Origin: an uncultured Pseudobutyrivibrio sp.
Lineage (GTDB): Bacteria > Bacillota > Clostridia > Lachnospirales > Lachnospiraceae
Length of the DNA: 64,000 bases
Assembly (NCBI GenBank): GCA_946403965.1
Contig: CAMJBT010000007.1
Span: 397-64,396 of the forward strand
Direction: 5' to 3'
Shown: piece after piece, positions 1 to 64,000 of the stretch
How positions within the stretch are numbered: the first letter of the stretch is position 1
How the letters are laid out: every line of letters starts with the position of its first letter
The notes under the pieces: generated by a model
What the model was told of the DNA's origin: nothing
The model's input: the letters and a program-made list of their open reading frames with translations, nothing else
Database searches by the model: none
Made by a program: the position numbers and the translations under genes

Positions 1-353
1 TCAAGGATGTGAGATAGCCCCTGAGCAATGATTGTAACCACATGTTCATCGGCTAAACTATAGTACATTTGCTTTCCCTCTCTTCGTCCTTTTACAAGTT
101 TATTTGTACGAAGAATCTGTAACTGATGTGACACAGCAGACTGTGTCATACCAAGTGCCTCTGAGATATCACAAACACACAGCTCAGACTCAAATAATGC
201 AATTAAAATTCTCACTCGTGTGCTATCACCAAATACTTTAAACAGCTCGGCTAAATCATATAAAGTGTCCTCATCTGGCAACTGCTCAAGCACATGACTC
301 ACCAAATCAGAATGCACACACTTTTCATCACAACACTCTGCATGTTTACTCAT
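1..353 (-). CDS. ArsR/SmtB-family metal-responsive repressor (CadC-like), 3' end runs off the window
   Basis: Not in the ORF track. Manual translation from the ATG at 353 gives MSKHAECCDEKCVH...LAELFKVFGDSTRVRIL...ELCVCDI...SAVSHQLQILR...GKQMYYSLADEHV, with typical ArsR HTH motifs and N-terminal Cys residues. Confidence 0.93.
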   Translation of the reverse strand, partial: MSKHAECCDEKCVHSDLVSHVLEQLPDEDTLYDLAELFKVFGDSTRVRILIALFESELCVCDISEALGMTQSAVSHQLQILRTNKLVKGRREGKQMYYSLADEHVVTIIAQGLSHIL

Positions 354-373
354 ATATAAAACCTACTTTCTCA

Positions 374-2251
374 CTAAATATTTACATTCTTCACATTAAG
401 TGCCCTAATAGCGTTAAGCACCGCAATCACCATTACACCTACATCTGCAAAAATAGCGAACCACATATTAGCAATACCAACTGCACCTAATAGCAAGCAT
501 GCCACCTTGATTCCAATTGCAAAATATATGTTTTCATAGACTATTCTCATACACTTTTTGGAAATTCCAATAGCCTTGGCAATCTTCTTTGGATCATCAT
601 CCATCAGAACAACATCCGCTGCCTCGATGGCTGCATCAGAGCCTAGTGCTCCCATTGCAACACCAATATCCGCTCTTGAAAGTACTGGAGCATCGTTTAT
701 TCCATCTCCAACAAAGACAAGCTTACTCTTCTCATCTTTTTGGGCAAGTAGTTCTTCAACCTTTGTGACTTTATCCGCTGGAAGAAGCTGTGAATATACC
801 TCATCAAGCTGTAGATCTGCTGCCACGATATCCGCTACATGCTTTGTATCTCCAGTAAGCATAACAGTCTTCTTTACTCCAGCCTTTTTCATGGCGCTAA
901 TAGCCTCTTTTGACGATGGTTTAAGCCTGTCAGAAATAAGAATATATCCTTTGTACTGACCATCCACAGCCACATGAATCTCAGTACCTGGCTCTTGTAT
1001 CGTATTTACGGATATTCCAAGACTATCCATAAGCTTTGCATTTCCGGCAGCTACCTTTATATCCCCTATATTTGCTTCAATTCCGGCTCCAGAGATTTCA
1101 TTTACATTTGTAACCTTCGAAGTGTTTATAGGGCGTCCATAAGCCTCTTTCAGGCTTCTAGAAATAGGATGATTTGAGAAAGCCTCCACCAGGGCTGCCT
1201 TTTCTAGAAGCTTCTCTTCAGAAATACCACTTGGAACAATCTTAGTTACCTCAAAAACACCTTCTGTAAGTGTGCCTGTTTTGTCCATTACAACAATTCT
1301 TGTATTAGAAAGCTGATCCAAATAGTTAGATCCCTTTACAAGAATTCCCTCTCGACTGGCACCACCAATTCCTGCGAAGAAAGTCAGCGGAATGCTGATT
1401 ACCAGTGCACATGGACAGCTGATAACCAAGAAAGTAAGAGCTCTATAAATCCACTGTGACCATAAAGGATCGATACCAAGAACCAATCTGACAAAGGGTG
1501 GAAGAAGGGCCAATCCTAGAGCCGCGTAGCACACAATTGGAGTGTAGTATCTGGCAAACTTTGAAATAAAGTTTTCTGAGCGTGACTTCTTTGATGAAGC
1601 GTTCTCCACTAAATCCAGAATCTTTGAAGCAGTAGACTCACCAAATTCCTTTGTTGTACTGATTTTAAGTACTCCAGACATATTGATACAACCTGATATA
1701 ACTTCATCACCGATTTTAGCCATTCTAGGAACACTCTCTCCTGTAAGAGCAGCTGTATCTAAGGATGCACTTCCATCAATTACCACACCATCAATAGGAA
1801 TCTTTTCTCCAGGCTGAACAATAATAACACTTCCGATTTCAACTTCATCAGGGTCAACCTGCACAATCTTACCATCTTGCATGATATTAGCAAAATCAGG
1901 TCTGATATCCATAAGTGCCGAGATATTCTTGCGACTCTTTCCAACAGCATATGATTGGAAAAGCTCGCCAATCTGGTAGAACAACATAACGGCAACACCC
2001 TCTGTATATTCTCCCAATGCCATGGCACCAATTGTAGCGACAGCCATAAGGAAATTCTCATCAAATACCTGCTTGTTTCTGATACCTTTAAAAGCTTTCT
2101 TCAAAATGTCATATCCAATTACAAAATATGGCACCAAAAACAATAGAAATCTGATTATGCTACCTTCTTCGAGAGGAAGAACAAGCAATATTCCAATCAG
2201 TACCGCTGCTATTATTATTCTTATCAAAACCTTCTTTTGCTTTTTATTCAT
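374..2251 (-). CDS. cadA: Heavy-metal (Zn/Cd/Pb-type) P1B ATPase
   Basis: TGES, SCPC, DKTGT, HP and GDGINDAP motifs. Start placed at ATG 2251 (MNKKQ) from RBS spacing rather than GTG 2260. Confidence 0.92.
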   Translation of the reverse strand: MNKKQKKVLIRIIIAAVLIGILLVLPLEEGSIIRFLLFLVPYFVIGYDILKKAFKGIRNKQVFDENFLMAVATIGAMALGEYTEGVAVMLFYQIGELFQSYAVGKSRKNISALMDIRPDFANIMQDGKIVQVDPDEVEIGSVIIVQPGEKIPIDGVVIDGSASLDTAALTGESVPRMAKIGDEVISGCINMSGVLKISTTKEFGESTASKILDLVENASSKKSRSENFISKFARYYTPIVCYAALGLALLPPFVRLVLGIDPLWSQWIYRALTFLVISCPCALVISIPLTFFAGIGGASREGILVKGSNYLDQLSNTRIVVMDKTGTLTEGVFEVTKIVPSGISEEKLLEKAALVEAFSNHPISRSLKEAYGRPINTSKVTNVNEISGAGIEANIGDIKVAAGNAKLMDSLGISVNTIQEPGTEIHVAVDGQYKGYILISDRLKPSSKEAISAMKKAGVKKTVMLTGDTKHVADIVAADLQLDEVYSQLLPADKVTKVEELLAQKDEKSKLVFVGDGINDAPVLSRADIGVAMGALGSDAAIEAADVVLMDDDPKKIAKAIGISKKCMRIVYENIYFAIGIKVACLLLGAVGIANMWFAIFADVGVMVIAVLNAIRALNVKNVNI

Positions 2252-2266
2252 ATCTTGCACCTTATC

Positions 2267-2485
2267 CTAGAAAAAAATCTCGCAGTCGTCTTCAACCTTC
2301 TTGCAATTCTTTAAAACTTCATCCATTACGTATTTAACATCTGCGCCCTCTTCAAACTCAACAGACATCTTTAATGCCATGAAATTTACTGTAGCATCTG
2401 CAACACCTGCTGTGTCCTTTGCAGCCTGCTCCATTTTGTTAGCACAATTTGCGCAATCGACCTCAATCTTGTATGTTTTCTTCAT
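2267..2485 (-). CDS. Stand-alone heavy-metal-associated (HMA) domain protein
   Basis: 72 aa with DCANC (CxxC) motif, directly upstream of the ATPase. Confidence 0.88.
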   Translation of the reverse strand: MKKTYKIEVDCANCANKMEQAAKDTAGVADATVNFMALKMSVEFEEGADVKYVMDEVLKNCKKVEDDCEIFF

Positions 2486-2516
2486 ATTTTCCTCCTTAAT
2501 GCTTTAACTCTGTAAT

Positions 2517-2545
2517 TTGAACATTTGAATAACTGTTCATATGTT
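2517..2545. promoter_or_regulatory. Likely ArsR/SmtB operator
   Basis: Imperfect inverted repeat tgaacatttgaataactgttcatatgtt just downstream of the operon -10 box. Confidence 0.7.
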
Positions 2546-2552
2546 TAATTAA

Positions 2553-2581
2553 AATATAAACCTGCCAACATACTTTGTCAA
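2553..2581 (-). promoter_or_regulatory. SigmaA promoter of the cad operon
   Basis: TTGACA-N17-TATATT on the minus strand. Confidence 0.8.
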
Positions 2582-2644
2582 CAGGTTTTTATTTTTCATA
2601 AACAGCCCTCAAGATATTACCCTTGTTACTGAATAACTAACTTA

Positions 2645-3364
2645 TTATTTTTCCTTTTTTACCGCTTTTTCAACCACATCGGCTATCAGGTCATATCCCT
2701 TTGCTTTAAAGTGAACTCCATCAGTATAAAACTTTTCTTTGCCTTCTGTGACTGTATATAAATCTATAAACTTTGCTCCAGTTTCTTCTGCCACCTTTTT
2801 CTGACTTTCCCCAAGCTCACCATTTACAACATCAAGCATAATGCTATATTCAGCACGACCATTTTCATTTATAGCAAAACAGTAAGGGCTTCGCATCAGA
2901 TAAACCTCAGGATTGCTATCAAGCTTCTGATAGCATTCTACCAGATTCTTCAAGCCTGCTTCATAGGCTTCGGTATCCCAGTTATAGGTTTTTGCATCAT
3001 TAGTACCAAGCATCAAAATCACAATGTCTGGATTTGACTCTAAAGACTGACTATACTGCTCTGATTGAACATAAGGCAAATCTCCGTATTCTGATGCTGT
3101 TGCATTTCTAAGACCAAAATTTGAAACCAAATATGTAGTTCCAAGCTTTTCCTGCAGTTTGGAAGGATAGCAATCAAGCTCCCTTGTCTTTAGTACACCA
3201 CTTCCATAGGTCAGACTGTCACCTACACAGGAAATTCTCACTCTGCTGTCCTTTCCTCCAAACATTCCAGAATTAAATAGAACAACAAACAATAGTACAA
3301 CTGCAACTAATAATACAATCATTTTTCTTTGATACAAACCTTTCAAAATAGAATATTTGTCCAT
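2645..3364 (-). CDS. Membrane-anchored SGNH/GDSL hydrolase (possible acetylesterase)
   Basis: GDSLT, LGTND and DGVH blocks; N-terminal hydrophobic helix. Confidence 0.85.
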   Translation of the reverse strand: MDKYSILKGLYQRKMIVLLVAVVLLFVVLFNSGMFGGKDSRVRISCVGDSLTYGSGVLKTRELDCYPSKLQEKLGTTYLVSNFGLRNATASEYGDLPYVQSEQYSQSLESNPDIVILMLGTNDAKTYNWDTEAYEAGLKNLVECYQKLDSNPEVYLMRSPYCFAINENGRAEYSIMLDVVNGELGESQKKVAEETGAKFIDLYTVTEGKEKFYTDGVHFKAKGYDLIADVVEKAVKKEK

Positions 3365-3385
3365 AACCCCTTCGACTCCAATTGG

Positions 3386-4048
3386 TTAATCTTTAGTTTG
3401 CATAATAATCAGCTTGCCAGTTTTAATGCTGATTTCACCTATGTCAGCTAAAAGTTCGTTGCTGACTGTGAGAGTATTAAATCCCTCTACTTTTTCATTA
3501 GATAAGGGATATTTAAAGCCTGTCATGGTAAGTCCATTCACTATTTCCATGTAAGGAAATACAGAAACATATTTACCAAATTGAGATTCCTTTTTTATCT
3601 GTAAAGTCTCTCCTGCTCCAATCATTTGGATTAAATTATGGCTATCAACCATTGTCACAGCCCTGTCTGCAAGAATTCCCTTACCAATCAGTGCAATGTT
3701 TCCCATTACATGATCTAGCCTTGTGCCTGTGCCACCCATTAAATATATTTTATCCCTTGGTGATGTCCTTTCTATAGCTACACCAAGGGCAGCCTCCATA
3801 TCTGTATCATCCTTTATGGGATTTAAACGCACCAGATCAACTCCTGAAGATATAGCTCTTTCAAGTGTTCCCTCGGATGCTGAATCAAAATCCCCTACTA
3901 CAAGATCAGGCTTTAGTCCTAGTGCTAGACATGACTCATATCCTCTATCACAAGCAATAATAAACAAAGAGGATTCATGTAAATCATCAATGAATCCTCT
4001 TGTAAAATCTATGTCAATATTGCCACCTGCAATTATAACAACAGTCAT
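3386..4048 (-). CDS. thiN: Thiamine pyrophosphokinase
   Basis: DLVVGDFDS, KDDTD and GTRLDH motifs; follows rpe. Confidence 0.92.
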   Translation of the reverse strand: MTVVIIAGGNIDIDFTRGFIDDLHESSLFIIACDRGYESCLALGLKPDLVVGDFDSASEGTLERAISSGVDLVRLNPIKDDTDMEAALGVAIERTSPRDKIYLMGGTGTRLDHVMGNIALIGKGILADRAVTMVDSHNLIQMIGAGETLQIKKESQFGKYVSVFPYMEIVNGLTMTGFKYPLSNEKVEGFNTLTVSNELLADIGEISIKTGKLIIMQTKD

Positions 4049-4698
4049 TACATTCTCTCCAAGAGGGCTTCTACATTAGATTTAACATCTCCTGCAAATG
4101 CAGCTGAACCAGCAACAATAATATTGGCTCCAGCATCTAAAACCTGATCGATAGTATCCAGATTAATTCCTCCGTCTACTTCAATATCAAGCTTTAATTT
4201 TTTCTGTTTGCAGATTTCTGAAAGCTCTCTTACCTTGTCTACAGTATATGGAATAAGACGCTGACCGCCAAATCCTGGATTTACAGTCATAATAAGCACC
4301 ATATCCACCTTGTCTAGAACATGAATAATGCTTGAAACAGGAGTTGCAGGGTTAATTGCCACACCAGCCATTGCACCACTGTTTTTGATTAAATCAACTG
4401 TGGCATCAAGATGCTTTGTCGCCTCAGCGTGAACTGTAATGATATCCGCTCCTGCCTCAGCAAATTCCTTCACATAACGTTCTGGATCCATAATCATCAG
4501 GTGGACATCAAATAATCTATCTGTGTATTTACGAATTGTTTTTAATACAGGAAGTCCAAAGCTAATGCTTGGCACAAACATCCCATCCATTACATCAAAA
4601 TGCACATATTGAGCTCCTGCCTCGTCTATAAGCTGAAGCTGCTCCTTAAGAATTCCAAAATCAGCCGATAAAATCGATGGTGCTAAACATCTTTCCAT
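4048..4698 (-). CDS. rpe: Ribulose-phosphate 3-epimerase
   Basis: APSILSADF, HFDVMDG, DVHLM and VDGGIN motifs. Confidence 0.96.
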   Translation of the reverse strand: MERCLAPSILSADFGILKEQLQLIDEAGAQYVHFDVMDGMFVPSISFGLPVLKTIRKYTDRLFDVHLMIMDPERYVKEFAEAGADIITVHAEATKHLDATVDLIKNSGAMAGVAINPATPVSSIIHVLDKVDMVLIMTVNPGFGGQRLIPYTVDKVRELSEICKQKKLKLDIEVDGGINLDTIDQVLDAGANIIVAGSAAFAGDVKSNVEALLERM

Positions 4699-4707
4699 AG
4701 TCTTCTC

Positions 4708-5595
4708 CTACCTATATCTATTATTTTGTTGATCTACCATTTCCATATAAATCTGGATGTAGTTCTCATATCTGCTTTGAGCTATTTTCCCTTCTTCAAG
4801 AGCCTCTTTCACACCACAATCAGGCTCCTTGTAATGAGCGCAGCCTGTAAATCTACAATTGCCAGCCGGCTCAATAAATTCTGGGAACAATGTATATAAA
4901 TCAACTGGCTCTACCTTTGGCACAAAAAGTGAAGAAAAACCTGGAGTATCCATGATATATGTATCTTCACCAATATATAAAAGCTCAGAATGTCTGGTGG
5001 TGTGTTTTCCTCTGCCAATCTTTTCAGATACCTCTCCAGTCTCCATATTCTGACCTTCTGTAAGACGGTTTACAATTGAGCTTTTACCAACTCCTGATGG
5101 TCCAGCAACAGTAGTTGTCTTGCCTTTTAAAACCTCTTTGATAAGCTCCATGCCTTCATTTTCTTTGGCAGAAGTAAAAATCAGCTTGTACCCTGCAGGC
5201 TCATATGTTTTTCGCATCTCAGCCTCAAAACCTTCATCAGCTAAATCCTCTTTGTTGAAACAGATTGTAATTGGAAGCTGATTTTCCTCCATCATACACA
5301 AAAATCTGTCTAGAAGATTCAAGTTAGGCTCAGGACTTTTAGTTGCAAAAATGAGCAATGCCTGATCCACATTTGCCACAGCCGGTCTGATAAGCTCAGA
5401 CTTGCGTGGCAATAGCTTTACTACATTGCCCGTTTTCTCCTCCTGTGAAATTACGTCGATTTCAACATCATCTCCTACAAGAGGCTTTATTTTCTCTTTT
5501 CTGAAGGCACCTTTGGCCTTGCATTCGTAAATGCCAGCTTCTGCTACTTGAACATAGTAGAAGCCAGCAATACCTTTTATTATTTTTCCAATCAT
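4708..5595 (-). CDS. rsgA: Ribosome small-subunit-dependent GTPase
   Basis: Circularly permuted GTPase (NKED, GPSGVGKSS, RGKHTT, DTPGF) with C-terminal CRFTGCAH..EPDC zinc finger. Confidence 0.96.
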   Translation of the reverse strand: MIGKIIKGIAGFYYVQVAEAGIYECKAKGAFRKEKIKPLVGDDVEIDVISQEEKTGNVVKLLPRKSELIRPAVANVDQALLIFATKSPEPNLNLLDRFLCMMEENQLPITICFNKEDLADEGFEAEMRKTYEPAGYKLIFTSAKENEGMELIKEVLKGKTTTVAGPSGVGKSSIVNRLTEGQNMETGEVSEKIGRGKHTTRHSELLYIGEDTYIMDTPGFSSLFVPKVEPVDLYTLFPEFIEPAGNCRFTGCAHYKEPDCGVKEALEEGKIAQSRYENYIQIYMEMVDQQNNRYR

Positions 5596-5598
5596 ATA

Positions 5599-7479
5599 TT
5601 AGTTATTTGGTGTTCCCTTAACCTTCTGTGTAGAAGTCTCAGTAGCATTTGGATTAGGTGCTTCTGAGCCATCTCCTGTAATGTACATAGGTGTGTAAGT
5701 AAGAGTTACTGTAAGCTCTGGGACTGACACCTCTGAAATATTTATAGAACCATTCTTTGGAATTGTTCCTGACTTACCAATTTCAGCAATTTCAAATGTA
5801 CACTCTCCATCGTATGGATTTGGAATGCTGTAGCTATATTTAACTTCCTTTGGTCCCTTGCTGATTACAAGAGTGATAGTAGAATTCTTTGCAACCATCT
5901 CACCAGCATCGATTGACTGACTAATAACACTACCTGAAGCAACATCATCAGAGAACTCTTGTGAAGTGCTTGTAACTGTGATGTTTGAGTTTGACAACGT
6001 CTGAGTTGCCTCTGCCTGAGTCAAACCAACAACACTAGGAACTGCCACTGTATCTCCTTCACTTTCCTTTGTTGAAGATTCCTTGTTCTCTGTCTTCTGT
6101 GAAGCAGAACTGCTGTCACCAGAAGCTCCATCCTCTGAACCTGAAACTGTAAGTCTAAGTGTATCGCTAAGAGAGAATTCCTTTCCCTCTGCAACTGACT
6201 GATTTGTGATAATTCCCTTTTCAGCATCATTTGCTTCGTAAGAAACAACTACATTTTTCTCTGTAAGACCAAGTTCTTCCAACTTTCCAAGTGCTTCCTC
6301 ATACTGAGTTCCCACTACATTAATCATTGTGACCTTCTTTGAACCGAAGTTGAACAGACCAACCATGTTTCCTACGATTGCAACTATAATCGCAACAATT
6401 GCAACAGCTGCTACGATACCAGAGATAGTAAGGATTCTATCCATCTTTGATTCATCCTCATAATCATCTTCATCATCGTAGTCGTAGTCATCATCATAGT
6501 ACTCATCTTCGTAGTACTCGTCTTCGTCATCATATTCATCCTCAAAAGTGAGGGCTTCTGCAGCACGCTTTGTAAGACTCTCCTCCTGCTCTGGAGTTAT
6601 TTTTGTCATCACCTTTGTCTGACCCAAATCTGACTCGACAATAGTAACGAAATCCTCATTTGGACTAACAAGAGACTTCTTTAAATCCATAAGCATGTCT
6701 GAAATAGTAGGATAACGTCTATCTGCCTTTTTCATTGTAGCTTTAAGAATTATCTTCTCAAGTGAAATTGGAAGGTCTGGAGCGTATGCACTTGGTGCAA
6801 CCATCTCCTCCTGAAGATGCTGAATTGCAATAGCTACTGTGTTGTCTCCATCAAAAGGAACACGACCTGTAACCATTTCGTACATAACAATACCAAGTGA
6901 ATAGATATCACTCTTGCCATCTACAAAACCATTTCTTGCCTGTTCTGGTGATGAATAGTGAACAGAGCCCATAAGATCTGCATGGATTGTATTTGAGCTT
7001 GCAGCTCTGGCAATACCAAAGTCAGTAACCTTGACCTTTCCTTCTGTAGAAATAATGATGTTCTGAGGCTTGATATCACGGTGAATGATGCCCTTCTGAT
7101 GAGCAGCTTCGATACCACGGCCTACCTGAATAGCAATACTGATAGCTTCCTTGAAATTAAGCTGTCCCTTTTTCTCGATATAAGTCTTTAATGTGATACC
7201 CTCAACATATTCCATTACTATGAAATACATTCCATTTTCAGAACCTACATCATAGATATTTACGATATTTGGATGTTCCAAACCTGCAGCAGACTGAGCT
7301 TCTGTTCTAAACTTTGCTACGAATGTAGCATCCTCAGAGAACTCCTGCTTAAGGATTTTGATAGCAACCTCGCGACCTAAAATATGGTCCTTTGCACGAT
7401 ATACATCAGACATTCCGCCTGAACCAACTCTATCAATTATCTCATATCTATCTGCTATAAATATGCCTTGTGTAATCAT
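5599..7479 (-). CDS. pknB: PASTA-domain Ser/Thr protein kinase (PknB/PrkC/Stk1)
   Basis: GSGGMS, HRDIKPQN and DFGIA motifs; acidic linker, TM helix, two PASTA-like repeats. Confidence 0.95.
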   Translation of the reverse strand: MITQGIFIADRYEIIDRVGSGGMSDVYRAKDHILGREVAIKILKQEFSEDATFVAKFRTEAQSAAGLEHPNIVNIYDVGSENGMYFIVMEYVEGITLKTYIEKKGQLNFKEAISIAIQVGRGIEAAHQKGIIHRDIKPQNIIISTEGKVKVTDFGIARAASSNTIHADLMGSVHYSSPEQARNGFVDGKSDIYSLGIVMYEMVTGRVPFDGDNTVAIAIQHLQEEMVAPSAYAPDLPISLEKIILKATMKKADRRYPTISDMLMDLKKSLVSPNEDFVTIVESDLGQTKVMTKITPEQEESLTKRAAEALTFEDEYDDEDEYYEDEYYDDDYDYDDEDDYEDESKMDRILTISGIVAAVAIVAIIVAIVGNMVGLFNFGSKKVTMINVVGTQYEEALGKLEELGLTEKNVVVSYEANDAEKGIITNQSVAEGKEFSLSDTLRLTVSGSEDGASGDSSSASQKTENKESSTKESEGDTVAVPSVVGLTQAEATQTLSNSNITVTSTSQEFSDDVASGSVISQSIDAGEMVAKNSTITLVISKGPKEVKYSYSIPNPYDGECTFEIAEIGKSGTIPKNGSINISEVSVPELTVTLTYTPMYITGDGSEAPNPNATETSTQKVKGTPNN

Positions 7480-7506
7480 ATATTCTCCTTTTACTAACTA
7501 TGATTC

Positions 7507-8226
7507 TTATTCTATAACTACAACTGAAATATTATCTTTACCACCATTGCTATTAGCTAATCTTATTAGCTTTTTAGCACGTGCTTCAATGGAACTATTG
7601 TCTGTGATAATGGAATAGATATCTTTGTCTTCAACCATGTTGGTAAGGCCATCAGAACAAAGTAAAATGCGTTCTGAACCTTTTAAAACCACGTCAAAAT
7701 AATCCGGACTGATTTTGGTTTCTGCGCCCACAGCTCTTGTAATCATGTTTTTTCGCTTGTCTGTGCGAGCATCATCCTCATCAAGCTCGCCTGTACGAAC
7801 AAGCTCTGCAACCACCGAGTGATCCTTGGTGATTTGAAGAAGCTTGGTGGCGGTAGCAACATAGAGTCTGCTGTCTCCCACATTTGCCACATAAAGATGT
7901 CCATCAATAATGGTGGCTATAACAAGTGTGGTGCCCATTCCTGCTTTGTTCGGATCTGTCTTTGATTCTGTATTTATTGTTTGGTTGGCTGATTGAATTG
8001 CCTGCTCAAGAAGCTTTACAGGCTCAGATTCTTTAGAATTTGTAATTCCTTCTACAACCATTTCGACGCATTTGGCAGAAGCATAATCACCTGCTAACTC
8101 TCCACCCATTCCGTCGGCAACGATATATAGATTCGGCAAATTACCAACTCTACCGTCATTGACATAAACCGTATCCTGATTGACTTTTCGCTTTATGCCA
8201 ACATCAGTTATCCCATAACTTATCAT
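7507..8226 (-). CDS. PP2C Ser/Thr phosphatase (Stp1/PrpC)
   Basis: RKVNQD, VADGMGG, GDSR, LCSDGL and DNIS motifs. Confidence 0.94.
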   Translation of the reverse strand: MISYGITDVGIKRKVNQDTVYVNDGRVGNLPNLYIVADGMGGELAGDYASAKCVEMVVEGITNSKESEPVKLLEQAIQSANQTINTESKTDPNKAGMGTTLVIATIIDGHLYVANVGDSRLYVATATKLLQITKDHSVVAELVRTGELDEDDARTDKRKNMITRAVGAETKISPDYFDVVLKGSERILLCSDGLTNMVEDKDIYSIITDNSSIEARAKKLIRLANSNGGKDNISVVVIE

Positions 8227-9290
8227 TAATTAGTCCCTTTCGAAGCGTCCATTTTGCGCTTTCTCAATTGTCCACAGGCCCCATCTATATCGCGGCCCAT
8301 TTCCCTTCTAATAGTAGCATTATTCACATATTTTTCAATCTTTTTTTGGAAAGCATAGGCTCTGTCCATTGAAGGACTAACGAAATCTCTCTCTTTTATA
8401 GGATTAACTGGAATAAGATTTACGTGGCAATTCAGATGCCCAATAAGCTGTCCAAGTTCAGCTGCGTCTTCATCTCTGTCGTTGACTCCACCAACCAGAG
8501 AATATTCAAAAGTAATTCTTCGCCCGGTCTTTTTGAAATAATATTCGCAGGCGTCAATCAATTCATGTATTTCGTATTTATTTGCAATTGGCATAAGCTC
8601 TGCTCTCTTTTGCTGATTTGGAGCATGAAGAGAAATTGCAAGAGTAATTGTCAAATCTTCCTCTGCCAGTTGCTTGATTCTTGGAACAATTCCACAGGTG
8701 CTGACTGTAATATTTCTCTGTGAAATATTCAAACCGTTTTCATCTGACAGAAGTCGCACAAACTTTACGATATTATCGTAGTTGTCCATAGGTTCTCCTG
8801 TTCCCATTACAACAAGATTTGACACTCGCTCTCCTGTGTCCCTTTGAATCATGTATATCTGTCCCAACATCTCTGATGGTGTAAGATTTCTAACCCATCC
8901 ATCCAGGGTGGATGCACAAAAACGGCATCCCATTTTACAACCTACCTGAGAACTGATGCAGACAGAATTACCATGCTTGTAGCTCATCCAAACACTCTCA
9001 ACCATTTGGCCGTCAAAAAGCTCAAAGAGATATTTTCTTGTGCCATCTATTTTTGATATTTGCAAATCAATTTGCTTGAGGGGATGATAATTACAATTAG
9101 CTTCCAGTTTTTCCTTTAAGGACTTTGGAATATTTTTCATCTCGTCATAGTTGTAGGCCAGATGTTGATGCATCCACTCATAAAGCTGCTTTGCCCTAAA
9201 CTTTGGCTCAGAAAGCTCTCCTGTGACAAAATCTGTAAGTTCTGTTAAATTTAATGATCTAATATCAACTAATTCTTTTTCATTACACAT
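8226..9290 (-). CDS. rlmN: Dual-specificity rRNA/tRNA methyltransferase (radical SAM)
   Basis: CKMGCRFC, MGTGEP and DIDGACGQL motifs; overlaps the end of rsmB by 22 nt. Confidence 0.95.
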   Translation of the reverse strand: MCNEKELVDIRSLNLTELTDFVTGELSEPKFRAKQLYEWMHQHLAYNYDEMKNIPKSLKEKLEANCNYHPLKQIDLQISKIDGTRKYLFELFDGQMVESVWMSYKHGNSVCISSQVGCKMGCRFCASTLDGWVRNLTPSEMLGQIYMIQRDTGERVSNLVVMGTGEPMDNYDNIVKFVRLLSDENGLNISQRNITVSTCGIVPRIKQLAEEDLTITLAISLHAPNQQKRAELMPIANKYEIHELIDACEYYFKKTGRRITFEYSLVGGVNDRDEDAAELGQLIGHLNCHVNLIPVNPIKERDFVSPSMDRAYAFQKKIEKYVNNATIRREMGRDIDGACGQLRKRKMDASKGTN

Positions 9291-10549
9291 ATAAAAAATC
9301 CATCATGCTCTTCATTTGGGAAGAGTTGCTTCATCTCTTTTATTTTAAACTCCTTATGTGATTGTAAGAAGTTTTCTACCTGAATTTCGTTTTCTGATTT
9401 GTTGATGGTACATGTGCTGTAGCACAATGTTCCACCAGCTTTTACATATCTGCAGACCACATCAAGAATTTGCTTCTGAAGCTGTGCAAGCTCAGCAAGT
9501 GATTCTTCTGTTTGATTGTATTTGATATCTGGCTTCTTTCTGATTATGCCTAAGCCTGAACATGGCAAATCTGCAATTACCACATCATACTTATTTTCCC
9601 CATTCTGGTCAAATTCAGTTGCGTCCCATCTTTCTGCCGTAATATTGCCTGCAGCTGTACGGGATATATTTTCATTTATGAGAGCCACCTTTGCATCAGT
9701 CAAATCTCTGGCTGTCACATGACCTTCACTGGCAAGTTCAGCACAATGAAGTGCCTTTCCACCAGGGGCCGCACAAACATCAATTATCTCGTCATCAGGC
9801 TTAATATCAGCCATATTTGCTACCAGCTGGGATGAATAATCCTGAACATAAAACAGACCTTCTTTAAACTCCGGAATAGCACCAAGAGAATCGTAATCTG
9901 ATATATAAAGTGCAGAAGAAATTGTATCGCATTTGCGAATTGAAATCCCTCTGGCCTTTAATCTATCAGCTAAATCATCCCTAGAAATTTTACAAAGATT
10001 AACTCTGATACACAGGTCCTGATTGGTAAAGAATCCATTCAGAATTTTCTCAGTCTGCTCTGTGCCATATTCATCAGACCACTTGTCCACGATCCATTGT
10101 GGCATGGAATACTTTGTGCACAAATCTGTAAACTTTATCTCCTTCTTTTGTCTGGAAATGTTACGAAGAACGCCATTTACAAATCCTGATAATCCAGTGA
10201 ACCCCTTTTTCTTTGCAAGCTTCACATATTCATTGCAAGTGGCTGAATCAGGAACAGAATCCATATAGAAAATTTCATAGGCTCCCATTCGCATAATTGT
10301 GCGAATCACCGGTTTCATCTTTTTAGCCTTTGTCTTTGAAACGCTATCAATAATGAAATCAAGCTGTAGCATTCTTTCTACTGTTCCATTTACAAGACGT
10401 GTAATAAAAGCTCTCTCGTTTTTATCAAGATATGCATATTTATCCAACACTGCTTTTAGATATATATGAGAGAACTGTCCGTGCTCCAATATCTCCAACA
10501 GAGTTTCAAAGGCGATTAATCTATTATTGATTTTATTATTATCCGACAT
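9269..10549 (-). CDS. rsmB: 16S rRNA m5C967 methyltransferase
   Basis: N-terminal NusB-like domain; DVCAAPGGK, DLPCSGLG and YSTCT motifs. Confidence 0.95.
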   Translation of the reverse strand: MSDNNKINNRLIAFETLLEILEHGQFSHIYLKAVLDKYAYLDKNERAFITRLVNGTVERMLQLDFIIDSVSKTKAKKMKPVIRTIMRMGAYEIFYMDSVPDSATCNEYVKLAKKKGFTGLSGFVNGVLRNISRQKKEIKFTDLCTKYSMPQWIVDKWSDEYGTEQTEKILNGFFTNQDLCIRVNLCKISRDDLADRLKARGISIRKCDTISSALYISDYDSLGAIPEFKEGLFYVQDYSSQLVANMADIKPDDEIIDVCAAPGGKALHCAELASEGHVTARDLTDAKVALINENISRTAAGNITAERWDATEFDQNGENKYDVVIADLPCSGLGIIRKKPDIKYNQTEESLAELAQLQKQILDVVCRYVKAGGTLCYSTCTINKSENEIQVENFLQSHKEFKIKEMKQLFPNEEHDGFFICVMKKN

Positions 10550-10595
10550 TAATAACCTCTATATTATATATTCATTTTAGGTTGTCTTTTTGAAA

Positions 10596-11531
10596 CTAAT
10601 TCTTGCTGTTTGAAAGCTTTGTGCCTGATTCAAGCTGATAACCTCTAAGGAAATCACCTGCTGCCATACGCTTTTTGCCCTCAAGCTGAAGCTCTATAAT
10701 CTGTAGAGCTTTAGTACCACAAGCTATCGTAAAACCGTTTTTATCAACATCAATGATTGTGCCAGCCTCTCCTGACTTATCAACCACTGCGGCCTTCCAT
10801 AGCTTTAACTGCTTACCATTTACGAAAGTGAATGCAGATGGCCATGGATTAAGACCTCTGATAAGACGCTCGATTTCTTCTGCTGTTTTTGTCCAATCAA
10901 CATTTCCCATATCCTTTGAAATCATACCAACGTGAGTAGCCTGAGATTCATCCTGAGGAATTGGTGTAAGCTCACCTCTATCAAGAGCTTCTATTGTCTT
11001 TACTGCCAGCTGGCCACCATCAAGTGCAAGCTTATCAAAGAGGCTTCCACCTGTCTCATCTGCTGCAAGCTCAATCTCTGATTTAAGGAGCATATCTCCA
11101 TCGTCAAGTCCTGGCCCCATAAGCATTGTTGTGTTGCCAGTTACCTTTTCTCCGTTGATAACAGCCCACTGAATTGGAGCAGCGCCACGGTACTTTGGAA
11201 GAAGTGAACCATGAACATTAACACATCCAAGACGTGGCATATCAAGAATTACCTTTGGCAAAATCTGTCCAAAAGCGGCAACCACAAATACATCAGCCTG
11301 ATACTGACGAAGATATTCAACTGATTCCTCAGCTCTGATTTTCACTGGCTGATAAACAGGAATATCATGCTCCATTGCAAATTCTTTTACAGGAGTTGGT
11401 TGGAGCTTGCCACTGCGTCCCTTTGGTTTGTCTGGCTGACTAACAACCAAAATCACTTCATGTCCAGCTTCATATATTGCTTTTAAAGTTTCCACCGCAA
11501 AATCCGGTGTGCCCATAAATACAACCTTCAT
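10596..11531 (-). CDS. fmt: Methionyl-tRNA formyltransferase
   Basis: FMGTPDFA, NVHGSLLPKYRGAAPI and RGLNPWP motifs. Confidence 0.97.
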   Translation of the reverse strand: MKVVFMGTPDFAVETLKAIYEAGHEVILVVSQPDKPKGRSGKLQPTPVKEFAMEHDIPVYQPVKIRAEESVEYLRQYQADVFVVAAFGQILPKVILDMPRLGCVNVHGSLLPKYRGAAPIQWAVINGEKVTGNTTMLMGPGLDDGDMLLKSEIELAADETGGSLFDKLALDGGQLAVKTIEALDRGELTPIPQDESQATHVGMISKDMGNVDWTKTAEEIERLIRGLNPWPSAFTFVNGKQLKLWKAAVVDKSGEAGTIIDVDKNGFTIACGTKALQIIELQLEGKKRMAAGDFLRGYQLESGTKLSNSKN

Positions 11532-11585
11532 CTATAAAAATCCTTTCGTTTGCACAAAAATAAAACGTCACCTAGACGCTTCTTA

Positions 11586-11615
11586 AGTTTACCATTTTAG
11601 AACGTTTTTGTACAA
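11586..11615 (-). promoter_or_regulatory. Probable sigmaA promoter of fmt
   Basis: TTGTAC-N18-TAAACT with an extended TG on the minus strand. Confidence 0.6.
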
Positions 11616-11626
11616 TCGTGTCTCAA

Positions 11627-11694
11627 ATGACAAATGTCATATGATGTAATGACGCACTTCACTACATATGTGACTTTTGTTTTTGTATTATAAT
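11627..11694 (+). promoter_or_regulatory. Three phased NarL/LuxR-type regulator boxes plus -10 of the ABC operon
   Basis: Perfect palindrome ATGACAAATGTCAT at 11627; weaker copies at 11649 and 11670 (21-22 bp spacing); TATAAT at 11689-11694. Confidence 0.65.
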
Positions 11695-11757
11695 CTCAGA
11701 GCAAAACAAAAGACACACGGCCCACGGGTTGTAACACAAATAAAAAGGAGAAATGAA

Positions 11758-12699
11758 ATGAGTAACACAGTAGTATCTATCGACAATTTAGTAAAACGAT
11801 ATGGAGAGAACGTAGCTGTAGATCACTTCTCACTAAACATTGAAGAAGGAGAAATCTTGGGACTACTTGGTCCAAATGGTTCTGGTAAAACAACCACAAT
11901 CAACTGCCTCCTTTCTCTTCTTACTTTTGATAAGGGGGACATAAAAATCTGGGGAAAGGAAATGAGCCCAGATGCTTACGATATCAAATCACAGATTGGT
12001 GTGGTAATGCAGAATGTAGCAGTTATTGAGACATTGAATGTATACGAAAACGTAGATTTCTTCTGCGGACTTTATATAAAGGATAAAGCAACAAGAAAGC
12101 AATATGTTGAAGAGGCACTTGAGTTTACAGGCCTTACAGAATTCAAAAAACAGAAGCCTAAAAAGCTTTCAGGCGGACTTCTTCGAAGACTTAATATCGC
12201 CTGCGGAATTGCTCACAAGCCTAAGCTAGTCATCTTTGATGAGCCAACAGTTGCTGTTGATCCTCAAAGTAGAAATGCAATTCTCGAGGGAATCAAAAAG
12301 ATGAACAAAGCCGGCGCGACAATTATCTATACATCACATTATATGGAAGAGGTTGAGGAGCTTTGCTCAAGAGTTGTAATTATGGATCACGGTAAAAACA
12401 TTGCAAATGGAACTACAAACGAGCTTAAGTCTTCTCTTATCAGCCGTGAAAAAATCCGCATCGGCCTGCCTGACAAATCACCTGAGATTCTTGCAGGACT
12501 CAAGGAAATCAACCACGTATACAAGGTTAAGGAAGATGGAGATGATGTAGTAATCAAATGCGATGGCGGCGAGCACAATCTGGTACATGTTCTTAGCTAC
12601 CTTACAGACAACAATGTTCCATTTGGCCGCGTAACTACCGAACTTCCTACTCTTAACGATGTGTTCTTGGAGATTACAGGAAAGGAGCTTAGAGACTAA
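11758..12699 (+). CDS. ABC exporter ATP-binding subunit (LnrL/YfiL-like)
   Basis: GPNGSGKT, LSGG and FDEPT motifs; C-terminal DUF4162-like tail; start at ATG 11758 after AAGGAG. Confidence 0.92.
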   Translation: MSNTVVSIDNLVKRYGENVAVDHFSLNIEEGEILGLLGPNGSGKTTTINCLLSLLTFDKGDIKIWGKEMSPDAYDIKSQIGVVMQNVAVIETLNVYENVDFFCGLYIKDKATRKQYVEEALEFTGLTEFKKQKPKKLSGGLLRRLNIACGIAHKPKLVIFDEPTVAVDPQSRNAILEGIKKMNKAGATIIYTSHYMEEVEELCSRVVIMDHGKNIANGTTNELKSSLISREKIRIGLPDKSPEILAGLKEINHVYKVKEDGDDVVIKCDGGEHNLVHVLSYLTDNNVPFGRVTTELPTLNDVFLEITGKELRD

Positions 12700-13844
12700 T
12701 GTTTATTAGAATCTTTACATACTCATTAAAAAATCTATCCAGAAAATACTGGTTGGTAGGCTGGAACTTCATTTTTCCGCTGGTACTTGCCACAGCTTTC
12801 TTTCTTGGATTTGGAAATCTCATAAAGGAAGATCCTGATACCTTCCAGACTTTGGAAGTAGGATATGTAAATGAACTTGATGAGTCAGCTGGCTTTGACC
12901 AGGTTCTAGAAGAGCTTTCCGAGGAAAATGATGAAGGAACTACAGTGCTTAATCTTCACACATACTCTTCAAAGGATGATGCTGTAAAAGCAATGAATAA
13001 CGGAGATATCAAGGGCTTCTACCTGGAATCAGAAGATGGTGTCGAAACTATCATTATTTCAAATGGCTATGATTCCACAATCATGAACGAGATAGTTCGT
13101 GAATACGATAATTACACTGATGTTATAACTCAAATTGCCAAGGATCATCCTGAAAAGGTATCTGATGCCATTGATGCAATCACTTCTGAAAACAGCTTCA
13201 TCAGTGAATACAACTTTGGAAATGAAAACAGTCAGTACATCCAGTACTTCTACGCTTTGCTTGCAATGACATCACTTTTCAGCTCTTGGATTAGCACAGC
13301 AATCCTAGATGGAATGTGTGCAAATATGTCTGAGATGGGCAAGCGAGTTGAATGTGCACCTACATCAAAGTTTATGAGCATTACTGCAAGCTTACTTGCT
13401 GGAGTTCTTTTACAGATTGTTTCAAATATTATTGTTGTGATTTATATCCAATATATTTTAGGCATCAACCTAGGCGTGCCAATGGGAACTATGATTCTCC
13501 TTTGCACTATCGGCAGTGCTCTTGGTATTTCAACAGGAACACTAATGGGCTCTGTTATCAGAAATCAACGATTACTTGTAACCGTTCCACTGTTTTTCAC
13601 AATGATATGTTCATTCTTCAGTGGATTAATGTGGGGACAGATTAAACAGATTATCCAGTATAACTGCCCTATCATCAACAAAATCAATCCTGCTGCACTA
13701 CTTACAAACGCTATGTACGTTCGCTCAACCTACGGCGCCACAGCCGAATTCCACCAGGATGTCCTTATCATGTGCGGAATGATTGTAGGTTGTATCATCG
13801 TCGCATCCATATTCCTAAGGAGGAGAAAATATGTCAGTCTTTAA
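12699..13844 (+). CDS. ABC-2 type permease
   Basis: One N-terminal TM helix, large extracellular loop and five C-terminal TM helices; start overlaps the ATPase stop. Confidence 0.88.
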   Translation: MFIRIFTYSLKNLSRKYWLVGWNFIFPLVLATAFFLGFGNLIKEDPDTFQTLEVGYVNELDESAGFDQVLEELSEENDEGTTVLNLHTYSSKDDAVKAMNNGDIKGFYLESEDGVETIIISNGYDSTIMNEIVREYDNYTDVITQIAKDHPEKVSDAIDAITSENSFISEYNFGNENSQYIQYFYALLAMTSLFSSWISTAILDGMCANMSEMGKRVECAPTSKFMSITASLLAGVLLQIVSNIIVVIYIQYILGINLGVPMGTMILLCTIGSALGISTGTLMGSVIRNQRLLVTVPLFFTMICSFFSGLMWGQIKQIIQYNCPIINKINPAALLTNAMYVRSTYGATAEFHQDVLIMCGMIVGCIIVASIFLRRRKYVSL

Positions 13845-14994
13845 TGCAATACTAAAATCAACCAAGGCTTGCCTTGTTACCATAATCGTATATTTTTCGG
13901 TCTTCGCATTATTTGGAAACATTTCTGCAAAGGCAACAGCCACCACAAAAGACACCATGTTTGAGGATTCAGTGGTAAAGGTTGCTATTACAGATAATGA
14001 TAATTCTGCATTGAGCCAAGGTTTAGTAGACTACCTTAAGGAAACTCAGAATGTGGTTGATCCTCAGACCACATCCTTGGTTGAGATGAATGATAATGTT
14101 CGATTCCTTATCTACGACTATGCACTGATTATCCCAGAGGATTTCTCAGAGCGTGCAAAGGCTGGAGAGACGGAAGATTTACTTGAATTCGTTGCACCTG
14201 GTGCCACAGCTCCACAGTTCTTATTAACCGAGAAAATACGTACCTATATGCAGGATGTTATGGTATATTTAAATAGTGGATATTCAGAGGAAGAGGCTAT
14301 TGCCCTGACAAAAGAAAACATGATTAAGCTTTCTGATACAAAGGCCACTGTCATGGATACCTCTGATGAAAATCATCGCTCGTTCTACACTGGAATGTTT
14401 ACATTTAACGGATATACGTTACTTATGATTCTTTGTATCTCTATTAGCTCAGTGCTTGGTTTTACAAAGGATAAGGATGTTAAAAACCGTATAAGCGTAA
14501 GTGGAATGCATTTCAAGTCAAGAAATTTTGCAACCATCGCTGCAGTTTTCTGCATAGGCTTTATTATCACAGCAGCCGTAGTTTTATTTGTTGCACTAAT
14601 GGGTATGGCTGATACAAACGGAAAGCTTTTCTTCTACTGCATAAATGTCTTAGCATTGATGTTGATTGGAATGGGCATGGCCTACATGATTAGCGCAATC
14701 ACTACAAATGAAAACATCATCAACATGATTACAAACATGTTTGTACTTTCAATGAGTTTCTTCTGCGGTGTATTTATCGACCTACAGTTTTTATCACCAT
14801 CCATTGTAAAGTTTGCGCACTTCCTGCCACTTTATTGGTACACTGCTACAATCAGACTTATAAATGACACTCCTATAGATAAAATTTTAGGAAAAACATT
14901 CTTTGAATACTTGCTTATAGAGTTGCTTTTCGCTGGACTCTTCTTTGCAGCCGGCCTAATCATCTCTAAGAAAAAGGAGCAATATGCTGTATGA
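13831..14994 (+). CDS. ABC-2 type permease
   Basis: Same topology as the preceding gene; FAHFLPLYWY motif. Confidence 0.88.
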   Translation: MSVFNAILKSTKACLVTIIVYFSVFALFGNISAKATATTKDTMFEDSVVKVAITDNDNSALSQGLVDYLKETQNVVDPQTTSLVEMNDNVRFLIYDYALIIPEDFSERAKAGETEDLLEFVAPGATAPQFLLTEKIRTYMQDVMVYLNSGYSEEEAIALTKENMIKLSDTKATVMDTSDENHRSFYTGMFTFNGYTLLMILCISISSVLGFTKDKDVKNRISVSGMHFKSRNFATIAAVFCIGFIITAAVVLFVALMGMADTNGKLFFYCINVLALMLIGMGMAYMISAITTNENIINMITNMFVLSMSFFCGVFIDLQFLSPSIVKFAHFLPLYWYTATIRLINDTPIDKILGKTFFEYLLIELLFAGLFFAAGLIISKKKEQYAV

Positions 14995-15994
14995 TATAAT
15001 CATTAGGCTTCTAGGAGCCCTTGGTTTAACATTGCTAATAAACACAAATGGCATTACCACTATTTCGGTGGTAATGTCTGTTTGTGTTTTTTTATTAATG
15101 GAGATTAGCGTTATCGTAAATACGAAGATTATATATTCAATCCTTACCGCTATTCCATTTCTTTTAACTGCTGGCTATCTAGTGGGCATCGGCGCTGACA
15201 GTCTTTTAATACAGCTTGCACTAACCCTAATTCTTGCAGGCTTCACCGCCATGTCTATCCTGCTTTTCAACAAAATGACTTTCTATCAACATGATTTACA
15301 CCGCACCAGAGACGACAGTATCGAGCTTGAAGAAATGCTAAAAAGCAAAAACAAAGCCCTGCTAATGGAGCAAGATCAACAGGTACATCTTGCTACCCTC
15401 GCAGAGAGAAACCGCATTGCCAGAGAAATCCACGATAATGTAGGACATCTGCTTTCCCGTGGAATCCTACTACTTGGAGCCATTGTCACAGTAAACAAAG
15501 ACGAAACTATTGCACCTCAGCTAAAGATGCTTTCGGACACCCTGGATGAGTCTATGGAAAAGATGCGAAGCTCCGTACATGATTTACATGATGATTCAAT
15601 AGACTTAAAGAAAAATATAGATGAAATTCTTGAAGAACTAAAAAACTTTACCGTAAATACGGATTTAGATTTAGACGAGGCATTCCCAACAGAAGTTAAG
15701 CTTTCAATCATCGGTATTTTAAAGGAATCTGTCACAAACATCCTAAAGCATTCCAATGGAGATTCTGTGGCTGTCATCCTTCATAAAAACAACAGCTTCT
15801 GCACTATTTCTATTACAGACAATGGGTCCCTGAACTCTGAGCAAAAGACTCTGATTTCCACTGAAGGCTACGACGGAATCGGACTTACCAACATTAAAAA
15901 CAGAGCAAGCTCCCTCGGTGGAGAAGCATATTTCTATTTAAACGATGGCTTTACAGTATTTGCCAGATTACCATTTGAAAATAAACGAGGATAG
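14984..15994 (+). CDS. Intramembrane-sensing histidine kinase (HisKA_3)
   Basis: ERNRIAREIHDNVGH H-box, N-box TNILKHS, DNG and GIGL motifs; hydrophobic N-terminus. Confidence 0.93.
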   Translation: MLYDIIIRLLGALGLTLLINTNGITTISVVMSVCVFLLMEISVIVNTKIIYSILTAIPFLLTAGYLVGIGADSLLIQLALTLILAGFTAMSILLFNKMTFYQHDLHRTRDDSIELEEMLKSKNKALLMEQDQQVHLATLAERNRIAREIHDNVGHLLSRGILLLGAIVTVNKDETIAPQLKMLSDTLDESMEKMRSSVHDLHDDSIDLKKNIDEILEELKNFTVNTDLDLDEAFPTEVKLSIIGILKESVTNILKHSNGDSVAVILHKNNSFCTISITDNGSLNSEQKTLISTEGYDGIGLTNIKNRASSLGGEAYFYLNDGFTVFARLPFENKRG

Positions 15995-15997
15995 ATT

Positions 15998-16636
15998 ATG
16001 GAAAAGAAAAGAATTTTACTTGTAGACGATGACGAACTTATCACAATGTCGCTAGAGATGATTATCTCTGCTGAGGCTGATTTTGAAATAGTTGGAAAAG
16101 GCGGTAGCGGTCGCGAGGCTGTAGCTCTCTATGATGAGCTCAATCCTGATTTACTTCTTATGGACATCCGTATGGCCGATATGAATGGCTTGGAAGCTGC
16201 CGAAGAGATTCTCGCAAAGCACCGTGATGCCACTATCCTCTTTTTAACTACATTTTCAGATGATGAATATATCGTAAAAGCGTTGAAACTTGGGGTGAAG
16301 GGCTACTTACTTAAACAGGACTATAAATCACTTCCTGCTGCACTTCATGCTGCAATCAACGGTCAAAGTGTGTTTGGAGGTGCTGTCATCGATAAGCTTC
16401 CTACACTCATGAATCAGTCCACCACAGAAGATACAGGATTTGATTACCGTAAATACGATATCTCTGAAAAGGAATTTGAAGTCATCCAGCTTGTAGCTGA
16501 AGGATTCTCAAATAAAGAAATCTCCCAGAAGCTTTTCCTTTCAGAAGGCACAGTTAGAAACTATCTGTCCACCATCCTAGAAAAGCTAAATCTGAGAGAT
16601 CGTACTCAACTAGCAATATTCTATTTGAAGCATTAA
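15998..16636 (+). CDS. NarL/LuxR-family response regulator
   Basis: VDDD and MDIRM receiver motifs; C-terminal SNKEISQKLFLSEGTVRNY HTH. Confidence 0.95.
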   Translation: MEKKRILLVDDDELITMSLEMIISAEADFEIVGKGGSGREAVALYDELNPDLLLMDIRMADMNGLEAAEEILAKHRDATILFLTTFSDDEYIVKALKLGVKGYLLKQDYKSLPAALHAAINGQSVFGGAVIDKLPTLMNQSTTEDTGFDYRKYDISEKEFEVIQLVAEGFSNKEISQKLFLSEGTVRNYLSTILEKLNLRDRTQLAIFYLKH

Positions 16637-17124
16637 TTTTCTTCTTCGATTTCCTCAAGTAAATCTTCTACATCGTAGAGTTCGCCTTCTACCTTTTCAG
16701 TGTAGATGTGACCATCTAGATGATCAATTTCATGGAGAAGAGCACGGGCCATAAGACCTTCACCTTCTACAATGAATTCTTCCATATCTTCATTTAATGC
16801 CTTTACCTTGGCATAATTTGGACGTGTCACCTGACCTGTCTTGCCTGGCACAGAAAGACACCCTTCATTACCTGTCTGCTCTCCTGATGTCTCAATTACC
16901 TCTGGATTGATGAGAGTAACAGGTCCCTCTCCAACATCAATAACACAGATACGACGAAGCACACCAACCTGAGGTGCCGCAAGTCCTACTCCGTCTGCAT
17001 CATACATTGTGTCATACATATCCTCTATAAGTGTCTTAAGTCTAGGTGTAAGCTCCTTTACTGGCTTGCATACCTTTAAAAGTACATCATCCTTACCCCA
17101 TTCTCTTATTTCTAATAGTGCCAT
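16633..17124 (-). CDS. def: Peptide deformylase
   Basis: GVGLAAPQVG, EGCLS and HEIDH motifs. Confidence 0.97.
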   Translation of the reverse strand: MALLEIREWGKDDVLLKVCKPVKELTPRLKTLIEDMYDTMYDADGVGLAAPQVGVLRRICVIDVGEGPVTLINPEVIETSGEQTGNEGCLSVPGKTGQVTRPNYAKVKALNEDMEEFIVEGEGLMARALLHEIDHLDGHIYTEKVEGELYDVEDLLEEIEEEN

Positions 17125-17200
17125 CTTAACAATCCCTTTCTTAAATAAAACAATAATCTACAAAAATAATAAAGACTTTGTTCTGGTAAAAAACAAAAAT

Positions 17201-19438
17201 CTACAGCGTATTAATTGGATCAAAATCAAACCAGGTGCTTGTATTTCTGTATTGCTTTTGATTCAATAGAAATTTTTCAATAACATCCTTAACCCTGACA
17301 AGCCTGTCGTAGTCATCATCCTTTAGGTATATGACCCTACGGTACACATCCTTTAGCTTGCCAATATAGGCATCCTCTGGACCCATTATAACAATTTTAT
17401 CATCTGTTTGCCTAACTAATCCAGCAATAATATCCGCCTGTGCAACTGCATCAGCCTGTTTGTCACAGCTCACCTGTATTCCTAGAATGTGTGAACATGG
17501 AGGATATGAAAACAGTCTTCTGAAGGATATTTCCTGACTATAAAAGCTGTCATAGTCCTGAGCCGCAGATGTAACCACTGCATAATTGTCTGGCTGATAT
17601 GTCTGAATAACAGCCACTCCCGGCTCACTGCCTCTTCCTGCGCGCCCAACTGCCTGAGTCAATAGCTGGAAGGTACGCTCGCCACTGTGATAATCACTCT
17701 CGTTCAGAGATATGTCTGCAGCCACAATTCCAACTAAAGTGACATTGGCAAAGTCATGGCCTTTTACAATCATCTGTGTGCCAATAAGCACATCAGCCTC
17801 ATGAGCTGCAAATGCGGACAGGATTTCCTCGTGCCCATCTTTTCCTTTAGTGGTATCAGCGTCCATTCGAAGTACTCTGGCTTTTGGAAAAGCCTGCTTT
17901 ACCATTTCTTCCAAGCGCTGAGTTCCTGCTTTAAAGCTGCCAATATATTTACTACCACAGCTTGGACAGATTTTGGCTGCCTTTGTGGTGAAGCCACAAT
18001 AATGGCATTTCATTGTGCCATCCTTGTGTAAGTGCAACGCCACATCACAATGAGGACATTTTAGCACATGGCCACAAGCCCTACAAGAAACAAAGCCCAT
18101 AAGTCCTCTTCTATTTAAAAACAGCATTATTTGCTGGTGTTTATTAAGTCTATCTTCCATCAAGGAAAGCAAGCGCCTGCTGAGCATGGAACGGTTTCCG
18201 TTTGACAACTCCTGCCTTAAATCTACAATCTCTACAGCTGCCATATCCTGCCCCATTGCTCTACCTGTAAGAGTAATAAGGTCATATTCGCCACTTTCAG
18301 CCCTGCTGTAAGCCTCTAGGCTTGGTGTAGCAGAACCCAGAATCACTGTAGCCCCTGCAAGGGATGCTCGATATACTGCAGTTTCTCTTGCATGATATCT
18401 AGGAATAACCTCTGATTTGTAACTAGGTTCGTGTTCCTCATCAATAATGATAAGTCCAAGATTTTGGAATGGTGTAAATAAAGCTGAACGAGGTCCAACC
18501 ATGATACTGATATCACCAGCTTTTGCACGTTCGAATTGATCAAATCTCTCCCCCGGTGACATTCGACTGTTTAGAATACTAACCTTGTCCCCAAAGCGAG
18601 TATAAAAGCGCATTACAGTCTGATAGGTAAGGGCAATTTCTGGTATTAGTACAATAACCTGCTTCCCCATCTCTATCACATGTTCCATAACATCCATGTA
18701 AACTTCGGTCTTGCCGGAGCCTGTAACACCATGAATAAGATAGGTCTTGCGCTTGCCCATATCTATCTCTGCCTTAATCTTTTCAGCCGCAGCTTCCTGC
18801 TGATCATTAAGAACTATATGCTTCTCTTCTGCATTCTTTTTAATATGGGGATTTCTGAAGGTTCTGACAGACTCTACTTTAACAATACCTTTTTTCTCCA
18901 TATTCCTAATATTAGCTGTAGGTATCTGTAGCTTTTTGGTTGCAAGTTCCCAATCCAAAACATCCACTTTAAGAAGCTCCTGCAAAAGACGTTCCTTGCC
19001 AACTGCATGGTTCTTTTTCACAAGAAGTTCTGTCAGTTCTATCTTTGCCTGTTCCAGTGGTATATTAAGACTTATTTCCTTTTTTAGCTTTTCGTTTTCA
19101 CGTCGTTTAATTGGAATAACAGTCTTTAATGCCTGATTCATAGTAGAACCATAGTTTCTTTTCAAAAAAGCTGCCAAAGAAATAAGCTGAGACTCTATTG
19201 CAATGCTATTTTTCATAATTCTGGCAATAGGCTTCAGCTTTGTAACATCAAACTGTGGCTTGTCATGAATCCCTACCACATATCCTGTGATAGCACGATC
19301 TCCTTTACCAAAAGGGATAACCACCTGAACACCTTCGGTGACCTGGCTTTCAAGTTCATCTGGAACTATATATTCAAATGTCTTATCTAATCTCTCGTGA
19401 GAAATATCAATAATAATATCTGCGTATTTCATAATCAT
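17201..19438 (-). CDS. priA: Primosomal protein N'
   Basis: GVTGSGKT and DEEH motifs, two Cys-rich zinc clusters, GRAGR. Confidence 0.96.
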   Translation of the reverse strand: MIMKYADIIIDISHERLDKTFEYIVPDELESQVTEGVQVVIPFGKGDRAITGYVVGIHDKPQFDVTKLKPIARIMKNSIAIESQLISLAAFLKRNYGSTMNQALKTVIPIKRRENEKLKKEISLNIPLEQAKIELTELLVKKNHAVGKERLLQELLKVDVLDWELATKKLQIPTANIRNMEKKGIVKVESVRTFRNPHIKKNAEEKHIVLNDQQEAAAEKIKAEIDMGKRKTYLIHGVTGSGKTEVYMDVMEHVIEMGKQVIVLIPEIALTYQTVMRFYTRFGDKVSILNSRMSPGERFDQFERAKAGDISIMVGPRSALFTPFQNLGLIIIDEEHEPSYKSEVIPRYHARETAVYRASLAGATVILGSATPSLEAYSRAESGEYDLITLTGRAMGQDMAAVEIVDLRQELSNGNRSMLSRRLLSLMEDRLNKHQQIMLFLNRRGLMGFVSCRACGHVLKCPHCDVALHLHKDGTMKCHYCGFTTKAAKICPSCGSKYIGSFKAGTQRLEEMVKQAFPKARVLRMDADTTKGKDGHEEILSAFAAHEADVLIGTQMIVKGHDFANVTLVGIVAADISLNESDYHSGERTFQLLTQAVGRAGRGSEPGVAVIQTYQPDNYAVVTSAAQDYDSFYSQEISFRRLFSYPPCSHILGIQVSCDKQADAVAQADIIAGLVRQTDDKIVIMGPEDAYIGKLKDVYRRVIYLKDDDYDRLVRVKDVIEKFLLNQKQYRNTSTWFDFDPINTL

Positions 19439-19589
19439 AATATTTTCTAAAATTATTAACTATCCATCTTATTGAATCCATTGCATTCATACGTGAACAG
19501 CAAAATAATTTTAACATAAAAGGGTTTCATTTTGAATTGGATATGGTAGAATGTAGACAATTTGAAAATAATTCACAGGGAGGATTCCT

Positions 19590-20504
19590 ATGCGTCATCT
19601 AATGAGCCCTCTAGATTTTTCTAGAGACGAGCTAGAGCAGCTTATGGACCTGGCGGATGATATCAAAAATCATCCAGAAGCTTACAGCGAAAAGTGCCAC
19701 GGCAAAAAGCTTGCTACCTGCTTCTACGAGCCAAGCACTCGTACACGACTATCTTTTGAAGCTGCCATGCTTAATCTTGGTGGTTCTGTTCTTGGTTTTT
19801 CATCGGCCGATTCCTCTTCCGCAGCGAAGGGCGAAAGTGTTTCCGATACTATTCGTGTTATTTCTTCTTATGCAGATATCTGCGCTATGCGTCATCCAAA
19901 AGAAGGCGCCCCACTCGTCGCATCTCAGCGATCTCTTATTCCAGTTATCAACGCCGGTGACGGTGGTCATCAGCATCCAACTCAAACTCTCACAGACCTA
20001 TTTACAATCCGTAGCTTACGTGGTGAAATTAAAGAACTTACTATTGGACTTTGTGGTGATTTAAAGTTCGGTCGAACTGTTCATTCACTAATCAATGCCC
20101 TTGTGCGTTATCCAGGCATCAAATTCGTCCTTATATCACCAGAAGAACTGAGAGTTCCAGAATATATTCGCGAGGATGTTTTGGAGAAAAACGGATACGA
20201 ATACAAAGAAGTAGACAGCTTAGACGATGTTATGGGCGAGCTTGATATCCTTTATATGACTCGTGTTCAGCGAGAGCGTTTCTTTAACGAGGAAGACTAC
20301 ATCCGCTTGAAGGATTTCTTCATTCTCACACCAGAGAAAATGCGCCTGGCAAAAAAAGATATGATGGTACTTCATCCACTACCACGTGTAAATGAAATTT
20401 CGGTTGATGTGGATGATGACCCACGAGCCATGTACTTTACTCAGGCTAAATATGGAGTGTATATCAGAATGGCATTAATTCTTACACTGCTTGAGCTGGT
20501 ATAG
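19590..20504 (+). CDS. pyrB: Aspartate carbamoyltransferase, catalytic subunit
   Basis: [14 protein letters not shown] and HPLP motifs. Confidence 0.96.
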
Positions 20505-20520
20505 AAGGGAGATTCAAAGC

Positions 20521-20958
20521 ATGCTAAATATTAGTGGAATTCATGAAGGATTCGTTTTAGACCACATTAAGGCTGGCGAATCTATGACTATATACAATGA
20601 TTTGCATTTAGCAAACCTTGGATGCGATTGCACCGTAGCCATGATTATGAATGCAAAATCAAACAAAATGGGACGTAAAGACATTATCAAGATTGAGTGT
20701 CCTATCGAGCGAGTTGATTTAGATATACTTGGCTTTATTGACCACAACATCACCTGTAACATTATAAAGGATGATGCTATTGTAGAAAAGCGTCAGCTAA
20801 CTCTTCCAAAGGAGATTAAGAACGTAATCTCCTGCAAGAATCCACGTTGCATTAGTACTGTGGAACAAGGCCTTGATCAAGTCTTCATCCTCACCGACGA
20901 AGAAAATGAAATCTACCGCTGCAAATATTGCGAAGAGAAATACACAGGACAAAAATAA
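20521..20958 (+). CDS. pyrI: Aspartate carbamoyltransferase, regulatory subunit
   Basis: G.VLDHI, KDIIK, CKNPRC and RCKYCE zinc motifs; start at ATG 20521. Confidence 0.92.
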   Translation: MLNISGIHEGFVLDHIKAGESMTIYNDLHLANLGCDCTVAMIMNAKSNKMGRKDIIKIECPIERVDLDILGFIDHNITCNIIKDDAIVEKRQLTLPKEIKNVISCKNPRCISTVEQGLDQVFILTDEENEIYRCKYCEEKYTGQK

Positions 20959-20969
20959 ACACACATAAC

Positions 20970-21003
20970 AATGGCGGTTCCACTTGATTGTGGAACCGCC
21001 ATT
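20970..21003. terminator. Bidirectional intrinsic terminator between pyrI and prfA
   Basis: Perfect hairpin aatggcggttccac-ttgatt-gtggaaccgccatt. Confidence 0.85.
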
Positions 21004-21021
21004 TTATTATGTGTGTTTATT

Positions 21022-22095
21022 TTATTTATCATTCATCTTTGCAAGCTTTGCTGCCTGATCAGCTGCAATAAGAGCATCCAGAATTTCCTGAATATCTCCA
21101 TTCATAATCTTGTCAAGCTTGTAAAGTGTAAGGTTGATTCTGTGATCTGTAACACGTCCCTGAGGGAAGTTGTATGTACGAATCTTTTCAGCTCTGTCAC
21201 CAGTACCAATCTGGGAGCGACGCTCTGCTGCTTCTGCATCCTGCTGCTTTTGAAGCTCTAAATCGTAAAGTTTTGCACGAAGAAGTGCAAAAGCCTTTTC
21301 CTTATTCTGAAGCTGTGATTTCTCTGTCTGGCTGTAAATAACAATACCTGTTGGGTAGTGAGTAAGACGAACAGCTGAATCTGTTGTGTTGACACACTGA
21401 CCACCGTTACCAGAAGCACGCATTACGTCGATACGGATATCCTTTTCATCAATCTGAATATCTACTTCTTCTGCCTCTGGCATAACTGCTACAGAGCATG
21501 TAGATGTCTGAATACGTCCCTGTGACTCTGTCTCTGGCACTCGCTGTACACGATGTACACCTGACTCGTACTTGAGGATTGAATATGCTCCAGTTCCCTT
21601 AACCATGAACTCGATATTCTTCATTCCACCAATACCAGTTTCATCTGCCTCCAGAAGCTCTACCTTCCAACCACGAGACTCAACATAATGTACATACATA
21701 CGATAAATCTCTGCTGCGAAAAGTGCAGCTTCCTCACCGCCGGCACCTGCACGGATTTCCACGATAACGTTCTTATCATCATTAGGGTCCTTTGGAAGAA
21801 GGAGAATCTTAAGCTCCTGCTCTAATCTCTCAACCTCTGCCTTTGACTCATTAAGCTCTTCCTTTGCAAGCTCCTTCATCTCCTCATCTGACTCCTCTTC
21901 AAGAAGAGCGAGAGAATCCTCAATGTTCTGCTTGTGTGATGAATACTGCTTATAAGCCTCAACGATTGGAGCCAAATCTGACTGTTCCTTCATAAGTGCT
22001 CTAAAACGAGCATTGTCATTTGCAACATCTGGCTCAGAAAGAAGGTTCATAACCTCCTCATATCTAAGTACTAAATCTTCTAATCTATCAAACAT
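21022..22095 (-). CDS. prfA: Peptide chain release factor 1
   Basis: VPET (PxT) motif and GGQ; start at ATG 22095 after GGAGG. Confidence 0.97.
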
Positions 22096-22159
22096 GCTAA
22101 AACTACCTCCATGTTGTAAGCAATCTATATAACTAACTTTTTCATTTATAACCAATCAG

Positions 22160-22990
22160 CTACAAATGACCTTTTACTACTCTGTCATTTCCTGCCAGGT
22201 CTTTGATAACCTGAACATCTTTGAAGCCTGCTAAAATAAACAAATCCTTTACATCCTGGCCCTGATCATATCCTATCTCTACTAAAAGCCATCCCCCATC
22301 ATTTAAATATTCCGGTGCATGACCTGTTATTTCACGATAGAAATACAAACCGTCTTCAGTGCCATCTAGTGCCAAACGTGGCTCATAATCCTTAACCTCA
22401 GTCTCAAGATTCTCTATATCAGCTGTTCTGATATATGGAGGATTTGAAACAATTGCATTAAACCTTCCGCTAACAGGCTGCCACAAATTTCCTTGTACAA
22501 AGACTACTTTAGCCCCTGCCAGCCTGTGACCATTCTCTCTTGCCACTGTAAGTGCCTCTTCTGAAATATCAACTCCAATTCCAGAAAGTCCAACTCCAAG
22601 CACAGCAAGAGAAATAATAACACATCCACTGCCGGTACACAAATCCAAAATGTGGCTTCCACTAGGAATCACCTTCAAAGCCTCTTCAACCAAGGTCTCT
22701 GTGTCCTGTCTTGGAACAAGAACATGTTCATTTACCCAAAAGGTAAGACCCATAAAATCCTGTTCTCCGGTGATGTGCTGTAAAGGTGTATGGCTTGCCC
22801 GCTTTAAAAGTAAGTCCTTGTATTTATACAAGGCTATCTCATCTATGGTCTCATTTTGTTTTAAGAAGAAATCAGCTCTACTAAGCTGAGTAACATATGA
22901 AAGCAAAAGCCATGCGTCAATCTTTGCATCAGCAATATCTTCAGACTCTAATAAAAGTATTCCTTTTTCTAAAGCTTGTCTAAACGTCAT
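22160..22990 (-). CDS. prmC: Release factor glutamine methyltransferase
   Basis: LVPRQDTE, DLCTGSG and SNPPY motifs. Confidence 0.96.
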   Translation of the reverse strand: MTFRQALEKGILLLESEDIADAKIDAWLLLSYVTQLSRADFFLKQNETIDEIALYKYKDLLLKRASHTPLQHITGEQDFMGLTFWVNEHVLVPRQDTETLVEEALKVIPSGSHILDLCTGSGCVIISLAVLGVGLSGIGVDISEEALTVARENGHRLAGAKVVFVQGNLWQPVSGRFNAIVSNPPYIRTADIENLETEVKDYEPRLALDGTEDGLYFYREITGHAPEYLNDGGWLLVEIGYDQGQDVKDLFILAGFKDVQVIKDLAGNDRVVKGHL

Positions 22991-23935
22991 TTAGAATGAA
23001 CCCTCGTTTTCCTTTTGGAACTTTTTCCAATCAAAAATGGCTTCAACTGAAGCTATACCCACTTCAATCATTTCATCATCTGGCTCCATAACAGTCAATC
23101 GCTGAAGCAACAAGCCTGGCTTTGATATTAAATCAACCACCTTGTTTTCATAGCGACCTGCCAAACGAATGAACTCGTATGACACTCCTGCAATAAATGG
23201 TACAAGTAGAAGTCTTGCACCAAGCTTAAGCCAGGTATTGTCAAAACGAATAAACATAAAAACAAATACTGATATTATAAAAACAATGAATATAAAGCTG
23301 GTTCCACATCTCTTGTGGAATCTGGTGGAACTACGAACATTTTCCACTGTAAGTGGCTTTCCCGACTCTACACAGTTGATACATTTGTGTTCTGCTCCAT
23401 GATACATAAATGTACGCTTTATATCTTCCATTCTGGAAATGACAGCCACATAACCAATAAAAATCGAAATTCGAATAACACCTTCAATAAAGGCAATCAA
23501 TGCCTGCGAAGCTATATATTTATTCAATGCAAGTGATAAAAAATATGGCATAGCTAAAAAGATTACTAGAGCAAGTGCAAATGAAAGCACTAATGTGCCG
23601 CCCATTTCTGCCTTTTCCTTCTTTTCCAGCTTTTTTAATTCCTCAGCTGAAAGCTTTGATTTATCCACTGCATCCTCATCATCTTCAAAAAATGAGGCAG
23701 AATACATTAATGTGCTAAGACCTATTGTCAGTGACTCTATAAAGGAGACCATTCCTCTAACAATTGGAATTTTATGCCATATATTATTTATGTCTTTTGT
23801 ATTTTTAACATCGACTGCTATTTCCTTATCAGGCTTTCTGACTGCCACGGCATATCTATTGCCATTGCGCATCATAACACCTTCCATAACAGCCTGACCA
23901 CCAATGCCAGAATATTTCATCAAAAACTTCCTCAA
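22991..23935 (-). CDS. DUF1385 membrane protein
   Basis: GGQAVMEGVMM, YHGAEHK and HKRCGTSF motifs; usual position between rpmE and prmC. Confidence 0.88.
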   Translation of the reverse strand: MRKFLMKYSGIGGQAVMEGVMMRNGNRYAVAVRKPDKEIAVDVKNTKDINNIWHKIPIVRGMVSFIESLTIGLSTLMYSASFFEDDEDAVDKSKLSAEELKKLEKKEKAEMGGTLVLSFALALVIFLAMPYFLSLALNKYIASQALIAFIEGVIRISIFIGYVAVISRMEDIKRTFMYHGAEHKCINCVESGKPLTVENVRSSTRFHKRCGTSFIFIVFIISVFVFMFIRFDNTWLKLGARLLLVPFIAGVSYEFIRLAGRYENKVVDLISKPGLLLQRLTVMEPDDEMIEVGIASVEAIFDWKKFQKENEGSF

Positions 23936-24021
23936 TACTATAATTCTGTCGGCAGCACTTTAAGCACTGACGCCATTTAAAACTCAAAAATAAAAATGCA
24001 TCCATGTCTATATAAACACGG

Positions 24022-24050
24022 AAAAAGGGCTGAGACGAATCTCAACCCTT
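24022..24050 (-). terminator. Intrinsic terminator after rpmE
   Basis: aagggttgagat-tcgt-ctcagccc followed by a T-run. Confidence 0.7.
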
Positions 24051-24068
24051 AAAAGTCCATACGGATGA

Positions 24069-24284
24069 CTACTTTGCGTCGATACCATACTTCTTGTTGA
24101 ACTTGTCAATACGTCCACGAGCCTGTGTAGCTTTCTGCTGGCCTGTGTAGAATGGATGACACTTTGAACAAATTTCTACGTGGATGCTCTCCTTTGTAGA
24201 ACCTGTTACGAATGTGTTACCGCAGTTGCAAGTAACTGTAGCCTGATAGTAATCTGGATGGATACCCTGTCTCATGATTTTCAC
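24069..24284 (-). CDS. rpmE: 50S ribosomal protein L31 (zinc-binding type)
   Basis: [20 protein letters not shown] and GRIDKF motifs. Confidence 0.97.
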
Positions 24285-24377
24285 CTCTCATTTAATAAAT
24301 GTTTACAATTTCCAACTGTAAGTATAACTGCTAAAAATGCGAGGTTATCGCATTTCATCCCGATTAACAGCTCTATA

Positions 24378-24406
24378 ACTATACCATGCATTAGTTCAAA
24401 TTGCAA
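24378..24406 (-). promoter_or_regulatory. SigmaA promoter of rpmE
   Basis: TTGCAA-N17-TATAGT with an extended TG. Confidence 0.7.
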
Positions 24407-24415
24407 GTGATACTT

Positions 24416-24931
24416 TTAGGACATCAATATATCCATTATTGCCATGTACACATCATCACTTCGAACCTTCCAATTATTGCAAAGAGTTTCTGCTTGTTCT
24501 TTAGTGGCAACATGGAATGATAAATCCATGGTAGGAGTATCATTTTCAGTGATTTTAAGCTGTACCACAAAACCACCTCTATCAGCCTTGAAATATGTGG
24601 CTCTGAAAGAATTTTCTTCTTTCATAGAAATGGAATTAGCTTTAAGATATTTATTAATATCCTTGGAGAGAGCTGGTGTGATTTTCTCCTTGAATAGCTC
24701 CAAGGTTCTGTTGCCCTCTTCTGTGATGGCGTAGGTTGTATTATTGTGATTTGTTCTAGAAAGAATTAAACCCGCATCCTCGTCATCACTAATGGCCTGT
24801 TGAGCCGTAAAATAATCTGTGAGGTTGCCCTCAAGAAAAAAATCTGTAATCTGACTATTACTAAGAGGAAATCCACTTCGATGAAGTAATTCTAGTATAG
24901 TAATTTTGTATATCAAATTTGGTTCCGCCAT
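24416..24931 (-). CDS. DUF4364-family protein (winged-helix-like N-terminus)
   Basis: YKITILELL...PLSNSQIT...DYFTAQ pattern; family assigned from memory, not by search. Confidence 0.75.
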   Translation of the reverse strand: MAEPNLIYKITILELLHRSGFPLSNSQITDFFLEGNLTDYFTAQQAISDDEDAGLILSRTNHNNTTYAITEEGNRTLELFKEKITPALSKDINKYLKANSISMKEENSFRATYFKADRGGFVVQLKITENDTPTMDLSFHVATKEQAETLCNNWKVRSDDVYMAIMDILMS

Positions 24932-24983
24932 GGAATCCCCTCCTGTTAAAACTTCATATCTATCAATCCTTAAATAATAAAGA

Positions 24984-26138
24984 TTAAACTAATGCTTTAA
25001 TTGCATTTGCTACTGCTACAGGAACTCTTGGGTCGAAGGCCTCAGGAAGAATAAATTCATCTGAAAGCTGCTCATCAGGAACAAGACTTGCGATAGTCTC
25101 GGCAGCTGCAAGCTTCATCTCCTCTGTGATAGCTGTAGCACGAGCCTCAAGGGCTCCTCTAAATATACCAGGGAATGCAACAACGTTATTTACCTGATTT
25201 GGGAAATCCGAACGACCGGTACCTACAACTCTGGCACCAGCAGCTCTAGCCTCGTCTGGCATAATCTCTGGTGTCGGATTGGCCATAGCAAAAAGGATTG
25301 AATCCTTAGCCATTGATGCTACCATTTCCTTAGATACAATACCAGGCGCTGATACGCCGACAAAAATATCTGCACCTACGAGAGCATCTGCAAGAGTTCC
25401 CTTTTTATGAGAAAGGTTTGTAACTTTTGTCATCTCTTGCTGCATCCAATTCAGATCTGGATAGTCAGGACCGATGATTCCCTGACGATCACACATAGTC
25501 ACATCCTTGAATCCATATGTAAGAAGTAACTTTGTGATAGCAATACCTGCTGAGCCTGCACCGTTAACAACAACCTTGCAGTTCTCTTTGTTCTTGCCCA
25601 CCACTTTTAAGGCATTGATAATACCTGCCAACACTACAATAGCAGTTCCGTGCTGATCATCATGGAAAACAGGGATATCAAGCTCTTTCTTCAGTCTCTC
25701 CTCGATTTCAAAGCATCTAGGAGCTGAAATATCCTCAAGATTGATTCCACCAAAGGTAGGTGCTATTGCCTTTACAGCAGCAACTATCTCGTCTGGATCC
25801 TGAGTATCTAAAACTATAGGGAATGCGTTGACACCGCCAAACTCTTTAAACAGTACACATTTACCCTCCATAACTGGAAGACCTGCAAGTGGTCCAATAT
25901 TTCCAAGGCCAAGCACTGCCGAGCCATCAGATACTACAGCTACAGTATTTGCTTTAATAGTGTAGTTGTATGCCTCCTCGCTGTCCTCTGCAATGATACG
26001 ACATGGTGCCGCAACTCCTGGAGTGTAAGCAATGGATAAATCCTCTCTTGTCTTGACTGGTGCTTTTGACACCGTCTCAATCTTTCCATTCCACTGCTTG
26101 TGTAAAAATACCGCTGTTTCGTCTACGTTTGCCATCAT
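24984..26138 (-). CDS. NAD(P)-dependent malic enzyme
   Basis: [28 protein letters not shown] and NQVNN motifs. Confidence 0.93.
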
Positions 26139-26224
26139 TATTCCCTCCTAAAGCTAATGTTAAAAATTCTTGCTGATTTTGCAGCAAAAATATATAAAGC
26201 GATTCAAAATAATAATTGAATCGG

Positions 26225-27715
26225 TTATATCACTCTCTTGCGAATAACCATATCAATATAGTCATCGTTGCACTTTGTATGTGCAAACATATTTAATATG
26301 GTTTCAATAGCATCCTCTTTGCGGGCACTATTAATCGCTTTTCTCATAATTTCCATAGCATCAAGCTCTTTTCTCGAAAGAAGCAAATCTTCTCTTCGAG
26401 TACCTGAAGCAGTGATATCGATAGCTGGGAATATTCTCTTTTCAGAAAGCTTTCTATCAAGAATAAGCTCCATATTACCTGTACCCTTGAACTCCTCGTA
26501 AACAACATCGTCCATCTTTGAACCAGTCTCTACAAGAGCTGTTGCAAGGATTGTAAGGCTTCCGCCCTCTCTCATGTTACGGGCAGCACCAAAGAACTTC
26601 TTTGGCATATGAAGAGCCGCCGGATCAAGACCACCTGAAAGTGTACGTCCTGATGGCTGTACCGTAAGGTTGTAAGCACGAGCAAGTCTTGTGATAGAAT
26701 CCAACAGAATCATAACATCCTGTCCATGCTCCACAAGTCTCTTTGCTCTCTCGATAACCATTTCAGAAACTCTTCTGTGGTGTTCTGGGCTTTCATCGAA
26801 AGTAGAATATATAACCTCAACATTTTTACTATTTCTCATTGTATCCTTCATATCGGTAACTTCCTCTGGACGCTCATCGATAAGAAGAATGATAAGGTGC
26901 ATATCTGGATGAGAATAATTTACAGATGTAGCAACCTCTTTTAAAAGTGTGGTCTTACCTGCCTTAGGCTGGGCAACAATCATACCACGCTGTCCCTTAC
27001 CAATAGGGCTGACCAAATCAACAATACGCATTGCAACTGAGCTACGCTGACGCTCCAGACGAATACGTTCGTTTGGAAAGATTGGTGTAAGATCCTCAAA
27101 ATTTGGACGTCTAGTGGCTGCCCCAGGATCGTAGCCATTGATTGTATCAATAATCATAAGAGCTGCAAACTTGTCCGTCGGATTATTGAAACGTTTCTTT
27201 CCAATGATAATATCTCCAGTCTTAAGATTGAACTTCTTAATCTGAGACTGAGAAACATATACATCCTCGTTACCAGGCATGTAATTATCACAACGAATAA
27301 AACCGAAACCATCACTCATTACTTCCAGAATACCACTAGCATGTAACAAACCATCTGTAGGAATATCCTGAAGGAACGCATCACGATCTTCTGTTCGTTC
27401 TGGACGCTCTGGTCTCTCTGGGCGTTCAGTTCTTTCTGCACCTTCAACCATACGAGGTCTACGAGGTCTTTCTGGGCGTTCAGACCTTTCAGCTCTATCC
27501 TCTTTTGTAACCCGCTCTCTTGCTGGAGCCTTTTCTACTGCTTCTTTTGCAGGAGCTTCTTCTTTCGTGCCAGCTTCCTTTGCATCCAAAGCATCCTGAG
27601 CTAACATAGCCTCAACCAATTCAGCTTTTCTCATAGAGGTAGCGCCTTTAATCCCTCTAGCCTTCGCTAAATCCTTGAGCACCGTAGCTGCTAAGCTTTC
27701 ATATTTTTCTCTCAT
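26225..27715 (-). CDS. rho: Transcription termination factor Rho with an N-terminal charged insertion
   Basis: GFGF RNP motif, [19 protein letters not shown] and [10 protein letters not shown]. Confidence 0.97.
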
Positions 27716-27836
27716 TTAACACTCCTTAAAAAATTTATATGATTAAAAAAAAATAACGTCATGGAATTAAAAGTCGAATCGACTAATGAATAAACCTAAT
27801 GATAAGTGAATTATATACTGAAAATCTGTTCATGTA

Positions 27837-27872
27837 AATAGGGCTCCATCAAAAATTGATTGGAGCCCTATT
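27837..27872. terminator. Intrinsic terminator after ppaC
   Basis: aatagggctcca-N12-tggagccctatt inverted repeat. Confidence 0.75.
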
Positions 27873-27884
27873 GGTATTTGAGTA

Positions 27885-29540
27885 TTATTCTTGTAATGAT
27901 TCCATGATTGGAGGAATGAGCTGCTTTTTACGTGATACTACGCCTTCGAGGATGTAGCTGTCTGTAGCAACAGGCATTCTGAATGCATCTGCGATAATCT
28001 TGTCAGCAGAATCGCCTACAAAGAGAAGCTCAGTGCTTTCATTGAGGATATCTGTAAGCATTACGAATACTGCATCAAGCCCTGCAGAGCTTTGAACAGT
28101 CTTCATGTATTCCTTGATAGCTTCCTTTACTCCGTTGAGCTGGCTCTTAGAAATTGAGCTAACCTGAGCAACTCCAAAGCTGATATCACCACTTGTAAAT
28201 ACCTTGTAGTCCTGATTGAAAATCTGGTCAGGTGTACGATCCTTGAAATCTGAACCAGCTTCAAACATTGATGTAGCAAGTTCTGTAACATCTACACCTG
28301 CAATTGTAGCAAGCTTTCTAGCAGCTGTCTCATCTACTGGTGTACATGTAGGTGATCTAAACATAAGAGTATCTGAAAGGATTGCTGAGCAAAGCACTCC
28401 AGCAATATGCTTTGGAATATCAACGCCAAGCTCATCATACATAAGAGATACGATTGTAGCTGTAGAACCAAGAGGCTGATTTCTGAAATAGATAGGTGAA
28501 ACCGTCTCAAGAGAACCAAGTCTGTGGTGATCGATGATTTCAAGCACATCTGCTTCATCAAGGTGATCAACAGCCTGTGATTTCTCGTTGTGGTCTACAA
28601 GAATAACTTGCTTCTTTTGCATATTTAAAAGAAGTCGACGTGAAACCATTCCCACATAGTGTCTGTTTTCATCCAAAATTGGGAAATCTCGGTGACGAAC
28701 TGACTTCATAATGTCTCTAACATCATCTACATAGTCGTCTAACTCAAAACTTACGATGTCGTCTGTCTTCATGAACTGACGAACAGGCATTGACTGGTGA
28801 ATAAGACGAGCAACTGTAAATGTATCATATTCCGTTGTGATAAGAACACACTGATGCTCTTCTGCAAGCTTTGCAACTTCAGGCTCAACTTCACTGGCAC
28901 CGCAAACAACAAGGCAACTACATCCAGCTTCGATACAAATAAGCTGACGTGCTGTGATATTTCCAACGATTGCCATGTCATCTCTGTTGATATCTTCCTT
29001 TAAATCTTCTCGGTTGCTAGAAGCGATAACAACTGCACCTCTAACAAAATATGCATGTGGATTACCTGTAACAAGTGTTCCATTTAATGTGCTGATAATG
29101 TTGCTGTACTGTGTTCTAGCACGTGAAAGAATGCTGTTGTCGTAAACATCCATGTATGAATATGCGATATCTCCGTTTACGATAACGCCTTCAAGCTTTC
29201 CAGTTTTTCCAACTACAGGAAGTGTAGCAACATCTCTTTCAAGCATGATTTCCCATGCCTTTTTCAATGAGATGTGACCATCAACTGGATCAAGTCTTCT
29301 GTATTCGATGTCAGAAAGCTGTGCTCCTACATCTGTAACTGTCTCTGGCTCAGCAACGCCAAAGCGTTCCAAAACATAACGGGTCTCCTCGTTGAGTTGA
29401 CCCGCTTTTTTAGCTTCATAAACTGTGTCTTTCTTGTTTCTTTTTGCAATTTGATTCTTGAGATAAGCGTATGCTACCGCAGCACATACACTATCTGTGT
29501 CAGGGTTTTTGTGCCCTACAATATAAACCGAATTCGGCAT
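27885..29540 (-). CDS. ppaC: Mn-dependent inorganic pyrophosphatase with CBS-DRTGG insertion
   Basis: GHKNPDTDS, LVDHN, IDHH and SRKKQ motifs; two CBS domains flanking DRTGG. Confidence 0.93.
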   Translation of the reverse strand: MPNSVYIVGHKNPDTDSVCAAVAYAYLKNQIAKRNKKDTVYEAKKAGQLNEETRYVLERFGVAEPETVTDVGAQLSDIEYRRLDPVDGHISLKKAWEIMLERDVATLPVVGKTGKLEGVIVNGDIAYSYMDVYDNSILSRARTQYSNIISTLNGTLVTGNPHAYFVRGAVVIASSNREDLKEDINRDDMAIVGNITARQLICIEAGCSCLVVCGASEVEPEVAKLAEEHQCVLITTEYDTFTVARLIHQSMPVRQFMKTDDIVSFELDDYVDDVRDIMKSVRHRDFPILDENRHYVGMVSRRLLLNMQKKQVILVDHNEKSQAVDHLDEADVLEIIDHHRLGSLETVSPIYFRNQPLGSTATIVSLMYDELGVDIPKHIAGVLCSAILSDTLMFRSPTCTPVDETAARKLATIAGVDVTELATSMFEAGSDFKDRTPDQIFNQDYKVFTSGDISFGVAQVSSISKSQLNGVKEAIKEYMKTVQSSAGLDAVFVMLTDILNESTELLFVGDSADKIIADAFRMPVATDSYILEGVVSRKKQLIPPIMESLQE

Positions 29541-29568
29541 AATTCCTCCGTAAATCTAACTTTTATAA

Positions 29569-30258
29569 CTATATCATTCCAATAGCAGCTAAAAATGCCG
29601 CAACGCTCACACCAAGTGAAAGAGCAAGAAGAACAATTACAACAATTGAAAGCTTCTTAAGAGAGCTATAATGCTCAAGTGCCTTTACAGCCTGCTCTTC
29701 GCTGTTGTCATGTTCCTTTAATAAATCCTGAATCAATCGATAAAGATGAACAGATTCTGAGTGGGTTTTCTCAGATAATTCGCTTTGGATTGTATCAAGA
29801 CCTGCAGACACATTTCTAAGAGTATCCTGAAGATTTCTGTTATGTGTCTCATAAGACTCTTGATTATCATTCACTTGGCCTTTAATGTCAAGTTCAAGTT
29901 GATCCATATTGTTTTTAACAACCTGCATCATTCTATCTACTTGAGTCTCCACATCTGCCACAAGGCCATCTGCTTCTTCCTGCTTCTTGTTGAGTTCTTC
30001 CTGAAGCTTTACATTGATAGCTTCCTTTTCTCTAACTAATGCCTCAAGCTCTGCAGCCTTTTGTTCCTTAGCTGCAATAAGCTGTTGAAGCTGTGTTGCT
30101 TTCTCACGGAAAGCATCAATCTGTTCAAGAAGCAAATCCTCTCCATTATCGATTTCAATTGAGGTTACATTGACTTTAGGAGCCTCTTCTTCTGGCTTCT
30201 CTGTATTTGTAAACTCTGCCTCCTCAAGATCAATCTGCTCTACATTAATATTATCCAT
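29569..30258 (-). CDS. Hypothetical coiled-coil protein with a C-terminal transmembrane anchor
   Basis: 229 aa, Glu/Gln/Leu heptad-rich, hydrophobic tail, RBS present. Confidence 0.8.
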   Translation of the reverse strand: MDNINVEQIDLEEAEFTNTEKPEEEAPKVNVTSIEIDNGEDLLLEQIDAFREKATQLQQLIAAKEQKAAELEALVREKEAINVKLQEELNKKQEEADGLVADVETQVDRMMQVVKNNMDQLELDIKGQVNDNQESYETHNRNLQDTLRNVSAGLDTIQSELSEKTHSESVHLYRLIQDLLKEHDNSEEQAVKALEHYSSLKKLSIVVIVLLALSLGVSVAAFLAAIGMI

Positions 30259-30294
30259 ACCATTTTCTCCTTTAATAATCAGTTCTAATAAGAA

Positions 30295-31698
30295 TTAGAA
30301 TGTAAACTTGTCTGCGAAGTATGCATCCAAGTCAGCAATAGCGATACGCTCCTGCTCCATTGAATCACGGTGACGAATTGTAACCATGTTGTCTTCTTCT
30401 GAATCAAAATCATAAGTGATGCAGAATGGTGTACCGATTTCATCCATACGACGATATCTCTTACCAATTGTACCTCTGTCGTCGAACTCGCAGTTGTACT
30501 TCTTTGAAAGCTCTGCAAAGACCTTCTCTGCACCCTCATTGAGCTTCTTTGAAAGTGGAAGCACACCAATCTTTACTGGTGCAAGTGCTGGATGGAAACG
30601 AAGTACTGTACGAACATCGCTCTTTCCATCTTTACCAACTTCTTCCTCATCATATGCTGCACAAAGGAATGCAAGAACCACACGATCTGCACCAAGTGAT
30701 GGTTCGATAACGTATGGGAGATACTTTTCATTTGTCTCATCATCAAAGTAAGTAAGGTCCTGACCAGAAACATTCTGATGCTGTGTAAGGTCATAATCTG
30801 TACGGCTGGCAATACCCCAAAGCTCACCCCATCCAAATGGGAATAAGTACTCGATATCTGTTGTGCCAGTTGAGTAGAATGAAAGCTCCTCTGGATCATG
30901 GTCACGAAGACGCATCTCATCCTCTTTCATACCAAGTGAAAGAAGCCAATCACGGCAGAAGCTTCTCCAATACTGGAACCACTCATCCTGTGTACCTGGC
31001 TTGCAGAAGAACTCAAGCTCCATCTGCTCAAACTCACGTGTACGGAATGTAAAGTTTCCTGGAGTGATTTCATTACGGAATGACTTACCAATCTGACCTA
31101 TACCAAATGGAACCTTCTTACGTGATGTACGCTGTACATTCTTGAAGTTTACAAAGATTCCCTGTGCTGTCTCTGGGCGAAGATAAACAGTGTTCTTTGC
31201 ATCCTCAGTAACACCCTGGAATGTCTTGAACATAAGGTTGAACTCTCGAATATCTGTGAAGTTGTGCTTTCCACATGTAGGACAAGGAACATTGTTGCTA
31301 TCGATGAATTCCTTCATCTCATCCTTGCTCCAACCATCAACTGATGACTTAAGCTCAATATTATTCTCCTGAGCAAAATCTTCGATAATCTTGTCAGCTC
31401 TAAATCTCTCGTGGCACTCTTTACAATCCATAAGTGGATCTGAGAATGAACCAAGATGTCCAGAAGCAATCCATGTCTGTGGATTCATAAGAATAGCACA
31501 ATCAACACCAACATTGTATGGATTCTGCTGAACGAACTTCTGCCACCAAGCTTTTTTAACGTTGTTCTTGAGCTCAACACCAAGGTTTCCATAGTCCCAA
31601 GTGTTTGCAAGACCACCGTAAATTTCAGAGCCTGCGTATACGAAGCCTCTAGCCTTTGCAAGGGCTATGATTTTGTCCATTGTCTTTTCCATGTTCAC
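30295..31698 (-). CDS. glyQS: Glycine--tRNA ligase (homodimeric type)
   Basis: [34 protein letters not shown] and IGKRYRR motifs. Confidence 0.96.
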
Positions 31699-31724
31699 TA
31701 TTTCCTCTCGTTTCTATATGTTAT

Positions 31725-32513
31725 CTATTTGGCTGTATAGATGATATAAACCAAATCGGTAGCATCATCATTTCCATCAGCCTGCTTTATGTTAACTGTG
31801 GAAGCATCTATTATTTCTGTAGATGGCTCAGAGACATATGTAATCTCCCCAGGAACAACCACAGTACAGTTTTCCTTTACAATTGCAATATTGCTGTCGG
31901 CAAAAGTGCTTTCTGTATCTATTGTCTGCCCATCAGACTTCTTGGAATCAGCAACAACTGAGAACACTTCCTCGAAATCATATCCAGCAGAAACTGCACC
32001 CTCATAATTTCCAACATATGTATCATAAGAAGTAAAGGTGCTATAAGCCTTTGCATCTGTATAAGTAGTTTTGATATATGCCTGATTTCCCTTGAAACGA
32101 ATCTTGTCCAAAGTGACAGCTTTACTACCATATGAATCATTGAAATCTTTGATAAGATCCTTGGTGTAAGTCTTTAAATCAGACTTTGAATAGGTATCAG
32201 TATCAAAATCTACAACTTCTTCAAAAACAACTTTTCCAGATTTATCGAATGTAATTGTAGAAACATCAGATGATTTTCCAGAACCAAACAATGCTCCAAT
32301 GAGCTTTATAATAAGGAAAATCAAAAGCGCCAGCACCGCCAAACATCCAACACAAAAGATGATACGGTTGCGCATTACCTCACGTTGTCTCTTTTTTCTT
32401 CTAGCTGCCTGTAACTCTTTGGCAGCAACACCCTGTCTTGGCCTTCCGGAATTGCTGTTAATATTTCTTGAACGCATACCTGAACCGGAACCCACAGGTC
32501 TTCTCTGTGTCAT
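31725..32513 (-). CDS. Hypothetical single-pass membrane protein
   Basis: Arg-rich N-terminus, TM helix and beta-rich extracellular domain; overlaps the recO stop. Confidence 0.8.
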   Translation of the reverse strand: MTQRRPVGSGSGMRSRNINSNSGRPRQGVAAKELQAARRKKRQREVMRNRIIFCVGCLAVLALLIFLIIKLIGALFGSGKSSDVSTITFDKSGKVVFEEVVDFDTDTYSKSDLKTYTKDLIKDFNDSYGSKAVTLDKIRFKGNQAYIKTTYTDAKAYSTFTSYDTYVGNYEGAVSAGYDFEEVFSVVADSKKSDGQTIDTESTFADSNIAIVKENCTVVVPGEITYVSEPSTEIIDASTVNIKQADGNDDATDLVYIIYTAK

Positions 32514-33235
32514 AGGAATTCCTCACTTTTATATTTATGCGACCTATAGTTTAATCGATAAGCCGACAAAATTCTAGTCAATTCTTCTTCAGTTTCATCA
32601 TTCAGTACAAAAGTATACAACTTTTCTATCCGTGAGGAAACTATGAATTGCATTGCATACAAGGTGGATCCAGTAATATCCGCCCCCGACTCTTGCATTG
32701 AGCATTCTTTACATAACATACCATGCCGCTTTATTGAAAACGTGGTTAACGCCTCTTTCTTTCCGCAGCACATACAGCTGAAAACATTTGGATACTCGCC
32801 ATCAATAACCCATGTTTTCAAATCGTATATGTTTTTCAGTAATCGATGAGAAAACTTTCCTGATTCTAATGCCTTCAGGCTTTGGTACAAAAGTGCAAGT
32901 CTTTGCTTCTCATCAACCCCTTCAACAGACAAAAAATCCGCTACCTCAAGGAAGTATGAGCCAAGACAAACCTTGTCATAGTCCATAACCAAATCCCTGA
33001 AATAGTTGGATATATTTGCTTTGGATAGATGATAAGAGTTTCGACCTTCAAATGCTTCAAAGGTACCGAAGCAAAATGGTGAGCAGGCTGCAACCAAAGG
33101 GTTGTTGGGACGTCTTGCGCCTTTTGCAAATGCAGTAACTCTACCAGATTCCTTGGTAAGAATCACCAGGCGTCTATCAAATTCACCAACATCTGAGCAA
33201 CTCAGAACAATCCCTGTCAGGGTCACAAGTCCCAT
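32510..33235 (-). CDS. recO: DNA repair protein RecO
   Basis: GE.DR.L.ILTKE.G and AKGARR motifs, zinc finger; follows era. Confidence 0.93.
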   Translation of the reverse strand: MGLVTLTGIVLSCSDVGEFDRRLVILTKESGRVTAFAKGARRPNNPLVAACSPFCFGTFEAFEGRNSYHLSKANISNYFRDLVMDYDKVCLGSYFLEVADFLSVEGVDEKQRLALLYQSLKALESGKFSHRLLKNIYDLKTWVIDGEYPNVFSCMCCGKKEALTTFSIKRHGMLCKECSMQESGADITGSTLYAMQFIVSSRIEKLYTFVLNDETEEELTRILSAYRLNYRSHKYKSEEFL

Positions 33236-33238
33236 TTA

Positions 33239-34144
33239 TTAAATGTCCTCTTTTTTATATCCAAAATTCTTTAATTCGTAGTCGCTGTCGCGCCAATCCT
33301 TCTTAACCTTAACAAAAAGCTTAAGATTAACCTTTGCATCCAACAGCTTTTCTATTTCGTATCTAGAGTTGGTGCCAATTTTCTTTATCATGGCACCGCC
33401 CTTTCCTATTATTATTCCCTTGTGAGAATTTTTCTCACAAATAATTGTGGCTTCAATATCCCACATTGCCTTTTTGCCAGGTCTTTCCTTCATCGTATCA
33501 ATTGCAATAGCAATACCATGTGGAACCTCGTCATTGAGAGCATGAAGTGATTTCTCTCGAATGATTTCTGCAGTAATTTCACGAAGAGTCTGATTTGTAA
33601 CTGTCTCCTCATCATAGAATGCTGGTCCCTCTGGAAGATGCTTGAAAATAGTAGCAAGTAAATCATCACATCCTTCGCCATGAAGGGCTGAAACAGGAAC
33701 CACCTCAATGAAATCGCAAAGATCCTTGAAAGCCTGAATAGTCTCTCCTACCTTTGCCCCATCAGCCATGTCGATTTTGTTGATAACAAGTATAACAGGA
33801 GCCTCAGCTGTTGCAAGAAGCTCAGCAATTTTCTTGTCACCTGCACCAACCTTTGTATCTGGCTCGATAAGCCAAAGAATAAGGTCCACATCATTTATAG
33901 TACTTTTGGCTGCTGTCATCATATATTCCCCAAGCTTGTTCTTTGCCTGATGCATGCCTGGTGTATCTAGAAACACGATCTGACCTACTTCGTCAGTATA
34001 TACTGTCTGAATTCTGTTTCTTGTTGTCTGTGGTTTGTTGCTGGTAATGGCAATCTTCTGACCAATGATATGGTTCATAAGTGTGCTTTTACCCACATTT
34101 GGGCGACCAACTATAGTAACGAAACCTGATTTAAAATTACTCAT
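33239..34144 (-). CDS. era: GTPase Era
   Basis: GRPNVGKST, DTPG and NKID motifs; KH domain IIIGKGG; start at ATG 34144. Confidence 0.97.
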   Translation of the reverse strand: MSNFKSGFVTIVGRPNVGKSTLMNHIIGQKIAITSNKPQTTRNRIQTVYTDEVGQIVFLDTPGMHQAKNKLGEYMMTAAKSTINDVDLILWLIEPDTKVGAGDKKIAELLATAEAPVILVINKIDMADGAKVGETIQAFKDLCDFIEVVPVSALHGEGCDDLLATIFKHLPEGPAFYDEETVTNQTLREITAEIIREKSLHALNDEVPHGIAIAIDTMKERPGKKAMWDIEATIICEKNSHKGIIIGKGGAMIKKIGTNSRYEIEKLLDAKVNLKLFVKVKKDWRDSDYELKNFGYKKEDI

Positions 34145-34255
34145 AAATTTACCTCCGCCTGTTACATCTACACTCCTTATATCTCCTATAAGCTGAAGAA
34201 AGATTATTTTAAGAAACATAAGAATTTGATGCCCACAGGCTCACATATTTAATAG

Positions 34256-37162
34256 TTAATAAAGAGATTCTATTTTGTTAAATAGTTCTGCATTAGCAGT
34301 AATGGCATCTTCATTTCCCACAACGCAGATATTCTTCTGAGCGATGGCGGCATCGATTGGATCCGCTAGAGCACGAATATCCTCTGCCTTTGCATCCAAT
34401 ACCTCATTTCGAGTCTTTTGAAGATCCTCGTAGGTAATACCTGCCATGTAGCAGTTGAGGCCACGTATGCCTCGCTGGTATGGTGTAAGAGGTGTGTCCA
34501 TGCCACTTACTGTACCAATAATATATTTTGTCATATCTCGCTCATCAGCATCGAAATTTCTAAGGTAATCTCCAGTTGCCTCAAATACTTTGATAGTCTC
34601 AGCAAGATTTGGATCTCTGTAAGAAACAAAAACCAAATCCCCCTGACGGCTGGAATTCATATTGCAGCCATAAGCTCCACCCTGAACACGTACCTTAATC
34701 CAGAAATAATCGTATCCAAGAATAGTGTTTAAGATACGATAAGTTCCATTATATTCATAGCCTTCCTTAGCAAAATCTCCTGCCATAGCAACATATTGAA
34801 TCTGAGAAGCATCCTTTAAAGCCTCTCTAACAATGTGTGGCTTGAATTCCACTGGTTCAAACTCAAATCTCTCCTTATAAAGATTTGGTCGTATATCTGT
34901 GGTAAGCTGCTTTGCCTGAGCATACATCTCATTCTTTCCTGTAGTAGAAATAATAAGTCGTGGCTCAGCGAAAATAATCTGGCATAGCTTATTTAATCTA
35001 GATATAACTTCATCTTTTTTCTCTTCAAAATGCTCTTCTATATCTACAAGGAAACGATAGAAATTAACACCGCTTGCCACCTCTGAATAAAATGCCTTCT
35101 TAGAAAATCCACATCGAGCTCTAACTGCAGCCACCTGATTTCCTCTAGAGCTAAGCTGCGCCTCAAGATGTGACTTCTCTGCTGTAATAAGCTCTCTCAA
35201 TCGATTCTCATCAGAGAAATCTGAGTGAAGAATCATTTCAAGTATTAAATCCTTGGCAGCATCTGCCTCATCATAGATGAACTTTGAGCGGACTTCAAAA
35301 GTCATCCTGATATCATCTTTTGAATTGAATACTTCATGAATAGAGGTATTTGTAGTGATTCCTCCTGTATGAAGATACATCTCATTTGTGAAATCAGCAT
35401 ATGTATAATGTTCTGTATCAAACAGACCTATTAATCTTTCAAGAAGTGCTGTATAAGGAATCCACTCAATACTCATATCGCTGATGTCAAATACCATATT
35501 GAAATAGTGAATTCCATTAGTACGTACCTTATGATGGAGAATAGTAGTACCATCCTCTTTATGTACTTCAAGATCTATAGGACGGGCAGCTCTGGTAAGA
35601 TCGCTTCTTGTAAGCATTGGTATTTTTTCCAAATCCTTTTTCGGACTTGGAGTCTGCTGATATTCCTTTAGGTATGCTGTATGTTCAACCACCTGCTTTA
35701 TTTCCTCAGGAGACATGCTTGCCTTTTTAGCAGCCAGGCTTTTCTTTAGCTCTAAATCATCGGTGCTTGTAAGTCCCTGCTTTGGTCTTAGGGTAACAAC
35801 AGATTTATGGTTGTTTGATAATAGGTATTTATCTGCTATCTCATCAAAAAATCCATTTTCAACTCTAGATTTAATTTTATCCAAAACATCTACTGCATGT
35901 AGGTGTAAGAATGGTTGATTCTTGTCATAAAGCCAGCTATCCAAAAGCTGTAGTCCAATAATAAGTCCCTTTGGTGCACTACCAAAATCAAGTTCTCTGG
36001 CTCTGAACTGCTCTCCATTAATTGATGCGTATAAGGCCTTCTTGTCGATTCCCTTTTTGATTTCCTGACGAAGAGTATCTTCTATAATCATTACAAATGT
36101 ATCTTTATCTTCCTCATTGGCGCCCCTTGCGACAATACTAAAATACATCTGTCTTTGTGATGCTTCAAATGAGCATTCCACGTCTTCAGCTATATTCGCT
36201 TTTATGAGAGCCTCGTATAATGGGGCGCCCGGAGCGGAAACTAAAGCGTAATTTAATATATCGAATATTCTGTACATATCCGGATCTAACACATCACCAA
36301 TGCAAACATTGTATGACAAGAATGTGCTATTCTCTGTGTCCTGATCTGCTGCAATAGGATAATCTACTGTTTTCTCTACAGGCTTTTCAAATGGCTTTTG
36401 AAGTTGTATTTCTGAATCAACCTGAAGATAATCATAATGTTTTAAATATTTGGAATCCAAATACTCAAGAATCTCATCTACATCCATGTCACCATAAATA
36501 TAAATGTATGAATTACTAGGATGGTAATACTTGCTATGAAATGCAAGAAAATCCTCGTAGGTAAGATTGATAATCTCCTTTGGATCTCCACCAGACTCTA
36601 TAGCGTATGTAGTATCAGGGAAAAGAGAATTTAAAATCTGACGTGAGAGCACATCATCTGGTGATGAAAACGCTCCTTTCATCTCGTTGTAAACAACACC
36701 ATTAATAGTCAGGTCGCTATTCTCATCTTCCATTTCATAGTGCCAACCCTCTTGTTCAAAAATCTCGCGATATTTATAGATGTTAGGATGAAAAACCGCA
36801 TCCATATAAACATCTATAAGATTCATGTAATCTGTACTATTAGTGCTGGCGATTGGATAAACTGTCTTGTCCGGATATGTAATAGCATTCAGGAAAGTAT
36901 TGAGGCTTCCCTTTACAAGCTCCACAAATGGGTCCTTCACCGGATATTTTTCTGAGCCACAAAGAACTGTATGCTCAACAATATGTGCTACACCTGTAGA
37001 ATCCTTAGGTGGTGTTCTAAATCCAATATAAAAAACCTTATTAGGATCATCATTTGCGATAAAGCAAATTCTAGCCTTTGTCTTCTTATGTTCGAAGATA
37101 AAGCCTAATGAATCCAATCCTTCAAGCTTTTCTTCTTTCAATAATTCGTATGACTTATTCAT
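34256..37162 (-). CDS. M16C insulinase/presequence-protease-like metallopeptidase
   Basis: HIVEH inverzincin motif, LNAITYPDKT and RVQGGAYG; start at ATG 37162. Confidence 0.92.
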   Translation of the reverse strand: MNKSYELLKEEKLEGLDSLGFIFEHKKTKARICFIANDDPNKVFYIGFRTPPKDSTGVAHIVEHTVLCGSEKYPVKDPFVELVKGSLNTFLNAITYPDKTVYPIASTNSTDYMNLIDVYMDAVFHPNIYKYREIFEQEGWHYEMEDENSDLTINGVVYNEMKGAFSSPDDVLSRQILNSLFPDTTYAIESGGDPKEIINLTYEDFLAFHSKYYHPSNSYIYIYGDMDVDEILEYLDSKYLKHYDYLQVDSEIQLQKPFEKPVEKTVDYPIAADQDTENSTFLSYNVCIGDVLDPDMYRIFDILNYALVSAPGAPLYEALIKANIAEDVECSFEASQRQMYFSIVARGANEEDKDTFVMIIEDTLRQEIKKGIDKKALYASINGEQFRARELDFGSAPKGLIIGLQLLDSWLYDKNQPFLHLHAVDVLDKIKSRVENGFFDEIADKYLLSNNHKSVVTLRPKQGLTSTDDLELKKSLAAKKASMSPEEIKQVVEHTAYLKEYQQTPSPKKDLEKIPMLTRSDLTRAARPIDLEVHKEDGTTILHHKVRTNGIHYFNMVFDISDMSIEWIPYTALLERLIGLFDTEHYTYADFTNEMYLHTGGITTNTSIHEVFNSKDDIRMTFEVRSKFIYDEADAAKDLILEMILHSDFSDENRLRELITAEKSHLEAQLSSRGNQVAAVRARCGFSKKAFYSEVASGVNFYRFLVDIEEHFEEKKDEVISRLNKLCQIIFAEPRLIISTTGKNEMYAQAKQLTTDIRPNLYKERFEFEPVEFKPHIVREALKDASQIQYVAMAGDFAKEGYEYNGTYRILNTILGYDYFWIKVRVQGGAYGCNMNSSRQGDLVFVSYRDPNLAETIKVFEATGDYLRNFDADERDMTKYIIGTVSGMDTPLTPYQRGIRGLNCYMAGITYEDLQKTRNEVLDAKAEDIRALADPIDAAIAQKNICVVGNEDAITANAELFNKIESLY

Positions 37163-37206
37163 CAATAATTCCCCTTGCAAGCCCTCAAAAACCACCGGGC
37201 ATATAT

Positions 37207-38100
37207 TTAATCATTTTTTATGTGTACATCAAGCTGGTTATAGCAAATTTCCACGCCTGCTTTATCAAATTCTGCTTTAATTTCTTCAAGAACAGTCCAT
37301 TTTGTCTGCCAAAAATATTCTGTTTCAACCCAGAATCTCAATCCAATCTGAACAGAACTATCTGCAAGCTCAGACACAAACACCTTTACTGGCTCGTCAG
37401 TAATGATATGATCCTGCTTTTCTGCAATTCGAAGCATAATTTCCTTTGCTCTTTTAATATTGGCATCATAGCTGATTCCTACAGTCTCATTAAACATACG
37501 ACGTGTCATAGCTGTATTATTTGTGATTGTGGTGGCAGCTAAAGTACCATTTGGGATCTGGACTGTACGACCATCTATCATCTTCAGAGTGGTGTAAATA
37601 ATGTTGATTCGCTCAACAGTACCCTCCTGGCTGGTTGCATGCTCGATAATATAATCTCCCACTCTAAATGGATGCATCAATAAAATCAGAATACCACCTG
37701 CGAAGTTTGACAACGCCCCCTGCAAAGCAAGACCAATTGTCACACCAAGACCAGCCACTGCAGCTGAAATAGAAGTGGTTGTCACACCAAATAAGCCCAA
37801 AATAATAGTGAACAGAATAATGTAAAGAATCCATCTAAGCACAGACTCAAGAAACGTCTCTACACCTGTGTCCACATCCTTGAGGCTCATTGCTCTATGA
37901 AACAGCTTTATAATCCCCTTTATAATCTGGGAGCCTATAATAAAAACAACAATAGAAAGTACTACACTCCAGCCAAAACTCCAGAATTTTGGAATCATCC
38001 CTTCTAGCTGCTGTTGTATTACTCCCTTTTGAATATCCTCAACTAATTCTTCCGCTGTAACCGTCTCTATTGTAGTACTATCCACAAACTTTTCCTCCAT
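37207..38100 (-). CDS. mscS: Small-conductance mechanosensitive channel
   Basis: LALQGALSNFAGG, PFRVGD, IPNG and VGISYD motifs. Confidence 0.9.
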   Translation of the reverse strand: MEEKFVDSTTIETVTAEELVEDIQKGVIQQQLEGMIPKFWSFGWSVVLSIVVFIIGSQIIKGIIKLFHRAMSLKDVDTGVETFLESVLRWILYIILFTIILGLFGVTTTSISAAVAGLGVTIGLALQGALSNFAGGILILLMHPFRVGDYIIEHATSQEGTVERINIIYTTLKMIDGRTVQIPNGTLAATTITNNTAMTRRMFNETVGISYDANIKRAKEIMLRIAEKQDHIITDEPVKVFVSELADSSVQIGLRFWVETEYFWQTKWTVLEEIKAEFDKAGVEICYNQLDVHIKND

Positions 38101-38160
38101 TCGTTACAATCCGTAATATTATAGCATATAATCCCAACGTTTGCATAAAACAAAGAGAAC

Positions 38161-38185
38161 AAAAAAAGGAGAGCATTGCTCTCCT
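38161..38185 (-). terminator. Intrinsic terminator after the DUF1015 gene
   Basis: aggagagc-aat-gctctcct plus a T7 run. Confidence 0.75.
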
Positions 38186-38190
38186 GGGTT

Positions 38191-39426
38191 TTAGATTTTG
38201 TGGATGAATAATCCGCTGCGAAGCTTTGGTTCAAACCATGTAGATTTTGGTGGCATTAAAAGGCCGGCGTCTGCAACAGCGAATAGTTCCTCGATGCTTG
38301 TAGGATACATTGCAAAGGCTATTTTGCAGTCTGAGGCAAGACGACGCTCCAGTTCTTCAAGCCCACGGATGCCTCCTACAAAGTCGATTCTGTCGTCAGT
38401 CTTTGGGTCATCGATACCAAGAAGTGGCTCAAGAATCAGATTTTGAAGAAGTGATACATCTAAGCCTTCTACCGGATCATCATTTTTAAATTCAGGTTTC
38501 ACCTGACAAAGATACCAGGTATCCTGAAGCAACATACTCCACTGCCCTTTTGCCTTTGGACGAATTGGAGAATCAGATGTCTCGATAATATCCACAATTG
38601 TGTCGATTTCTTCAAGAAATTCTTCTGGCGCAAGTCCATTTAAGTCTTTTACAATGCGATTGTAATCAAAGATCTTTAACTCATCATCAGGAAATAGCAC
38701 TGACAAGAAATAATTAAAATCTTCTTTACCTGTAAACTGCGGATTTTCCTGACGACGTTTTAAACCTACTTTTACTGCACTGGCTGCACGATGATGACCA
38801 TCAGCAATGTAAATGCTTTCCATTTTTTCAAAAGCTGTAGCTATCAGTGCCATGCTCATCATATCATCAATAATCCAACACCTGTGAGTAATTCCATCTT
38901 CAGATGTAAAATCGTAAAGAGCAGGACGGGTTTTTGTCTTTGCCACTATGCCTGCAATTGTATCATCCGAACGATAGGCCAAAAAAATTGGTCCTGTCTG
39001 AGCACTGCAGGTATCTACGTGACGTATTCTATCCTGTTCCTTTTCAGCTCGAGTATTTTCATGCTTTTTTATTACACTATTTTGATAATCATCAATAGAT
39101 GCACATGCTACAATTCCCGTCTGAGAACGTCCATCCATAATCAATTCGTAAAGATAGTAAAAAGGTTTATTATCCTGAATGAAACGTCCCTCAGCTATCC
39201 ACTGATTCAACATTTCAGATGCCTTGTTATACACAACATCTGAATACATGTCTACATCCTCTGGAAACTGTGTTTCTGGTCTATCAATAGCCAAAAAAGA
39301 TTTAGGTTGTTCCTTTACCTTTTCATAAGCCTCTTTTCGATTATAGACATCATAAGGAAGGGCTGCTATTACAGCAGCCTCTTCCTTTGATGGTCTTATA
39401 GCTTTAAATGGTATTATATGTGCCAT
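38191..39426 (-). CDS. DUF1015-family protein
   Basis: IYIADGHHR, KKHENT and MPPKSTWFEPKL motifs; usual companion of serC-serA. Confidence 0.9.
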   Translation of the reverse strand: MAHIIPFKAIRPSKEEAAVIAALPYDVYNRKEAYEKVKEQPKSFLAIDRPETQFPEDVDMYSDVVYNKASEMLNQWIAEGRFIQDNKPFYYLYELIMDGRSQTGIVACASIDDYQNSVIKKHENTRAEKEQDRIRHVDTCSAQTGPIFLAYRSDDTIAGIVAKTKTRPALYDFTSEDGITHRCWIIDDMMSMALIATAFEKMESIYIADGHHRAASAVKVGLKRRQENPQFTGKEDFNYFLSVLFPDDELKIFDYNRIVKDLNGLAPEEFLEEIDTIVDIIETSDSPIRPKAKGQWSMLLQDTWYLCQVKPEFKNDDPVEGLDVSLLQNLILEPLLGIDDPKTDDRIDFVGGIRGLEELERRLASDCKIAFAMYPTSIEELFAVADAGLLMPPKSTWFEPKLRSGLFIHKI

Positions 39427-39428
39427 TT

Positions 39429-40592
39429 TTATTTAACCACCCTCACTTTAATTACACCGTCAACCTTCTTGATTTCCTCAACAACAGCATCTGTAAGCTT
39501 TGTTCCAAGATCAAGAAGTGTATATGCGAAATCTCCACGACTCTTATTTGTCATATCATCTACGTTGATATTTTCTTTACTGAGAATTGTTGTAAATGAA
39601 GCAATAAGACCTGCCTTATTCTTGTGGAGAATAGCAACACGGGACTCAGCCTGGCAAACACCCATATCACAATCAGGATAGTTTACAGAGTGGCAAATGT
39701 TTCCATTTTCCATGTAGTCCATAACTTCCTTAACTGCCATAATTGCACAGTTATCCTCAGCTTCCTCTGTAGAAGCGCCAAGGTGAGGAGTACAAATAAC
39801 TCCCTTCTTACCAGCTGTTGTAGGATTTGCGAAATCTGTCACGTAATGGCGAACCTTGCCTGCCTCAATTCCATCAATAACTGCCTGCTCATCAACAAGA
39901 AGATCACGAGCAAAATTAAGAATTACTACGCCCTTCTTCATAAGCTGAACAGCCTCTTTATTAATCATACCCTTTGTAGAATCAAGAAGAGGTACATGAA
40001 CTGTGATGAAATCACACTCTCTATAAATATCTTCTACGTTTGTTACATGCTTAACATTGCGAGAAAGATTCCATGCAGCATTAACTGAAATGTATGGATC
40101 GTAACCCATTACTTCCATGCCAAGATGTGTAGCATCATTTGCTACCTTTACACCAATCGCTCCAAGACCGATAACGCCAAGCTTCTTGCCAGCAATTTCT
40201 GTACCAGCAAAAGCCTTCTTTGCCTTTTCTGCAGTCTTTCCGATATTCTCGTCATCCTTGTTTTCAAGAACCCAATCGATTCCGCCAACAATATCACGAG
40301 ACGCAAGAAGCATACCAGCAAAAACAAGCTCCTTTACACCATTAGCATTTGCACCTGGTGTGTTGAATACAACAATACCTGCCTCTGCACACTTATCAAG
40401 AGGGATGTTATTAACACCAGCACCTGCTCTTGCAATACATGAAAGCTTGCTGCCAAGCTCCATATCATGCATAGCTGCTGAACGAACTAAAGCAGCATCA
40501 GCATCACCAATATTTTCAACCTTTTTATAGTCTGTAGAAAAATTTGTAAGTCCCTTATCTGAAATTGGGTTCAAGCAATTATATGTAAACAT
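39429..40592 (-). CDS. serA: D-3-phosphoglycerate dehydrogenase with ACT domain
   Basis: ARAGAGVNN, GLGAIG, NFAR and PHLGAST motifs; C-terminal ACT. Confidence 0.93.
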   Translation of the reverse strand: MFTYNCLNPISDKGLTNFSTDYKKVENIGDADAALVRSAAMHDMELGSKLSCIARAGAGVNNIPLDKCAEAGIVVFNTPGANANGVKELVFAGMLLASRDIVGGIDWVLENKDDENIGKTAEKAKKAFAGTEIAGKKLGVIGLGAIGVKVANDATHLGMEVMGYDPYISVNAAWNLSRNVKHVTNVEDIYRECDFITVHVPLLDSTKGMINKEAVQLMKKGVVILNFARDLLVDEQAVIDGIEAGKVRHYVTDFANPTTAGKKGVICTPHLGASTEEAEDNCAIMAVKEVMDYMENGNICHSVNYPDCDMGVCQAESRVAILHKNKAGLIASFTTILSKENINVDDMTNKSRGDFAYTLLDLGTKLTDAVVEEIKKVDGVIKVRVVK

Positions 40593-41674
40593 TAAGCATT
40601 TTCCTCCTCAAACTTCTTCATAAACTCAACAAGCTTTTCTACACCTTCGATTGGCATAGCATTGTAGATAGAAGCTCTCATACCACCTACAGTTCTGTGG
40701 CCCTTAAGGTTTACAAATCCTGCTGCAGTAGCCTCCTTTACAAACTTGGCATCAAGCTCTTCATCACCAGTAACGAATGGCACATTCATAAGAGAACGAT
40801 CTTCCTTTCTCACTGTACCCTTGAAAAGCTTTGATGAATCAAGGTAATCATATAAAATCTTAGCCTTCTTTTCGTTAAGCTCCTTCATAGCTGAAAGACC
40901 ACCGTTCTTTAAGAGCCACTTGAACACCTTTCCACAGATATAGATATCGTAGCAAGGTGGTGTATTGTAAAGGCTGTCATTGTCTGCCTGTGTCTTGTAC
41001 TTAAGCATTGTTGGTGTGCCTGGAAGTACATCATCGCGGATAAGATCCTCACGGATAATTACGATAACCATACCAGCTGGGCCTACATTCTTCTGAACGC
41101 CACCATAGATGATGCCATACTTTGAAACATCAACTGGCTCAGAAAGGAAGCAAGAGCTAACGTCTGCAACTAAGTCCTTGCCCTTTGTATTTGGAAGAGT
41201 TTTGAACTTTGTGCCATAGATTGTGTTGTTCTCGCAAATATATACATAGTCCATATCATCTGTGATTGGAAGGTCTGAACAGTCTGGAATATAGCTGAAG
41301 GTTTCGTCTGCTGAAGATGCAAGCTCCACTGCCTCACCATACATCTTTGCTTCCTGGAATGCCTTCTTTGCCCACTGTCCAGTGATGATATAACCAGCCT
41401 TCTTGTTCTTCATCAGGTTCATAGGAATTGCTGCAAACTGCTGGCTTGCTCCGCCCTGAAGGAAAAGAACCTTATAGTTATCAGGGATGTTCATAAGAGT
41501 TCTGATATCAGCTTCTGCATCCTTGATGATTTCGTCAAATACCTTTGAACGGTGGCTCATCTCCATAACTGACATACCACAGCCCTTATAATCAAGCATC
41601 TCCGAAGCTGCTTCCTTAAGAACCTCCTCTGGTAAAACTGCTGGTCCTGCACTAAAATTGAAAACTCTGCTCAT
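40592..41674 (-). CDS. serC: Phosphoserine aminotransferase
   Basis: NFSAGPA, SHRS, QKNVGPAG and GHRTVGGMRAS motifs. Confidence 0.96.
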   Translation of the reverse strand: MSRVFNFSAGPAVLPEEVLKEAASEMLDYKGCGMSVMEMSHRSKVFDEIIKDAEADIRTLMNIPDNYKVLFLQGGASQQFAAIPMNLMKNKKAGYIITGQWAKKAFQEAKMYGEAVELASSADETFSYIPDCSDLPITDDMDYVYICENNTIYGTKFKTLPNTKGKDLVADVSSCFLSEPVDVSKYGIIYGGVQKNVGPAGMVIVIIREDLIRDDVLPGTPTMLKYKTQADNDSLYNTPPCYDIYICGKVFKWLLKNGGLSAMKELNEKKAKILYDYLDSSKLFKGTVRKEDRSLMNVPFVTGDEELDAKFVKEATAAGFVNLKGHRTVGGMRASIYNAMPIEGVEKLVEFMKKFEEENA

Positions 41675-41688
41675 TACACTAAATCTCC

Positions 41689-43359
41689 TTAATCTTCTTT
41701 AAAAAACTCGTTAATAGGTGCTCCCGGTGCTACCATTGGCCATACCTTATCGTCACTGTCGATGATACAGTCAATAAGCACTGGCTTCTCGGATCGGAGT
41801 GCCTCCGACAATGCCGACTTGAACTCATCTTGAGTTGTAACTCTAATTCCGGTTGCTCCCATTGCTTCTGCGAGCTTTACATAGTCAACCCCATCATCAA
41901 GTACGGTTGCAGAATAGCGCTTCTCATAGAAAAGTGTCTGCCACTGTCTAACCATACCAAGAACATGGTTGTTCACTACTATTTCAATAAGAGGTAGCTT
42001 TTCACGTGCCGCTGTAGCCATCTCATTCATATTCATTCTAAAGCAGCCATCACCTGCAAAGTTGATAACTGTTTTGTCTGGGTTGCCTGTCTTTGCACCA
42101 ATAGCAGCGCCAAGACCATAGCCCATTGTTCCAAGACCACCTGATGTAAGAAGCTGATGTGGCTTTTTATACTTGTAAAACTGTGTAGCCCACATCTGAT
42201 GCTGCCCTACCTCTGTAGTGATGATTGCATCACCCTTTGTCTGGCGGTATGTCTCGGCCACAATATACTGTCCTGAAAGACCCTCTGTTGGAATCTTTAA
42301 AGGATTCTTTTCTGAGAGTTCTTTCACATGCTTCATCCATGTTGCGTGCTTTTGCTCTGTAAGCAGCTTGTTGATTCTGGAAAGAATTTCCTTCACATCT
42401 CCCACAATAGCATGATCTGTAATTATATTTTTATTAATCTCTGCTGGATCCACATCAAACTGAAGAATCTTTGCATTAGATGCAAATGTATTTGGATTCC
42501 CCAAAACTCTATCAGAAAATCTGGTACCAACAGCAATAAGCAAATCACATTCTGATACAGCAAGGTTGGATGCTTTTGTACCGTGCATTCCAAGCATACC
42601 TGTGTATCTTTCATCTGTACCATTAAAAGCACCCTTGCCCATAAGGGAATCGCAAACAGGGGCATCTACCAACTCAACAAATTTTTTAAGATCCTTTGAT
42701 GCATTTGCTATAACAGCACCACCACCAACAAATATAACTGGCTTCTTTGCAGATTTAATAAGCTTCACAGCCTTTGCCAAAGAATCTTCGGTGATATCCT
42801 TCTTTACTCTGCCTGCAGGGATTGGCTTCATTGGCATATATTCGTATTTATTGTTTGGTGCCGTAATATCCTTTGGCACATCAATAAGTACAGGACCTGG
42901 TCTGCCGCTTTTTGCAATAAGGAAAGCTCTGCGAATTGTTTCTGCCAAATCCTTAATATCTTTTACAATAAAATTGTGCTTAGTAATAGGAAGTGTGATT
43001 CCTGCTATGTCAATCTCCTGGAATGAATCCTTGCCAAGCAAAGGCAGGGTAACGTTACATGTAATTGCCACCATAGGAACTGAATCCATGTGGGCTGTAG
43101 CGATACCTGTAACCAGATTTGTTGCTCCAGGACCTGAAGTCGCAAAGCACACTCCAACCTTTCCAGTTGATCTTGCGTAGCCATCAGCTGCATGAGCAGC
43201 CCCTTGCTCATGGCTTGTAAGCACGTGATGAATCTCGTTGCTATGCTTATAGAGTTCATCGTATAGATTCAGGATAGCGCCACCTGGATAACCAAATACG
43301 GTGTCAACTCCCTGTTCCTTTAAACATTCTATAATTATTTCTGAACCACTAAGTAACAT
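41689..43359 (-). CDS. ilvB: Acetolactate synthase, large subunit
   Basis: FGYPGG, HEQGA, TSGPGATN and GDGCF.MN motifs. Confidence 0.95.
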   Translation of the reverse strand: MLLSGSEIIIECLKEQGVDTVFGYPGGAILNLYDELYKHSNEIHHVLTSHEQGAAHAADGYARSTGKVGVCFATSGPGATNLVTGIATAHMDSVPMVAITCNVTLPLLGKDSFQEIDIAGITLPITKHNFIVKDIKDLAETIRRAFLIAKSGRPGPVLIDVPKDITAPNNKYEYMPMKPIPAGRVKKDITEDSLAKAVKLIKSAKKPVIFVGGGAVIANASKDLKKFVELVDAPVCDSLMGKGAFNGTDERYTGMLGMHGTKASNLAVSECDLLIAVGTRFSDRVLGNPNTFASNAKILQFDVDPAEINKNIITDHAIVGDVKEILSRINKLLTEQKHATWMKHVKELSEKNPLKIPTEGLSGQYIVAETYRQTKGDAIITTEVGQHQMWATQFYKYKKPHQLLTSGGLGTMGYGLGAAIGAKTGNPDKTVINFAGDGCFRMNMNEMATAAREKLPLIEIVVNNHVLGMVRQWQTLFYEKRYSATVLDDGVDYVKLAEAMGATGIRVTTQDEFKSALSEALRSEKPVLIDCIIDSDDKVWPMVAPGAPINEFFKED

Positions 43360-43446
43360 ATCTTTTACCTTTCTCGTATCTTTTTACGCTAGTTACGTCA
43401 ACAAGCGTAAATAATTAAGCGGCTAGACAACCTTGGCTGCCGCGAA

Positions 43447-45117
43447 TTATAACTCTGGTGTACGAAGGATTGCACCACGATTTCCTGAAGTAACCTGAGC
43501 GGCGTAACGACGAAGGTAGCCTGTTGTAACTTTTGGCTCACGTGGCTGCCACTTTGCTTTACGAGCAGCAAGCTCCTCATCAGATACTTTTAATGTCATG
43601 GTGTAATTTGGAATATCAATAGCGATAATATCGCCCTCTTCCACAAGTGCAATTGGCCCGCCTACAGCTGCCTCTGGTGACACATGTCCGATAGAAGCTC
43701 CACGGCTGGCGCCTGAGAATCGTCCATCTGTGATGAGAGCAACTGATGAGCCAAGTCCCATACCAGCAATTGCTGATGTAGGGTTGAGCATCTCTCTCAT
43801 ACCAGGGCCACCCTTAGGTCCTTCATATCTAATAACTACCACGTCGCCCTCAACAATTTTTCCACCTTTGATTGCTGCAATAGCATCCTCTTCTGAATCA
43901 AAGACTCTTGCTGGTCCTTCGTGAACAAGCATCTCAGGAACAACCGCGCTTCGTTTTACGACTGAACCATCTGGAGCAAGATTTCCCTTGAGAACTGCAA
44001 GTCCTCCAGTCTTTGTATATGGATTGTCCACAGGTCTGATTACCTCTGGGTTTCTGTTTACTGCATTTTTGATATTTTCGCCAACTGTCTTTCCTGTAAC
44101 AGTCATACACTCTGTGTTAAGAAGTCCGATATCTGCAAGCTCCTTCATTACAGCCCAAACACCACCAGCTTCATTAAGATCCTCCATATATGTAGGGCCA
44201 GCTGGTGCAAGATGGCAGAGATTTGGAGTCTTTTCTGAAATAGGATTTGCAAACTCAATATCAAAATCAAAACCAATCTCATGAGCGATAGCTGGAAGAT
44301 GAAGCATTGAATTTGTAGAACATCCAAGCGCCATATCAACTGTAAGTGCATTTAAAATAGCATCCTTTGTCATAATCTGGCGTGCTGTAATGCCCTTATT
44401 GTACATATCCATAACAGCCATACCTGCATGCTTTGCAAGACGAATTCGTTCAGAATAAACTGCTGGGATTGTGCCGTTTCCTCTAAGTCCCATACCAAGA
44501 GCCTCTGTAAGGCAGTTCATAGAATTAGCTGTGTACATTCCTGAACAGCTTCCGCATGTTGGACAAACATTTTCTACATAATTCTCAACATCTTCTTCTG
44601 TCATTGTGCCTGCTGCATATGAACCAACTGCCTCAAACATAGACGAAAGAGAACGCTTTTGACCACCTACATGTCCAGCCAGCATAGGGCCGCCTGAAAC
44701 AAATACTGTAGGAAGATCAAGACGAGCTGCTGCCATTAAAAGTCCTGGCACATTCTTGTCACAGTTTGGAACCATTACAAGGGCATCAAACTGATGAGCA
44801 AGAGCCATACACTCTGTAGAATCAGCAATTAAATCTCTTGTTACAAGGGAATATTTCATTCCGATATGTCCCATTGCAATACCATCGCATACAGCAATAG
44901 CTGGGAAAACAACTGGAACACCGCCTGCCTCAGCAACACCAAGCTTAACGGCATCCACGATTTTATCGATATTCATATGGCCTGGTACGATTTCATTGTA
45001 AGAAGATACGATACCAACCATTGGCTTTTTCATTTCTTCGGCTGTGAAGCCAAGTGCATTAAACAAACTTCTTGCAGGTGCCTGTTGCATACCTGCTCTT
45101 GCATTGTCACTTCTCAT
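43447..45117 (-). CDS. ilvD: Dihydroxy-acid dehydratase
   Basis: [28 protein letters not shown] and DGRFSG motifs. Confidence 0.96.
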
Positions 45118-45240
45118 TTATTGACTCCTCCTAATCTATAATCCGCCTGTCACGGCCACAAGCCTTAGTATTTCTCCGCTCATCTAACACGATTCGCTTG
45201 AGAAATCTAAGAGCTTGTTTCCTACAGGCTCATCTCAATT

Positions 45241-46332
45241 CTATAAACGTTCTACGATTAAATCGCCCATCTCGGAAGTTCCGACCTGCTTTACGCTTGA
45301 GCCATCGCGAGGCATGATGTCGATGGTACGATAGCCATCCTTGAGAACCTTTTTAACTGCGTTTTCGATTGCGTCTGCCTCTGCGTCTAAATCGAAGCTA
45401 TATCGAAGCATCATAGCTGCAGAAAGAATAGTTGCAATTGGGTTTGCAATGCCCTTTCCTGCAATATCAGGTGCACTGCCGCCTGAAGGCTCGTATAGAC
45501 CAAACTTTGTATCATTTAAAGATGCTGATGAAAGCATTCCAATTGAACCGGTAACCATAGAAGCTTCATCAGATAAAATGTCTCCAAACATATTCTCTGT
45601 AAGAATTACATCGAACTGACGAGGATCCTTTACAAGCTGCATTGCACAGTTATCAACAAGCATATGCTCATATTCAACTTCTGGATAATCCTTTGCAACC
45701 TCTTCAACTATTTTTCTCCAAAGTCTGGAAGAATCAAGAACGTTTGCCTTGTCTACTGATGTAACCTTTTTGCGGCGCTTAAGAGCTATATCAAAGCCAC
45801 GTTTTGCAATTCGGCGAATCTCCGACTCACTGTAGGTAAGGCTGTCACGAGCAACAAGCTGACCATCTTCTTCTACTGTGGAACGTGTGCCAAAGTAGAG
45901 ACCTCCTGTAAGCTCTCTCATAATCATCATGTCGAAGCCATCACCAATGATGTCATCTCTAAGTGGGCAAGCTTCCTTTAATTCCTCATATAGGTATGCA
46001 GGACGAAGATTTGCAAATAGATTAAGGCTCTTTCTGAGCTTTAAAAGACCTGCCTCTGGACGCTTGTCTGCTGGAAGCTTGTACCATGGACTGGTAGATG
46101 TGTTACCTCCGATTGACCCCATTAATACTGCGTCCGATGCTAGAGCCGCCTGAATGGCTTCCTCTGTAAGAGGCTCTCCACATGCGTCAATAGAACATCC
46201 TCCCATAAGAATTTCAGTGTAATTAAATGTATGTCCAAATTTCGCTCCAACACCATCAAGAACCTTAATTGCCTCAGTCACGATTTCTGGACCAATTCCG
46301 TCGCCTCTAATTACGCCAATATTAAAATTCAT
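45241..46332 (-). CDS. leuB: 3-isopropylmalate dehydrogenase
   Basis: GDGIGPE, NLRP, DKANV, NMFGDILSD and GSAPDIAG motifs. Confidence 0.96.
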   Translation of the reverse strand: MNFNIGVIRGDGIGPEIVTEAIKVLDGVGAKFGHTFNYTEILMGGCSIDACGEPLTEEAIQAALASDAVLMGSIGGNTSTSPWYKLPADKRPEAGLLKLRKSLNLFANLRPAYLYEELKEACPLRDDIIGDGFDMMIMRELTGGLYFGTRSTVEEDGQLVARDSLTYSESEIRRIAKRGFDIALKRRKKVTSVDKANVLDSSRLWRKIVEEVAKDYPEVEYEHMLVDNCAMQLVKDPRQFDVILTENMFGDILSDEASMVTGSIGMLSSASLNDTKFGLYEPSGGSAPDIAGKGIANPIATILSAAMMLRYSFDLDAEADAIENAVKKVLKDGYRTIDIMPRDGSSVKQVGTSEMGDLIVERL

Positions 46333-46484
46333 AAGCATTCCTTCCCGATTTCCTAGTTCTAGTAATTCTGTCTGCCTAGACCTTGTGCTGTATATTTATA
46401 ATCAGCTAACAAGAAGTCTATACAATTCATTCAAAAACGATACAAATTCTACTAATACTCTCTATTAGTAATTTTGTTTTTAAC

Positions 46485-46513
46485 ATTTTAGTACACTAAA
46501 GCATGAAATTCAA
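46485..46513 (-). promoter_or_regulatory. Probable sigmaA promoter of leuB-ilvD-ilvB
   Basis: TTGAAT-N17-TAAAAT. Confidence 0.6.
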
Positions 46514-46622
46514 GTTGACTGATGTCTTTTTAATAACTTTGACAAAATAGCCTAAATACTTCTAAAATAGAACTACAGAGTTAGTGAACTTTACTACTTT
46601 AAAGTATAAAAATGAGGTTGAC

Positions 46623-47471
46623 ATGACATCAAAAGAGAAGGTTTTAGAATTTCTTGAATCCAATAAAGATAGCTATATCTCCGGAGAAGCAATGGCCAAA
46701 GCCATTGGGCTTTCCAGAAACGCTATATGGAAAGCCATAAACGAACTTAGAAAAGCCGGATATAGCATTGATGCAGTGAGTAACAAGGGCTATATGCTAT
46801 CCCAGAAAAACGATATCCTATCTTCTGCCGGCATTTATTCTTATCTTACAAATGAAGCCAAGAGCATATTTGTAAATCAGGAAGATATGCTTCGCATTTA
46901 CGATACTACAATTTCCACTAACAGATTGGCAAAGGAACAGGCAATAGCAGGTGCAAAACATGGCACAGTTATACTTTCAAAGGAACAATCTGAGGGCCGT
47001 GGCCGACTAGACCATAGCTTTTTCTCTCCAAACGGAGGCATATATATGAGCATTATTATGACTCCAAATCACCTGCCATTTTCAGATCCAAAATCCATCA
47101 CTGCATTTACCGGTGTATCAGTCTGTGATGCTATAAACGAACTTACTGGGATTAATCCCAAAATAAAGCCTGTAAATGACCTGTTTGTTGATGGTAAAAA
47201 AATTTGTGGAATACTGGTGGAGTCTGGCGCCGAATTTGAAACCGGTCACCTTCAATGGATTGTTATTGGAATAGGAATAAATTTCGATTCAGATATTATG
47301 ACTTTCCCAGAAGAATTGAGAGAAGTGGTTGGCAGCCTATTTGCTCCCGGACAAGCCACTATTACAAAAAATCAGCTGGCAGCAACCATCATTAGCAAGC
47401 TTCTTGCCATTGATAGCTGTGTACCAGCTGACATTATTAACGAATATAATAATAGGCTCATTTCTATATAG
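46623..47471 (+). CDS. birA: BirA-like protein (HTH plus ligase core), lacking the C-terminal domain
   Basis: SGEA..KAIGLSRNAIWKAI HTH, STN, GRGR and KKICGIL motifs; start at ATG 46623 after GAGG. Confidence 0.85.
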   Translation: MTSKEKVLEFLESNKDSYISGEAMAKAIGLSRNAIWKAINELRKAGYSIDAVSNKGYMLSQKNDILSSAGIYSYLTNEAKSIFVNQEDMLRIYDTTISTNRLAKEQAIAGAKHGTVILSKEQSEGRGRLDHSFFSPNGGIYMSIIMTPNHLPFSDPKSITAFTGVSVCDAINELTGINPKIKPVNDLFVDGKKICGILVESGAEFETGHLQWIVIGIGINFDSDIMTFPEELREVVGSLFAPGQATITKNQLAATIISKLLAIDSCVPADIINEYNNRLISI

Positions 47472-47513
47472 TCTATGCTAATAAGACGTAGCCTATATGT
47501 ATGTCATTCCATA

Positions 47514-48083
47514 TTATAAAGTTGCCAATCTTTCAAGAATGGCAATACAAGCTTCCTCACCAAGCTCAGCAGAATTAAGGATTAAATCAAAATACTCTGA
47601 TGAACCCCATTTTTCTCCTGAGTGAAGCTGGAAGAATTTCTCACGCTTTTTGTCGAACTTTCTCATGACCTCATCAGCCTTTGCAGCTTCTATCTTTTCT
47701 ACAGATACAGCTCTACCCTTTCTAAACTGATCGTCAGCTGTGATAAACACCTTTAAGCACTTCTTATCCTTTAAAATAGCGCTAGCACAACGGCCAACAA
47801 ACACGCATCCTGGCTGCTCTGCGGCTTCAAGAATAATCTCCACCTCTGTGTTGAAGATTTTTTCCTCCATTGAAAGGTTTTCACCTGGTGCCTTAAAAAA
47901 TGGCTTTATAGGAGTTTGCTCATCCATTGTAGATACCTGGTCGTAAGATAGTCCCATGCGCTTACAAGTCTCCACAACCACACCTCTATCGTACAAACGA
48001 TAATTTAGGCGTTTTGCAAGCTTTTCAGCGATTTCATGTCCACCACTACCGTATTTACGTTCAATGCAAATAAAATCATACAT
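47514..48083 (-). CDS. Cytidylate kinase-like family protein
   Basis: RKYGSGGHEIA, VFVGRCA and YFDLILNS patterns. Confidence 0.85.
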   Translation of the reverse strand: MYDFICIERKYGSGGHEIAEKLAKRLNYRLYDRGVVVETCKRMGLSYDQVSTMDEQTPIKPFFKAPGENLSMEEKIFNTEVEIILEAAEQPGCVFVGRCASAILKDKKCLKVFITADDQFRKGRAVSVEKIEAAKADEVMRKFDKKREKFFQLHSGEKWGSSEYFDLILNSAELGEEACIAILERLATL

Positions 48084-48105
48084 AAAAGAGCCCCTCCTTA
48101 TTGAA

Positions 48106-48786
48106 TTATAAACTAGGTTTCAATACATCAGTTACGATTAACTTGTTATCCTTCCCTACAAATGCTATATCATAGTTGTGAAACATTACTCTGAATTCCC
48201 TTTCCTTTTTTCTATCATATGCAGCTCTAGGATCTTGTTGAAGCAGCTCCACTGCAGCCTGACGGATATTTTCTGGAAGTTTTTCAATCAATTCATCCGA
48301 AAATTCTACATCCACTTGATTTTCTTTGGAAAGTGAATCTGTAAACCCTCCGCGAGCTTCTGGATGGGCATCAGCATATGGGATATATGGCTTGATATCA
48401 TAAATTGGAGTGCCATCCAACATATCCACCCCTGAAACGTAAATTACAGGGCCCAAGTTTGAATCCTGTTCCACCTCCACAAGCTTCACCGAAGATAGAC
48501 CTATATTGTTTGGTCTAAATGGAGCTCTGGTAGCGAAGACCCCCATGTGCTTTTCTCCTCCAAGCCTTGGCGGCCTGACTGTTCCGCCTTCCAATGGCTT
48601 GTTTTTTGAAAAGCCCCAAAGCAACCACAAATAGTCGTAATCCGTGATTCCCTCGATAAATGTTGGGTTCCTGTACTCAGGTTCGAAAACTATGCGTCCT
48701 ATTTCACTAACTAATCCACTTTGTCTAGGTATACCAAATTTTTGTGTAAATCCTGTGTTTATATATGCTATCTCTTTTAATTCCAT
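48106..48786 (-). CDS. tsaA: tRNA t6A37 N6-methyltransferase (TrmO)
   Basis: KFGIPRQ, GVFATRAPFRPN.IGLS, GTPIYDIKPY and QDPR motifs. Confidence 0.92.
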   Translation of the reverse strand: MELKEIAYINTGFTQKFGIPRQSGLVSEIGRIVFEPEYRNPTFIEGITDYDYLWLLWGFSKNKPLEGGTVRPPRLGGEKHMGVFATRAPFRPNNIGLSSVKLVEVEQDSNLGPVIYVSGVDMLDGTPIYDIKPYIPYADAHPEARGGFTDSLSKENQVDVEFSDELIEKLPENIRQAAVELLQQDPRAAYDRKKEREFRVMFHNYDIAFVGKDNKLIVTDVLKPSL

Positions 48787-48806
48787 AAAATTATCACTTA
48801 TTTAAT

Positions 48807-48842
48807 AAAAATGGGTAGCACACTAAACTCATGTACTACCCA
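48807..48842 (-). terminator. Probable intrinsic terminator after apt
   Basis: tgggtag...ctaccca stem followed by a T-run. Confidence 0.6.
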
Positions 48843-48866
48843 AAAATATTGTCATACTAACTTTAT

Positions 48867-49391
48867 TTACTTGCCGTCGTAAGAAACTACGGATGCGACG
48901 TCGTATTTTGCAAGCTTCTCGCGTCCGTTGAGTCCCTTAAGCTCCATAAGGAACACAATTTTGGCAACTTCGCCACCAAGCTGCTCAACAAGCTCACAGG
49001 CTGCCTCGATTGTACCACCTGTAGCAATAAGATCATCTACGATAACAACCTTCTGTCCTGGCTTTACAGCATCCTTGTGCATTTCGATTGTAGCTGTACC
49101 ATATTCAAGATCGTATGTTTTCTCTATAGTTTCGCATGGAAGCTTGCCCTTCTTACGAATAAGCACAAATGGCTTTCCAAGTGCATACGCAAGTGGCGCA
49201 CCGAAAATAAAGCCACGGCTCTCAGCTCCTGCTATAACATCACAATCAACACCCTCAAGAAGCTTCTTCATCTCGTCGATTGCGAGCTTGAAGCCGTCTG
49301 CATCCTGAAGAATGCTTGTAACATCTCTAAACATAATACCTGGCTCTGGAAAATCCGGAATAGTTCTTATGTAGTCTTCTACTTTTTTCAT
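48867..49391 (-). CDS. apt: Adenine phosphoribosyltransferase
   Basis: PDFPEPGI.FRD, ESRGF, RKKGKLP and VDDLIATGGT motifs. Confidence 0.97.
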   Translation of the reverse strand: MKKVEDYIRTIPDFPEPGIMFRDVTSILQDADGFKLAIDEMKKLLEGVDCDVIAGAESRGFIFGAPLAYALGKPFVLIRKKGKLPCETIEKTYDLEYGTATIEMHKDAVKPGQKVVIVDDLIATGGTIEAACELVEQLGGEVAKIVFLMELKGLNGREKLAKYDVASVVSYDGK

Positions 49392-49479
49392 TTAAAACTC
49401 CTTCTAAATGTAAAGCACCATATTTTTCCATTCAGGAAGGTGCAAACAATAGTTGGATAAATAGGCATTATCCTTATTA

Positions 49480-49508
49480 ATTATATAGGTTTTATTTCAT
49501 TTTTACAA
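49480..49508 (-). promoter_or_regulatory. SigmaA promoter of apt
   Basis: TTGTAA-N17-TATAAT. Confidence 0.75.
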
Positions 49509-49537
49509 GTGGGGCTAAATACAGTTTCAAACATAGT

Positions 49538-49561
49538 AAAAATGGGGCCCCGAAGGACCCC
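49538..49561 (-). terminator. Intrinsic terminator of fla1
   Basis: GGGGUCC-UUCG-GGGCCCC-AUUUUU. Confidence 0.88.
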
Positions 49562-49609
49562 AATTTGTGGATAGTACCGTTAAAGTACCGATGCGTTTGG
49601 CCACGCTAA

Positions 49610-51115
49610 CTACTGAAGAAGTGAAAGAACACCCTGTGTTGACTGATTTGCTTGAGCGAGCATTGACTGGCCTGCCTGAGCAAGAATATTGTTCTTGCTG
49701 TATGTAACCATTTCATCAGCCATATCTGTATCACGAATTCGAGATTCAGATGCTTCTGTGTTCTCTACTACATTATCAAGATTTGCGATTGAGTGCTCGA
49801 GTCTGTTTTGTATAGCACCAAGACCTGATCTTTGAGCAGATACCTTTGCAAGGGCGTCTGCGATTGAGTCGATTGCGTAAGTTGCTGCCTTACCTGTGGC
49901 GTCACTAACGTTTAGTCCCTGGATGCCAAGTGCTGTTGCGCTCATGCATTCGATTGTTACACCAATCTTGTTTGTCATATCAGCATCAGAGCCAACATGA
50001 AGATTGAATGAAAGGTCTTTCTGGACTGTTGCTGAACCTTTTTCGATTCTGAACTCTACCTTTACAGGTGGATCTGTCTTCACATCATCTGGCAACTTAC
50101 CATTTACTTTATCAGTGTCCTGTGTTGGATCTGTATCATCGAATGTATTATCACCTATCTTTGCAGTTGGAATTTTGATGATTGAATCACATCCAATTGA
50201 TGAAGCTGCTCTAAGTTCATTTGCCATAAGCTGATATGCCTTCGCTGCTGTAATAACTGTTGCATCCTTGTCATCAACACCATCATCTGGTTCCTTCGCG
50301 TCTGCTGTGCTGAATAAAACTGCAACCTTACCATTGTACTCAATTGTTGAGCCCTGGCTTGCGAACTTGTTAAGGTGTGATGCCTTAACCTCTGATGTAT
50401 AAGCGTTAGTCTCAGTAGAAATAGTAAATGACTTACCATCAATCTTTACTACTTCACCTACTGTAAGATGAGGTTCAGCACTTTCCTCTGCAGATGTTCC
50501 TAGAACAGTTAAGGCATTTGCTAACTGGGTAGTAGGATCATCACCTCCAACACCGATTGTATACTTTGTACCACCAATTGTTACTGTGTCACCCATTGCA
50601 AGAGCATTGATGGTGAAAGTAGCTGTTGTTGTGTTCTGTGTAAGTGTGCCTGCAAGACCTGCGTCATGAGCTGCAATAACTTGTGTCTTGGTGCCGTAGT
50701 CCCCCTTGAGAAGATAGGTCTCGTTGAACTTTGTCGTTTCAGAAACTCGATCAATCTCAGTTGTAAGCTGTAAAATCTCATCCTGAATAGATGAGCGGTC
50801 ACTTTCTGAGTTTGTTCCGTTTGCTGCCTGGACTGCCAACTCATTCATTCTCTGAAGCATTGAATGTACCTCTGTAAGGGCACCTTCGGCGGTCTGTACT
50901 GCTGAGATACCATCTGATGCGTTTGTTGATGCCTGATCAAGACCTCGAATCTGCTTGCGCATTTTCTCAGAAATTGAAAGACCTGCTGCATCGTCTGCGG
51001 CTCTATTAATTCTAAAACCAGATGAAAGTTTCTCAGTAGATTTAGACTGAGCATTTGTTGTAATTCCTAACATTCTTGAAGCATTAGCTGCCTGCATATT
51101 GTGTTGTACTACCAT
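49610..51115 (-). CDS. fliC: Flagellin (fla1), 501 aa
   Basis: Conserved N-terminal (RINRAADDAAGL) and C-terminal (LGAIQNRLE, SRIRDTD) D0/D1 regions. The true start is ATG 51115 after AAGGAGG, not 51268. Confidence 0.97.
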   Translation of the reverse strand: MVVQHNMQAANASRMLGITTNAQSKSTEKLSSGFRINRAADDAAGLSISEKMRKQIRGLDQASTNASDGISAVQTAEGALTEVHSMLQRMNELAVQAANGTNSESDRSSIQDEILQLTTEIDRVSETTKFNETYLLKGDYGTKTQVIAAHDAGLAGTLTQNTTTATFTINALAMGDTVTIGGTKYTIGVGGDDPTTQLANALTVLGTSAEESAEPHLTVGEVVKIDGKSFTISTETNAYTSEVKASHLNKFASQGSTIEYNGKVAVLFSTADAKEPDDGVDDKDATVITAAKAYQLMANELRAASSIGCDSIIKIPTAKIGDNTFDDTDPTQDTDKVNGKLPDDVKTDPPVKVEFRIEKGSATVQKDLSFNLHVGSDADMTNKIGVTIECMSATALGIQGLNVSDATGKAATYAIDSIADALAKVSAQRSGLGAIQNRLEHSIANLDNVVENTEASESRIRDTDMADEMVTYSKNNILAQAGQSMLAQANQSTQGVLSLLQ

Positions 51116-51119
51116 AATT

Positions 51120-51161
51120 TCTACCTCCTTGTAGATACTCTTGTGATTCCATTCATAAGAG
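51120..51161 (-). promoter_or_regulatory. Tandem CsrA-type hairpins in the fla1 leader
   Basis: CUCUU..AUGGAA..AAGAG, then UCUAC-AAGGAG-GUAGA with the SD in the loop; same architecture as Bacillus hag. Confidence 0.8.
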
Positions 51162-51463
51162 ATGCGATGAACGCATAACATAAAATTTAAAGTTTCAATG
51201 ATTAGGAATGCTACATACTTTAGGCTGCATCCGTATCTATATAACAAGGGAGTGACCAACCTCCGCATGCTACCAAAGGAAGAAATCTCACTATTTTCTG
51301 AACTGCTTGGTCTCAGAAAATAACGAGCAGTAGTATAACAGCTTTATTAAATTGTAAAGCTACGATTCAGTAGTAACTCTTCCGCGCGATAGATGAAAAA
51401 TTACCACCTGGAAGGACAACAAAAACTTGATAAATTTAAGTTTACTGTTTCCATCTACTTTAA

Positions 51464-51490
51464 TTATCGGAATAGGGGGGAAAAACTTTA
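51464..51490 (-). promoter_or_regulatory. Sigma28 (SigD/FliA) promoter of fla1
   Basis: TAAAG-N14-TCCGATAA. Confidence 0.85.
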
Positions 51491-51501
51491 GAACAAAATA
51501 G

Positions 51502-51533
51502 AAAAAAAGAGGACCTCCCGAAGGAAGTCCCCT
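51502..51533 (-). terminator. Intrinsic terminator of fla2
   Basis: GGGGACUUCC-UUCG-GGAGGUCCUC-U7. Confidence 0.9.
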
Positions 51534-51607
51534 AATTTACTAGTATTTAAACTAGTCTGCGCGAAACGATTAACTGGATTCTAACTAATCAAAAACTAAT
51601 TGCTAGA

Positions 51608-53077
51608 TTATCCAAGGATTGATAATACGCCCTGTGTTGACTGGTTAGCCTGTGCAAGCATTGCCTGACCTGCCTGCTGAAGAATGTTATTCTTGCTGTA
51701 GTTAACCATTTCATCTGCCATGTCTGTATCACGGATACGTGATTCAGAAGCATTTGTATTCTCAACTACGTTGTCTACGTTAGCGATTGTGTGCTCTAAT
51801 CTGTTCTGGATAGCACCGAGTGAAGATCTCTGTGCAGATACCTTTGAAACAGCGTCAGCGATTGCATCGATAGCGTATGTAGCAGCTTTACCTGTAGCAT
51901 CAGCAACATTAAGTCCCTGAATACCAAGTGAAGCAGAGCTCATGTCTGTGATTGTAACGCCAATCTTGTTTGTCATATCAGCGTCAGAACCAACATGAAG
52001 GTTGAATGTAAGGTCATTCTGAACTGAAGCCTCACCCTTTGTCATTGTGAAGGTTACTTTGTTGTCCTTCATATCAGCTGGTAACTGGTTATTGTAGTCA
52101 GCCTCTTTATATGATGCACTTGTGCCACCTTCATCAATTGATCCTTTAGTTGGCGCTTTAATAACTTCATCTGCTCCAATTGAAGAAGCTGCACGAAGTT
52201 CATTTGCAATAAGTTCATAAGCCTTATCAGCTGTGATAAGTGTTGAATCCTTCTCATCAACACCATCTTTAGGACCATCTTCTTTGTTAAATAATGTTAC
52301 TGACTTACCGTTGTACTCAATTGTTGAGCCCTGGCTTGCAAAGAGATTAAGCTGTGTTGCAGCAACTTCTGATGTATCAGCATTTGTAGTTTTAGCAATA
52401 GTAAATGACTTTCCATCAATCTTAACTACTTCACCAATCTCCAAATCATCCTCAGATGTGCCAAGAACTGTAAGACCATTTGCGAGCTGCTTATCAGGAT
52501 CATCACCAGCTACACCAATTGTGTACTTTGTACCACCGATTGTGTATGTATCGCCCATTGCAAGAGCATTCATTGTAAATGTAGCTGTTGTGGTGTTCTG
52601 TGTAAGTGTTCCTGCAAGACCTGCATCATGAGCAGCGATCTTGATTGTCTTTGTACCATAATCGCCCTTAAGAAGATAGGTCTCGTTGAATTTTGTTGTC
52701 TCAGCAACACGGTCAATTTCTGTTGTAAGCTGATTAATTTCGTCCTGGATAGAAGAACGATCAGACTCACTGTTTGTTCCGTTTGCTGCCTGTACTGCAA
52801 GCTCGTTCATTCTCTGAAGCATTGAGTGAACTTCTGTTAAAGCACCTTCAGCTGTCTGCACTGCAGATACACCGTCCTGAGCATTTGTAGATGCCTGATC
52901 AAGACCTCTAATCTGCTTGCGCATCTTTTCTGAAATTGAAAGACCAGCTGCGTCATCAGCTGCACGGTTAATCTTAAAACCAGATGCTAACTTCTCTGTT
53001 GACTTAGACTGATTTCCTGCTGTGATGTTGAGCATTCTTGAAGCATTGGATGCTTGCATATTGTGTTGTACTACCAT
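51608..53077 (-). CDS. fliC: Flagellin (fla2), 489 aa
   Basis: Flagellin termini as in fla1; AAGGAGG RBS. Confidence 0.97.
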   Translation of the reverse strand: MVVQHNMQASNASRMLNITAGNQSKSTEKLASGFKINRAADDAAGLSISEKMRKQIRGLDQASTNAQDGVSAVQTAEGALTEVHSMLQRMNELAVQAANGTNSESDRSSIQDEINQLTTEIDRVAETTKFNETYLLKGDYGTKTIKIAAHDAGLAGTLTQNTTTATFTMNALAMGDTYTIGGTKYTIGVAGDDPDKQLANGLTVLGTSEDDLEIGEVVKIDGKSFTIAKTTNADTSEVAATQLNLFASQGSTIEYNGKSVTLFNKEDGPKDGVDEKDSTLITADKAYELIANELRAASSIGADEVIKAPTKGSIDEGGTSASYKEADYNNQLPADMKDNKVTFTMTKGEASVQNDLTFNLHVGSDADMTNKIGVTITDMSSASLGIQGLNVADATGKAATYAIDAIADAVSKVSAQRSSLGAIQNRLEHTIANVDNVVENTNASESRIRDTDMADEMVNYSKNNILQQAGQAMLAQANQSTQGVLSILG

Positions 53078-53082
53078 AAAAT

Positions 53083-53125
53083 TCTACCTCCTTGTAGATA
53101 CTCCCGTGGATTCCTTTCCTGGGAG
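53083..53125 (-). promoter_or_regulatory. Tandem CsrA-type hairpins in the fla2 leader
   Basis: CUCCC-AGGA-AAGGAA-UCC-ACGGGAG, then UCUAC-AAGGAG-GUAGA. Confidence 0.8.
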
Positions 53126-53174
53126 ATGTGATTCGGGTAAATGCTGTGAATCACAACTTTTTTCCCTCGTCACA

Positions 53175-53265
53175 TGTTAACAATTACTAACCGCTATCCA
53201 GTAGCTAACTGAATAACTATCTATAATCAACACAGTACTCGCGCGACATACTGCATGACTATCGC
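53175..53265 (-). ncRNA. Candidate cis-regulatory RNA (H-type pseudoknot plus P3 stem) in the fla2 leader
   Basis: GCGAUA-GUCAUG-CAGUA-UGUCGC-GCGAG-UACUG, followed by a UGUUGAU/GUUAACA stem; compensatory changes relative to the fla3 copy. Confidence 0.6.
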
Positions 53266-53499
53266 TTTATTATTTCTCGTAAATCAAGAAATCAAAACAA
53301 ACTAGTAGTAAACATAATTAGTATTTAATTGTGAATGTACAATTGATAAATGGAAATAAAAACTTGAAATTATTCATCGATCCTTAACATCCTTGTTCTG
53401 TATCGAAATAGATATTTAAATGATGTTTGTAAATCTCAGATAATGAAGTCCTTTTCATTTATCTTTGGTGTGTGCCAGGTAGATAATTTAAATCCTTAT

Positions 53500-53712
53500 C
53501 TCATCCTTGCAAATTTAATATCGGATGACTTTCTTAAAACTTAACCCCTTTTTAGAAAATTTTTTATTATTTTTTATTTCATTCTAAATGCTTAGGTCAA
53601 GCTTGATTTATGGGGGTGTTATTTTTGCCCCTCATCACCCTTGCAATCTATATATCGGAAGCTCTGTTATAAACTTAACCCCTTTTTAAAAAAATTTTAT
53701 TTTTATATCTAA
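53500..53712 (-). repeat. Direct repeat (two units 134 bp apart), each carrying a sigma28 promoter
   Basis: TTAAG-N14-TCCGATAT at 53518-53544 and 53652-53678; identical aaacttaacccctttttA core and shared ccttgcaa. Confidence 0.85.
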
Positions 53713-53740
53713 AAATATTATTTTCCCTGTCTGCACACCC

Positions 53741-53774
53741 AAAAAGGACCTCCTTTATAATGAAGGAGGCCCTT
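53741..53774 (-). terminator. Intrinsic terminator of fla3
   Basis: AAGGGCCUCCUU-N7-AAGGAGGUCCUU plus a U-run. Confidence 0.88.
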
Positions 53775-53877
53775 GAATTAAGCTTATATTTCTAGTCACG
53801 GGAAAATTGGTTAATTATTCTTGAATGTTTCATTTAAATCATTCTCAAGAATTCTACACTATTAAATTATGGTTTCT

Positions 53878-55344
53878 CTACCCCAAGATAGAAAGTACTC
53901 CCTGAGTAGACTGGTTAGCCTGAGCAAGCATAGCCTGACCTGCCTGAGCAAGAATATTGTTCTTGCTGTAGTTAACCATTTCTTCTGCCATATCTGTATC
54001 ACGGATACGTGACTCAGATGCATTTGTATTCTCAACTACGTTGTCTACGTTTGCAATTGTGTGCTCTAATCTGTTCTGAATAGCACCAAGCGAAGATCTC
54101 TGTGCAGATACCTTTGAAACAGCGTCAGCGATTGCATCGATAGCATATGTAGCAGCCTTACCTGTAGCATCAGAAACGTTAAGTCCCTTAATACCAAGAC
54201 CTGTAGAGCTCATATCTGTAATTGTAACTCCAATCTTATTTGTCATGTCAGCATCAGAACCAACATGAAGGTTAAATGTAAGGTCATTCTGAACTGTAGC
54301 TTCACCCTTTGTAAGAGAGAACTCAACAGTCTTATCTTTTACATCGGTAGGCATCTTTCCATTTGAATCAGTTGCATTAGCTGCTGCTGATGCAGTTCCA
54401 GTACCAACTTTAATTGTTCCATCTTTAACAGCTGTTGTTGCTCCAATGTTTGAAGCAGCCTTAAACTCATTCAAAATAAGATTATATGCCTTTTCCTCAG
54501 TAATAAGCTGTCGATTATTCTTATCAACACCATCACTAGGAGCCTTACCTGATGCTTCACTAAATAATGTTACAGACTTTCCATTGTACTCAATAGTAGA
54601 TCCCTGACCAGCAAATGTGCCAATCTCATCTTTCTTTACTTCTGCTGTATCAGAATTTGTTTTATCAGCAACTGTAAATGACTTACCATCAATCTTAATT
54701 ACTTCGCCATCATCAAGATTGTCTGCACCTAATACTTTAAGTGCATTTTCAAGTTGCTTTTCCTTGTTATCTCCAGAAACACCAATTGTGTACTTTGTTC
54801 CACCAATTGTATAGCTGTCGCCCATTGCCAACTGATTCATTGTAAATGTAGCCTTTGATGTATTCTGAGTAAGTGTTCCATCAAGACCTGCATCATGAGC
54901 TGCAATTTTGATAGTCTTTGTGCCATAGTCACCTTTTAATAGGTATGACTCGTTAAACTTTGTTGTCTCAGCAACACGATCGATTTCAGTTGTAAGCTGG
55001 TTAATTTCATCCTGGATAGAAGAACGATCTGACTCACTGTTTGTTCCGTTTGAAGCCTGAACTGCAAGTTCATTCATTCTCTGAAGCATTGAATGAACTT
55101 CTGTAAGAGCACCTTCAGCTGTCTGCACTGCAGAAACACCATCCTGTGCATTTGTAGAAGCCTGAGAAAGACCTCTAATCTGCTTACGCATCTTTTCTGA
55201 AATTGAAAGGCCAGCTGCATCATCTGCTGCGCGGTTAATCTTAAATCCGCTTGCCAACTTTTCAGTTGATTTTGCCTGGCTTCCAGAAGTGATGTTAAGC
55301 ATTCTTGAAGCGTTACTTGCCTGCATGTTGTGTTGTACTACCAT
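53878..55344 (-). CDS. fliC: Flagellin (fla3), 488 aa
   Basis: Flagellin termini as in fla1; AAGGAGG RBS. Confidence 0.97.
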   Translation of the reverse strand: MVVQHNMQASNASRMLNITSGSQAKSTEKLASGFKINRAADDAAGLSISEKMRKQIRGLSQASTNAQDGVSAVQTAEGALTEVHSMLQRMNELAVQASNGTNSESDRSSIQDEINQLTTEIDRVAETTKFNESYLLKGDYGTKTIKIAAHDAGLDGTLTQNTSKATFTMNQLAMGDSYTIGGTKYTIGVSGDNKEKQLENALKVLGADNLDDGEVIKIDGKSFTVADKTNSDTAEVKKDEIGTFAGQGSTIEYNGKSVTLFSEASGKAPSDGVDKNNRQLITEEKAYNLILNEFKAASNIGATTAVKDGTIKVGTGTASAAANATDSNGKMPTDVKDKTVEFSLTKGEATVQNDLTFNLHVGSDADMTNKIGVTITDMSSTGLGIKGLNVSDATGKAATYAIDAIADAVSKVSAQRSSLGAIQNRLEHTIANVDNVVENTNASESRIRDTDMAEEMVNYSKNNILAQAGQAMLAQANQSTQGVLSILG

Positions 55345-55347
55345 ATA

Positions 55348-55390
55348 TCTACCTCCTTGTAGAAAGTTTCCGAGAATCCTTTCCCGGAAA
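55348..55390 (-). promoter_or_regulatory. Tandem CsrA-type hairpins in the fla3 leader
   Basis: UUUCCGGGAA-AGGA-UUCUCGGAAA, then UCUAC-AAGGAG-GUAGA. Confidence 0.8.
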
Positions 55391-55405
55391 GTGCCAAACG
55401 CACCC

Positions 55406-55490
55406 TTGGTTAATAAATACCCCTGGCTTATGTTTTAAACATAAAGCCCTTAACCAACAGTACTCCCGTGATATACTGTCCTGTTATCAC
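55406..55490 (-). ncRNA. Candidate cis-regulatory RNA (H-type pseudoknot plus P3 stem) in the fla3 leader
   Basis: GUGAUA-ACAGGA-CAGUA-UAUCAC-GGGAG-UACUG, followed by a UUGGUUAA/UUAACCAA stem. Confidence 0.6.
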
Positions 55491-55643
55491 GTTATAAAAA
55501 ATTACCTTACAGATGCTCGCTCATTCATCTGTAACATTATAATAACATCTTTTTCTGAAATTAACAGATATTTCACTAAATGTTCATACTTTTAGGGTTA
55601 ACTTTCTTTCGAAATTCACGACAGATTTTTCCTTGCAACAACT

Positions 55644-55680
55644 AAAAAAAGCATACTCCGGAACAAATCCTAGAGTATGC
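55644..55680 (-). terminator. Intrinsic terminator after znuB
   Basis: GCAUACUC-N14-GAGUAUGC-U7. Confidence 0.8.
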
Positions 55681-55780
55681 CTCTTCTTTTAATGACTTCT
55701 CATGACCCACTTAATAAAAAAGCCCAAAAGAACCACTGTATTTACTTGTCTTTAAAAGTCACCCCTGTTCTAATCTGACT

Positions 55781-56584
55781 TTATCGATCCTTACCATATA
55801 TATATGTGGCAAAATAAATCACGCTTGCCACTATTACAATCATTGGACCTGTTGCCATATCTGTGAAGTAAGAAACAAACAAACCGCACACACCAGAGAA
55901 CACACTAAAGATAATAGAAAAGTAAGTGTACTCTCTAAAGTTCTCTGAAATATTTCTACTGCTTGCTGCTGGCAAAATCAGTAACGCATTAATAAGAAGG
56001 ATTCCAACCCACTTTATAGAAAGCATTACAAGAAGTGCAATCAGCACTGCAAAAGCATCTTCCATCACTCTAACAGAAATACTACGGCTTTTTGCAAGTG
56101 TTGCATGAATACTAATCGCTGTAAGTCTATTGATGCTGATGCACCAAAAAACCATAATCACTACAAACAAAATCACCAGCTGAATTATTTCCTTTACAGT
56201 GATAGATAAAATATCACCTACCAAGATTGCAGAATAATTGCTGAAGCTTCCTCCTCTGGAAAGAATCGCAAGGCCAAGCGCAGTAGCGCAGCTGGCAAAA
56301 ACCGAAATCAAGGTATCAGAAGAACTTAAGCCCTTTCTACTTATATAATTAAGAAGAAGTGCAAAACAGATTCCAAATATTATCATTGAGACTGTGGTAT
56401 TTGAAATCCCCATTATCACTCCTGCCGCAATTCCTGTAAGTGCTGAGTGACCAAGAGCATCGCTGAAATATGCCATACGCTTTTGGACAATCATAGTGCC
56501 TACTGTACCAAAAAGTGGAGAAATCAGAAGAATGGCTATTGTAGCCCTAATCATAAAGGTGTAACTAAACATTTCGCTAAACAT
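55781..56584 (-). CDS. znuB: Zn/Mn ABC transporter permease
   Basis: AYFSDALGHSALTG and LLINALLILPAA motifs. Confidence 0.9.
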   Translation of the reverse strand: MFSEMFSYTFMIRATIAILLISPLFGTVGTMIVQKRMAYFSDALGHSALTGIAAGVIMGISNTTVSMIIFGICFALLLNYISRKGLSSSDTLISVFASCATALGLAILSRGGSFSNYSAILVGDILSITVKEIIQLVILFVVIMVFWCISINRLTAISIHATLAKSRSISVRVMEDAFAVLIALLVMLSIKWVGILLINALLILPAASSRNISENFREYTYFSIIFSVFSGVCGLFVSYFTDMATGPMIVIVASVIYFATYIYGKDR

Positions 56585-57413
56585 TGTCAGTCACCTCCTT
56601 GCTCTTCTTTTCAGTATCTGCCCCTTCTTTATTCAAAGCTGTTGTACCCGATGAGGCACCTTTTGTGCTATCCAATTTCCCGGTAGCTCCATTTCCGAAA
56701 ACAGATTTGAAAGCATCTGTTTCATATACAAGCCTTGGACGTCCGGCTGCTGTAACAGTCTTGTCTATAAGAATTACATTATCTGCATATTTGTATACAT
56801 AATCCAAGTCATGACTCACAAGAATGATTGCCAAATCGTGAGTCTCCTTTAAGTATTTCATCTTCTCATAGAAAGCATCCATACCATTTTTATCAATTCC
56901 AGAAACAGGCTCATCTAATAATAGAAGGTTTGGTGTATCATGCACCGCCATAGCTAAAAGCACTCTCTGAAGCTGTCCGCCGGAAAGTGTACCTACTGGC
57001 TGATCTATAAGCTCTGCTACATCAAACTCTGCCAAAGCTTCTCTTACATGCTCATGTTCCTTTTTGCTATTAAAAAGGATTGGTAGCTTTCCTGTAAATG
57101 ACTGGAACAAATCATACACAGAAAGAGGTGTTGTCCTGTCGATATTAACGGTTTGTGGCACATACCCTATCTTTAGACTAGGCATGTTGTTATTCATTTT
57201 ATTTTTGAATTGAATCTCGCCAGTATATGGCACTTCACCAAGAATAGCCCTGACAAGCGTAGACTTGCCCGCTCCATTTCTACCGACGATAGCTGTCATT
57301 TGTCCACAATGCACATGCAAATTGATATTGCTCAATACCTGCTGGTCACCAAACGCCACACCCAAGTTATTAAATTTTATGCAGTGAAAACCACATGGAA
57401 TTATTTTTTTCAT
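56577..57413 (-). CDS. znuC: Zn/Mn ABC transporter ATPase
   Basis: GRNGAGKST, LSGGQ, LDEP and VSHDL motifs. Confidence 0.9.
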   Translation of the reverse strand: MKKIIPCGFHCIKFNNLGVAFGDQQVLSNINLHVHCGQMTAIVGRNGAGKSTLVRAILGEVPYTGEIQFKNKMNNNMPSLKIGYVPQTVNIDRTTPLSVYDLFQSFTGKLPILFNSKKEHEHVREALAEFDVAELIDQPVGTLSGGQLQRVLLAMAVHDTPNLLLLDEPVSGIDKNGMDAFYEKMKYLKETHDLAIILVSHDLDYVYKYADNVILIDKTVTAAGRPRLVYETDAFKSVFGNGATGKLDSTKGASSGTTALNKEGADTEKKSKEVTDNV

Positions 57414-57416
57414 GTT

Positions 57417-58445
57417 TTATAAAGCTTCTTTTATTTTCTTATAATTTTGATTCTGTATAGTAATATATGAAGACGCATCATAAGAACCATGTACTAATGT
57501 CTCAAGATACACCACCTTGGCATCAGTCTGTTCTTCGATGAGCTTTCCCATAGCATTGCCATAGTCATATTCGGCAAAGACAATTTTAATATCATTATCC
57601 TGAATAGCCTGAATAAATTCACTAACCTCTCCAGCACTAACCTGACGCTCCTCATCAAGATCCATTGAAACGGCGACATTTGCTCCTAGAGACTGTGCTG
57701 TATACGAAAAAGCCTCATGAAGAACTGCAACATTAGAGCCTGACAATGTCTTTTCAAGCCCCTGTTTGTCAATTTCAGCATTAAGATTATTAGTATATGA
57801 AAGATAATTATTTGAAATAGGAGTTTCTTCCCTATTTAAATTTTCTCCCATAAGCTCATTTGCAATAGCAGCCACCTGCATTTCAAATAATCTTTCATCC
57901 ATCCAGATGTGGCTATTAGCACCATGTTCATGATGATGTTCGTGAGACTCTTCATGAGCTTCTTCAGAAACGCTTTCATCTTCATGATGCTCTTCCTCAT
58001 GAGCCTCTTCATCTTCTTCCTCTTCTTCAATAAGAAGATCAGATGCCTCACCTAATGAATGCTCGATATATTCATAGGTATCGATGATTTTAAGATTCGG
58101 ATAAGCCTCCATTACATCCTCAAGGTATCCTTCCATTCCCCCACCATTGACTACAAGAATATCTGCCTTTGAAAGCTTCTTCATATCCTCTGTTGTCAGC
58201 GTGTAATCATGAAGACATCCAGTAGTTGGTTGGGAAAGATTTTCCACGGTATATCCTTCTGTAGAACCAACCACATTTAATGTAGCAATATATACAGGAT
58301 TGCAGCTGGTCATAATAAGAATATTATCATCATCTTCTGTATTTTGTTTATTATTATTTTTTACATAAAAAAAAGTGCCGAGACTGCTCACCACCGTGAT
58401 GGAGATTAGCAGTAGCAGCACAAAAATATATTTATTTTTTTTCAT
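57417..58445 (-). CDS. znuA: Zn ABC transporter substrate-binding protein with His/Glu-rich loop
   Basis: CLHDY, SHIW and HEAFSY ligand motifs; EEEHHE..HEHHHEH loop; start at ATG 58445; N-terminal TM helix without a lipobox Cys. Confidence 0.88.
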   Translation of the reverse strand: MKKNKYIFVLLLLISITVVSSLGTFFYVKNNNKQNTEDDDNILIMTSCNPVYIATLNVVGSTEGYTVENLSQPTTGCLHDYTLTTEDMKKLSKADILVVNGGGMEGYLEDVMEAYPNLKIIDTYEYIEHSLGEASDLLIEEEEEDEEAHEEEHHEDESVSEEAHEESHEHHHEHGANSHIWMDERLFEMQVAAIANELMGENLNREETPISNNYLSYTNNLNAEIDKQGLEKTLSGSNVAVLHEAFSYTAQSLGANVAVSMDLDEERQVSAGEVSEFIQAIQDNDIKIVFAEYDYGNAMGKLIEEQTDAKVVYLETLVHGSYDASSYITIQNQNYKKIKEAL

Positions 58446-58469
58446 TAGAACCTCTTCATAGGCCATTTA

Positions 58470-59090
58470 TCAATCAAGATCATCAACATCAGAAAGACTG
58501 GCTTCATTCTCAATAACCTGATCAAGGAAATCCTGAATAGTATCAAGCCCCTGCTTGGTCTGAGAAGAAAACGGAACAATGATAGTATCCTTTCCTGCCC
58601 CAAGCCCTTCACGAAGGATTTTGATTTGCTTGTCCAACTGGCTACGTTTGATTTTGTCTGCCTTGGTAGCAATGACAATTGGATCGTAGCCAACGTAATC
58701 CATCCATTCAAACATCTGCTTATCATTTGCAGATGGTGTATGGCGAATATCTACCAAAAGGAACACTGCTCGAATCATGTCTGAAGTATTAAGATATGTC
58801 TCTATCATCTTACCCCAGGCTTCTCGTTCCTTTTCAGATGCCTTAGCAAAGCCGTAGCCCGGCAAATCCACAACATAAATTTCATCGTTGATATTGTAGA
58901 AATTTATGGTCTGGGTCTTGCCCGGCTGTGCTGATACCCTGGCTAGGGATTTGCGATTCATAACCGCATTTATAAGTGATGACTTGCCTACATTTGACTT
59001 GCCAGCAAATGCCACTTCTGGAAGTGTATTCTTTGGAAGTTCGGATGTAGGCCCGCATACTGTTTCAAGATTACAAGAACGAATGACCAT
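58470..59090 (-). CDS. engB: Ribosome biogenesis GTPase YsxC/EngB
   Basis: GKSNVGKSS, PGKTQ, DLPGYG and TKADK motifs. Confidence 0.95.
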   Translation of the reverse strand: MVIRSCNLETVCGPTSELPKNTLPEVAFAGKSNVGKSSLINAVMNRKSLARVSAQPGKTQTINFYNINDEIYVVDLPGYGFAKASEKEREAWGKMIETYLNTSDMIRAVFLLVDIRHTPSANDKQMFEWMDYVGYDPIVIATKADKIKRSQLDKQIKILREGLGAGKDTIIVPFSSQTKQGLDTIQDFLDQVIENEASLSDVDDLD

Positions 59091-60376
59091 TATGCGCTCT
59101 TTTCCTTTTTATCTTCGATTGACACAACACTAGAATCCTCATCTCCCTTGTCGATAAGAAGAAGGTTGCTATCAACCATATCTTTTGTAACTGTAATTTC
59201 TGTAATTGACTCATCAGATGGCACATGATACATGTGATCCATCATAACAGATTCAACAATTGCACGAAGACCACGTGCGCCAGTCTTTCTTTCGATAGAC
59301 TTCTTTGCGATTTCACGAAGTGCTTCTTCCTCAAACTCAAGCTTTACGCCATCCATTTTGAAGAGGGCCTGATACTGCTTTGTAAGTGAGTTCTTTGGCT
59401 CACGAAGAATACGAATCATATCATCTTCTGTAAGCTCTTTTAAGGATACATTGATTGGCACACGTCCGATAAACTCCGGAATAAGACCAAACTTGATGAA
59501 ATCCTGTGGAAGAACCTGTTGTAAGAGCTCATCTACCTTTTGGTTGTTTTTATCCTTTACATCTGCGCCAAAACCGATTGCTGACACATTTGTACGCTGT
59601 GAAATAATCTTTTCGAGACCTTCGAAAGCACCACCACAAATAAAGAGAATGTTCTTTGTGTCGATAGCAATTGTCTCCTGCTGAGGATGCTTACGTCCAC
59701 CCTGTGGTGGAACATTTGCAACTGTTCCCTCGATAATCTTCAGAAGTGCCTGCTGTACACCTTCACCTGAAACATCACGAGTAATTGAAACGTTCTCGGA
59801 CTTCTTTGTAATTTTATCAATCTCGTCAATATATACGATACCGATTTCTGCTTTTTTAATATCAAATTCAGCTGCCTGAATAAGCTTAAGAAGAATATTT
59901 TCAACATCCTCACCTACATAACCAGCTTCTGTAAGTGTTGTAGCATCTGCAATAGCAAATGGTACACCAAGCACACGAGCTAATGTCTGAGCAAGGAGTG
60001 TCTTTCCTGAACCTGTAGGTCCGAGCATAAGCACATTACTCTTCTGGAGCTCAACATCAATATCTGATGGATTAGCCATAATACGTTTGTAGTGGTTGTA
60101 AACTGCAACAGAAAGAACCTTCTTTGCCTCGTCCTGACCGATAACATACTGATCAAGGAATGCCTTCATGTCCTCTGGCTTTTGGAGATTGATTTCGATT
60201 GAATCACCATCAGCAGCAGGTGCAAACTCATCAAGCTCCTCCATGATGATTTCCTGACAAATATCTACACATTCATCACAAATAAATGCGCCATTTGGAC
60301 CTGCAATAAGCTTACGAACCTGATTTTGAGTCTTGCCGCAGAAAGAGCAGCGAATTCTATCATCGTTTCTTGCCAT
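59090..60376 (-). CDS. clpX: Clp protease ATP-binding subunit
   Basis: CSFCGK..CDEC zinc-binding domain, [18 protein letters not shown] and IGF loop. Confidence 0.97.
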
Positions 60377-60432
60377 AATAACCTCTAAATAAAATAAATC
60401 TATAGTCCCCTAAATAATATATCGACTAATTC

Positions 60433-61017
60433 TTAGTTTTTCTTTGTAATAATTTCATCAATAAGACCATAGTCGAGAGCTTCCTGTGCATCAAGCCAGT
60501 GATCACGCTCTGTGTCTAAGCAAACCTGCTCGTAATCCTTGCCAGTGTTTGCTGCAAGCATACGGTTGAGCTTTTCTCTAGTCTTTAAGATGTTCTTTGC
60601 TGCGATTTCGATTTCAGTAGCCTGACCTTTTGCTCCGCCAAGTGGCTGATGAATCATAACCTCTGCATTTGGAAGCGCATATCTCTTACCCTTCTGACCA
60701 CCTGCAAGAAGGAATGCTCCCATTGAAGCAGCCATACCAATACAGATAGTTGAAACATCACATTTGATGTACTGCATTGTATCGTAGATAGCCATACCAG
60801 CTGTAACGCTACCGCCTGGGCTGTTGATATAAAGATGAATATCTTTGCTAGGATCCTCTGATTCAAGGAAAAGAAGCTGTGCAACAGTAAGAGAAGCTGT
60901 TGTCTCGTTTACCTCCTCGCCAAGAAATACGATTCTATCCTTTAATAATCTTGAGTAAATATCATAAGAACGCTCACCACGAGAATTCTGTTCAATGACA
61001 TAAGGAATTGTAGCCAT
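60433..61017 (-). CDS. clpP: Clp protease proteolytic subunit
   Basis: DIYSRLL, INSPGG, AASMG and MIHQP motifs. Confidence 0.97.
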
Positions 61018-61145
61018 TTTGTGCCTCCTTTAAATTGTAAAATAGACCTGTGCTATTAGCTAATTAACAGCACAAGCCTATTATAATGTTTTTCAAACCC
61101 TAATTGTTGGATTTTACAAAATTTTAATACTTTTTAATATGTTAA

Positions 61146-62486
61146 TTACTCAGCATCCTCAGCCTTTGGCTCTTCTTCAGCCTTCTTTGTAGCTTTCTTC
61201 TTTGCTGTCTCCTTAACATTGTCCATGATAACAGCGATTGCCTTCTCGATAGCGATATCCTTCTTCATAGACTCTTTCTCGTTCTCACCAACGAGATTCT
61301 TAAGCTGCTCAAGCTCCATGCCATACTGCTTTGACATCTCCTCAAGCTTAGCATCAACATCTGCATCTGCTACTTCGATGTTCTCTTCCTTTGCAATAGC
61401 TTCAAGTACAAGTGAAGACTGTGTACGTGAAAGTGCATCTGGACGAACCTGATCACGGAATGCATCCATTGTCATGCCTGTAAACTGCATGTACTGCTGA
61501 AGTGAAAGACCCTGCTGTGCCATGTTGTTAGCGAAGTCGTTGATCATGTTTTCTACCTGGTAGTCAAGCATAGCGTCTGGGATTTCCATCTCTGAATCCT
61601 CAACGATCTTTGCGATAGCTTCGTCTTCCTGTGCACGACGGCCTTCTGCCTTCTTATTGTTCTCAAGGCGCTCCTTAACAGATGCCTTGTACTCATCTAC
61701 TGTCTCAAACTCTGTAGTATCTGCTACATACTCATCATCAAGCTTTGGAATGTCCTTACCCTTAACCTCGTGGATGTGGCACTTGAATACAGCTGCCTTA
61801 CCAGCAAGATCCTCTGCATGGTACTCCTCTGGGAATGTAACCTCAACATCAACATCCTCACCAGCCTTGTGACCAATGATCTGATCTTCGAAACCAGGAA
61901 TAAATGAACCTGAACCAAGCTCAAGGTCGTAGTTCTCGCCCTTGCCGCCTTCGAATGCAACACCATCAACAAAGCCTTCGAAATCGATAACTGCTGTATC
62001 GCCCTTTGAAGCCTTGCCAGTCTTTGTAACTGTACGAGCAGCTCTCTCAAGCTCAGCCTTGATTGTCTCGTTTACTTCCTTTGCTGTAACCTTTGAATCG
62101 ATCTTTGCTACAGAAACGCCCTTGTACTTACCAAGCTTAACTTCTGGCTTAAGAGCAACTTCAGCTGTGTAGATGAAATCCTCACCCTTCTTGAGCTGTG
62201 TGATGTCGATCTTTGGCTGTGAAACGATATCAAGCTTAGACTCGTCATAAGCCTGTGGATATGTCTCCTGCATAAGAATATTAGCAGCGTCCTCATAGAA
62301 AATCTCTGCACCATACATCTTCTCTACCATGTGCTGAGGAACCTTGCCCTTTCTAAAGCCAGGAACAGAAATGCTGTTCTTCTGCTTGTTATATGCCTTT
62401 GTGATAGCCTTATCAAGCTCAGCTGCGTCAACTGTGACTGTAAGCTTTGCCATGTTCTTCTCAAGATTTTCTACCTGTACGTTCAT
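61146..62486 (-). CDS. tig: Trigger factor
   Basis: GFRKGKVP signature; FKBP domain FIPGFE. Confidence 0.97.
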   Translation of the reverse strand: MNVQVENLEKNMAKLTVTVDAAELDKAITKAYNKQKNSISVPGFRKGKVPQHMVEKMYGAEIFYEDAANILMQETYPQAYDESKLDIVSQPKIDITQLKKGEDFIYTAEVALKPEVKLGKYKGVSVAKIDSKVTAKEVNETIKAELERAARTVTKTGKASKGDTAVIDFEGFVDGVAFEGGKGENYDLELGSGSFIPGFEDQIIGHKAGEDVDVEVTFPEEYHAEDLAGKAAVFKCHIHEVKGKDIPKLDDEYVADTTEFETVDEYKASVKERLENNKKAEGRRAQEDEAIAKIVEDSEMEIPDAMLDYQVENMINDFANNMAQQGLSLQQYMQFTGMTMDAFRDQVRPDALSRTQSSLVLEAIAKEENIEVADADVDAKLEEMSKQYGMELEQLKNLVGENEKESMKKDIAIEKAIAVIMDNVKETAKKKATKKAEEEPKAEDAE

Positions 62487-62568
62487 TTACTAATATTCCT
62501 CCTCTAATTCATGTATAGGTACGCCTTTACGGCCCATTTTTTACTTTTTTGTCTTCGCAGACCAAAAA

Positions 62569-62597
62569 ATTATATCAGAATTAGTTCTTGTTTTCAA
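62569..62597 (-). promoter_or_regulatory. SigmaA promoter of tig, overlapping the end of rpiB
   Basis: TTGAAA-N17-TATAAT with an extended TG. Confidence 0.8.
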
Positions 62598-63024
62598 TAG
62601 CTGAAATCATATCGATTCTTATCTGGTGACGTCCCCCCTGAAATTCAGCTTCAAGAAAGGCCTTTACAATATCTTTTGCAAGCTCACCACCAACAATTCT
62701 TGCTCCAAATGCAATCATATTTGCATTGTTGTGCTGACGAATGAGACGTGCTGTAGTTGGCTCTGAACAAACGCCACAACGAATTCCCTTTACTTTATTT
62801 GCAGCAAGGGAAATACCAACACCTGTGCCACAGATAAGTACGCCAAGGTCTGCTTCCCCTGATGCTACCATTCTAGCAGCCTTCTCACCATATTCAGGAT
62901 AATTACAGCTTTCACTAGAATCTGTTCCGATGTTAATAACCTCATGACCAAGGCTTTCGATATACTCCTTGATTTCAAATTTAAGTTCTGGTGCTGCATG
63001 ATCATTTGCAATTACGATTTTCAT
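62581..63024 (-). CDS. rpiB: Ribose-5-phosphate isomerase B
   Basis: DHA, CGTGVG, ANKVKGIR, HNNAN and GGRH motifs. Confidence 0.95.
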   Translation of the reverse strand: MKIVIANDHAAPELKFEIKEYIESLGHEVINIGTDSSESCNYPEYGEKAARMVASGEADLGVLICGTGVGISLAANKVKGIRCGVCSEPTTARLIRQHNNANMIAFGARIVGGELAKDIVKAFLEAEFQGGRHQIRIDMISAIENKN

Positions 63025-63057
63025 TTCTATTCTCCTTTAAAATTATAATAACCCCAT

Positions 63058-63597
63058 TTATTTCAAAGGGACTTTATTGATTTCCTTTCCATAAATCTTG
63101 TAGATTCTGTAACCAAGCAAAATAATAGCCTCTAAGAATCGCTTAAGGATAATCTGGATTTCCTCATGCCATTTTTTGACAGGTTTCACCATAACTGAGC
63201 GGATGCCTGCACGATTTGCGCCCCATATATCTGTCAGAATCTGGTCACCTACAAAAATAGTGTTTGTCTCATCTGTACCCATCTGTTCCATAGCTTTTTG
63301 ATACCCCTTAACTCCAGGCTTTCCTGCTTTATATATGTAGGAACAGTATGTAACAGCCTCCTTAAAAGTCTTAACTCTAGGCTCCTTATTGTTTGATAAT
63401 AGAAGAGCTTCGAATCCAATATCGTGAAGCTCCTTAAAAAGTTTTTTTGCTCTGTCATCAGCTGGTGCATTGTGAGGAACCAGTGTGTTGTCCACATCAA
63501 AAATAACCCCTCTGTAGCCCTGCTCATAGAGAGCTTTAAAATCAATTGAATATGTACTATCAATATAGTCTCTTGGATATAAATTTCTTTTACTCAT
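63058..63597 (-). CDS. YqeG-family HAD IIIA phosphatase
   Basis: DVDNTL, SNN, AGKP and GDQILTD motifs. Confidence 0.9.
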   Translation of the reverse strand: MSKRNLYPRDYIDSTYSIDFKALYEQGYRGVIFDVDNTLVPHNAPADDRAKKLFKELHDIGFEALLLSNNKEPRVKTFKEAVTYCSYIYKAGKPGVKGYQKAMEQMGTDETNTIFVGDQILTDIWGANRAGIRSVMVKPVKKWHEEIQIILKRFLEAIILLGYRIYKIYGKEINKVPLK

Positions 63598-63659
63598 AGG
63601 CTCGATTTTACCACAAGTTTGTCTGTATTTACAGCCTGCTTCTTGTCATTAAACGATTT

Positions 63660-64000
63660 TTAAATAAAAATATTAGCCGCAAGAAGAACTGCTAAAAATG
63701 CTAAATTAATAATTGTAAAAACTTTAATATATTTCTTTTTGTCTGCACCATCAATATAACTATACTGCTTGAAGGAAATAAGACTGGCCATAGATGCAAT
63801 CAGTGTACCAAGTCCGCCAAGGTTTGTTCCCACAATAAGCTTATTGATATTGTCAGTAAATCCAGAGCAAAGAATAGCCGCCGGCACATTGCTAATGAAC
63901 TGGCTAAGTAAAACAGAAACCACCACTTCATTTAATGACAATAGGCTAGAAATCATCTGGCTAAGAAGTGGCATTCTCTTAATATTTCCAATAAAGATAA
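63660..64000 (-). CDS. ArsB/NhaD/citrate-transporter superfamily permease, C-terminal part (5' end outside the window)
   Basis: LSQFISNVPAA and NLGGLGTLIAS motifs; hydrophobic. Confidence 0.75.
   Translation of the reverse strand, partial: IFIGNIKRMPLLSQMISSLLSLNEVVVSVLLSQFISNVPAAILCSGFTDNINKLIVGTNLGGLGTLIASMASLISFKQYSYIDGADKKKYIKVFTIINLAFLAVLLAANIFI

Follow-up and report, generated by a model that had tools for sequence, protein, structure and literature searches.

Shared CsrA-type operators and putative paralogue-specific leader-3′UTR pairing in a three-flagellin array of Pseudobutyrivibrio

The window, a 64,000-nucleotide stretch of DNA from an uncultured Pseudobutyrivibrio sp. (source genome 3.44 Mb, 94.8% complete), carries three flagellin genes on its minus strand, here designated fla1, fla2 and fla3 (Table 1). 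Pfam profile searches identified both Flagellin_N and Flagellin_C in all three products. The start of fla1 at 51268, as given in the list of open reading frames, was replaced by 51115, the position supported by the SD hairpin and by the conserved sequence MVVQHN with which the protein then begins. A terminator-like hairpin with a T run is present downstream of each gene, in agreement with an earlier note that had described the three genes as separately terminated, and the best explanation is that each forms its own transcription unit. The promoters differ in type, as had been proposed: the scan that gave one sigma-28-like site for fla1 and two for fla2 gave none in the region upstream of fla3. 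A FliA-type sigma factor is encoded in the genome.

Table 1. Positions of the flagellin genes and their candidate regulatory elements, numbered from the first letter of the window.
Feature	Position	Strand	Basis or remark
fla3 flagellin CDS, 488 aa	53878..55344	-	Pfam Flagellin_N/C
fla2 flagellin CDS, 489 aa	51608..53077	-	Pfam Flagellin_N/C
fla1 flagellin CDS, 501 aa	49610..51115	-	Pfam Flagellin_N/C; start from SD hairpin and conserved MVVQHN
fla3 terminator	53741..53772	-	hairpin and T run; fold
fla2 terminator	51500..51533	-	hairpin and T run; fold
fla1 terminator	49537..49562	-	hairpin and T run; fold
fla3 sigma-A-like -10 box TATAAT (inferred)	55536..55541	-	no sigma-28 site
fla2 distal sigma-28-like promoter	53652..53677	-	sequence scan
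fla2 proximal sigma-28-like promoter	53518..53543	-	sequence scan
fla1 sigma-28-like promoter	51464..51490	-	conserved in all fla1-type leaders
fla3 SD hairpin UCUACAAGGAGGUAGA, CsrA site, BS2-like	55348..55363	-	exact 16-mer, covariation
fla2 SD hairpin UCUACAAGGAGGUAGA, BS2-like	53083..53098	-	exact 16-mer, covariation
fla1 SD hairpin UCUACAAGGAGGUAGA, BS2-like	51120..51135	-	exact 16-mer, covariation
fla3 upstream GGA hairpin, BS1-like, loop AAGGAU	55367..55390	-	fold, covariation
fla2 upstream GGA hairpin, BS1-like, hexaloop AAGGAA	53101..53125	-	fold, covariation
fla1 upstream GGA hairpin, BS1-like, hexaloop AUGGAA	51138..51161	-	fold, covariation
fla2 leader hairpin, AAGGA loop	53438..53464	-	fold; at transcript 5′ end in most species
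fla2 leader hairpin, loop with ACAAGGAUGU and AAGGAU, extra CsrA-type sites	53377..53406	-	fold
fla3 address hairpin CAGUA-UAUCACGGGAG-UACUG	55458..55478	-	covariation, duplex energy
fla3 3′UTR motif UUUUCCCGUGACUAG, complement of fla3 address loop	53792..53806	-	covariation, fold
fla2 address stem-loop: P1 AUAGUCA/UGAUUAU, P2 CAGUA/UACUG, loop UGUCGCGCGAG	53223..53262	-	covariation, fold
fla2 3′UTR motif UUUCGCGCAGACUAG, complement of fla2 address loop	51552..51566	-	unpaired in fold
fla1 leader core: P1, P2 with invariant loop GUUGGUCA, then UUGUUAUAUAGAUAC and second hairpin	51198..51277	-	
fla1 3′UTR hairpin GCGU-GGCCAA-ACGC, genus-wide invariant, loop complementary to fla1 P2 loop	49593..49606	-	

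The long leaders of these genes are conserved across the genus Pseudobutyrivibrio. Their elements thus extend beyond the source strain, being found in up to 26 of the 34 Pseudobutyrivibrio genomes, and the arrays in the fetched genus genomes are all collinear with intact hairpins. The fla3-type gene is present in only about six of the 34 species. No family in Rfam 15 matched the leaders; the only match was a sub-threshold one to sbrA, and it was located on a terminator.

All three coding sequences are preceded by an identical 16-nt SD hairpin, of which exactly three copies occur in the window, against 0.05 expected, and just three in the 3.44-Mb genome even when up to two mismatches are allowed. 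This hairpin is nearly invariant among the array genes of the genus. Each leader carries a further GGA hairpin upstream of it, for which covariation was evident genus-wide: eight of nine stem pairs have changed on both sides, and 90% of the cells pair, as compared to 36-50% when the partners are slid. Two such GGA motifs are present per leader, one overlapping the SD and both displayed in hairpin loops, A(A/U)GGAA and AAGGAG. Their spacing of 22-23 nt is suited to a single CsrA dimer; for C. jejuni flaA the spacing is 21 nt and the stated optimum 18 nt (PMC4894983). In addition, csrA (PF02599, 92 bits) adjoins fliW (PF02623, 114 bits) on contig C101. The earlier note had taken the elements together as a circuit beyond the CsrA-FliW model. 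The SD and GGA hairpins instead match its textbook operator, and the same 16-mer with an upstream GCAAGGAUGC hairpin also precedes flagellin genes of unrelated Bacillota. Because fliW-csrA and fliA are present, the GGA spacing is appropriate and the stem pairs co-vary, we conclude that the two hairpins together form, by their sequence, the canonical two-site operator through which CsrA acts in the FliW-CsrA-flagellin switch, and as such are of a known kind.

The sequence evidence for CsrA gating of all three genes is strong. Biochemically, a CsrA dimer would bridge the GGA hexaloop hairpin and the second GGA hairpin holding the Shine-Dalgarno sequence, by which the ribosome would be blocked, while export of flagellin would free FliW, leading to removal of CsrA as in the Hag-FliW-CsrA partner switch. 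Translation of fla1, fla2 and fla3 would then be gated in common. The array resembles B. subtilis hag (BS1/BS2), C. jejuni flaA (SL1/SL2) and C. difficile fliC in the spacing of about 21-23 nt, the co-varying stems and the adjacent fliW-csrA. In contrast to these cases, the operator is found here on three paralogues, in leaders of 185-565 nt as opposed to 45-91 nt, and fla2 carries extra conserved GGA hairpins.

The AGGA count had been said to differ between the genes. This was true for fla2, with eight occurrences against 1.8 expected (p about 0.001), whereas counts in fla1 and fla3 were not enriched relative to expectation. The fla2-type leader has another three to four conserved GGA loops, the extra hairpins being retained in 17 leaders of this type, and therefore it probably binds additional CsrA, in the fashion of a titrating mRNA. 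In this respect it is reminiscent of the dual-function flaA mRNA of C. jejuni and of the CsrB-RsmZ sponges: a flagellin leader with several high-affinity GGA loops (ACAAGGAUGU) could titrate CsrA. However, unlike CsrB/RsmZ, which are dedicated small RNAs, the about six GGA loops reside on the coding fla2 mRNA; they belong to its leader, for which Rfam gave no match.

Further upstream, about 115-175 nt before the AUG, every paralogue carries a co-varying stem-loop composed of two helices, which we refer to as the address stem-loop. Its P2 hairpin is paired in 100% of cases, with double changes at four of five pairs and with G-U intermediates, and the flanking helix P1 likewise co-varies. The address loop is complementary over 7-9 bp to a motif in the 3′UTR of its own gene. 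Indeed, the 3′UTR strands that the earlier note had matched to the leader loops of fla2 and fla3 are present and co-vary with them. Four loop/3′UTR haplotypes were found (CGCGCGA/UCGCGC(A)G, CACGGGA/UCCCGUG, CACGCGA/UCGCGUG and CGCACGA/UCGUGCG), among which three pair positions show compensatory change and none is disrupted; the match contains a G-U equivalent and a bulged A. The 3′UTR motifs are unpaired in the folds, and each goes with its gene even where the neighbouring genes differ. The duplexes of cognate partners have predicted energies between -12.6 and -14.8 kcal/mol. For the fla3 types and for fla1, the cognate duplex ranks first in its row; the fla2 loop, which has a palindromic CGCGCG core, pairs equally well or better with non-cognate motifs.

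The fla1 leader core is present in a single copy per genome and, among the genomes searched, is confined to Pseudobutyrivibrio. Both its P2 loop GUUGGUCA and the 3′UTR loop GGCCAA are invariant across the genus, so that the fla1 pair contributes no covariation. A pairing of the second fla1 hairpin loop, UAAAGUAU, with GUACUUUA in the 3′UTR was dropped, since the latter stretch is a variable hairpin.

Taken as two layers, a CsrA gate combined with pairing between leader loop and 3′UTR of the same gene is the reading that we consider probable. The pairing layer, which we infer from conservation and covariation, is a plausible variant of 5′-3′UTR pairing or of pairing by 3′UTR-derived sRNAs. The address loop would form 7-9 base pairs with a 3′UTR motif that is itself single-stranded or located in a loop, either in cis, closing the mRNA, or in trans, through a 3′UTR fragment that ends at the terminator. 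As the loop and 3′UTR sequences differ between the paralogues, this would allow paralogue-specific control of stability or translation atop the shared CsrA gate. More tentatively, and with some doubt, each paralogue may possess a private, co-evolving pair, such that the closed message, or a 3′ fragment feeding back on new transcripts, would bring about paralogue-specific autoregulation that sets filament composition. This would be undescribed for flagellin genes, or for Gram-positives lacking Hfq and ProQ; neither of these proteins was found in the 94.8%-complete genome.

Alternatively, regulation could be confined to CsrA-FliW, the distal hairpins being stability or processing elements or sites for an unknown protein, and the complementarity being functionless. 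Flagellin mRNAs are commonly long and stable and bear stem-loops at the 5′ end. Furthermore, in an unbiased best-helix scan, matches of 7-9 bp between leader and 3′UTR often arose by chance, and the proposed pair usually did not rank first (the high score of the fla1 leader with the fla2 3′UTR was an artefact of the shared terminator), and RNAduplex comparisons of whole leaders with 3′UTRs returned long duplexes devoid of meaning. In one paralogue type, found as the middle gene in three species (L040-L042), the address hairpin has the loop GUGGCGCGCGU, for which the gene's own 3′UTR contains no complement. The covariation itself is carried by just three to four haplotypes, perhaps representing two or three independent events. 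Neither the remaining genus genomes nor metagenomes yielded new ones, an apparent new haplotype in G443 being rejected because it was located within a coding region, and a family-wide pattern scan with one mismatch gave matches at chance level only, similar to the control. What this reading leaves unaccounted for are the three compensatory double changes, at exactly matching positions and with zero disruption, and the strong conservation of both motifs amid flanks that have diverged between paralogues past detectable similarity. We therefore regard a functionless complementarity as rather unlikely.

The integrated circuit of the earlier note, in which an H-type pseudoknot would switch against the 3′UTR pairing and, in combination with the type of promoter and the number of AGGA motifs, set the flagellin ratios, appears improbable. 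Both S1 and S2 can form in fla2 and fla3 of the source strain, the fla3 fold favours the S1 alternative, which hides the 3′UTR-complementary bases, the genes do differ in promoters and in AGGA count, and a flagellin 3′UTR sRNA of V. cholerae changes filament composition (PMC11879080). However, while S2 is paired in 100% of cases, S1 pairs in 66% of the cells and fails in most species, with its outer pairs failing in 15 of 21 sequences; the pseudoknot states (degenerate, intact, intact) are consequently not conserved. The conserved GAUA is due to helix P1 rather than S1, and, as noted above, the fla3-type gene is limited to about six of the 34 species. Finally, the matching motifs could be DNA inverted repeats flanking each gene, serving inversion (phase variation) or a DNA-binding protein. 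Such repeats would likewise "co-vary", and flagellar phase variation through inversion is known in other bacteria. Yet these repeats are only 7-9 bp long and include the G-U equivalent and bulged A mentioned above, one copy lies within a hairpin loop of the RNA, closed by a stem in which G-U intermediates occur, the Pfam search revealed no recombinase gene nearby, and the fetched arrays are collinear, rendering this explanation highly improbable.

The proposed pairing differs from the systems that it most resembles. In S. aureus icaR, the 5′UTR and 3′UTR of one mRNA pair (PMC3868564). Here too, complementary motifs occur in both UTRs of one mRNA, and compensatory change has kept them, with one counter-example paralogue. 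However, the putative target is not the SD region but a distal hairpin loop, which precedes the AUG by 115-175 nt; moreover, the code is paralogue-specific and co-varying. V. cholerae FlaX and E. coli FliX are sRNAs derived from the 3′UTRs of flagellin genes (PMC11879080, PMC10578931). The likeness lies in a flagellin 3′UTR sequence next to the terminator that is complementary to flagellin mRNA and might thereby adjust the make-up of the filament. These Gram-negative sRNAs, however, require ProQ or Hfq and act on the initiation region of another flagellin or on coding sequences, whereas the target here would be the gene's own leader, in a genome in which neither chaperone was found.

Our findings on the CsrA operator extend a well-known switch to rumen Lachnospiraceae, and the leader elements of fla1 and fla2 could define new RNA families specific to Pseudobutyrivibrio. 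A bacterium that has several flagellins must set the amount of each; apart from the recent example of Vibrio FlaX, the post-transcriptional means of doing so are, to our knowledge, poorly understood. If the leader/3′UTR pairing is true, it would represent a second documented kind of 5′-3′UTR communication in bacterial mRNAs, with gene-specific "codes" that evolve through compensatory change.

The flagellin genes fla1, fla2 and fla3 have a znuABC-like transporter and housekeeping genes as neighbours in the window, and an array of two to three such genes was found across Pseudobutyrivibrio, a rumen genus within the Lachnospiraceae. In several species the array genes lie 2–3.9 kb apart, separated by other DNA (L045, L048–L050, L052, L054). 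As claimed in the earlier note, the three genes are separately terminated, each ending in a terminator-like hairpin with a T run, and their promoter types differ. Specifically, sigma-28-like sites (TAAAGTTT or TAAGTTT, a spacer, and CCGATAA or CCGATAT) number two for fla2, one for fla1 and none for fla3, which has a TATAAT box in their place within a promoter region conserved in fla3 orthologues. The fla2 promoter region (53500–53700) is a tandem duplication of ∼65 nt (81.5% identity, period ∼134 nt), and in each copy UUGCAAGG(A/G)UGA comes after a sigma-28-like site; the duplication is common only to this genome and G017, the closest relative. Because the SD hairpin is shared and the MVVQHN start is conserved, we placed the true ATG of fla1 at 51115, and not at 51268 as in the ORF list. 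The mechanical ORF has 51 extra codons at its 5′ end (51116–51268), which take it across the leader (the mRNA part 5′ of the ATG) with its SD hairpin, and automatic annotation could mis-call this start.

Flagellin genes and fla1 leader core, in window coordinates
Feature	Position	Strand	Content
fla3 flagellin gene	53878-55344	minus	Flagellin_N and Flagellin_C
fla2 flagellin gene	51608-53077	minus	Flagellin_N and Flagellin_C
fla1 flagellin gene	49610-51115	minus	Flagellin_N and Flagellin_C
fla1 leader core	51198-51277	minus	helices P1 and P2, invariant loop GUUGGUCA, second hairpin

The window contains exactly three copies of the 16-nt SD hairpin (RNA UCUACAAGGAGGUAGA), where 0.05 would be expected, and no further copy was detected in the 3.44-Mb assembly when up to two mismatches were allowed. 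Beyond this hairpin, no similarity was detectable between the three leaders. In the predicted fold of each, a GGA-displaying hairpin precedes the SD hairpin, so both elements are indeed present in all three leaders. Across 33 distinct leaders taken from Pseudobutyrivibrio and its relatives, the GGA hairpin kept its loop A(A/U)GGA(A/U) while the stem varied, with two-sided changes in 8/9 pairs and 90% of cells paired, versus 36–50% in slid controls. The SD hairpin was nearly invariant within the genus and reads AUUAC/GUAAU in more distant sequences; the GGA-to-GGA distance is 22–23 nt. In the same genome, fliW and csrA are adjacent on contig C101, and a FliA-type sigma factor is encoded. The very same UCUACAAGGAGGUAGA hairpin, with a second hairpin (GCAAGGAUGC) on its 5′ side, precedes RINTNISALNAW-type flagellin genes of unrelated Bacillota MAGs (L108, L144, L167; start codons TTG, GTG or ATG); the CsrA BS2 hairpin could either have arisen convergently or be deeply conserved. 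The same two-site architecture is known from C. jejuni flaA, where experiments with compensatory changes demonstrated a pair of ANGGA hexaloops spaced by 21 nt, of which the second sits on the ribosome-binding site (PMC4894983); B. subtilis hag and C. difficile fliC are described as having this arrangement too (PMC8523840). Given fliW-csrA, the covariation, the spacing, the match to these operators and the 16-mer in unrelated Bacillota, the shared hairpins appear to be an ordinary CsrA-FliW operator of a known kind, and the idea that they extend beyond the CsrA-FliW model was not upheld.

Downstream of fliW-csrA, C101 carries a terminator, then a sigma-28-like promoter (TAAACTTT..GTCGATAT) and a series of further same-strand ORFs, which by position may be flaG-fliD-fliS; the leader of the first of these carries AAGGAUGU and GUAAGGAGGA motifs.

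Far upstream of the CsrA module, the long leaders were conserved among orthologues, and they matched no Rfam family. This conservation reaches across the genus and is thus not confined to the present strain. The 17 fla2-type leaders aligned share an A(A/C)GGA-loop hairpin, which in most species comes immediately 3′ of the promoter, a hairpin with CAGGACAAGGAUGUUAAGGA in its loop, in which ACAAGGAUGU resembles the CsrA consensus, an AAUUGU/ACAAUU hairpin, and a stem-loop CAGUA-UGUCGCGCGAG-UACUG. The proposed difference in AGGA count held for the fla2 leader (8 vs 1.8 expected), while the fla1 and fla3 leaders showed no enrichment. The GGA-rich fla2 leader resembles the CsrA-titrating flaA mRNA of C. 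jejuni. The fla1-type leaders have in common the sigma-28 promoter, a 5′ hairpin and a core of 80 nt, in which P1 and P2 are 99.4% paired with double changes at 4 pairs, and the stem of the second hairpin co-varies. A covariance-model search found exactly one copy of this core in 26/34 Pseudobutyrivibrio genomes, including 22/23 of high quality, and no match in 149 other genera sampled from the family. About half of the species also have an optional hairpin in the fla1 leader (51375–51400), the loop of which, AUCGCGCGGAA, is complementary to the fla2 3′UTR motif UUUCGCGC ∼170 nt upstream; cross-talk or a read-through structure is therefore possible. On a 2.2-kb contig labelled Succinivibrio sp. 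MAG (L095), a leader of the Pseudobutyrivibrio fla3 type stands together with the start of its flagellin gene; the contig is probably mis-binned.

The motif UUG(N)UUAUAUAGAUA lies 3′ of the fla1 P2 hairpin and of the fla2 and fla3 CAGUA hairpins, each of which sits inside a co-varying outer helix. Because of this common motif and enclosing helix, we read the three hairpins as one homologous 'address' stem-loop, a two-helix leader element whose loop would match a motif in the 3′UTR of its own gene. The earlier note had referred to a pseudoknot, which is defined by S1 (GCGAUA/UGUCGC in fla2, GUGAUA/UAUCAC in fla3) and S2 (CAGUA/UACUG). Among 21 distinct sequences, S2 stood, being 100% paired with two-sided changes in 4/5 pairs; S1 did not, with 66% of cells paired and its outer pairs broken in most species. 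The pseudoknot is thus not a conserved feature, and helix P1 accounts better than S1 for the conserved GAUA. Since the predicted fold of fla3 in this strain prefers the S1 alternative, a local switch is possible there.

The middle array gene of three genomes (L040–L042; G024, G015, G022) represents a fourth paralogue type, in which the SD hairpin is the variant CAACUACAUGGAGGUAG and the loop of the address hairpin reads GUGGCGCGCGU; no sigma-28-like site was detected, and the gene's own 3′UTR contains no complement to this loop. Two more flagellin genes in the genome of the window (C29 ∼1625, plus strand; C45 ∼17138, minus strand) each have a sigma-28-like promoter and GGA hairpins (GCUAAAUGGAUUUAGC, ACACGGAUGU), the 16-nt SD hairpin and the address hairpin both being absent.

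In fla2-type genes, the leader loop GUCGCGCGAG, with minor flank variants, is matched by the 3′UTR motif UUUCGCGCAGACUAG, which immediately precedes a small hairpin and the terminator. We saw this combination at no fewer than 30 loci; among them were single-gene loci, arrays interrupted by insertions of kilobase size and two contigs from metagenomes. In fla3-type genes, loop and 3′UTR read CACGGGA/UCCCGUG in this window, CACGCGA/UCGCGUG in G017 and CGCACGA/UCGUGCG in G007, G011 and G448; G442 has the last of these loops, on a contig that stops short of the 3′UTR. As both sides vary together, there are compensatory double changes at three pair positions and zero disruptions. The fla2 and fla3 leader/3′UTR matches noticed earlier were therefore recovered and are kept across species. 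Cognate duplexes were predicted at −12.6 to −14.8 kcal/mol, row-best for the fla3 types, and the 3′UTR motifs were unpaired in predicted folds. The fla1 leader loop GUUGGUCA(C) has its complement in the loop of the 3′UTR hairpin GCGU-GGCCAA-ACGC. This is consistent with pairing, and both loops are invariant in the genus.

In a blind search of 300-nt leaders against 110-nt 3′UTRs, helices of 7–9 bp were common by chance and the proposed pair rarely ranked top. The case for pairing therefore rests on conservation plus the compensatory changes at three positions, seen in two or three lineages. The remaining genus genomes and metagenomes held no further loop/3′UTR haplotypes, and a palindromic CGCGCG core permits cross-pairing between loops and non-cognate motifs. 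The same complementarity could mark the motifs as inverted repeats in the DNA, but this is unlikely: they would be short repeats containing a wobble and a bulge, no recombinase gene lies near the array, and all arrays obtained from the genus are collinear.

Pairing between leader and 3′UTR has precedents. In S. aureus icaR, 5′-3′UTR pairing inside one mRNA covers the SD (PMC3868564), whereas the target in the Pseudobutyrivibrio flagellin genes is a distal loop. Furthermore, 3′UTRs of flagellin genes give rise to the sRNAs FlaX of V. cholerae, which represses flaB and alters filament composition (PMC11879080), and FliX of E. coli (PMC10578931). These sRNAs require ProQ or Hfq, and neither protein was detected in the present genome. 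Together, the elements observed in the three-gene array are confirmed and their interpretation as a layered post-transcriptional circuit is partly supported. On sequence evidence, the genus-wide leaders and their paralogue-specific, co-varying complementarity to the 3′UTR may plausibly represent a new variant of known RNA-RNA control.

Follow-up and report, generated by a model that had tools for sequence, protein, structure and literature searches.

Putative contact between a leader hairpin loop and the 3′ UTR of the same flagellin mRNA in Pseudobutyrivibrio, supported by compensatory base changes

Pairing in cis between 5′ and 3′ UTRs is known for only a handful of bacterial mRNAs, that is, RNAIII/hld (for a review see PMC7821165), icaR (PMC3868564) and hbs (PMC5737220), and its applicability to other genes remains open according to the 2021 review (PMC7821165). 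In hbs mRNA of Bacillus subtilis, a 14-nt contact between the two UTRs shields the 5′ UTR from cleavage by RNase Y (PMC5737220; reviewed in PMC7821165), and the hbs 3′ UTR, like several other characterised functional 3′ UTRs, is not conserved in close relatives (PMC7821165). In icaR mRNA of Staphylococcus aureus, a UCCCC tail serves as an anti-Shine-Dalgarno sequence, which blocks ribosome binding and makes a substrate for RNase III (PMC3868564). A flagellin 3′ UTR is known to act in Vibrio cholerae, where FlaX, a ProQ-associated sRNA processed by RNase E from the flaA 3′ UTR, pairs with flaB mRNA (PMC11879080). The leaders of flagellin mRNAs (hag, fliC or flaA) are controlled by the CsrA-FliW system, with the protein acting on GGA sites (PMC6529632, PMC8523840, PMC4894983). 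Our literature search found no paper on pairing between the 5′ and 3′ UTRs of a flagellin mRNA or on flagellin regulation in Pseudobutyrivibrio.

The window, which is the whole 64,000-nt stretch of DNA analysed herein (an uncultured rumen Pseudobutyrivibrio sp., assembly GCA_946403965.1), has three flagellin genes in tandem on its minus strand, fla3 (53878..55344), fla2 (51608..53077) and fla1 (49610..51115), each followed by an intrinsic-terminator-like hairpin; all the features below are on the same strand. The fla2 open reading frame encodes 489 amino acids with the Pfam domains Flagellin_N (3.5e-45) and Flagellin_C (1.3e-27), and ends with the stop codon TAA at 51610..51608. The listed fla1 open reading frame (552 aa) reaches 51268, with a start 51 codons too early; the true ATG was placed at 51115, because Flagellin_N begins at residue 54 and the Shine-Dalgarno (SD) sequence AAGGAGG precedes this ATG. 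Upstream of fla2, a proximal sigma-D/sigma-28-like promoter, TAAG-N16-CCGATAT, was read from the sequence at 53518..53545, and a second one at about 53651..53678; this tandem arrangement, GGGGTTAAGTTT-N11/12-CCGATAT, is a duplication common to many relatives. Given the position of the proximal promoter-like sequence, from which the transcription start was placed, the fla2 leader would be about 430 nt or longer.

Within this leader, a hairpin at 53254..53232, with the stem GCAGUA/UACUGU and the 11-nt loop UGUCGCGCGAG (53248..53238), was predicted in both the MFE and the centroid folds, 155 nt upstream of AUG and about 260 nt from the predicted transcript start. The corresponding pattern CAGTAT-N7-GAGTACTG has two occurrences in the whole genome of 3.44 Mb, and each lies in a flagellin leader. 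At the other end of the gene, the 3′-UTR segment UUCGCGCAGAC (51565..51555) lies 43-53 nt past the stop codon and 22 nt ahead of the terminator stem, and is unpaired in the predicted MFE fold of the fla2 3′ UTR alone. Directly 3′ of the helix strand is a small predicted hairpin, ACUAGU-UUAAAU-ACUAGU (51556..51539), followed by the intrinsic terminator (51533..51502; stem 51533..51508) with an 11-bp GC-rich stem, a UUCG loop and a U tract. Both segments of the putative helix thus have the predicted sigma-D promoter upstream and the predicted terminator downstream.

The original prediction, made from the sequence of this stretch, was that these two segments form a duplex of 10 pairs with one G-U and one bulged A, and this was borne out by the sequence and by RNAduplex. 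Aligned antiparallel, UUCGCGCAGAC and the leader strand GUCGCGCGAG (53247..53238) form 9 Watson-Crick pairs and one terminal G-U, with A51558 bulged. The duplex energy of the two oligonucleotides is -13.6 kcal/mol and falls to -15.0 kcal/mol when one flanking base is included, the latter being the best of all 12x12-nt segment pairs between the 74-nt pre-terminator 3′ UTR and the leader of 433 nt; the second-best independent duplex reaches -12.4 kcal/mol. Opening of the sites costs 3.4 and 4.3 kcal/mol, and the net energy left is -5.9 for fla2 and -9.4 for fla3. After dinucleotide shuffling, -15.0 kcal/mol was reached in 3 of 150 trials with the 3′ UTR shuffled and in 1 of 100 with both UTRs shuffled (z about -2.5). 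Since 1-2% of shuffles reach the same energy, the fla2 match by itself is only nominally significant, and this weakness matters especially in view of the many candidate pairs from which the original reader could choose.

A sharper test is possible because the loop is defined independently by conservation. Counting both strands, the 3.44-Mb genome contains TCGCGCNG 44 times, and therefore only about 5e-4 occurrences are expected in a 74-nt 3′ UTR. The full 11-mer and the 10-mer occur once each in the same genome. TCGCGC is rare as well, with 6 matches in the 64 kb when both strands are counted, 4 of which are at three flagellin-UTR sites.

The gene fla3 carries a homologous pair of different sequence. 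Its leader hairpin (55457..55479), with the stem ACAGUA/UACUGU, exposes the loop UAUCACGGGAG, while its 3′ UTR contains UUCCCGUGAC (53795..53804), which pairs with UCACGGGAG of the loop by 8 Watson-Crick pairs and one G-U (-14.6 kcal/mol). The fla3-type tail motif is anchored on GACUAG and is without the bulged A. UUCCCGUGAC does not pair with the corresponding partner in the fla2 loop: the fla3 loop gains -14.6 kcal/mol with its own tail versus -4.5 with the fla2 tail, and for the fla2 loop the values are -14.8 kcal/mol with the cognate tail versus -10.4 with the fla3 tail. The two loop-tail pairs are orthogonal within this genome. Because fla3 possesses such a homologous pair of different sequence, each flagellin mRNA would recognise its own tail.

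Conservation was examined in flagellin loci from genomes of the genus, from metagenomes and from contigs encoding close homologues of Fla3, and the UTRs of more than 100 genes were extracted. By blastn, the leader was matched in 19 of 24 sampled genomes of the same genus and in none of 16 genomes of other families, and the hairpin falls in one conserved leader block (query 254-302). The fla2-type genes share a recurrent hairpin with the loop U(G/A)(U/C)CGCGCGAG, located together with the loops of the other members 88-236 nt upstream of AUG, and a recurrent tail module, UUUCGCGCA-GACUAG-hairpin-terminator, around which the UTR sequence varies. The tail motif sits just 5′ of GACUAG in 3′ UTRs that are otherwise dissimilar, at 26 to 133 nt from the stop codon in fla2-type genes; its position is fixed relative to the terminator rather than to the stop codon. 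In some fla2-type genes, at L038 and L045 (G023 and G041), stop codon and tail motif are separated by an inserted conserved stretch of about 90 nt (UUCGUGAUUUUUAAAGCUUGACUU...CACCGCAGGUGAUUUU...). The small 3′-UTR hairpin is also kept in fla2-type genes, with the same stem made from a different sequence (GUCGU/ACGGC) at locus L028.

All genes with both the hairpin and the GACUAG-anchored motif keep 6-10 bp, with energies of -11.7 to -14.6 kcal/mol. Four helix sequences were found, each matching within its own gene: leader GCGCGA(G) with tail (U)UCGCGC for the fla2 type; UCACGGGA with UCCCGUGA for fla3 of the window; CACGCGA with UCGCGUG for fla3 of G017; and CGCACGA with UCGUGCG for fla3 of G011, G007, G049 and loci L284-L286. 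In G010 and G023, 10-nt-loop variants (UAUGCGCGA[A/G]) are paired by 8 bp without a bulge. At locus L283, a G-U takes the place of the G-C of fla2 and of the A-U of fla3 in the window and in G017, as would be expected of an intermediate between the G-C and A-U states.

Co-variation, which had been named as the decisive test, turned out positive across 30 distinct flagellin genes. In a 30-row alignment, hand-made around GACUAG with rows selected by a motif-guided pattern, 99.5% of the 208 cells of the 7-bp core are paired (30 distinct rows). Double changes affect three pairs of this core (GC/AU twice, CG/GC once) in 9 cells; all the rows come from one genus, and these changes correspond to about 3-4 independent evolutionary events. 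In the alignment, N stands for a single indel on each side, introduced since MAFFT on the concatenated segments misplaced the fla3 tails by one column, leaving the single-base gap unopened. None of 500 shuffles reached the paired percentage, the number of double-change cells or the covariation score of the core, and only 2-61% of cells are paired when the partner is slid by 1-3 columns. The hairpin stem that presents the loop is likewise 99.4% paired (30 distinct genes), with compensatory double changes in 4 of its 6 pairs; among its cells that are not Watson-Crick, 15 are G-U versus 1 other non-pair. This pattern supports selection of the fla2 5′-UTR/3′-UTR complementarity at the RNA level.

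The alignment also narrows the helix. What is conserved is the 7-bp core between leader C53245-A53239 and 3′-UTR U51564-C51559 plus G51557, so that of the 10 pairs originally proposed the outer 3 bp do not hold across the 30 rows. Beyond the bulge, the U-A pair (loop position 3 with the tail A) is mismatched in 12 of 30 rows and the G-C pair (loop position 2 with the tail C) in 10 of 30, while 10 rows of the 30 do not form the terminal G-U. These outermost pairs beyond the bulge overlap the conserved 3′-UTR hairpin at 51556..51539.

The same data bear on two explanations that involve no RNA pairing. First, both UTRs might carry a rare self-complementary motif of the CGCGCG type, for instance for protein binding or methylation, the complementarity being a coincidence or by-product. 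The 1-2% of shuffles that beat the window duplex would allow for it, and the core UCGCGCGA is a palindrome, for which direct and inverted repeats are indistinguishable in the case of fla2. A generic screen of flagellin genes for 7-nt Watson-Crick matches between any leader hairpin loop and the 3′ UTR of the same gene was also no better than its control: 39 of 79 genes of the genus gave a match versus 38 of 79 with the reversed 3′ UTR, and 24 of 69 versus 14 of 69 in the metagenome set; this screen is powerless because the UTRs are AT-rich. However, the non-palindromic helices of the fla3 type keep their complementarity across three different double substitutions, whereas a shared protein-binding motif would keep its sequence and not a changing complementarity, and we regard a mere by-product as highly improbable. 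For fla2 alone, the palindrome may still reflect loop-loop dimerisation or a shared motif. The HIV-1 RNA makes such a kissing-loop contact through a palindromic GCGCGC dimerisation loop, and the fla2 loop resembles it as a GC-rich 6-8-nt sequence in a 9-11-nt hairpin loop; unlike in the HIV-1 contact, the partner of the fla2 loop is a single strand beside a hairpin. Self-dimerisation is not the selected property, because the fla3 types are not palindromic.

Second, the segments could be DNA inverted repeats at which a site-specific recombinase inverts the flagellin gene. Flagellar phase variation by inversion is known for Salmonella Hin, and short inverted repeats do flank the gene. The repeats are, however, only 7-10 bp long and bulged, and the flanks of the core are unrelated, leaving no arms for recombinase binding. 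The G-U pair of L283 would be a mismatch in DNA, and the G-U cells in the hairpin stem fit an RNA of the sense strand. At all of about 40 loci examined the orientation is the same, and the neighbours (an ABC-3 transporter, a phosphoribosyltransferase and TrmO) include no recombinase gene. DNA inversion is thus barely credible, and the initial preference for RNA pairing over a recombination site, then based on the bulge and the wobble, is upheld by the co-variation, by L283, by the unrelated flanks and by the loci without inversion or recombinase.

If the complementarity acts as RNA, its partner has to be considered. The original prediction also allowed for pairing of the fla2 tail in trans with the fla1 leader segment AUCGCGCGGA (51390..51381), a possible trans or read-through partner, and at -12.4 kcal/mol this is energetically possible. 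In its strongest form, the fla1 leader downstream would be the true partner, reached by read-through or in trans and coupling successive flagellins: GCGCGGAA and UUUCGCGC form 8 bp including one G-U, and the two segments are only about 170 nt apart. Yet about half of the fla1-type leaders (G017, G006, G002, G013, G011, G007 and G049) have lost this segment by deletion, all in species that keep the fla2 tail motif, including G017 as the closest relative. Presence of the tail motif and of the leader segment is largely uncorrelated across genomes, the fla1-type gene is about 2-3 kb away in G012 and G016, and the fla3 tail, which matches the fla3 leader only, would be left unexplained. We therefore consider the fla1 leader quite improbable as the true partner; trans pairing stands as an energetic possibility in this genome and not as a general feature of fla1-type leaders. 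The fla1-type UTRs show conserved elements of their own. Their leader (window 51280..51460; L278, L280 and L290) belongs to a different conserved family, e.g. GGAGGUUGGUCACUCCCUUGUUAUAUAGAUAC ... GCCUAAAGUAUGU, without any Rfam match. The fla1-type 3′ UTR (window 49540..49609) is nearly invariant across fla1-type genes of the genus (L027-L057), with the order UUAGCGUGGCCAAACGCA, GUACU-variable hairpin-GUACUAUCCACAAAUUGGGGUCC and terminator, and is a separate, strongly conserved element.

Another possibility is that the 3′ module of about 70 nt, consisting of the single-stranded UUUCGCGC seed, the small hairpin and the terminator, is released as an sRNA that targets flagellin leaders in trans, namely its own leader (as feedback) or those of the paralogues, in a manner resembling FlaX. 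A seed located 5′ of a terminator hairpin resembles the architecture of 3′-UTR-derived sRNAs, FlaX sets a precedent (PMC11879080), and besides the fla1 leader (-12.4 kcal/mol with the fla2 tail) the fla2 loop could pair with other tails. The same co-variation would be expected, so that sequence alone cannot separate trans from cis action. Against this, neither an evident nor a conserved promoter or processing site lies upstream of the motif, where the flanks vary between species; the best partner is always the own leader, and the fla1 leader target is not conserved. A weak structural similarity to the Listeria sRNA sbrA was noted: in an Rfam scan of 47000..58000 at E <= 1, the single match was to sbrA (RF01489) at 29.4 bits and E 0.0089 (about 0.009), far under the gathering score of 45. 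This match covers only the small hairpin and the terminator, and identity with sbrA was rejected. Taken together, we judge action as a trans sRNA unlikely.

The loop-tail contact within one mRNA, our preferred reading, was also examined with regard to exceptions and to its distribution. The hairpin is present without the tail motif in G045, where the gene is shortened, and in G014, where it is broken, while one gene of G048 has the tail motif without the hairpin. A 'mid'-type flagellin (gene 2 of L034-L036; G015, G024 and G022) carries the leader hairpin ACAG-GUGGCGCGCGU-CUGU, and no complementary motif was found in its own 3′ UTR in G015, G022 and G024; a partner for its loop could be the tail of the fla2-type gene upstream. 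In L287, an ENA metagenome scaffold, a tandem flagellin array has 120-nt spacers with the hairpin (loop CGCCGCGCGAG), and these spacers contain neither terminator nor tail motif. Different leaders, lacking the hairpin, precede the remaining flagellin paralogues of this genome (contigs C29, C45 and C24) as well as about 20 divergent flagellin loci of the genus. Outside the genus, a covariance model of the core leader, searched in 150 sampled genera elsewhere in the family, brought up no comparable element; one weak match (G107, E 8.6e-4) was rejected as not being a flagellin leader of this type. A degenerate hairpin pattern searched in 400 family genomes and the contig collection returned almost solely chance matches. 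In a metagenome scan with the Fla3 protein, mostly flagellins of human-gut Lachnospiraceae with about 58% identity and without this leader were recovered; only L183-L187 belong to Pseudobutyrivibrio, and no further helix variant was found there. The leader element thus appears to be confined to Pseudobutyrivibrio so far.

We assign a probability of about 0.6 to the reading that the fla2 leader loop base-pairs with its own 3′ UTR, i.e., that it makes a contact of the hbs/icaR kind in a paralogue-specific hairpin-loop form. The 11-nt loop of the hairpin at 53254..53232 would pair with the single-stranded segment 51564..51557 between stop codon and terminator, thereby joining the two untranslated ends of a flagellin mRNA of about 2 kb. 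Such a contact presumably forms in cis in vivo, and by analogy with hbs of B. subtilis it would probably mark and stabilise complete transcripts.

The leader may at the same time switch its fold, with the hairpin loop either bound to the tail or else unbound or engaged in a local pseudoknot. Mutual exclusion of the helix with the leader pseudoknot had been proposed from the start, and the overlap with its stem S1 is real and makes exclusion plausible in this strain, but the pseudoknot does not appear to be a conserved feature of the genus. In the window, S1 consists of 6-7 bp, GCGAUA with the loop UGUCGC in fla2 and CGUGAUA/UAUCACG in fla3; outside the window it is mostly reduced to a 4-5-nt GAUA match and is absent from G011-type fla3 leaders, and shuffled sequences match S1 equally well in 4-99% of trials.

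Re-folding of the leader may influence translation under the control of CsrA-FliW. This link is proposed because the leader contains many GGA hairpins and because fliW and csrA are present in the same genome, where they are adjacent on contig C101. The leaders at 53078..53510 and 55345..55600 carry several GGA motifs in hairpin loops, as is typical of CsrA sites, including CUCCC-AGGAAAGGAAUCCA-GGGAG and the SD hairpin UCUAC-AAGGAGG-UAGA. In a more elaborate scheme, which we put forward as speculation and consider doubtful, the helix would be a private 'address' that is possible only on the complete mRNA and toggles the leader between pseudoknot and closed loop, gating both CsrA-FliW-controlled translation and decay. 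If true, this would amount to an RNA-level check of completeness and to a dosage control specific for each flagellin paralogue and orthogonal between paralogues.

The significance of the contact would lie in its compensatory evolution genus-wide within a bacterial mRNA that ranks among the most highly expressed and most tightly regulated, and in a possible extra layer on CsrA-FliW flagellin homeostasis in Clostridia. The orthogonal versions in paralogues make a clean genetic test feasible. As a matter of approach, a weak signal in a single genome, here reached by 1-2% of shuffles, can turn out to reflect a real element after comparison of homologous positions.

Among the described systems, hbs shows what is proposed for fla2, namely cis pairing of the 5′ UTR with a 3′-UTR segment that immediately precedes the terminator, and both are very abundant mRNAs of Firmicutes. 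The 5′ partner in fla2 is, however, an internal hairpin loop rather than a 5′-proximal cleavage region, and the fla2 helix is shorter (7-10 bp), exists in paralogue-specific versions and is conserved genus-wide. Like icaR, in which the pairing controls the fate of the mRNA, fla2 has a 3′-UTR motif complementary to the 5′ UTR of the same mRNA. Its target differs in being not the SD sequence but a site at least 88 nt upstream of AUG in every member, and an anti-SD tail of the icaR type was rejected, UUCGCGCAGAC being not complementary to AAGGAGG. In FlaX, too, a flagellin 3′ UTR supplies a base-pairing function directed against a flagellin mRNA, and V. cholerae likewise has multiple flagellins; FlaX acts in trans on a paralogue in a proteobacterium, whereas the best and co-varying target of the fla2 tail is its own leader. 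With the known CsrA-FliW targets the fla2 leader has in common its GGA hairpin loops, one of them over the SD sequence, and the presence of fliW-csrA in the genome; for those leaders no 3′-UTR partner has been described (PMC6529632, PMC8523840, PMC4894983), while the fla2 leader appears to possess one.

Follow-up and report, generated by a model that had tools for sequence, protein, structure and literature searches.

A conserved leader hairpin in Pseudobutyrivibrio flagellin mRNAs with a loop complementary to the 3'UTR of the same gene

Two of three tandem flagellin genes of an uncultured Pseudobutyrivibrio sp. carry leader segments of the same layout, and the question arose which RNA structure has been kept in them and what its conserved nucleotides pair with. 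The 64-kb window (the whole stretch of DNA that was analysed) encodes the three flagellins on the minus strand, all with Flagellin_N and Flagellin_C domains. They are flanked by a zinc ABC transporter and housekeeping genes, and a phosphoribosyltransferase and TrmO are among the neighbours.

49610-51115/51268, minus strand: fla1, flagellin gene
51608-53077, minus strand: fla2, flagellin gene
53878-55344, minus strand: fla3, flagellin gene

The original prediction had placed a conserved, co-varying H-type pseudoknot, made of the helices S1 and S2 and followed by a stem P3, in the leaders of fla2 and fla3. The letters of the segments are exactly as claimed (GCGAUA-GUCAUG-CAGUA-UGUCGC-GCGAG-UACUG in fla2, minus strand 53265-53233; GUGAUA-ACAGGA-CAGUA-UAUCAC-GGGAG-UACUG in fla3, minus strand 55490-55458), as are the identical segment lengths of 6-6-5-6-5-5, and the two segments are the sole two copies in the 3.44-Mb assembly. 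That they match no recognised riboswitch was borne out by an Rfam 15 scan of positions 49000-57000, which gave no family on either hairpin at E<=10. Homologues were collected by BLAST and with R1, a covariance model made from 20 sequences. Of 34 genomes of the genus, 26 carry the element (BLAST and R1); among 150 other genera of the family, R1 found it in none. Including metagenomic and assembly contigs, the set comprised 57 matches, 42 of them distinct. In these 42 homologues, S2 (CAGUA/UACUG) was paired in 100% of cells and three of its five pairs were changed on both sides, as seen in the variants CAGUA/UACUG, CAGCA/UGCUG, CAGUG/CAUUG and GGUA/UACC. This helix of the predicted knot stood. 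As judged from folding and alignment, it is the apical stem of a longer hairpin, HP1.

53223-53262, minus strand: fla2 HP1, a long imperfect hairpin with an 11-nt loop (MFE of the leader, covariance model, covariation)
53238-53248, minus strand: loop of fla2 HP1, UGUCGCGCGAG (nearly invariant in fla2-type leaders)
55451-55486, minus strand: fla3 HP1 (covariance model R1, 48.8 bits)

In fla2, the basal stem pairs AUAGUCA (53262-53256) with UGAUUAU (53229-53223) and the apical stem pairs CAGUA (53253-53249) with UACUG (53237-53233); the hairpin is the MFE structure of the leader (-13.5 kcal/mol) and scored 64.5 bits with R1. The fla3 hairpin has a shorter basal stem of UAAC (55486-55483) with GUUA (55454-55451), an apical stem of CAGUA (55478-55474) with UACUG (55462-55458) and the loop UAUCACGGGAG at 55473-55463. 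The common architecture of ~36-40 nt has the apical stem on top of an internal loop and, below this, an AU-rich, co-varying basal stem, which in homologues reads AUAUC/GAUAU, AUAUUC/GGAUAU or AUAAUAA/UUAUUAU. On the MAFFT alignment A1, 95.5% of the HP1 cells were paired, and double changes affected five pairs and 20 cells. The alignment of the 42 distinct sequences made with the covariance model, which is biased towards its own structure and with which the MAFFT alignment is concordant, gave 97.2% paired cells and six pairs with 41 double-changed cells; 0 of 500 shuffles were as high. The stems contained 46 G.U cells versus 3 A.C cells and, therefore, the HP1 structure is specific to the mRNA strand. 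These alignments indicate that the leader element is very probably a conserved hairpin of Pseudobutyrivibrio flagellin mRNAs and not an H-type pseudoknot. Thus, the prediction of a structured RNA element in both leaders held, and the element is apparently undescribed; neither RNA elements of Pseudobutyrivibrio flagellin genes nor 5'/3'-UTR pairing in flagellin mRNAs turned up in a literature search.

The pseudoknot reading failed at its other helix. S1 had been taken for a conserved and co-varying helix, and it was paired in 73.1% of cells in the 42 distinct homologues, with no double change. All six pairs were present in 5 of the 42, at least five contiguous pairs in 13 and at most three in 21; the outer two pairs are mostly absent and the outermost one was unpaired in 27 of 41 sequences. 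The compensatory change from C-G to U-A that had been read from the two window copies proved weak, U being the commonest nucleotide at the 5' position even opposite G (UG 14, CG 10, UA 2). G at the partner column was seen only in sequences whose loop keeps U, which is the opposite of compensation, and where U3 of the loop is changed to C (UGCC...), the S1 partner stays A, leaving an uncompensated A.C in at least seven sequences. Both closest orthologues, those of genome G017, break S1 by A.C (UCGAUA/UGCCGC in the fla2-type gene, GUGAUA/UACCAC in the fla3-type gene). Furthermore, S1 overlaps the co-varying basal stem of HP1 and competes with it for the AUA nucleotides.

53260-53265, minus strand: 5' arm of S1, GCGAUA, not counted as a functional helix; its AUA is part of the basal stem (alignment)

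A 6-bp S1-like match anywhere in the 37 nt upstream was found in 4-6% of mononucleotide shuffles; since this rate is accompanied by 73% pairing and no double change, S1 is not more than chance would give. With pseudoknot energetics judged from the component helices taken separately, the long hairpin of fla2 amounted to -13.5 kcal/mol versus -6.6 kcal/mol for S1 alone and -2.3 kcal/mol for S2 alone. A coaxial stack of S1 (GCGAUA/UGUCGC) and S2, serving as a sensor of a ligand, temperature or a protein or as a block to 5'-3' exonuclease, would be consistent with the 6+5 bp and the identical segment lengths available to both window copies, with the local MFE of fla3, which uses the S1 hairpin, and with the 13 of 42 homologues in which at least five contiguous S1 pairs are possible. 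Against the incomplete pairing without double changes, the breaks in both G017 orthologues, the AUA shared with the basal stem, the more stable long hairpin of fla2 and the frequency of chance matches, we consider this structure very unlikely. Nothing spoke in favour of the suggested roles as riboswitch or thermosensor either: HP1 is a single hairpin without a conserved multi-helix pocket.

The complementarity behind P3 is present in fla2 (UGUUGAU, 53232-53226, with GUUAACA, 53181-53175) and in fla3 (UUGGUUAA, 55457-55450, with UUAACCAA, 55413-55406). In 17 short leaders, it was paired in 75.5% of cells with no double change, 500 of 500 shuffles were as high, and the stem is missing from the RNAalifold consensus of these 17 leaders. 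P3 was not retained as a conserved stem.

53175-53232, minus strand: P3 of fla2, enclosing a lineage-specific insert; locally possible, without comparative support (shuffle test)

The 11-nt loop is the most conserved part of HP1, and its 5' half is the 3' arm of S1. In comparisons of whole gene units (leader, gene and 3'UTR), a short complement of the loop came to light in the gene's own 3'UTR, located directly 5' of a small hairpin (GACUAG-N8-CUAGU) plus the terminator.

51555-51566, minus strand: fla2 3'UTR element, UUUCGCGCAGAC, 42 nt past the stop codon, predicted single-stranded (sequence, folding)
53796-53803, minus strand: fla3 3'UTR element, UCCCGUGA, predicted single-stranded (sequence, folding)

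The fla2 loop nucleotides GUC-GCGCGA are complementary to the fla2 element, with a duplex energy of -14.8 kcal/mol, and the fla3 element is the exact 8-nt complement of UCACGGGA (55471-55464) in the fla3 loop (-14.6 kcal/mol). Both 3'UTR elements are predicted to be unpaired, between structured neighbours. The loop complements are unique within each mRNA: TCGCGC is absent from the fla2 mRNA outside the loop and the 3'UTR element, and TCCCGTGA occurs on the fla3 strand once in the 64-kb window, at the 3'UTR element. S1 would occlude the loop and is, therefore, a possible competitor of the 3'UTR pairing in the window genes.

Pairing within one mRNA would require that both partners are transcribed together. 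The pattern AAGTTT-N12-CCGATA, which resembles sigma-28 sites, was found three times in the window versus 0.03 times expected, and each site precedes a flagellin gene, one lying before fla1 and two before fla2.

53519-53542, minus strand: proximal sigma-28-like promoter of fla2, AAGTTT-N12-CCGATA (pattern count in the window)
53653-53676, minus strand: second sigma-28-like site of fla2 (pattern count in the window)
55536-55564, minus strand: sigma-A-like promoter of fla3, TTAATT-N17-TATAAT (read from sequence)
51508-51533, minus strand: intrinsic terminator of fla2 (terminator prediction)
53749-53766, minus strand: intrinsic terminator of fla3 (terminator prediction)

HP1 of fla2 lies ~250 nt downstream of the proximal sigma-28-like promoter and HP1 of fla3 starts ~40 nt downstream of the predicted transcription start; the sigma-A-like promoter is kept in fla3-type genes of G017, G007, G011, G049 and G043. 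Since promoter-like sites are located upstream and intrinsic terminators after the genes, both hairpins fall inside predicted 5' leaders, and from these putative transcript ends we infer that HP1 and the 3'UTR element are on one transcript. The S1 word upstream of HP1, (G/T)NGATA(A/T/G)T, slightly resembles a -10 box for sigma-28 or sigma-A and was considered as such and rejected: a consistent -35 element or spacing is missing, a sigma-70 scan was empty there, and the covariation of the word is with the 3' strand of the basal stem.

The loop and the 3'UTR change together between paralogues and species. The following classes were found:

fla2-type genes (majority): loop GUC-GCGCGA; 3'UTR UCGCGC(A)GAC; core GCGCGA/UCGCGC
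fla3 of the window: loop UCACGGGA; 3'UTR UCCCGUGA; 8 bp
fla3-type gene of G017: loop CACGCGA; 3'UTR UCGCGUG
fla3-type genes of G011, G007, G049, UC1225 and two metagenomic genes: loop CGCACGA; 3'UTR UCGUGCG

In 24 distinct units of loop and 3'UTR, the six core pairs were paired in 144 of 144 cells; three of them were double-changed (two from G-C to A-U, one from C-G to G-C), and one-sided changes were absent. Only three or four of the compensatory events are independent, all in one genus. None of 500 shuffles reached this covariation, and registers slid along the sequence were paired to 1-72%. One palindromic core is common to most units, and in a palindrome complementarity and similarity are indistinguishable. 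All units with a UGUCGCGCGAG-type loop and a separate 3'UTR gave duplexes of -11.7 to -14.8 kcal/mol at the homologous 3'UTR site. The three fla3-type loops gave -12.6 to -14.6 kcal/mol with their own 3'UTR versus -4.5 to -10.0 kcal/mol with other 3'UTRs; the fla2 loop is able to pair with some fla3-type 3'UTRs through G.U. Wobbles were also seen within units (U.G in G041, G.U in one metagenomic unit), and these are compatible with RNA pairing and not with identity at the DNA level. A middle-gene type (G015, G022, G024 and L200) has a variant of HP1 with the loop GUGGCGCGCGU and lacks a 3'UTR partner, and one tandem flagellin array is without any separate 3'UTR. A pattern scan of metagenomes gave 14 true matches, every one in a known loop class, and additional contigs with homologous flagellin genes contributed a single G.U variant and no further loop class.

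Substitutions in the part of the loop assigned to S1 find their counterpart here. The loop change from G to A, read earlier as compensation within S1, is an exact match to the change in the 3'UTR, and in G006 the change of loop U3 to C is matched by A to G in the 3'UTR. A partner at a distance of 1.7 kb accounts better for the apparent compensatory change in S1, and the conservation behind the apparent S1 is that of a hairpin loop with the gene's own 3'UTR as its evident partner. Taken over all units, the covariation makes selection for complementarity between loop and 3'UTR quite likely.

The palindromic core raises the question whether the loop has another function and its match to the 3'UTR is incidental, the 3'UTR element being a second copy of the same motif. 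Retroviral DIS-type hairpins dimerise as kissing loops through palindromic loops, and HP1 resembles them in the 6-nt GC palindrome in the loop, the few unpaired flanking nucleotides and the short stem. The fla2-type loop holds an 8-nt palindrome, UCGCGCGA, a CGCGCG hairpin loop without a 3'UTR partner is seen in fla1-type leaders and in the middle-gene type, and related hairpins of other genera carry another palindrome, CCUAGG. All of this would fit a protein-binding site or a self-complementary kissing-loop site (CGCGCG). However, the three fla3-type loops (UCACGGGA, CACGCGA and CGCACGA) are non-palindromic yet keep a complementary 3'UTR partner, and their 3'UTRs carry the reverse complement and not the same word, which a protein or dimer site does not predict. 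We therefore give an incidental pairing a low probability.

Loop and 3'UTR element form inverted repeats in the DNA, alike on the two sides of one gene and different from paralogue to paralogue, and could also act there, as recombinase sites around an invertible gene (phase variation) or as operators of a DNA-binding regulator. Such a match is required in the crossover core of recombination partner sites, and the CAGTA...TACTG arms give the 5' site a palindromic look. In the DNA or on the opposite strand, however, the 46 G.U pairs of the stems would be A.C, the flanks of the two sites are unlike, the pairing tolerates a bulge and wobbles, the orientation was the same in all ~45 gene units examined, and a recombinase gene was not found among the neighbours. 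A function at the DNA level is extremely improbable.

The best explanation, which we hold to be reasonably probable on the covariation, is that HP1 is a conserved leader hairpin whose loop undergoes long-range pairing with the 3'UTR of the same mRNA. HP1 would display its 11-nt loop for pairing with the single-stranded element of 7-9 nt in the 3'UTR of the same gene, ~1.7 kb away and ~25-30 nt upstream of the terminator. The pairing would form in cells, most likely within one molecule. The covariation itself fits pairing in cis and in trans equally well, and the 3'UTR could instead be released as an sRNA comprising the element, the hairpin and the terminator, which would act in trans on HP1 and give paralogue-specific feedback. 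Its layout of a single-stranded 5' seed, a small hairpin and a rho-independent terminator is typical of 3'UTR-derived sRNAs, and the Rfam scan gave a weak partial similarity to Listeria sbrA, restricted to the hairpin and terminator of the fla2 3'UTR. On the other hand, neither a conserved promoter nor a known processing site lies upstream of the element, it is located anywhere between 19 and 124 nt past the stop codon, behind sequence that is not conserved, and the specificity for the own gene is most simply explained in cis. A trans-acting sRNA is thus given a small, though appreciable, probability.

Pairing in cis between loop and 3'UTR may modulate the access of RNases and the lifetime of the mRNA, or couple these to the putatively CsrA-controlled translation initiation region downstream. 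An effect on stability is proposed because of the analogy with the duplex between 5'- and 3'-UTR of the hbs mRNA of B. subtilis, and we put it forward tentatively, as a possibility below even odds. The protection from RNase that had been ascribed to the knot is plausible through 5'/3' pairing rather than through a knot.

The loop-3'UTR pairing is, on our best reading, closest to two described systems, B. subtilis hbs and S. aureus icaR. In hbs, a 14-bp duplex of 5'- and 3'-UTR modulates cleavage of the leader by RNase Y (Braun, Durand and Condon 2017, PMC5737220). hbs shares with the flagellin genes the Firmicute host, a highly expressed monocistronic mRNA, a long-range duplex (predicted for the flagellin genes) of the leader with 3'UTR sequence close before the terminator, and, downstream in the leader, a strong Shine-Dalgarno sequence. 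The hbs duplex is formed by linear segments and coincides in part with a mapped RNase Y site, whereas the proposed flagellin pairing comprises 6-9 bp with a hairpin loop; the support is experimental for hbs and comparative (covariation) for the flagellin mRNAs, and there is no sequence similarity between them. In icaR of S. aureus, a 3'UTR motif pairs with the Shine-Dalgarno region in the 5'UTR and blocks translation (Ruiz de los Mozos et al. 2013, PMC3868564). Here, too, the partner of the 5'UTR would be a motif in the 3'UTR of its own mRNA, but the target in icaR is the Shine-Dalgarno region and the target in the flagellin mRNAs is the loop of HP1, 115-180 nt upstream of the Shine-Dalgarno sequence, which has its own hairpin.

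This hairpin belongs to a second module. Downstream of HP1, three co-varying hairpins are common to the leaders (17 leaders), and two of them present GGA motifs. In HP3 (CUCCC-AGGAAAGGAAUCCAC-GGGAG) the GGA motifs are in the loop, and HP4 (UCUAC-AAGGAGG-UAGA) contains the Shine-Dalgarno sequence in its loop.

53083-53125, minus strand: proximal leader of fla2 with HP3 and HP4 (consensus structure with covariation, 17 leaders)

The proximal leader has the layout of a putative CsrA-type binding site, and a csrA gene is present in the genome (CsrA score 92.4 bits). CsrA-FliW flagellin leaders are described for hag of B. subtilis, flaA of C. jejuni and fliC of C. difficile (PMC6529632, PMC4894983, PMC8523840). 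The likeness lies in the proximal leader, with GGA in a hairpin loop and a Shine-Dalgarno hairpin loop, and in the CsrA encoded by the genome; unlike these elements, HP1 is devoid of GGA motifs, and its place is upstream of the GGA module. A 3'UTR partner was not found described for CsrA-FliW flagellin leaders in the literature search.

Flagellin mRNAs are presumably among the most abundant of the cell and already carry a CsrA-type module of translational control. To our knowledge, experiments have demonstrated pairing between the two ends of an mRNA for very few bacterial genes, including hbs and icaR, and evolutionary covariation has rarely supported it. At least three compensatory double substitutions, among paralogues and species alike, have left the short duplex between loop and 3'UTR intact, an unusually clean covariation. 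The pairing could reveal individual control of flagellin genes in bacteria that have several of them. A more specific proposal, which we regard as doubtful, is that each flagellin paralogue has its own matching address pair of HP1 loop and 3'UTR element, giving paralogue-specific control. Under this scheme, an mRNA would fold back on itself or respond solely to the RNA derived from its own 3'UTR, and the choice of flagellin would be made post-transcriptionally, layered over the shared CsrA module.

HP1-like hairpins were seen in a few close genera of the Lachnospiraceae. They have a AACCUAGG loop, with a complement in the 3'UTR only in G106; since the partner is mostly absent there, the 5'/3' pairing is, G106 excepted, not generalisable to other Lachnospiraceae, and the mostly partnerless loops suggest that the loop may have another, more general ligand. 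Under the proposal of address pairs, HP1 would be the genus-specific version of a wider family of hairpins in Lachnospiraceae flagellin leaders, with loops that are short and GC-rich or palindromic (CGCGCG here, CCUAGG in other genera).

Complementarity between the loop of HP1, the conserved hairpin of flagellin leaders, and an element upstream of the terminator in the 3'UTR of the same gene was not found in every unit. One variant of HP1 belongs to a further, middle flagellin gene:

L058-L060, L200 and L201 (genomes G022, G015 and G024, and metagenomes): variant of HP1 (stem ACAG/CUGU, loop GUGGCGCGCGU)

The 3'UTR of this gene has no CGCGC element at these loci and the gene is, therefore, an exception to the loop-3'UTR rule. 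The metagenomic contig L199 carries flagellin genes in tandem, with only ~120 nt from one to the next. HP1 begins directly 3' of the stop codon there, and neither a terminator nor a separate 3'UTR element lies between the genes; because of this arrangement, the array is apparently co-transcribed. The first gene after the ABC-3 gene on metagenomic contig L195 is a chimeric unit, in which leader and loop (UGUCGCGCGAG) are of the fla2 type and the 3'UTR element (AUCGCGUG) is fla3-like; pairing is retained via one G.U wobble.

Outside the genus, related hairpins were found in flagellin leaders of other Lachnospiraceae:

L159/L190 (G106), L161 and L191 (G071), L162 (G165), L163 (G101): leader hairpin

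These share the AU-rich basal stem of HP1 (GGUAAUAAU.../...UUAUUAUAAA) but differ in the loop, a conserved AA(C/U)CCUAGG(G) which again contains a 6-nt palindrome. The covariance model of HP1 (CM R1, built from 20 sequences) did not detect them. In G106 the 3'UTRs of both flagellin genes start with UAAUCUAGGUU, which is complementary to the loop over 7 nt; no such partner was seen at L161, L191, L162 and L163.

The genome from which the window comes (G000) encodes at least two additional flagellin-like genes outside the window:

G000:C29:1624-3102: flagellin-like gene
G000:C45:16647-17132: flagellin-like gene

The gene on C29 is 64% identical to fla2 and preceded by a sigma-28-like promoter; it lacks both HP1 and the 3'UTR element. 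Within the window, fla1 has a leader hairpin of its own:

About 51379-51412, minus strand: 10-bp hairpin, GUAAUUUUUC/GAAGAGUUAC, loop AUCUAUCGCGCG

The word AUCGCGCGG is kept in fla1-type leaders of relatives, and the fla1 3'UTR contains no element complementary to the loop. Since the loop carries a CGCGCG palindrome, loops or 3'UTRs of the fla2 type are possible pairing partners for it.

Further elements were located around fla2 and fla3:

53519-53542 and 53653-53676, minus strand: sigma-28-like promoter block upstream of fla2, two copies
53083-53125 and 55350-55395, minus strand: proximal leader hairpins with GGA motifs and Shine-Dalgarno sequence
51502-51558, minus strand: sub-threshold Rfam match to the Listeria sRNA sbrA (29.4 bits, gathering score 45)

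From the position of the duplicated block (AAAAAGGGGTTAAGTTT...CCGATAT...TTGCAAGG.TGA), a fla2 leader of ~440-580 nt is predicted. Two features of its distal part are conserved in relatives: ACAAGGAUGUUAAGGAUCG, in which the GGA motif occurs twice, and a small hairpin rich in A and U. In the proximal leader, GGA motifs are displayed in a AGGAAAGGAAU loop and the Shine-Dalgarno sequence sits in the hairpin UCUAC-AAGGAGG-UAGA. These hairpins covary across 17 leaders, csrA is encoded in the same genome (G000:C101), and they probably represent a CsrA/FliW-type control module. The sbrA-like match spans the small hairpin and terminator of the fla2 3'UTR and probably reflects generic hairpin-plus-terminator similarity. 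In some relatives (L016/L045, L013/L042, L005/L034, L055), GGAGG and an ATG mini-ORF (e.g. ATGGTCATTAGATGGCCACTCATAGCAAGTGA) are inserted directly 5' of HP1, reaching into it in one case; the mini-ORF may be a leader peptide or an insertion remnant.

Follow-up and report, generated by a model that had tools for sequence, protein, structure and literature searches.

The two ends of the fla3 and fla2 flagellin mRNAs of an uncultured Pseudobutyrivibrio very probably pair with each other, judging by comparison of the sequences across the genus. The pairing, which we call H1, joins the loop of a hairpin in each leader to a short stretch of the same gene's 3′ UTR. The H1 strands stay complementary via compensatory changes, which is the signature of RNA base pairing between UTRs. 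Our preferred reading, in which we place reasonable but far from complete confidence, is that paralogue-specific 5′-3′ UTR pairing in cis (H1, and partly a second helix, H2) would control the mRNA lifetime and/or translation of fla2- and fla3-type genes.

Flagellin genes in the window

The window, the whole 64,000-nucleotide stretch of Pseudobutyrivibrio DNA that was analysed, carries three tandem flagellin genes (fla3, fla2, and fla1) on the minus strand, with one intrinsic terminator per gene. Database records matched by the fla3 protein also give Pseudobutyrivibrio as the genus, a member of the Lachnospiraceae that lives in the rumen. The coding sequences and transcription signals are as follows.

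53878..55344, minus strand: fla3 flagellin coding sequence, 488 aa, from the ORF list (flagellin N and C domains in the identical protein P0001)
51608..53077, minus strand: fla2 flagellin coding sequence, 489 aa
49610-51115, minus strand: fla1 flagellin coding sequence
53741..53772, minus strand: fla3 intrinsic terminator, GGGCCUCCUU...AAGGAGGUCC plus a U run
51502..51533, minus strand: fla2 intrinsic terminator
55536..55547, minus strand: putative -10 region of a sigma-A type promoter of fla3, TGTTATTATAAT, found by eye

The mechanical ORF list gives fla1 as a 552-aa frame (49610-51268). As the flagellin start, MVVQHN with the shared Shine-Dalgarno sequence (SD), is at 51115, the first 51 codons of that ORF belong to the leader. 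The SD context CUACAAGGAGGUAGA stands just 5′ of the start codon in fla3, fla2, and fla1.

Promoter types differ among the three genes. Sigma-D-like promoters (TAAAGTTT...CCGATAA) precede fla2 and fla1: two in tandem before fla2 (53652-53658 and 53518-53524), which would give a leader of 430-565 nt, and a single one before fla1 at about 51470. No CCGATA box was seen upstream of fla3, which has only the TGTTATTATAAT block; this block resembles an extended -10 and is kept in 5 Pseudobutyrivibrio genomes. From its position we infer a fla3 transcription start near 55529, which would place the leader hairpin about 50 nt into the transcript.

A leader loop complementary to the 3′ UTR

The elements of H1 in fla3 and fla2 are listed below, together with the box that adjoins the 3′ UTR strand.

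55457..55479, minus strand: fla3 leader hairpin, stem ACAGUA/UACUGU with the 11-nt loop UAUCACGGGAG
55463..55471, minus strand: fla3 H1 leader strand UCACGGGAG, the 3′ part of the hairpin loop, with core 7-mer CACGGGA
53796..53804, minus strand: fla3 H1 3′ UTR strand UUCCCGUGA, with core UCCCGUG at 53803-53797
53233..53253, minus strand: fla2 leader hairpin, stem CAGUA/UACUG with loop UGUCGCGCGAG (53248-53238)
53238..53247, minus strand: fla2 H1 leader strand GUCGCGCGAG
51555..51565, minus strand: fla2 H1 3′ UTR strand UUCGCGC(A)GAC, with core UCGCGCA at 51564-51558
53792..53797, minus strand: GACUAG box directly after the H1 3′ UTR strand, present in nearly all fla2- and fla3-type 3′ UTRs

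In fla3, H1 consists of UCACGGGAG and UUCCCGUGA and has 9 pairs, 8 of them Watson-Crick and one G-U. The original prediction had described this pairing and the leader sequence correctly but had placed the leader strand one base off, at 55464-55472 instead of 55471-55463. It had also described the 3′ UTR motif UUUUCCCGUGACUAG, which is indeed found at 53806-53792 on the minus strand; the H1 strand within it lies about 25 nt upstream of the terminator stem. When the fla3 3′ UTR is folded in isolation, this strand is predicted to be mostly unpaired, with an opening cost of 0.7 kcal/mol. The fla2 counterpart was likewise found as described, at 53247-53238 in the leader and 51566-51552 in the 3′ UTR; its 3′ UTR motif UUUCGCGCAGACUAG is homologous to the fla3 motif, and H1 there has 7-10 pairs. 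The sites cost little to open; with that cost counted, H1 on its own is predicted to yield about -8 to -9 kcal/mol. RNAduplex runs of whole leaders against whole 3′ UTRs were dropped, as long interior loops make the energies meaningless.

Within the window alone, H1 is no better than chance. The fla3 H1 is the best contiguous helix between that leader and 3′ UTR, and it was equalled in 22% of dinucleotide shuffles of the 3′ UTR; for fla2, 54% of such shuffles gave a helix as good. All weight therefore falls on the cross-genome comparison. The chance level in the window also speaks for a reading without function, which we consider unlikely overall: H1 would be the relic of an inverted partial duplication of the leader, and its covariation would stem from chance, ancestry, or gene conversion among tandem paralogues.

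The otherwise rare tetramer CUAG is conserved: ACUAGU...ACUAGU makes a small hairpin in the fla2 3′ UTR (51539-51556), and UACUAG recurs in fla2-type leaders about 40-60 nt upstream of the leader hairpin. The fla2 3′ motif UUUCGCGC (51559-51566) is also complementary to GCGCGGAA in the fla1 leader (51380-51387) over 8 pairs, one of them G-U. This fla1 segment is a degenerate copy of the hairpin loop, about 170 nt downstream of the fla2 motif; in a read-through transcript they would pair locally, around the terminator of fla2 and the promoter of fla1. The segment carrying GCGCGGAA is missing from several relatives.

Covariation of H1 across the genus

We collected flagellin arrays from 33 further species-level Pseudobutyrivibrio genomes, from metagenome and genome contigs, and from contigs encoding close homologues, and kept every gene with the leader hairpin for comparison. 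The resulting alignment, anchored on the helix, held 21 distinct leader/3′ UTR combinations, both orthologous and paralogous. In genes of this set with H1, the 3′ UTR motif is always at the homologous place, just 5′ of (G)ACUAG and the terminator. The H1 cores fall into the following classes.

Window fla3: leader CACGGGA, 3′ UTR UCCCGUG
G017 (sp. YE44): leader CACGCGA, 3′ UTR UCGCGUG
v3 (G011, G007, G049, UC1225, and several ENA contigs; nine distinct genes): leader CGCACGA, 3′ UTR UCGUGCG
fla2 type: leader CGCGCGA, 3′ UTR UCGCGCA, with the terminal C opposite A, or a bulged A
G010 and G023: leader UGCGCGA, 3′ UTR UCGCGCA, with C changed to U, which pairs with that A
L234 (hybrid): leader CGCGCGA, 3′ UTR UCGCGUG, with one G-U pair

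The covariation that was apparent from two genes holds out of sample. Across the 21 combinations, both partners have changed in 4 of the 8 H1 pairs, and each of the inner 6 forms a standard pair in 21/21 rows. In a shuffle control that ignores relatedness, 0/500 replicates matched either the observed count of covarying pairs or the covariation score, and sliding the register by 1 or 2 columns left 0 double changes. The stem of the leader hairpin is itself paired in 99% of cells, with 3/6 pairs changed on both sides. It had been claimed that the leader and 3′ UTR motifs of fla2 and fla3 are homologous and that each tracks its own partner; the compensatory changes seen across the genus bear this out.

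All five sequence classes are self-matched, and the hybrid L234 stays paired via its G-U. We also ran the comparison of true with shuffled leader/3′ UTR pairings at class level: no other of the 24 assignments scores as well as the true one, and with six classes 8/720 equal it. Finally, we performed a blind scan of all 2,081 contiguous leader/3′ UTR helices in 161 flagellin genes, mapped to homologues by pairwise alignment. H1 ranked first: it had 3 covarying pairs, and 0% of its cells were broken. A cut-off of at least 3 covarying pairs and no more than 15% broken cells was passed by eleven helix instances, and by 0 in the reversed-sequence controls.

These results bear directly on whether H1 could be a functionless relic. 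Independent classes are few, as such a relic would allow. The events behind the covariation come from a single genus and comprise three clean double substitutions, two changes of a terminal pair, and one wobble. A relic would drift, however; instead, every internal change is matched on the partner strand 1.7 kb away, and the reversed-sequence controls contain no helix with at least 3 covarying pairs. As for gene conversion between inverted segments of 7-8 bp, we know of no process that would carry it out.

The sequence of the cores also bears on what kind of molecule reads them. The fla2 core CGCGCG is palindromic, so complementarity there is not separable from same-sense similarity. The fla3-type cores are not palindromes; the two sites are thus complementary and dissimilar, and this speaks against recognition of both, as RNA, by a single protein. 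Taken at the level of DNA, the two sites are inverted repeats bracketing the whole flagellin gene, and they could be sites for a recombinase (gene-flipping phase variation) or paired operators. Flagellar phase variation by inversion occurs in other bacteria. We nevertheless regard a DNA-level role as very improbable. The repeats are only 7-9 plus 8 bp long, the leader copy sits in the loop of a hairpin with a covarying stem, and the tolerance of G-U wobble (in L234, and in the window at the terminal pair) can be understood only at the RNA level. Besides, no recombinase gene was called beside the array, and the neighbouring genes encode an ABC transporter and flagellins; in every locus with neighbours examined (the window, L226-L232), the genes keep one order and direction; and fla2 and fla3 would require different proteins. 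Non-palindromic complementary cores, compensatory changes, G-U tolerance, and a target within a covarying hairpin together point to RNA-RNA pairing and not to a DNA or protein site.

The original prediction had further proposed that only a full-length transcript can unfold a pseudoknot in its leader, an idea that is weakly supported because the upstream strand of this pseudoknot is patchily conserved. The GAUA of that strand is widely conserved, but the full 6-bp helix is found in some genes only, and the upstream strand GYGAUA is absent from most fla3 leaders of the v3 type, whose 3′ UTR pairing is intact.

The hybrid gene comes from an NCBI metagenome contig (JAMQYI010226045.1), where it stands in the place of fla3, directly behind the ABC-3 transporter gene. 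It is 85% identical to fla3, yet it has a sigma-D promoter, a fla2-type leader, and a 3′ UTR without GACUAG. This combination is evidence, at the level of sequence, for reshuffling of leaders and trailers between paralogues.

In a crude own-versus-cross test of the best helix in 155 flagellin genes of many Lachnospiraceae, the trend outside the genus was weak (mean z 0.3, P 0.04-0.1), and we therefore claim no generality.

A second, adjacent helix

A second helix, H2, which the original prediction had missed, adjoins H1. Its strands are as follows.

55450..55457, minus strand: fla3 H2 leader strand UUGGUUAA, directly 3′ of the hairpin
53807..53814, minus strand: fla3 H2 3′ UTR strand UUAACCAA, just upstream of the H1 strand
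53224..53229, minus strand: candidate fla2 H2 leader strand UGAUUA, the positional homologue of fla3 UUGGUUAA, with a G-C to A-U change
51567..51572, minus strand: candidate fla2 H2 3′ UTR strand UAAUCG

In fla3, H2 is an 8-bp Watson-Crick helix that arises in 0.2% of shuffles (P about 0.002). Between its 3′ UTR strand and the H1 core stand three U's (53806-53804), the third of which is also the U of the H1 G-U pair. UUAACCAA is invariant in all fla3-type 3′ UTRs seen, as is the leader core UGGUUA in all fla3-type leaders seen; the leader strand as a whole is nearly invariant. This constancy of the flanks (UUAACCAA and GACUAG), next to a core that varies only in step with the leader, also counts against a relic without function.

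The candidate H2 of the window fla2 is weak (6 pairs, one of them G-U). One fla2 subclade has UUGGAUA/UAUCCAA at the H2 position, with a compensatory U-A to A-U change, and in L236 the strand UAUCCGG keeps the pairing by wobble. H2 could not be traced in many other fla2-type genes, and no consistent alignment of it was obtained across the fla2-type set. An own-versus-cross energy test for H2 gave P = 0.008, a value driven by related clusters, with many fla2 genes ranking low. Judged by these comparisons, H2 appears secure for fla3-type genes and one fla2 subclade only. Co-folding of 35-45-nt fragments predicted the two-part duplex of H1 and H2 in 6/6 genes, with ddG from -8 to -23 kcal/mol.

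An extreme form is seen in the first flagellin gene of G006 (L009-455, on L009/L038), whose 3′ UTR UAAUUAACAGUAUAGUCGCGCAGG is a near-full inverted copy of 20 nt of the leader, running from the leader loop through the 3′ stem and beyond. There, H1 and H2 are predicted to merge into a near-continuous 20-bp duplex. A duplex of about this length would open the leader hairpin and is a possible RNase III substrate. The inverted copy may show how the motif originated; it suggests an origin by duplication, as the relic of an inverted leader segment would have.

Other contacts and paralogues without the 3′ partner

Several paralogues carry the leader hairpin without the 3′ partner: the 'middle-type' genes (L039-3498, L016, L019, L066+4550, and L241+9845) and the short gene L058. 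Loss of the 3′ motif in some paralogues is compatible with a relic without function; it also means that the hairpin, being kept there, must work without the 3′ UTR as well. In the 'middle-type' gene of L039 (G022; 3498-4985, reverse strand), and also in L016, L066, and L242, the hairpin loop is GUGGCGCGCG and no CGCG motif is present at the 3′ end. These leaders have UUAUUAAUCGAAA at the place of UUAAGGAUCGAA in other leaders, and it is complementary over 13 pairs to UUUCGGUUAAUAA, 6 nt after the stop codon. An 8-bp core of this helix is kept in 5 homologues.

Genes of the fla1 type have a different pair of hairpins. The leader hairpin is GGAG-GUUGGUCA-CUCC (51249-51264, minus strand), with a covarying stem and an invariant loop, and the 3′ UTR hairpin, right behind the stop codon, is GCGU-GGCCAA-ACGC (49593-49606, minus strand). 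Their loops, at 51260-51253 and 49602-49597, are complementary over 6 nt (UUGGUC/GGCCAA) and make a candidate end-to-end contact. Both hairpins occur together in 27/27 fla1-type genes seen. Covariation of the loop-loop pair was not found among these genes; in one genome the leader loop is UUGGCC, which turns the G-U pair into G-C. A family-wide pattern search for the fla1 3′ UTR hairpin with 2 mismatches returned as many hits as the controls and was uninformative. The blind scan also flagged an extra fla1-type helix between the leader loop UAAAGUAU and GUACUUUA in the 3′ UTR, which we rejected: by eye, it is lost in genes whose 3′ UTR has an inserted hairpin, and its 'covariation' looks like an alignment artefact.

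The fla1 3′ UTR hairpin GCGUGGCCAAACGC has an exact 14-nt complement, GCGUUUGGCCACGC, in the fla3 leader of sp. YE44 (G017, L007), about 67 nt upstream of the start. In the window this leader sequence has a shorter counterpart (GCGUUUGGCAC, about 55392-55402).

Comparison with known systems

A 2021 review (PMC7821165) lists RNAIII/hld, icaR, and hbs as cases in which a 3′ UTR pairs with its own 5′ UTR, all found by experiment on single genes, and asks whether such pairing is more general. Two of these, icaR and hbs, had been named as precedents in the original prediction, and they are the right ones. To our knowledge, none of the three reviewed cases rests on covariation.

In B. subtilis hbs, a 14-bp 5′/3′ helix shields a mapped RNase Y site, as tested by mutation (Braun, Durand and Condon 2017, PMC5737220). 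The flagellin mRNAs would resemble it in being very abundant, monocistronic Firmicute transcripts that have a structured leader, end at an intrinsic terminator, and pair their 5′ and 3′ UTRs over a long distance. Helix size is similar (14 bp in hbs; 7-9 plus 8 bp in the flagellin mRNAs). In contrast to hbs, the genes are flagellins, the 3′ UTR would clamp a hairpin loop together with its 3′ flank in two parts, and the evidence comes from phylogenetic covariation and not from experiment.

In S. aureus icaR, as the review describes it, the 3′ UTR carries an anti-Shine-Dalgarno motif, whose pairing closes off the ribosome-binding site and creates a substrate for RNase III (Ruiz de los Mozos et al. 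2013, via PMC7821165). The likeness to that account is that a 3′ UTR motif would pair with the 5′ UTR of its own mRNA, and the 3′ strand of the window fla3 also contains UCCC; the difference is that the flagellin target lies 110-125 nt upstream of the SD. We considered an icaR-type anti-SD function and rejected it. The target loop is at 55471-55463 and the SD, AAGGAGG, is at 55358-55352, and the orthologous cores UCGCGUG and UCGUGCG are not anti-SD; with the target more than 100 nt upstream of the SD, icaR-type masking does not fit.

In S. aureus RNAIII (hld), again as summarised in the review, a 7-bp long-range helix joins the RNA ends, as shown by probing (Benito et al. 2000, via PMC7821165). 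The flagellin mRNAs would likewise have a long-range helix between the ends of one RNA; on that summary, RNAIII differs in being mainly a regulatory RNA, and its helix was not derived from paralogue covariation.

The three flagellin leaders of the window also carry possible elements of a different kind of control. Flagellin leaders of the B. subtilis hag type are controlled by CsrA/FliW. The leaders studied here belong to the same gene class and carry a GGA-loop hairpin and a GGA-containing SD; the difference is that this GGA element is separate from the H1 hairpin and lies about 80 nt downstream of it. Every flagellin leader ends in a hairpin with AGGAAAGGA in the loop, followed by the SD CAAGGAGG (55368-55389 and 55352-55358 in fla3), which is the classic two-site CsrA layout. 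The stem of this SD-proximal hairpin, UUCCG/CGGAA in the window and CUCCC/GGGAG or CUUCC/GGAAG in relatives, covaries. The H1 loop as a CsrA site was rejected: GGA is present only in the window fla3 loop, and the other classes have CGCGAG or CACGAG, so that with most orthologous loops (CGCGCGAG, CGCACGAG) lacking GGA, the loop is not a CsrA site.

In a search against Rfam, no family reached its gathering score, with sub-threshold hits only. One of these, sbrA, reached 29.4 where its gathering score is 45; the match covered the fla2 pre-terminator region, with the GACUAG box and the ACUAGU hairpin, and the terminator itself. A literature search returned nothing on flagellin 5′-3′ UTR pairing or on flagellin regulation in Pseudobutyrivibrio.

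Proposed mechanism

We propose the following arrangement for fla2- and fla3-type mRNAs. The first site would be the 3′ part of the 11-nt leader hairpin loop, 100-180 nt upstream of the start codon; the second, a 7-9-nt stretch of the 3′ UTR about 25-35 nt before the intrinsic terminator, would pair with it as H1. In fla3-type and part of the fla2-type genes, leader bases 3′ of the hairpin would also pair with 3′ UTR bases 5′ of the H1 strand as H2. The 3′ UTR would thus clamp the leader hairpin on both sides, and the two ends of an mRNA of roughly 1.8 kb would meet. The predicted geometry resembles a pseudoknot, with a 2-4-nt remainder of the loop, the 7-9-bp H1, the 5-6-bp stem bridged by 3-11 nt of 3′ UTR, and H2. 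The pairing code varies by paralogue and lineage and is held by compensatory mutation.

Both sites probably lie on one transcript, as the predicted promoters are upstream of the hairpins and the terminators downstream of the motifs. Within one cell fla3 and fla2 use different codes, as would be expected if each mRNA recognised itself; the pairing is presumably in cis. The same complementarity and covariation would also be seen if the pairing acted in trans, with a stable 3′ UTR fragment or whole flagellin mRNAs pairing with leader loops of the same paralogue as an sRNA-like feedback. The motif lies 25-35 nt upstream of a strong terminator, as is usual for 3′ UTR-derived sRNAs; flagellin mRNAs are very abundant; and two fla2-type genes of G023 share one 3′ code. 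Against action in trans, paralogue-specific codes within one cell are explained more simply by self-recognition, and neither a processing site nor a separate promoter is evident in the sequence; we judge it to be quite improbable.

For pairing in cis, the expected effect would be on mRNA lifetime and/or translation, exerted when transcription has run to its end. If hbs is a guide, this would most likely take the form of protecting the long leader from RNase Y or RNase J. Because the H1 site is far from the ribosome-binding site, any effect on translation would have to be indirect.

Meaning of the finding

On the comparative evidence, the flagellin H1 is a real, conserved, covarying 5′-3′ UTR contact, and it would be a variant of a rare known kind. 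If true, this would be a fourth case of a bacterial mRNA pairing its own UTRs, in a different and very highly expressed class of genes. The architecture would be distinct, with a hairpin loop and its flank clamped by the 3′ UTR far from the ribosome-binding site and with codes specific to each paralogue. It would offer a way into the question of how each mRNA is controlled on its own in bacteria that have several flagellin genes, and it suggests that comparing leaders and trailers for covariation could find such contacts genome-wide. More tentatively, and with doubt prevailing over confidence, matched 5′/3′ 'address codes' that close the mRNA may be a general design of flagellin genes, each paralogue having its own code: the clamp in fla3 and fla2, a loop-loop kiss in fla1, and an AU-rich helix in the 'middle-type' genes. 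If this were true, and the same were found in other bacteria, flagellin would be the first gene family with end-to-end mRNA pairing as a rule that can be read from covariation.
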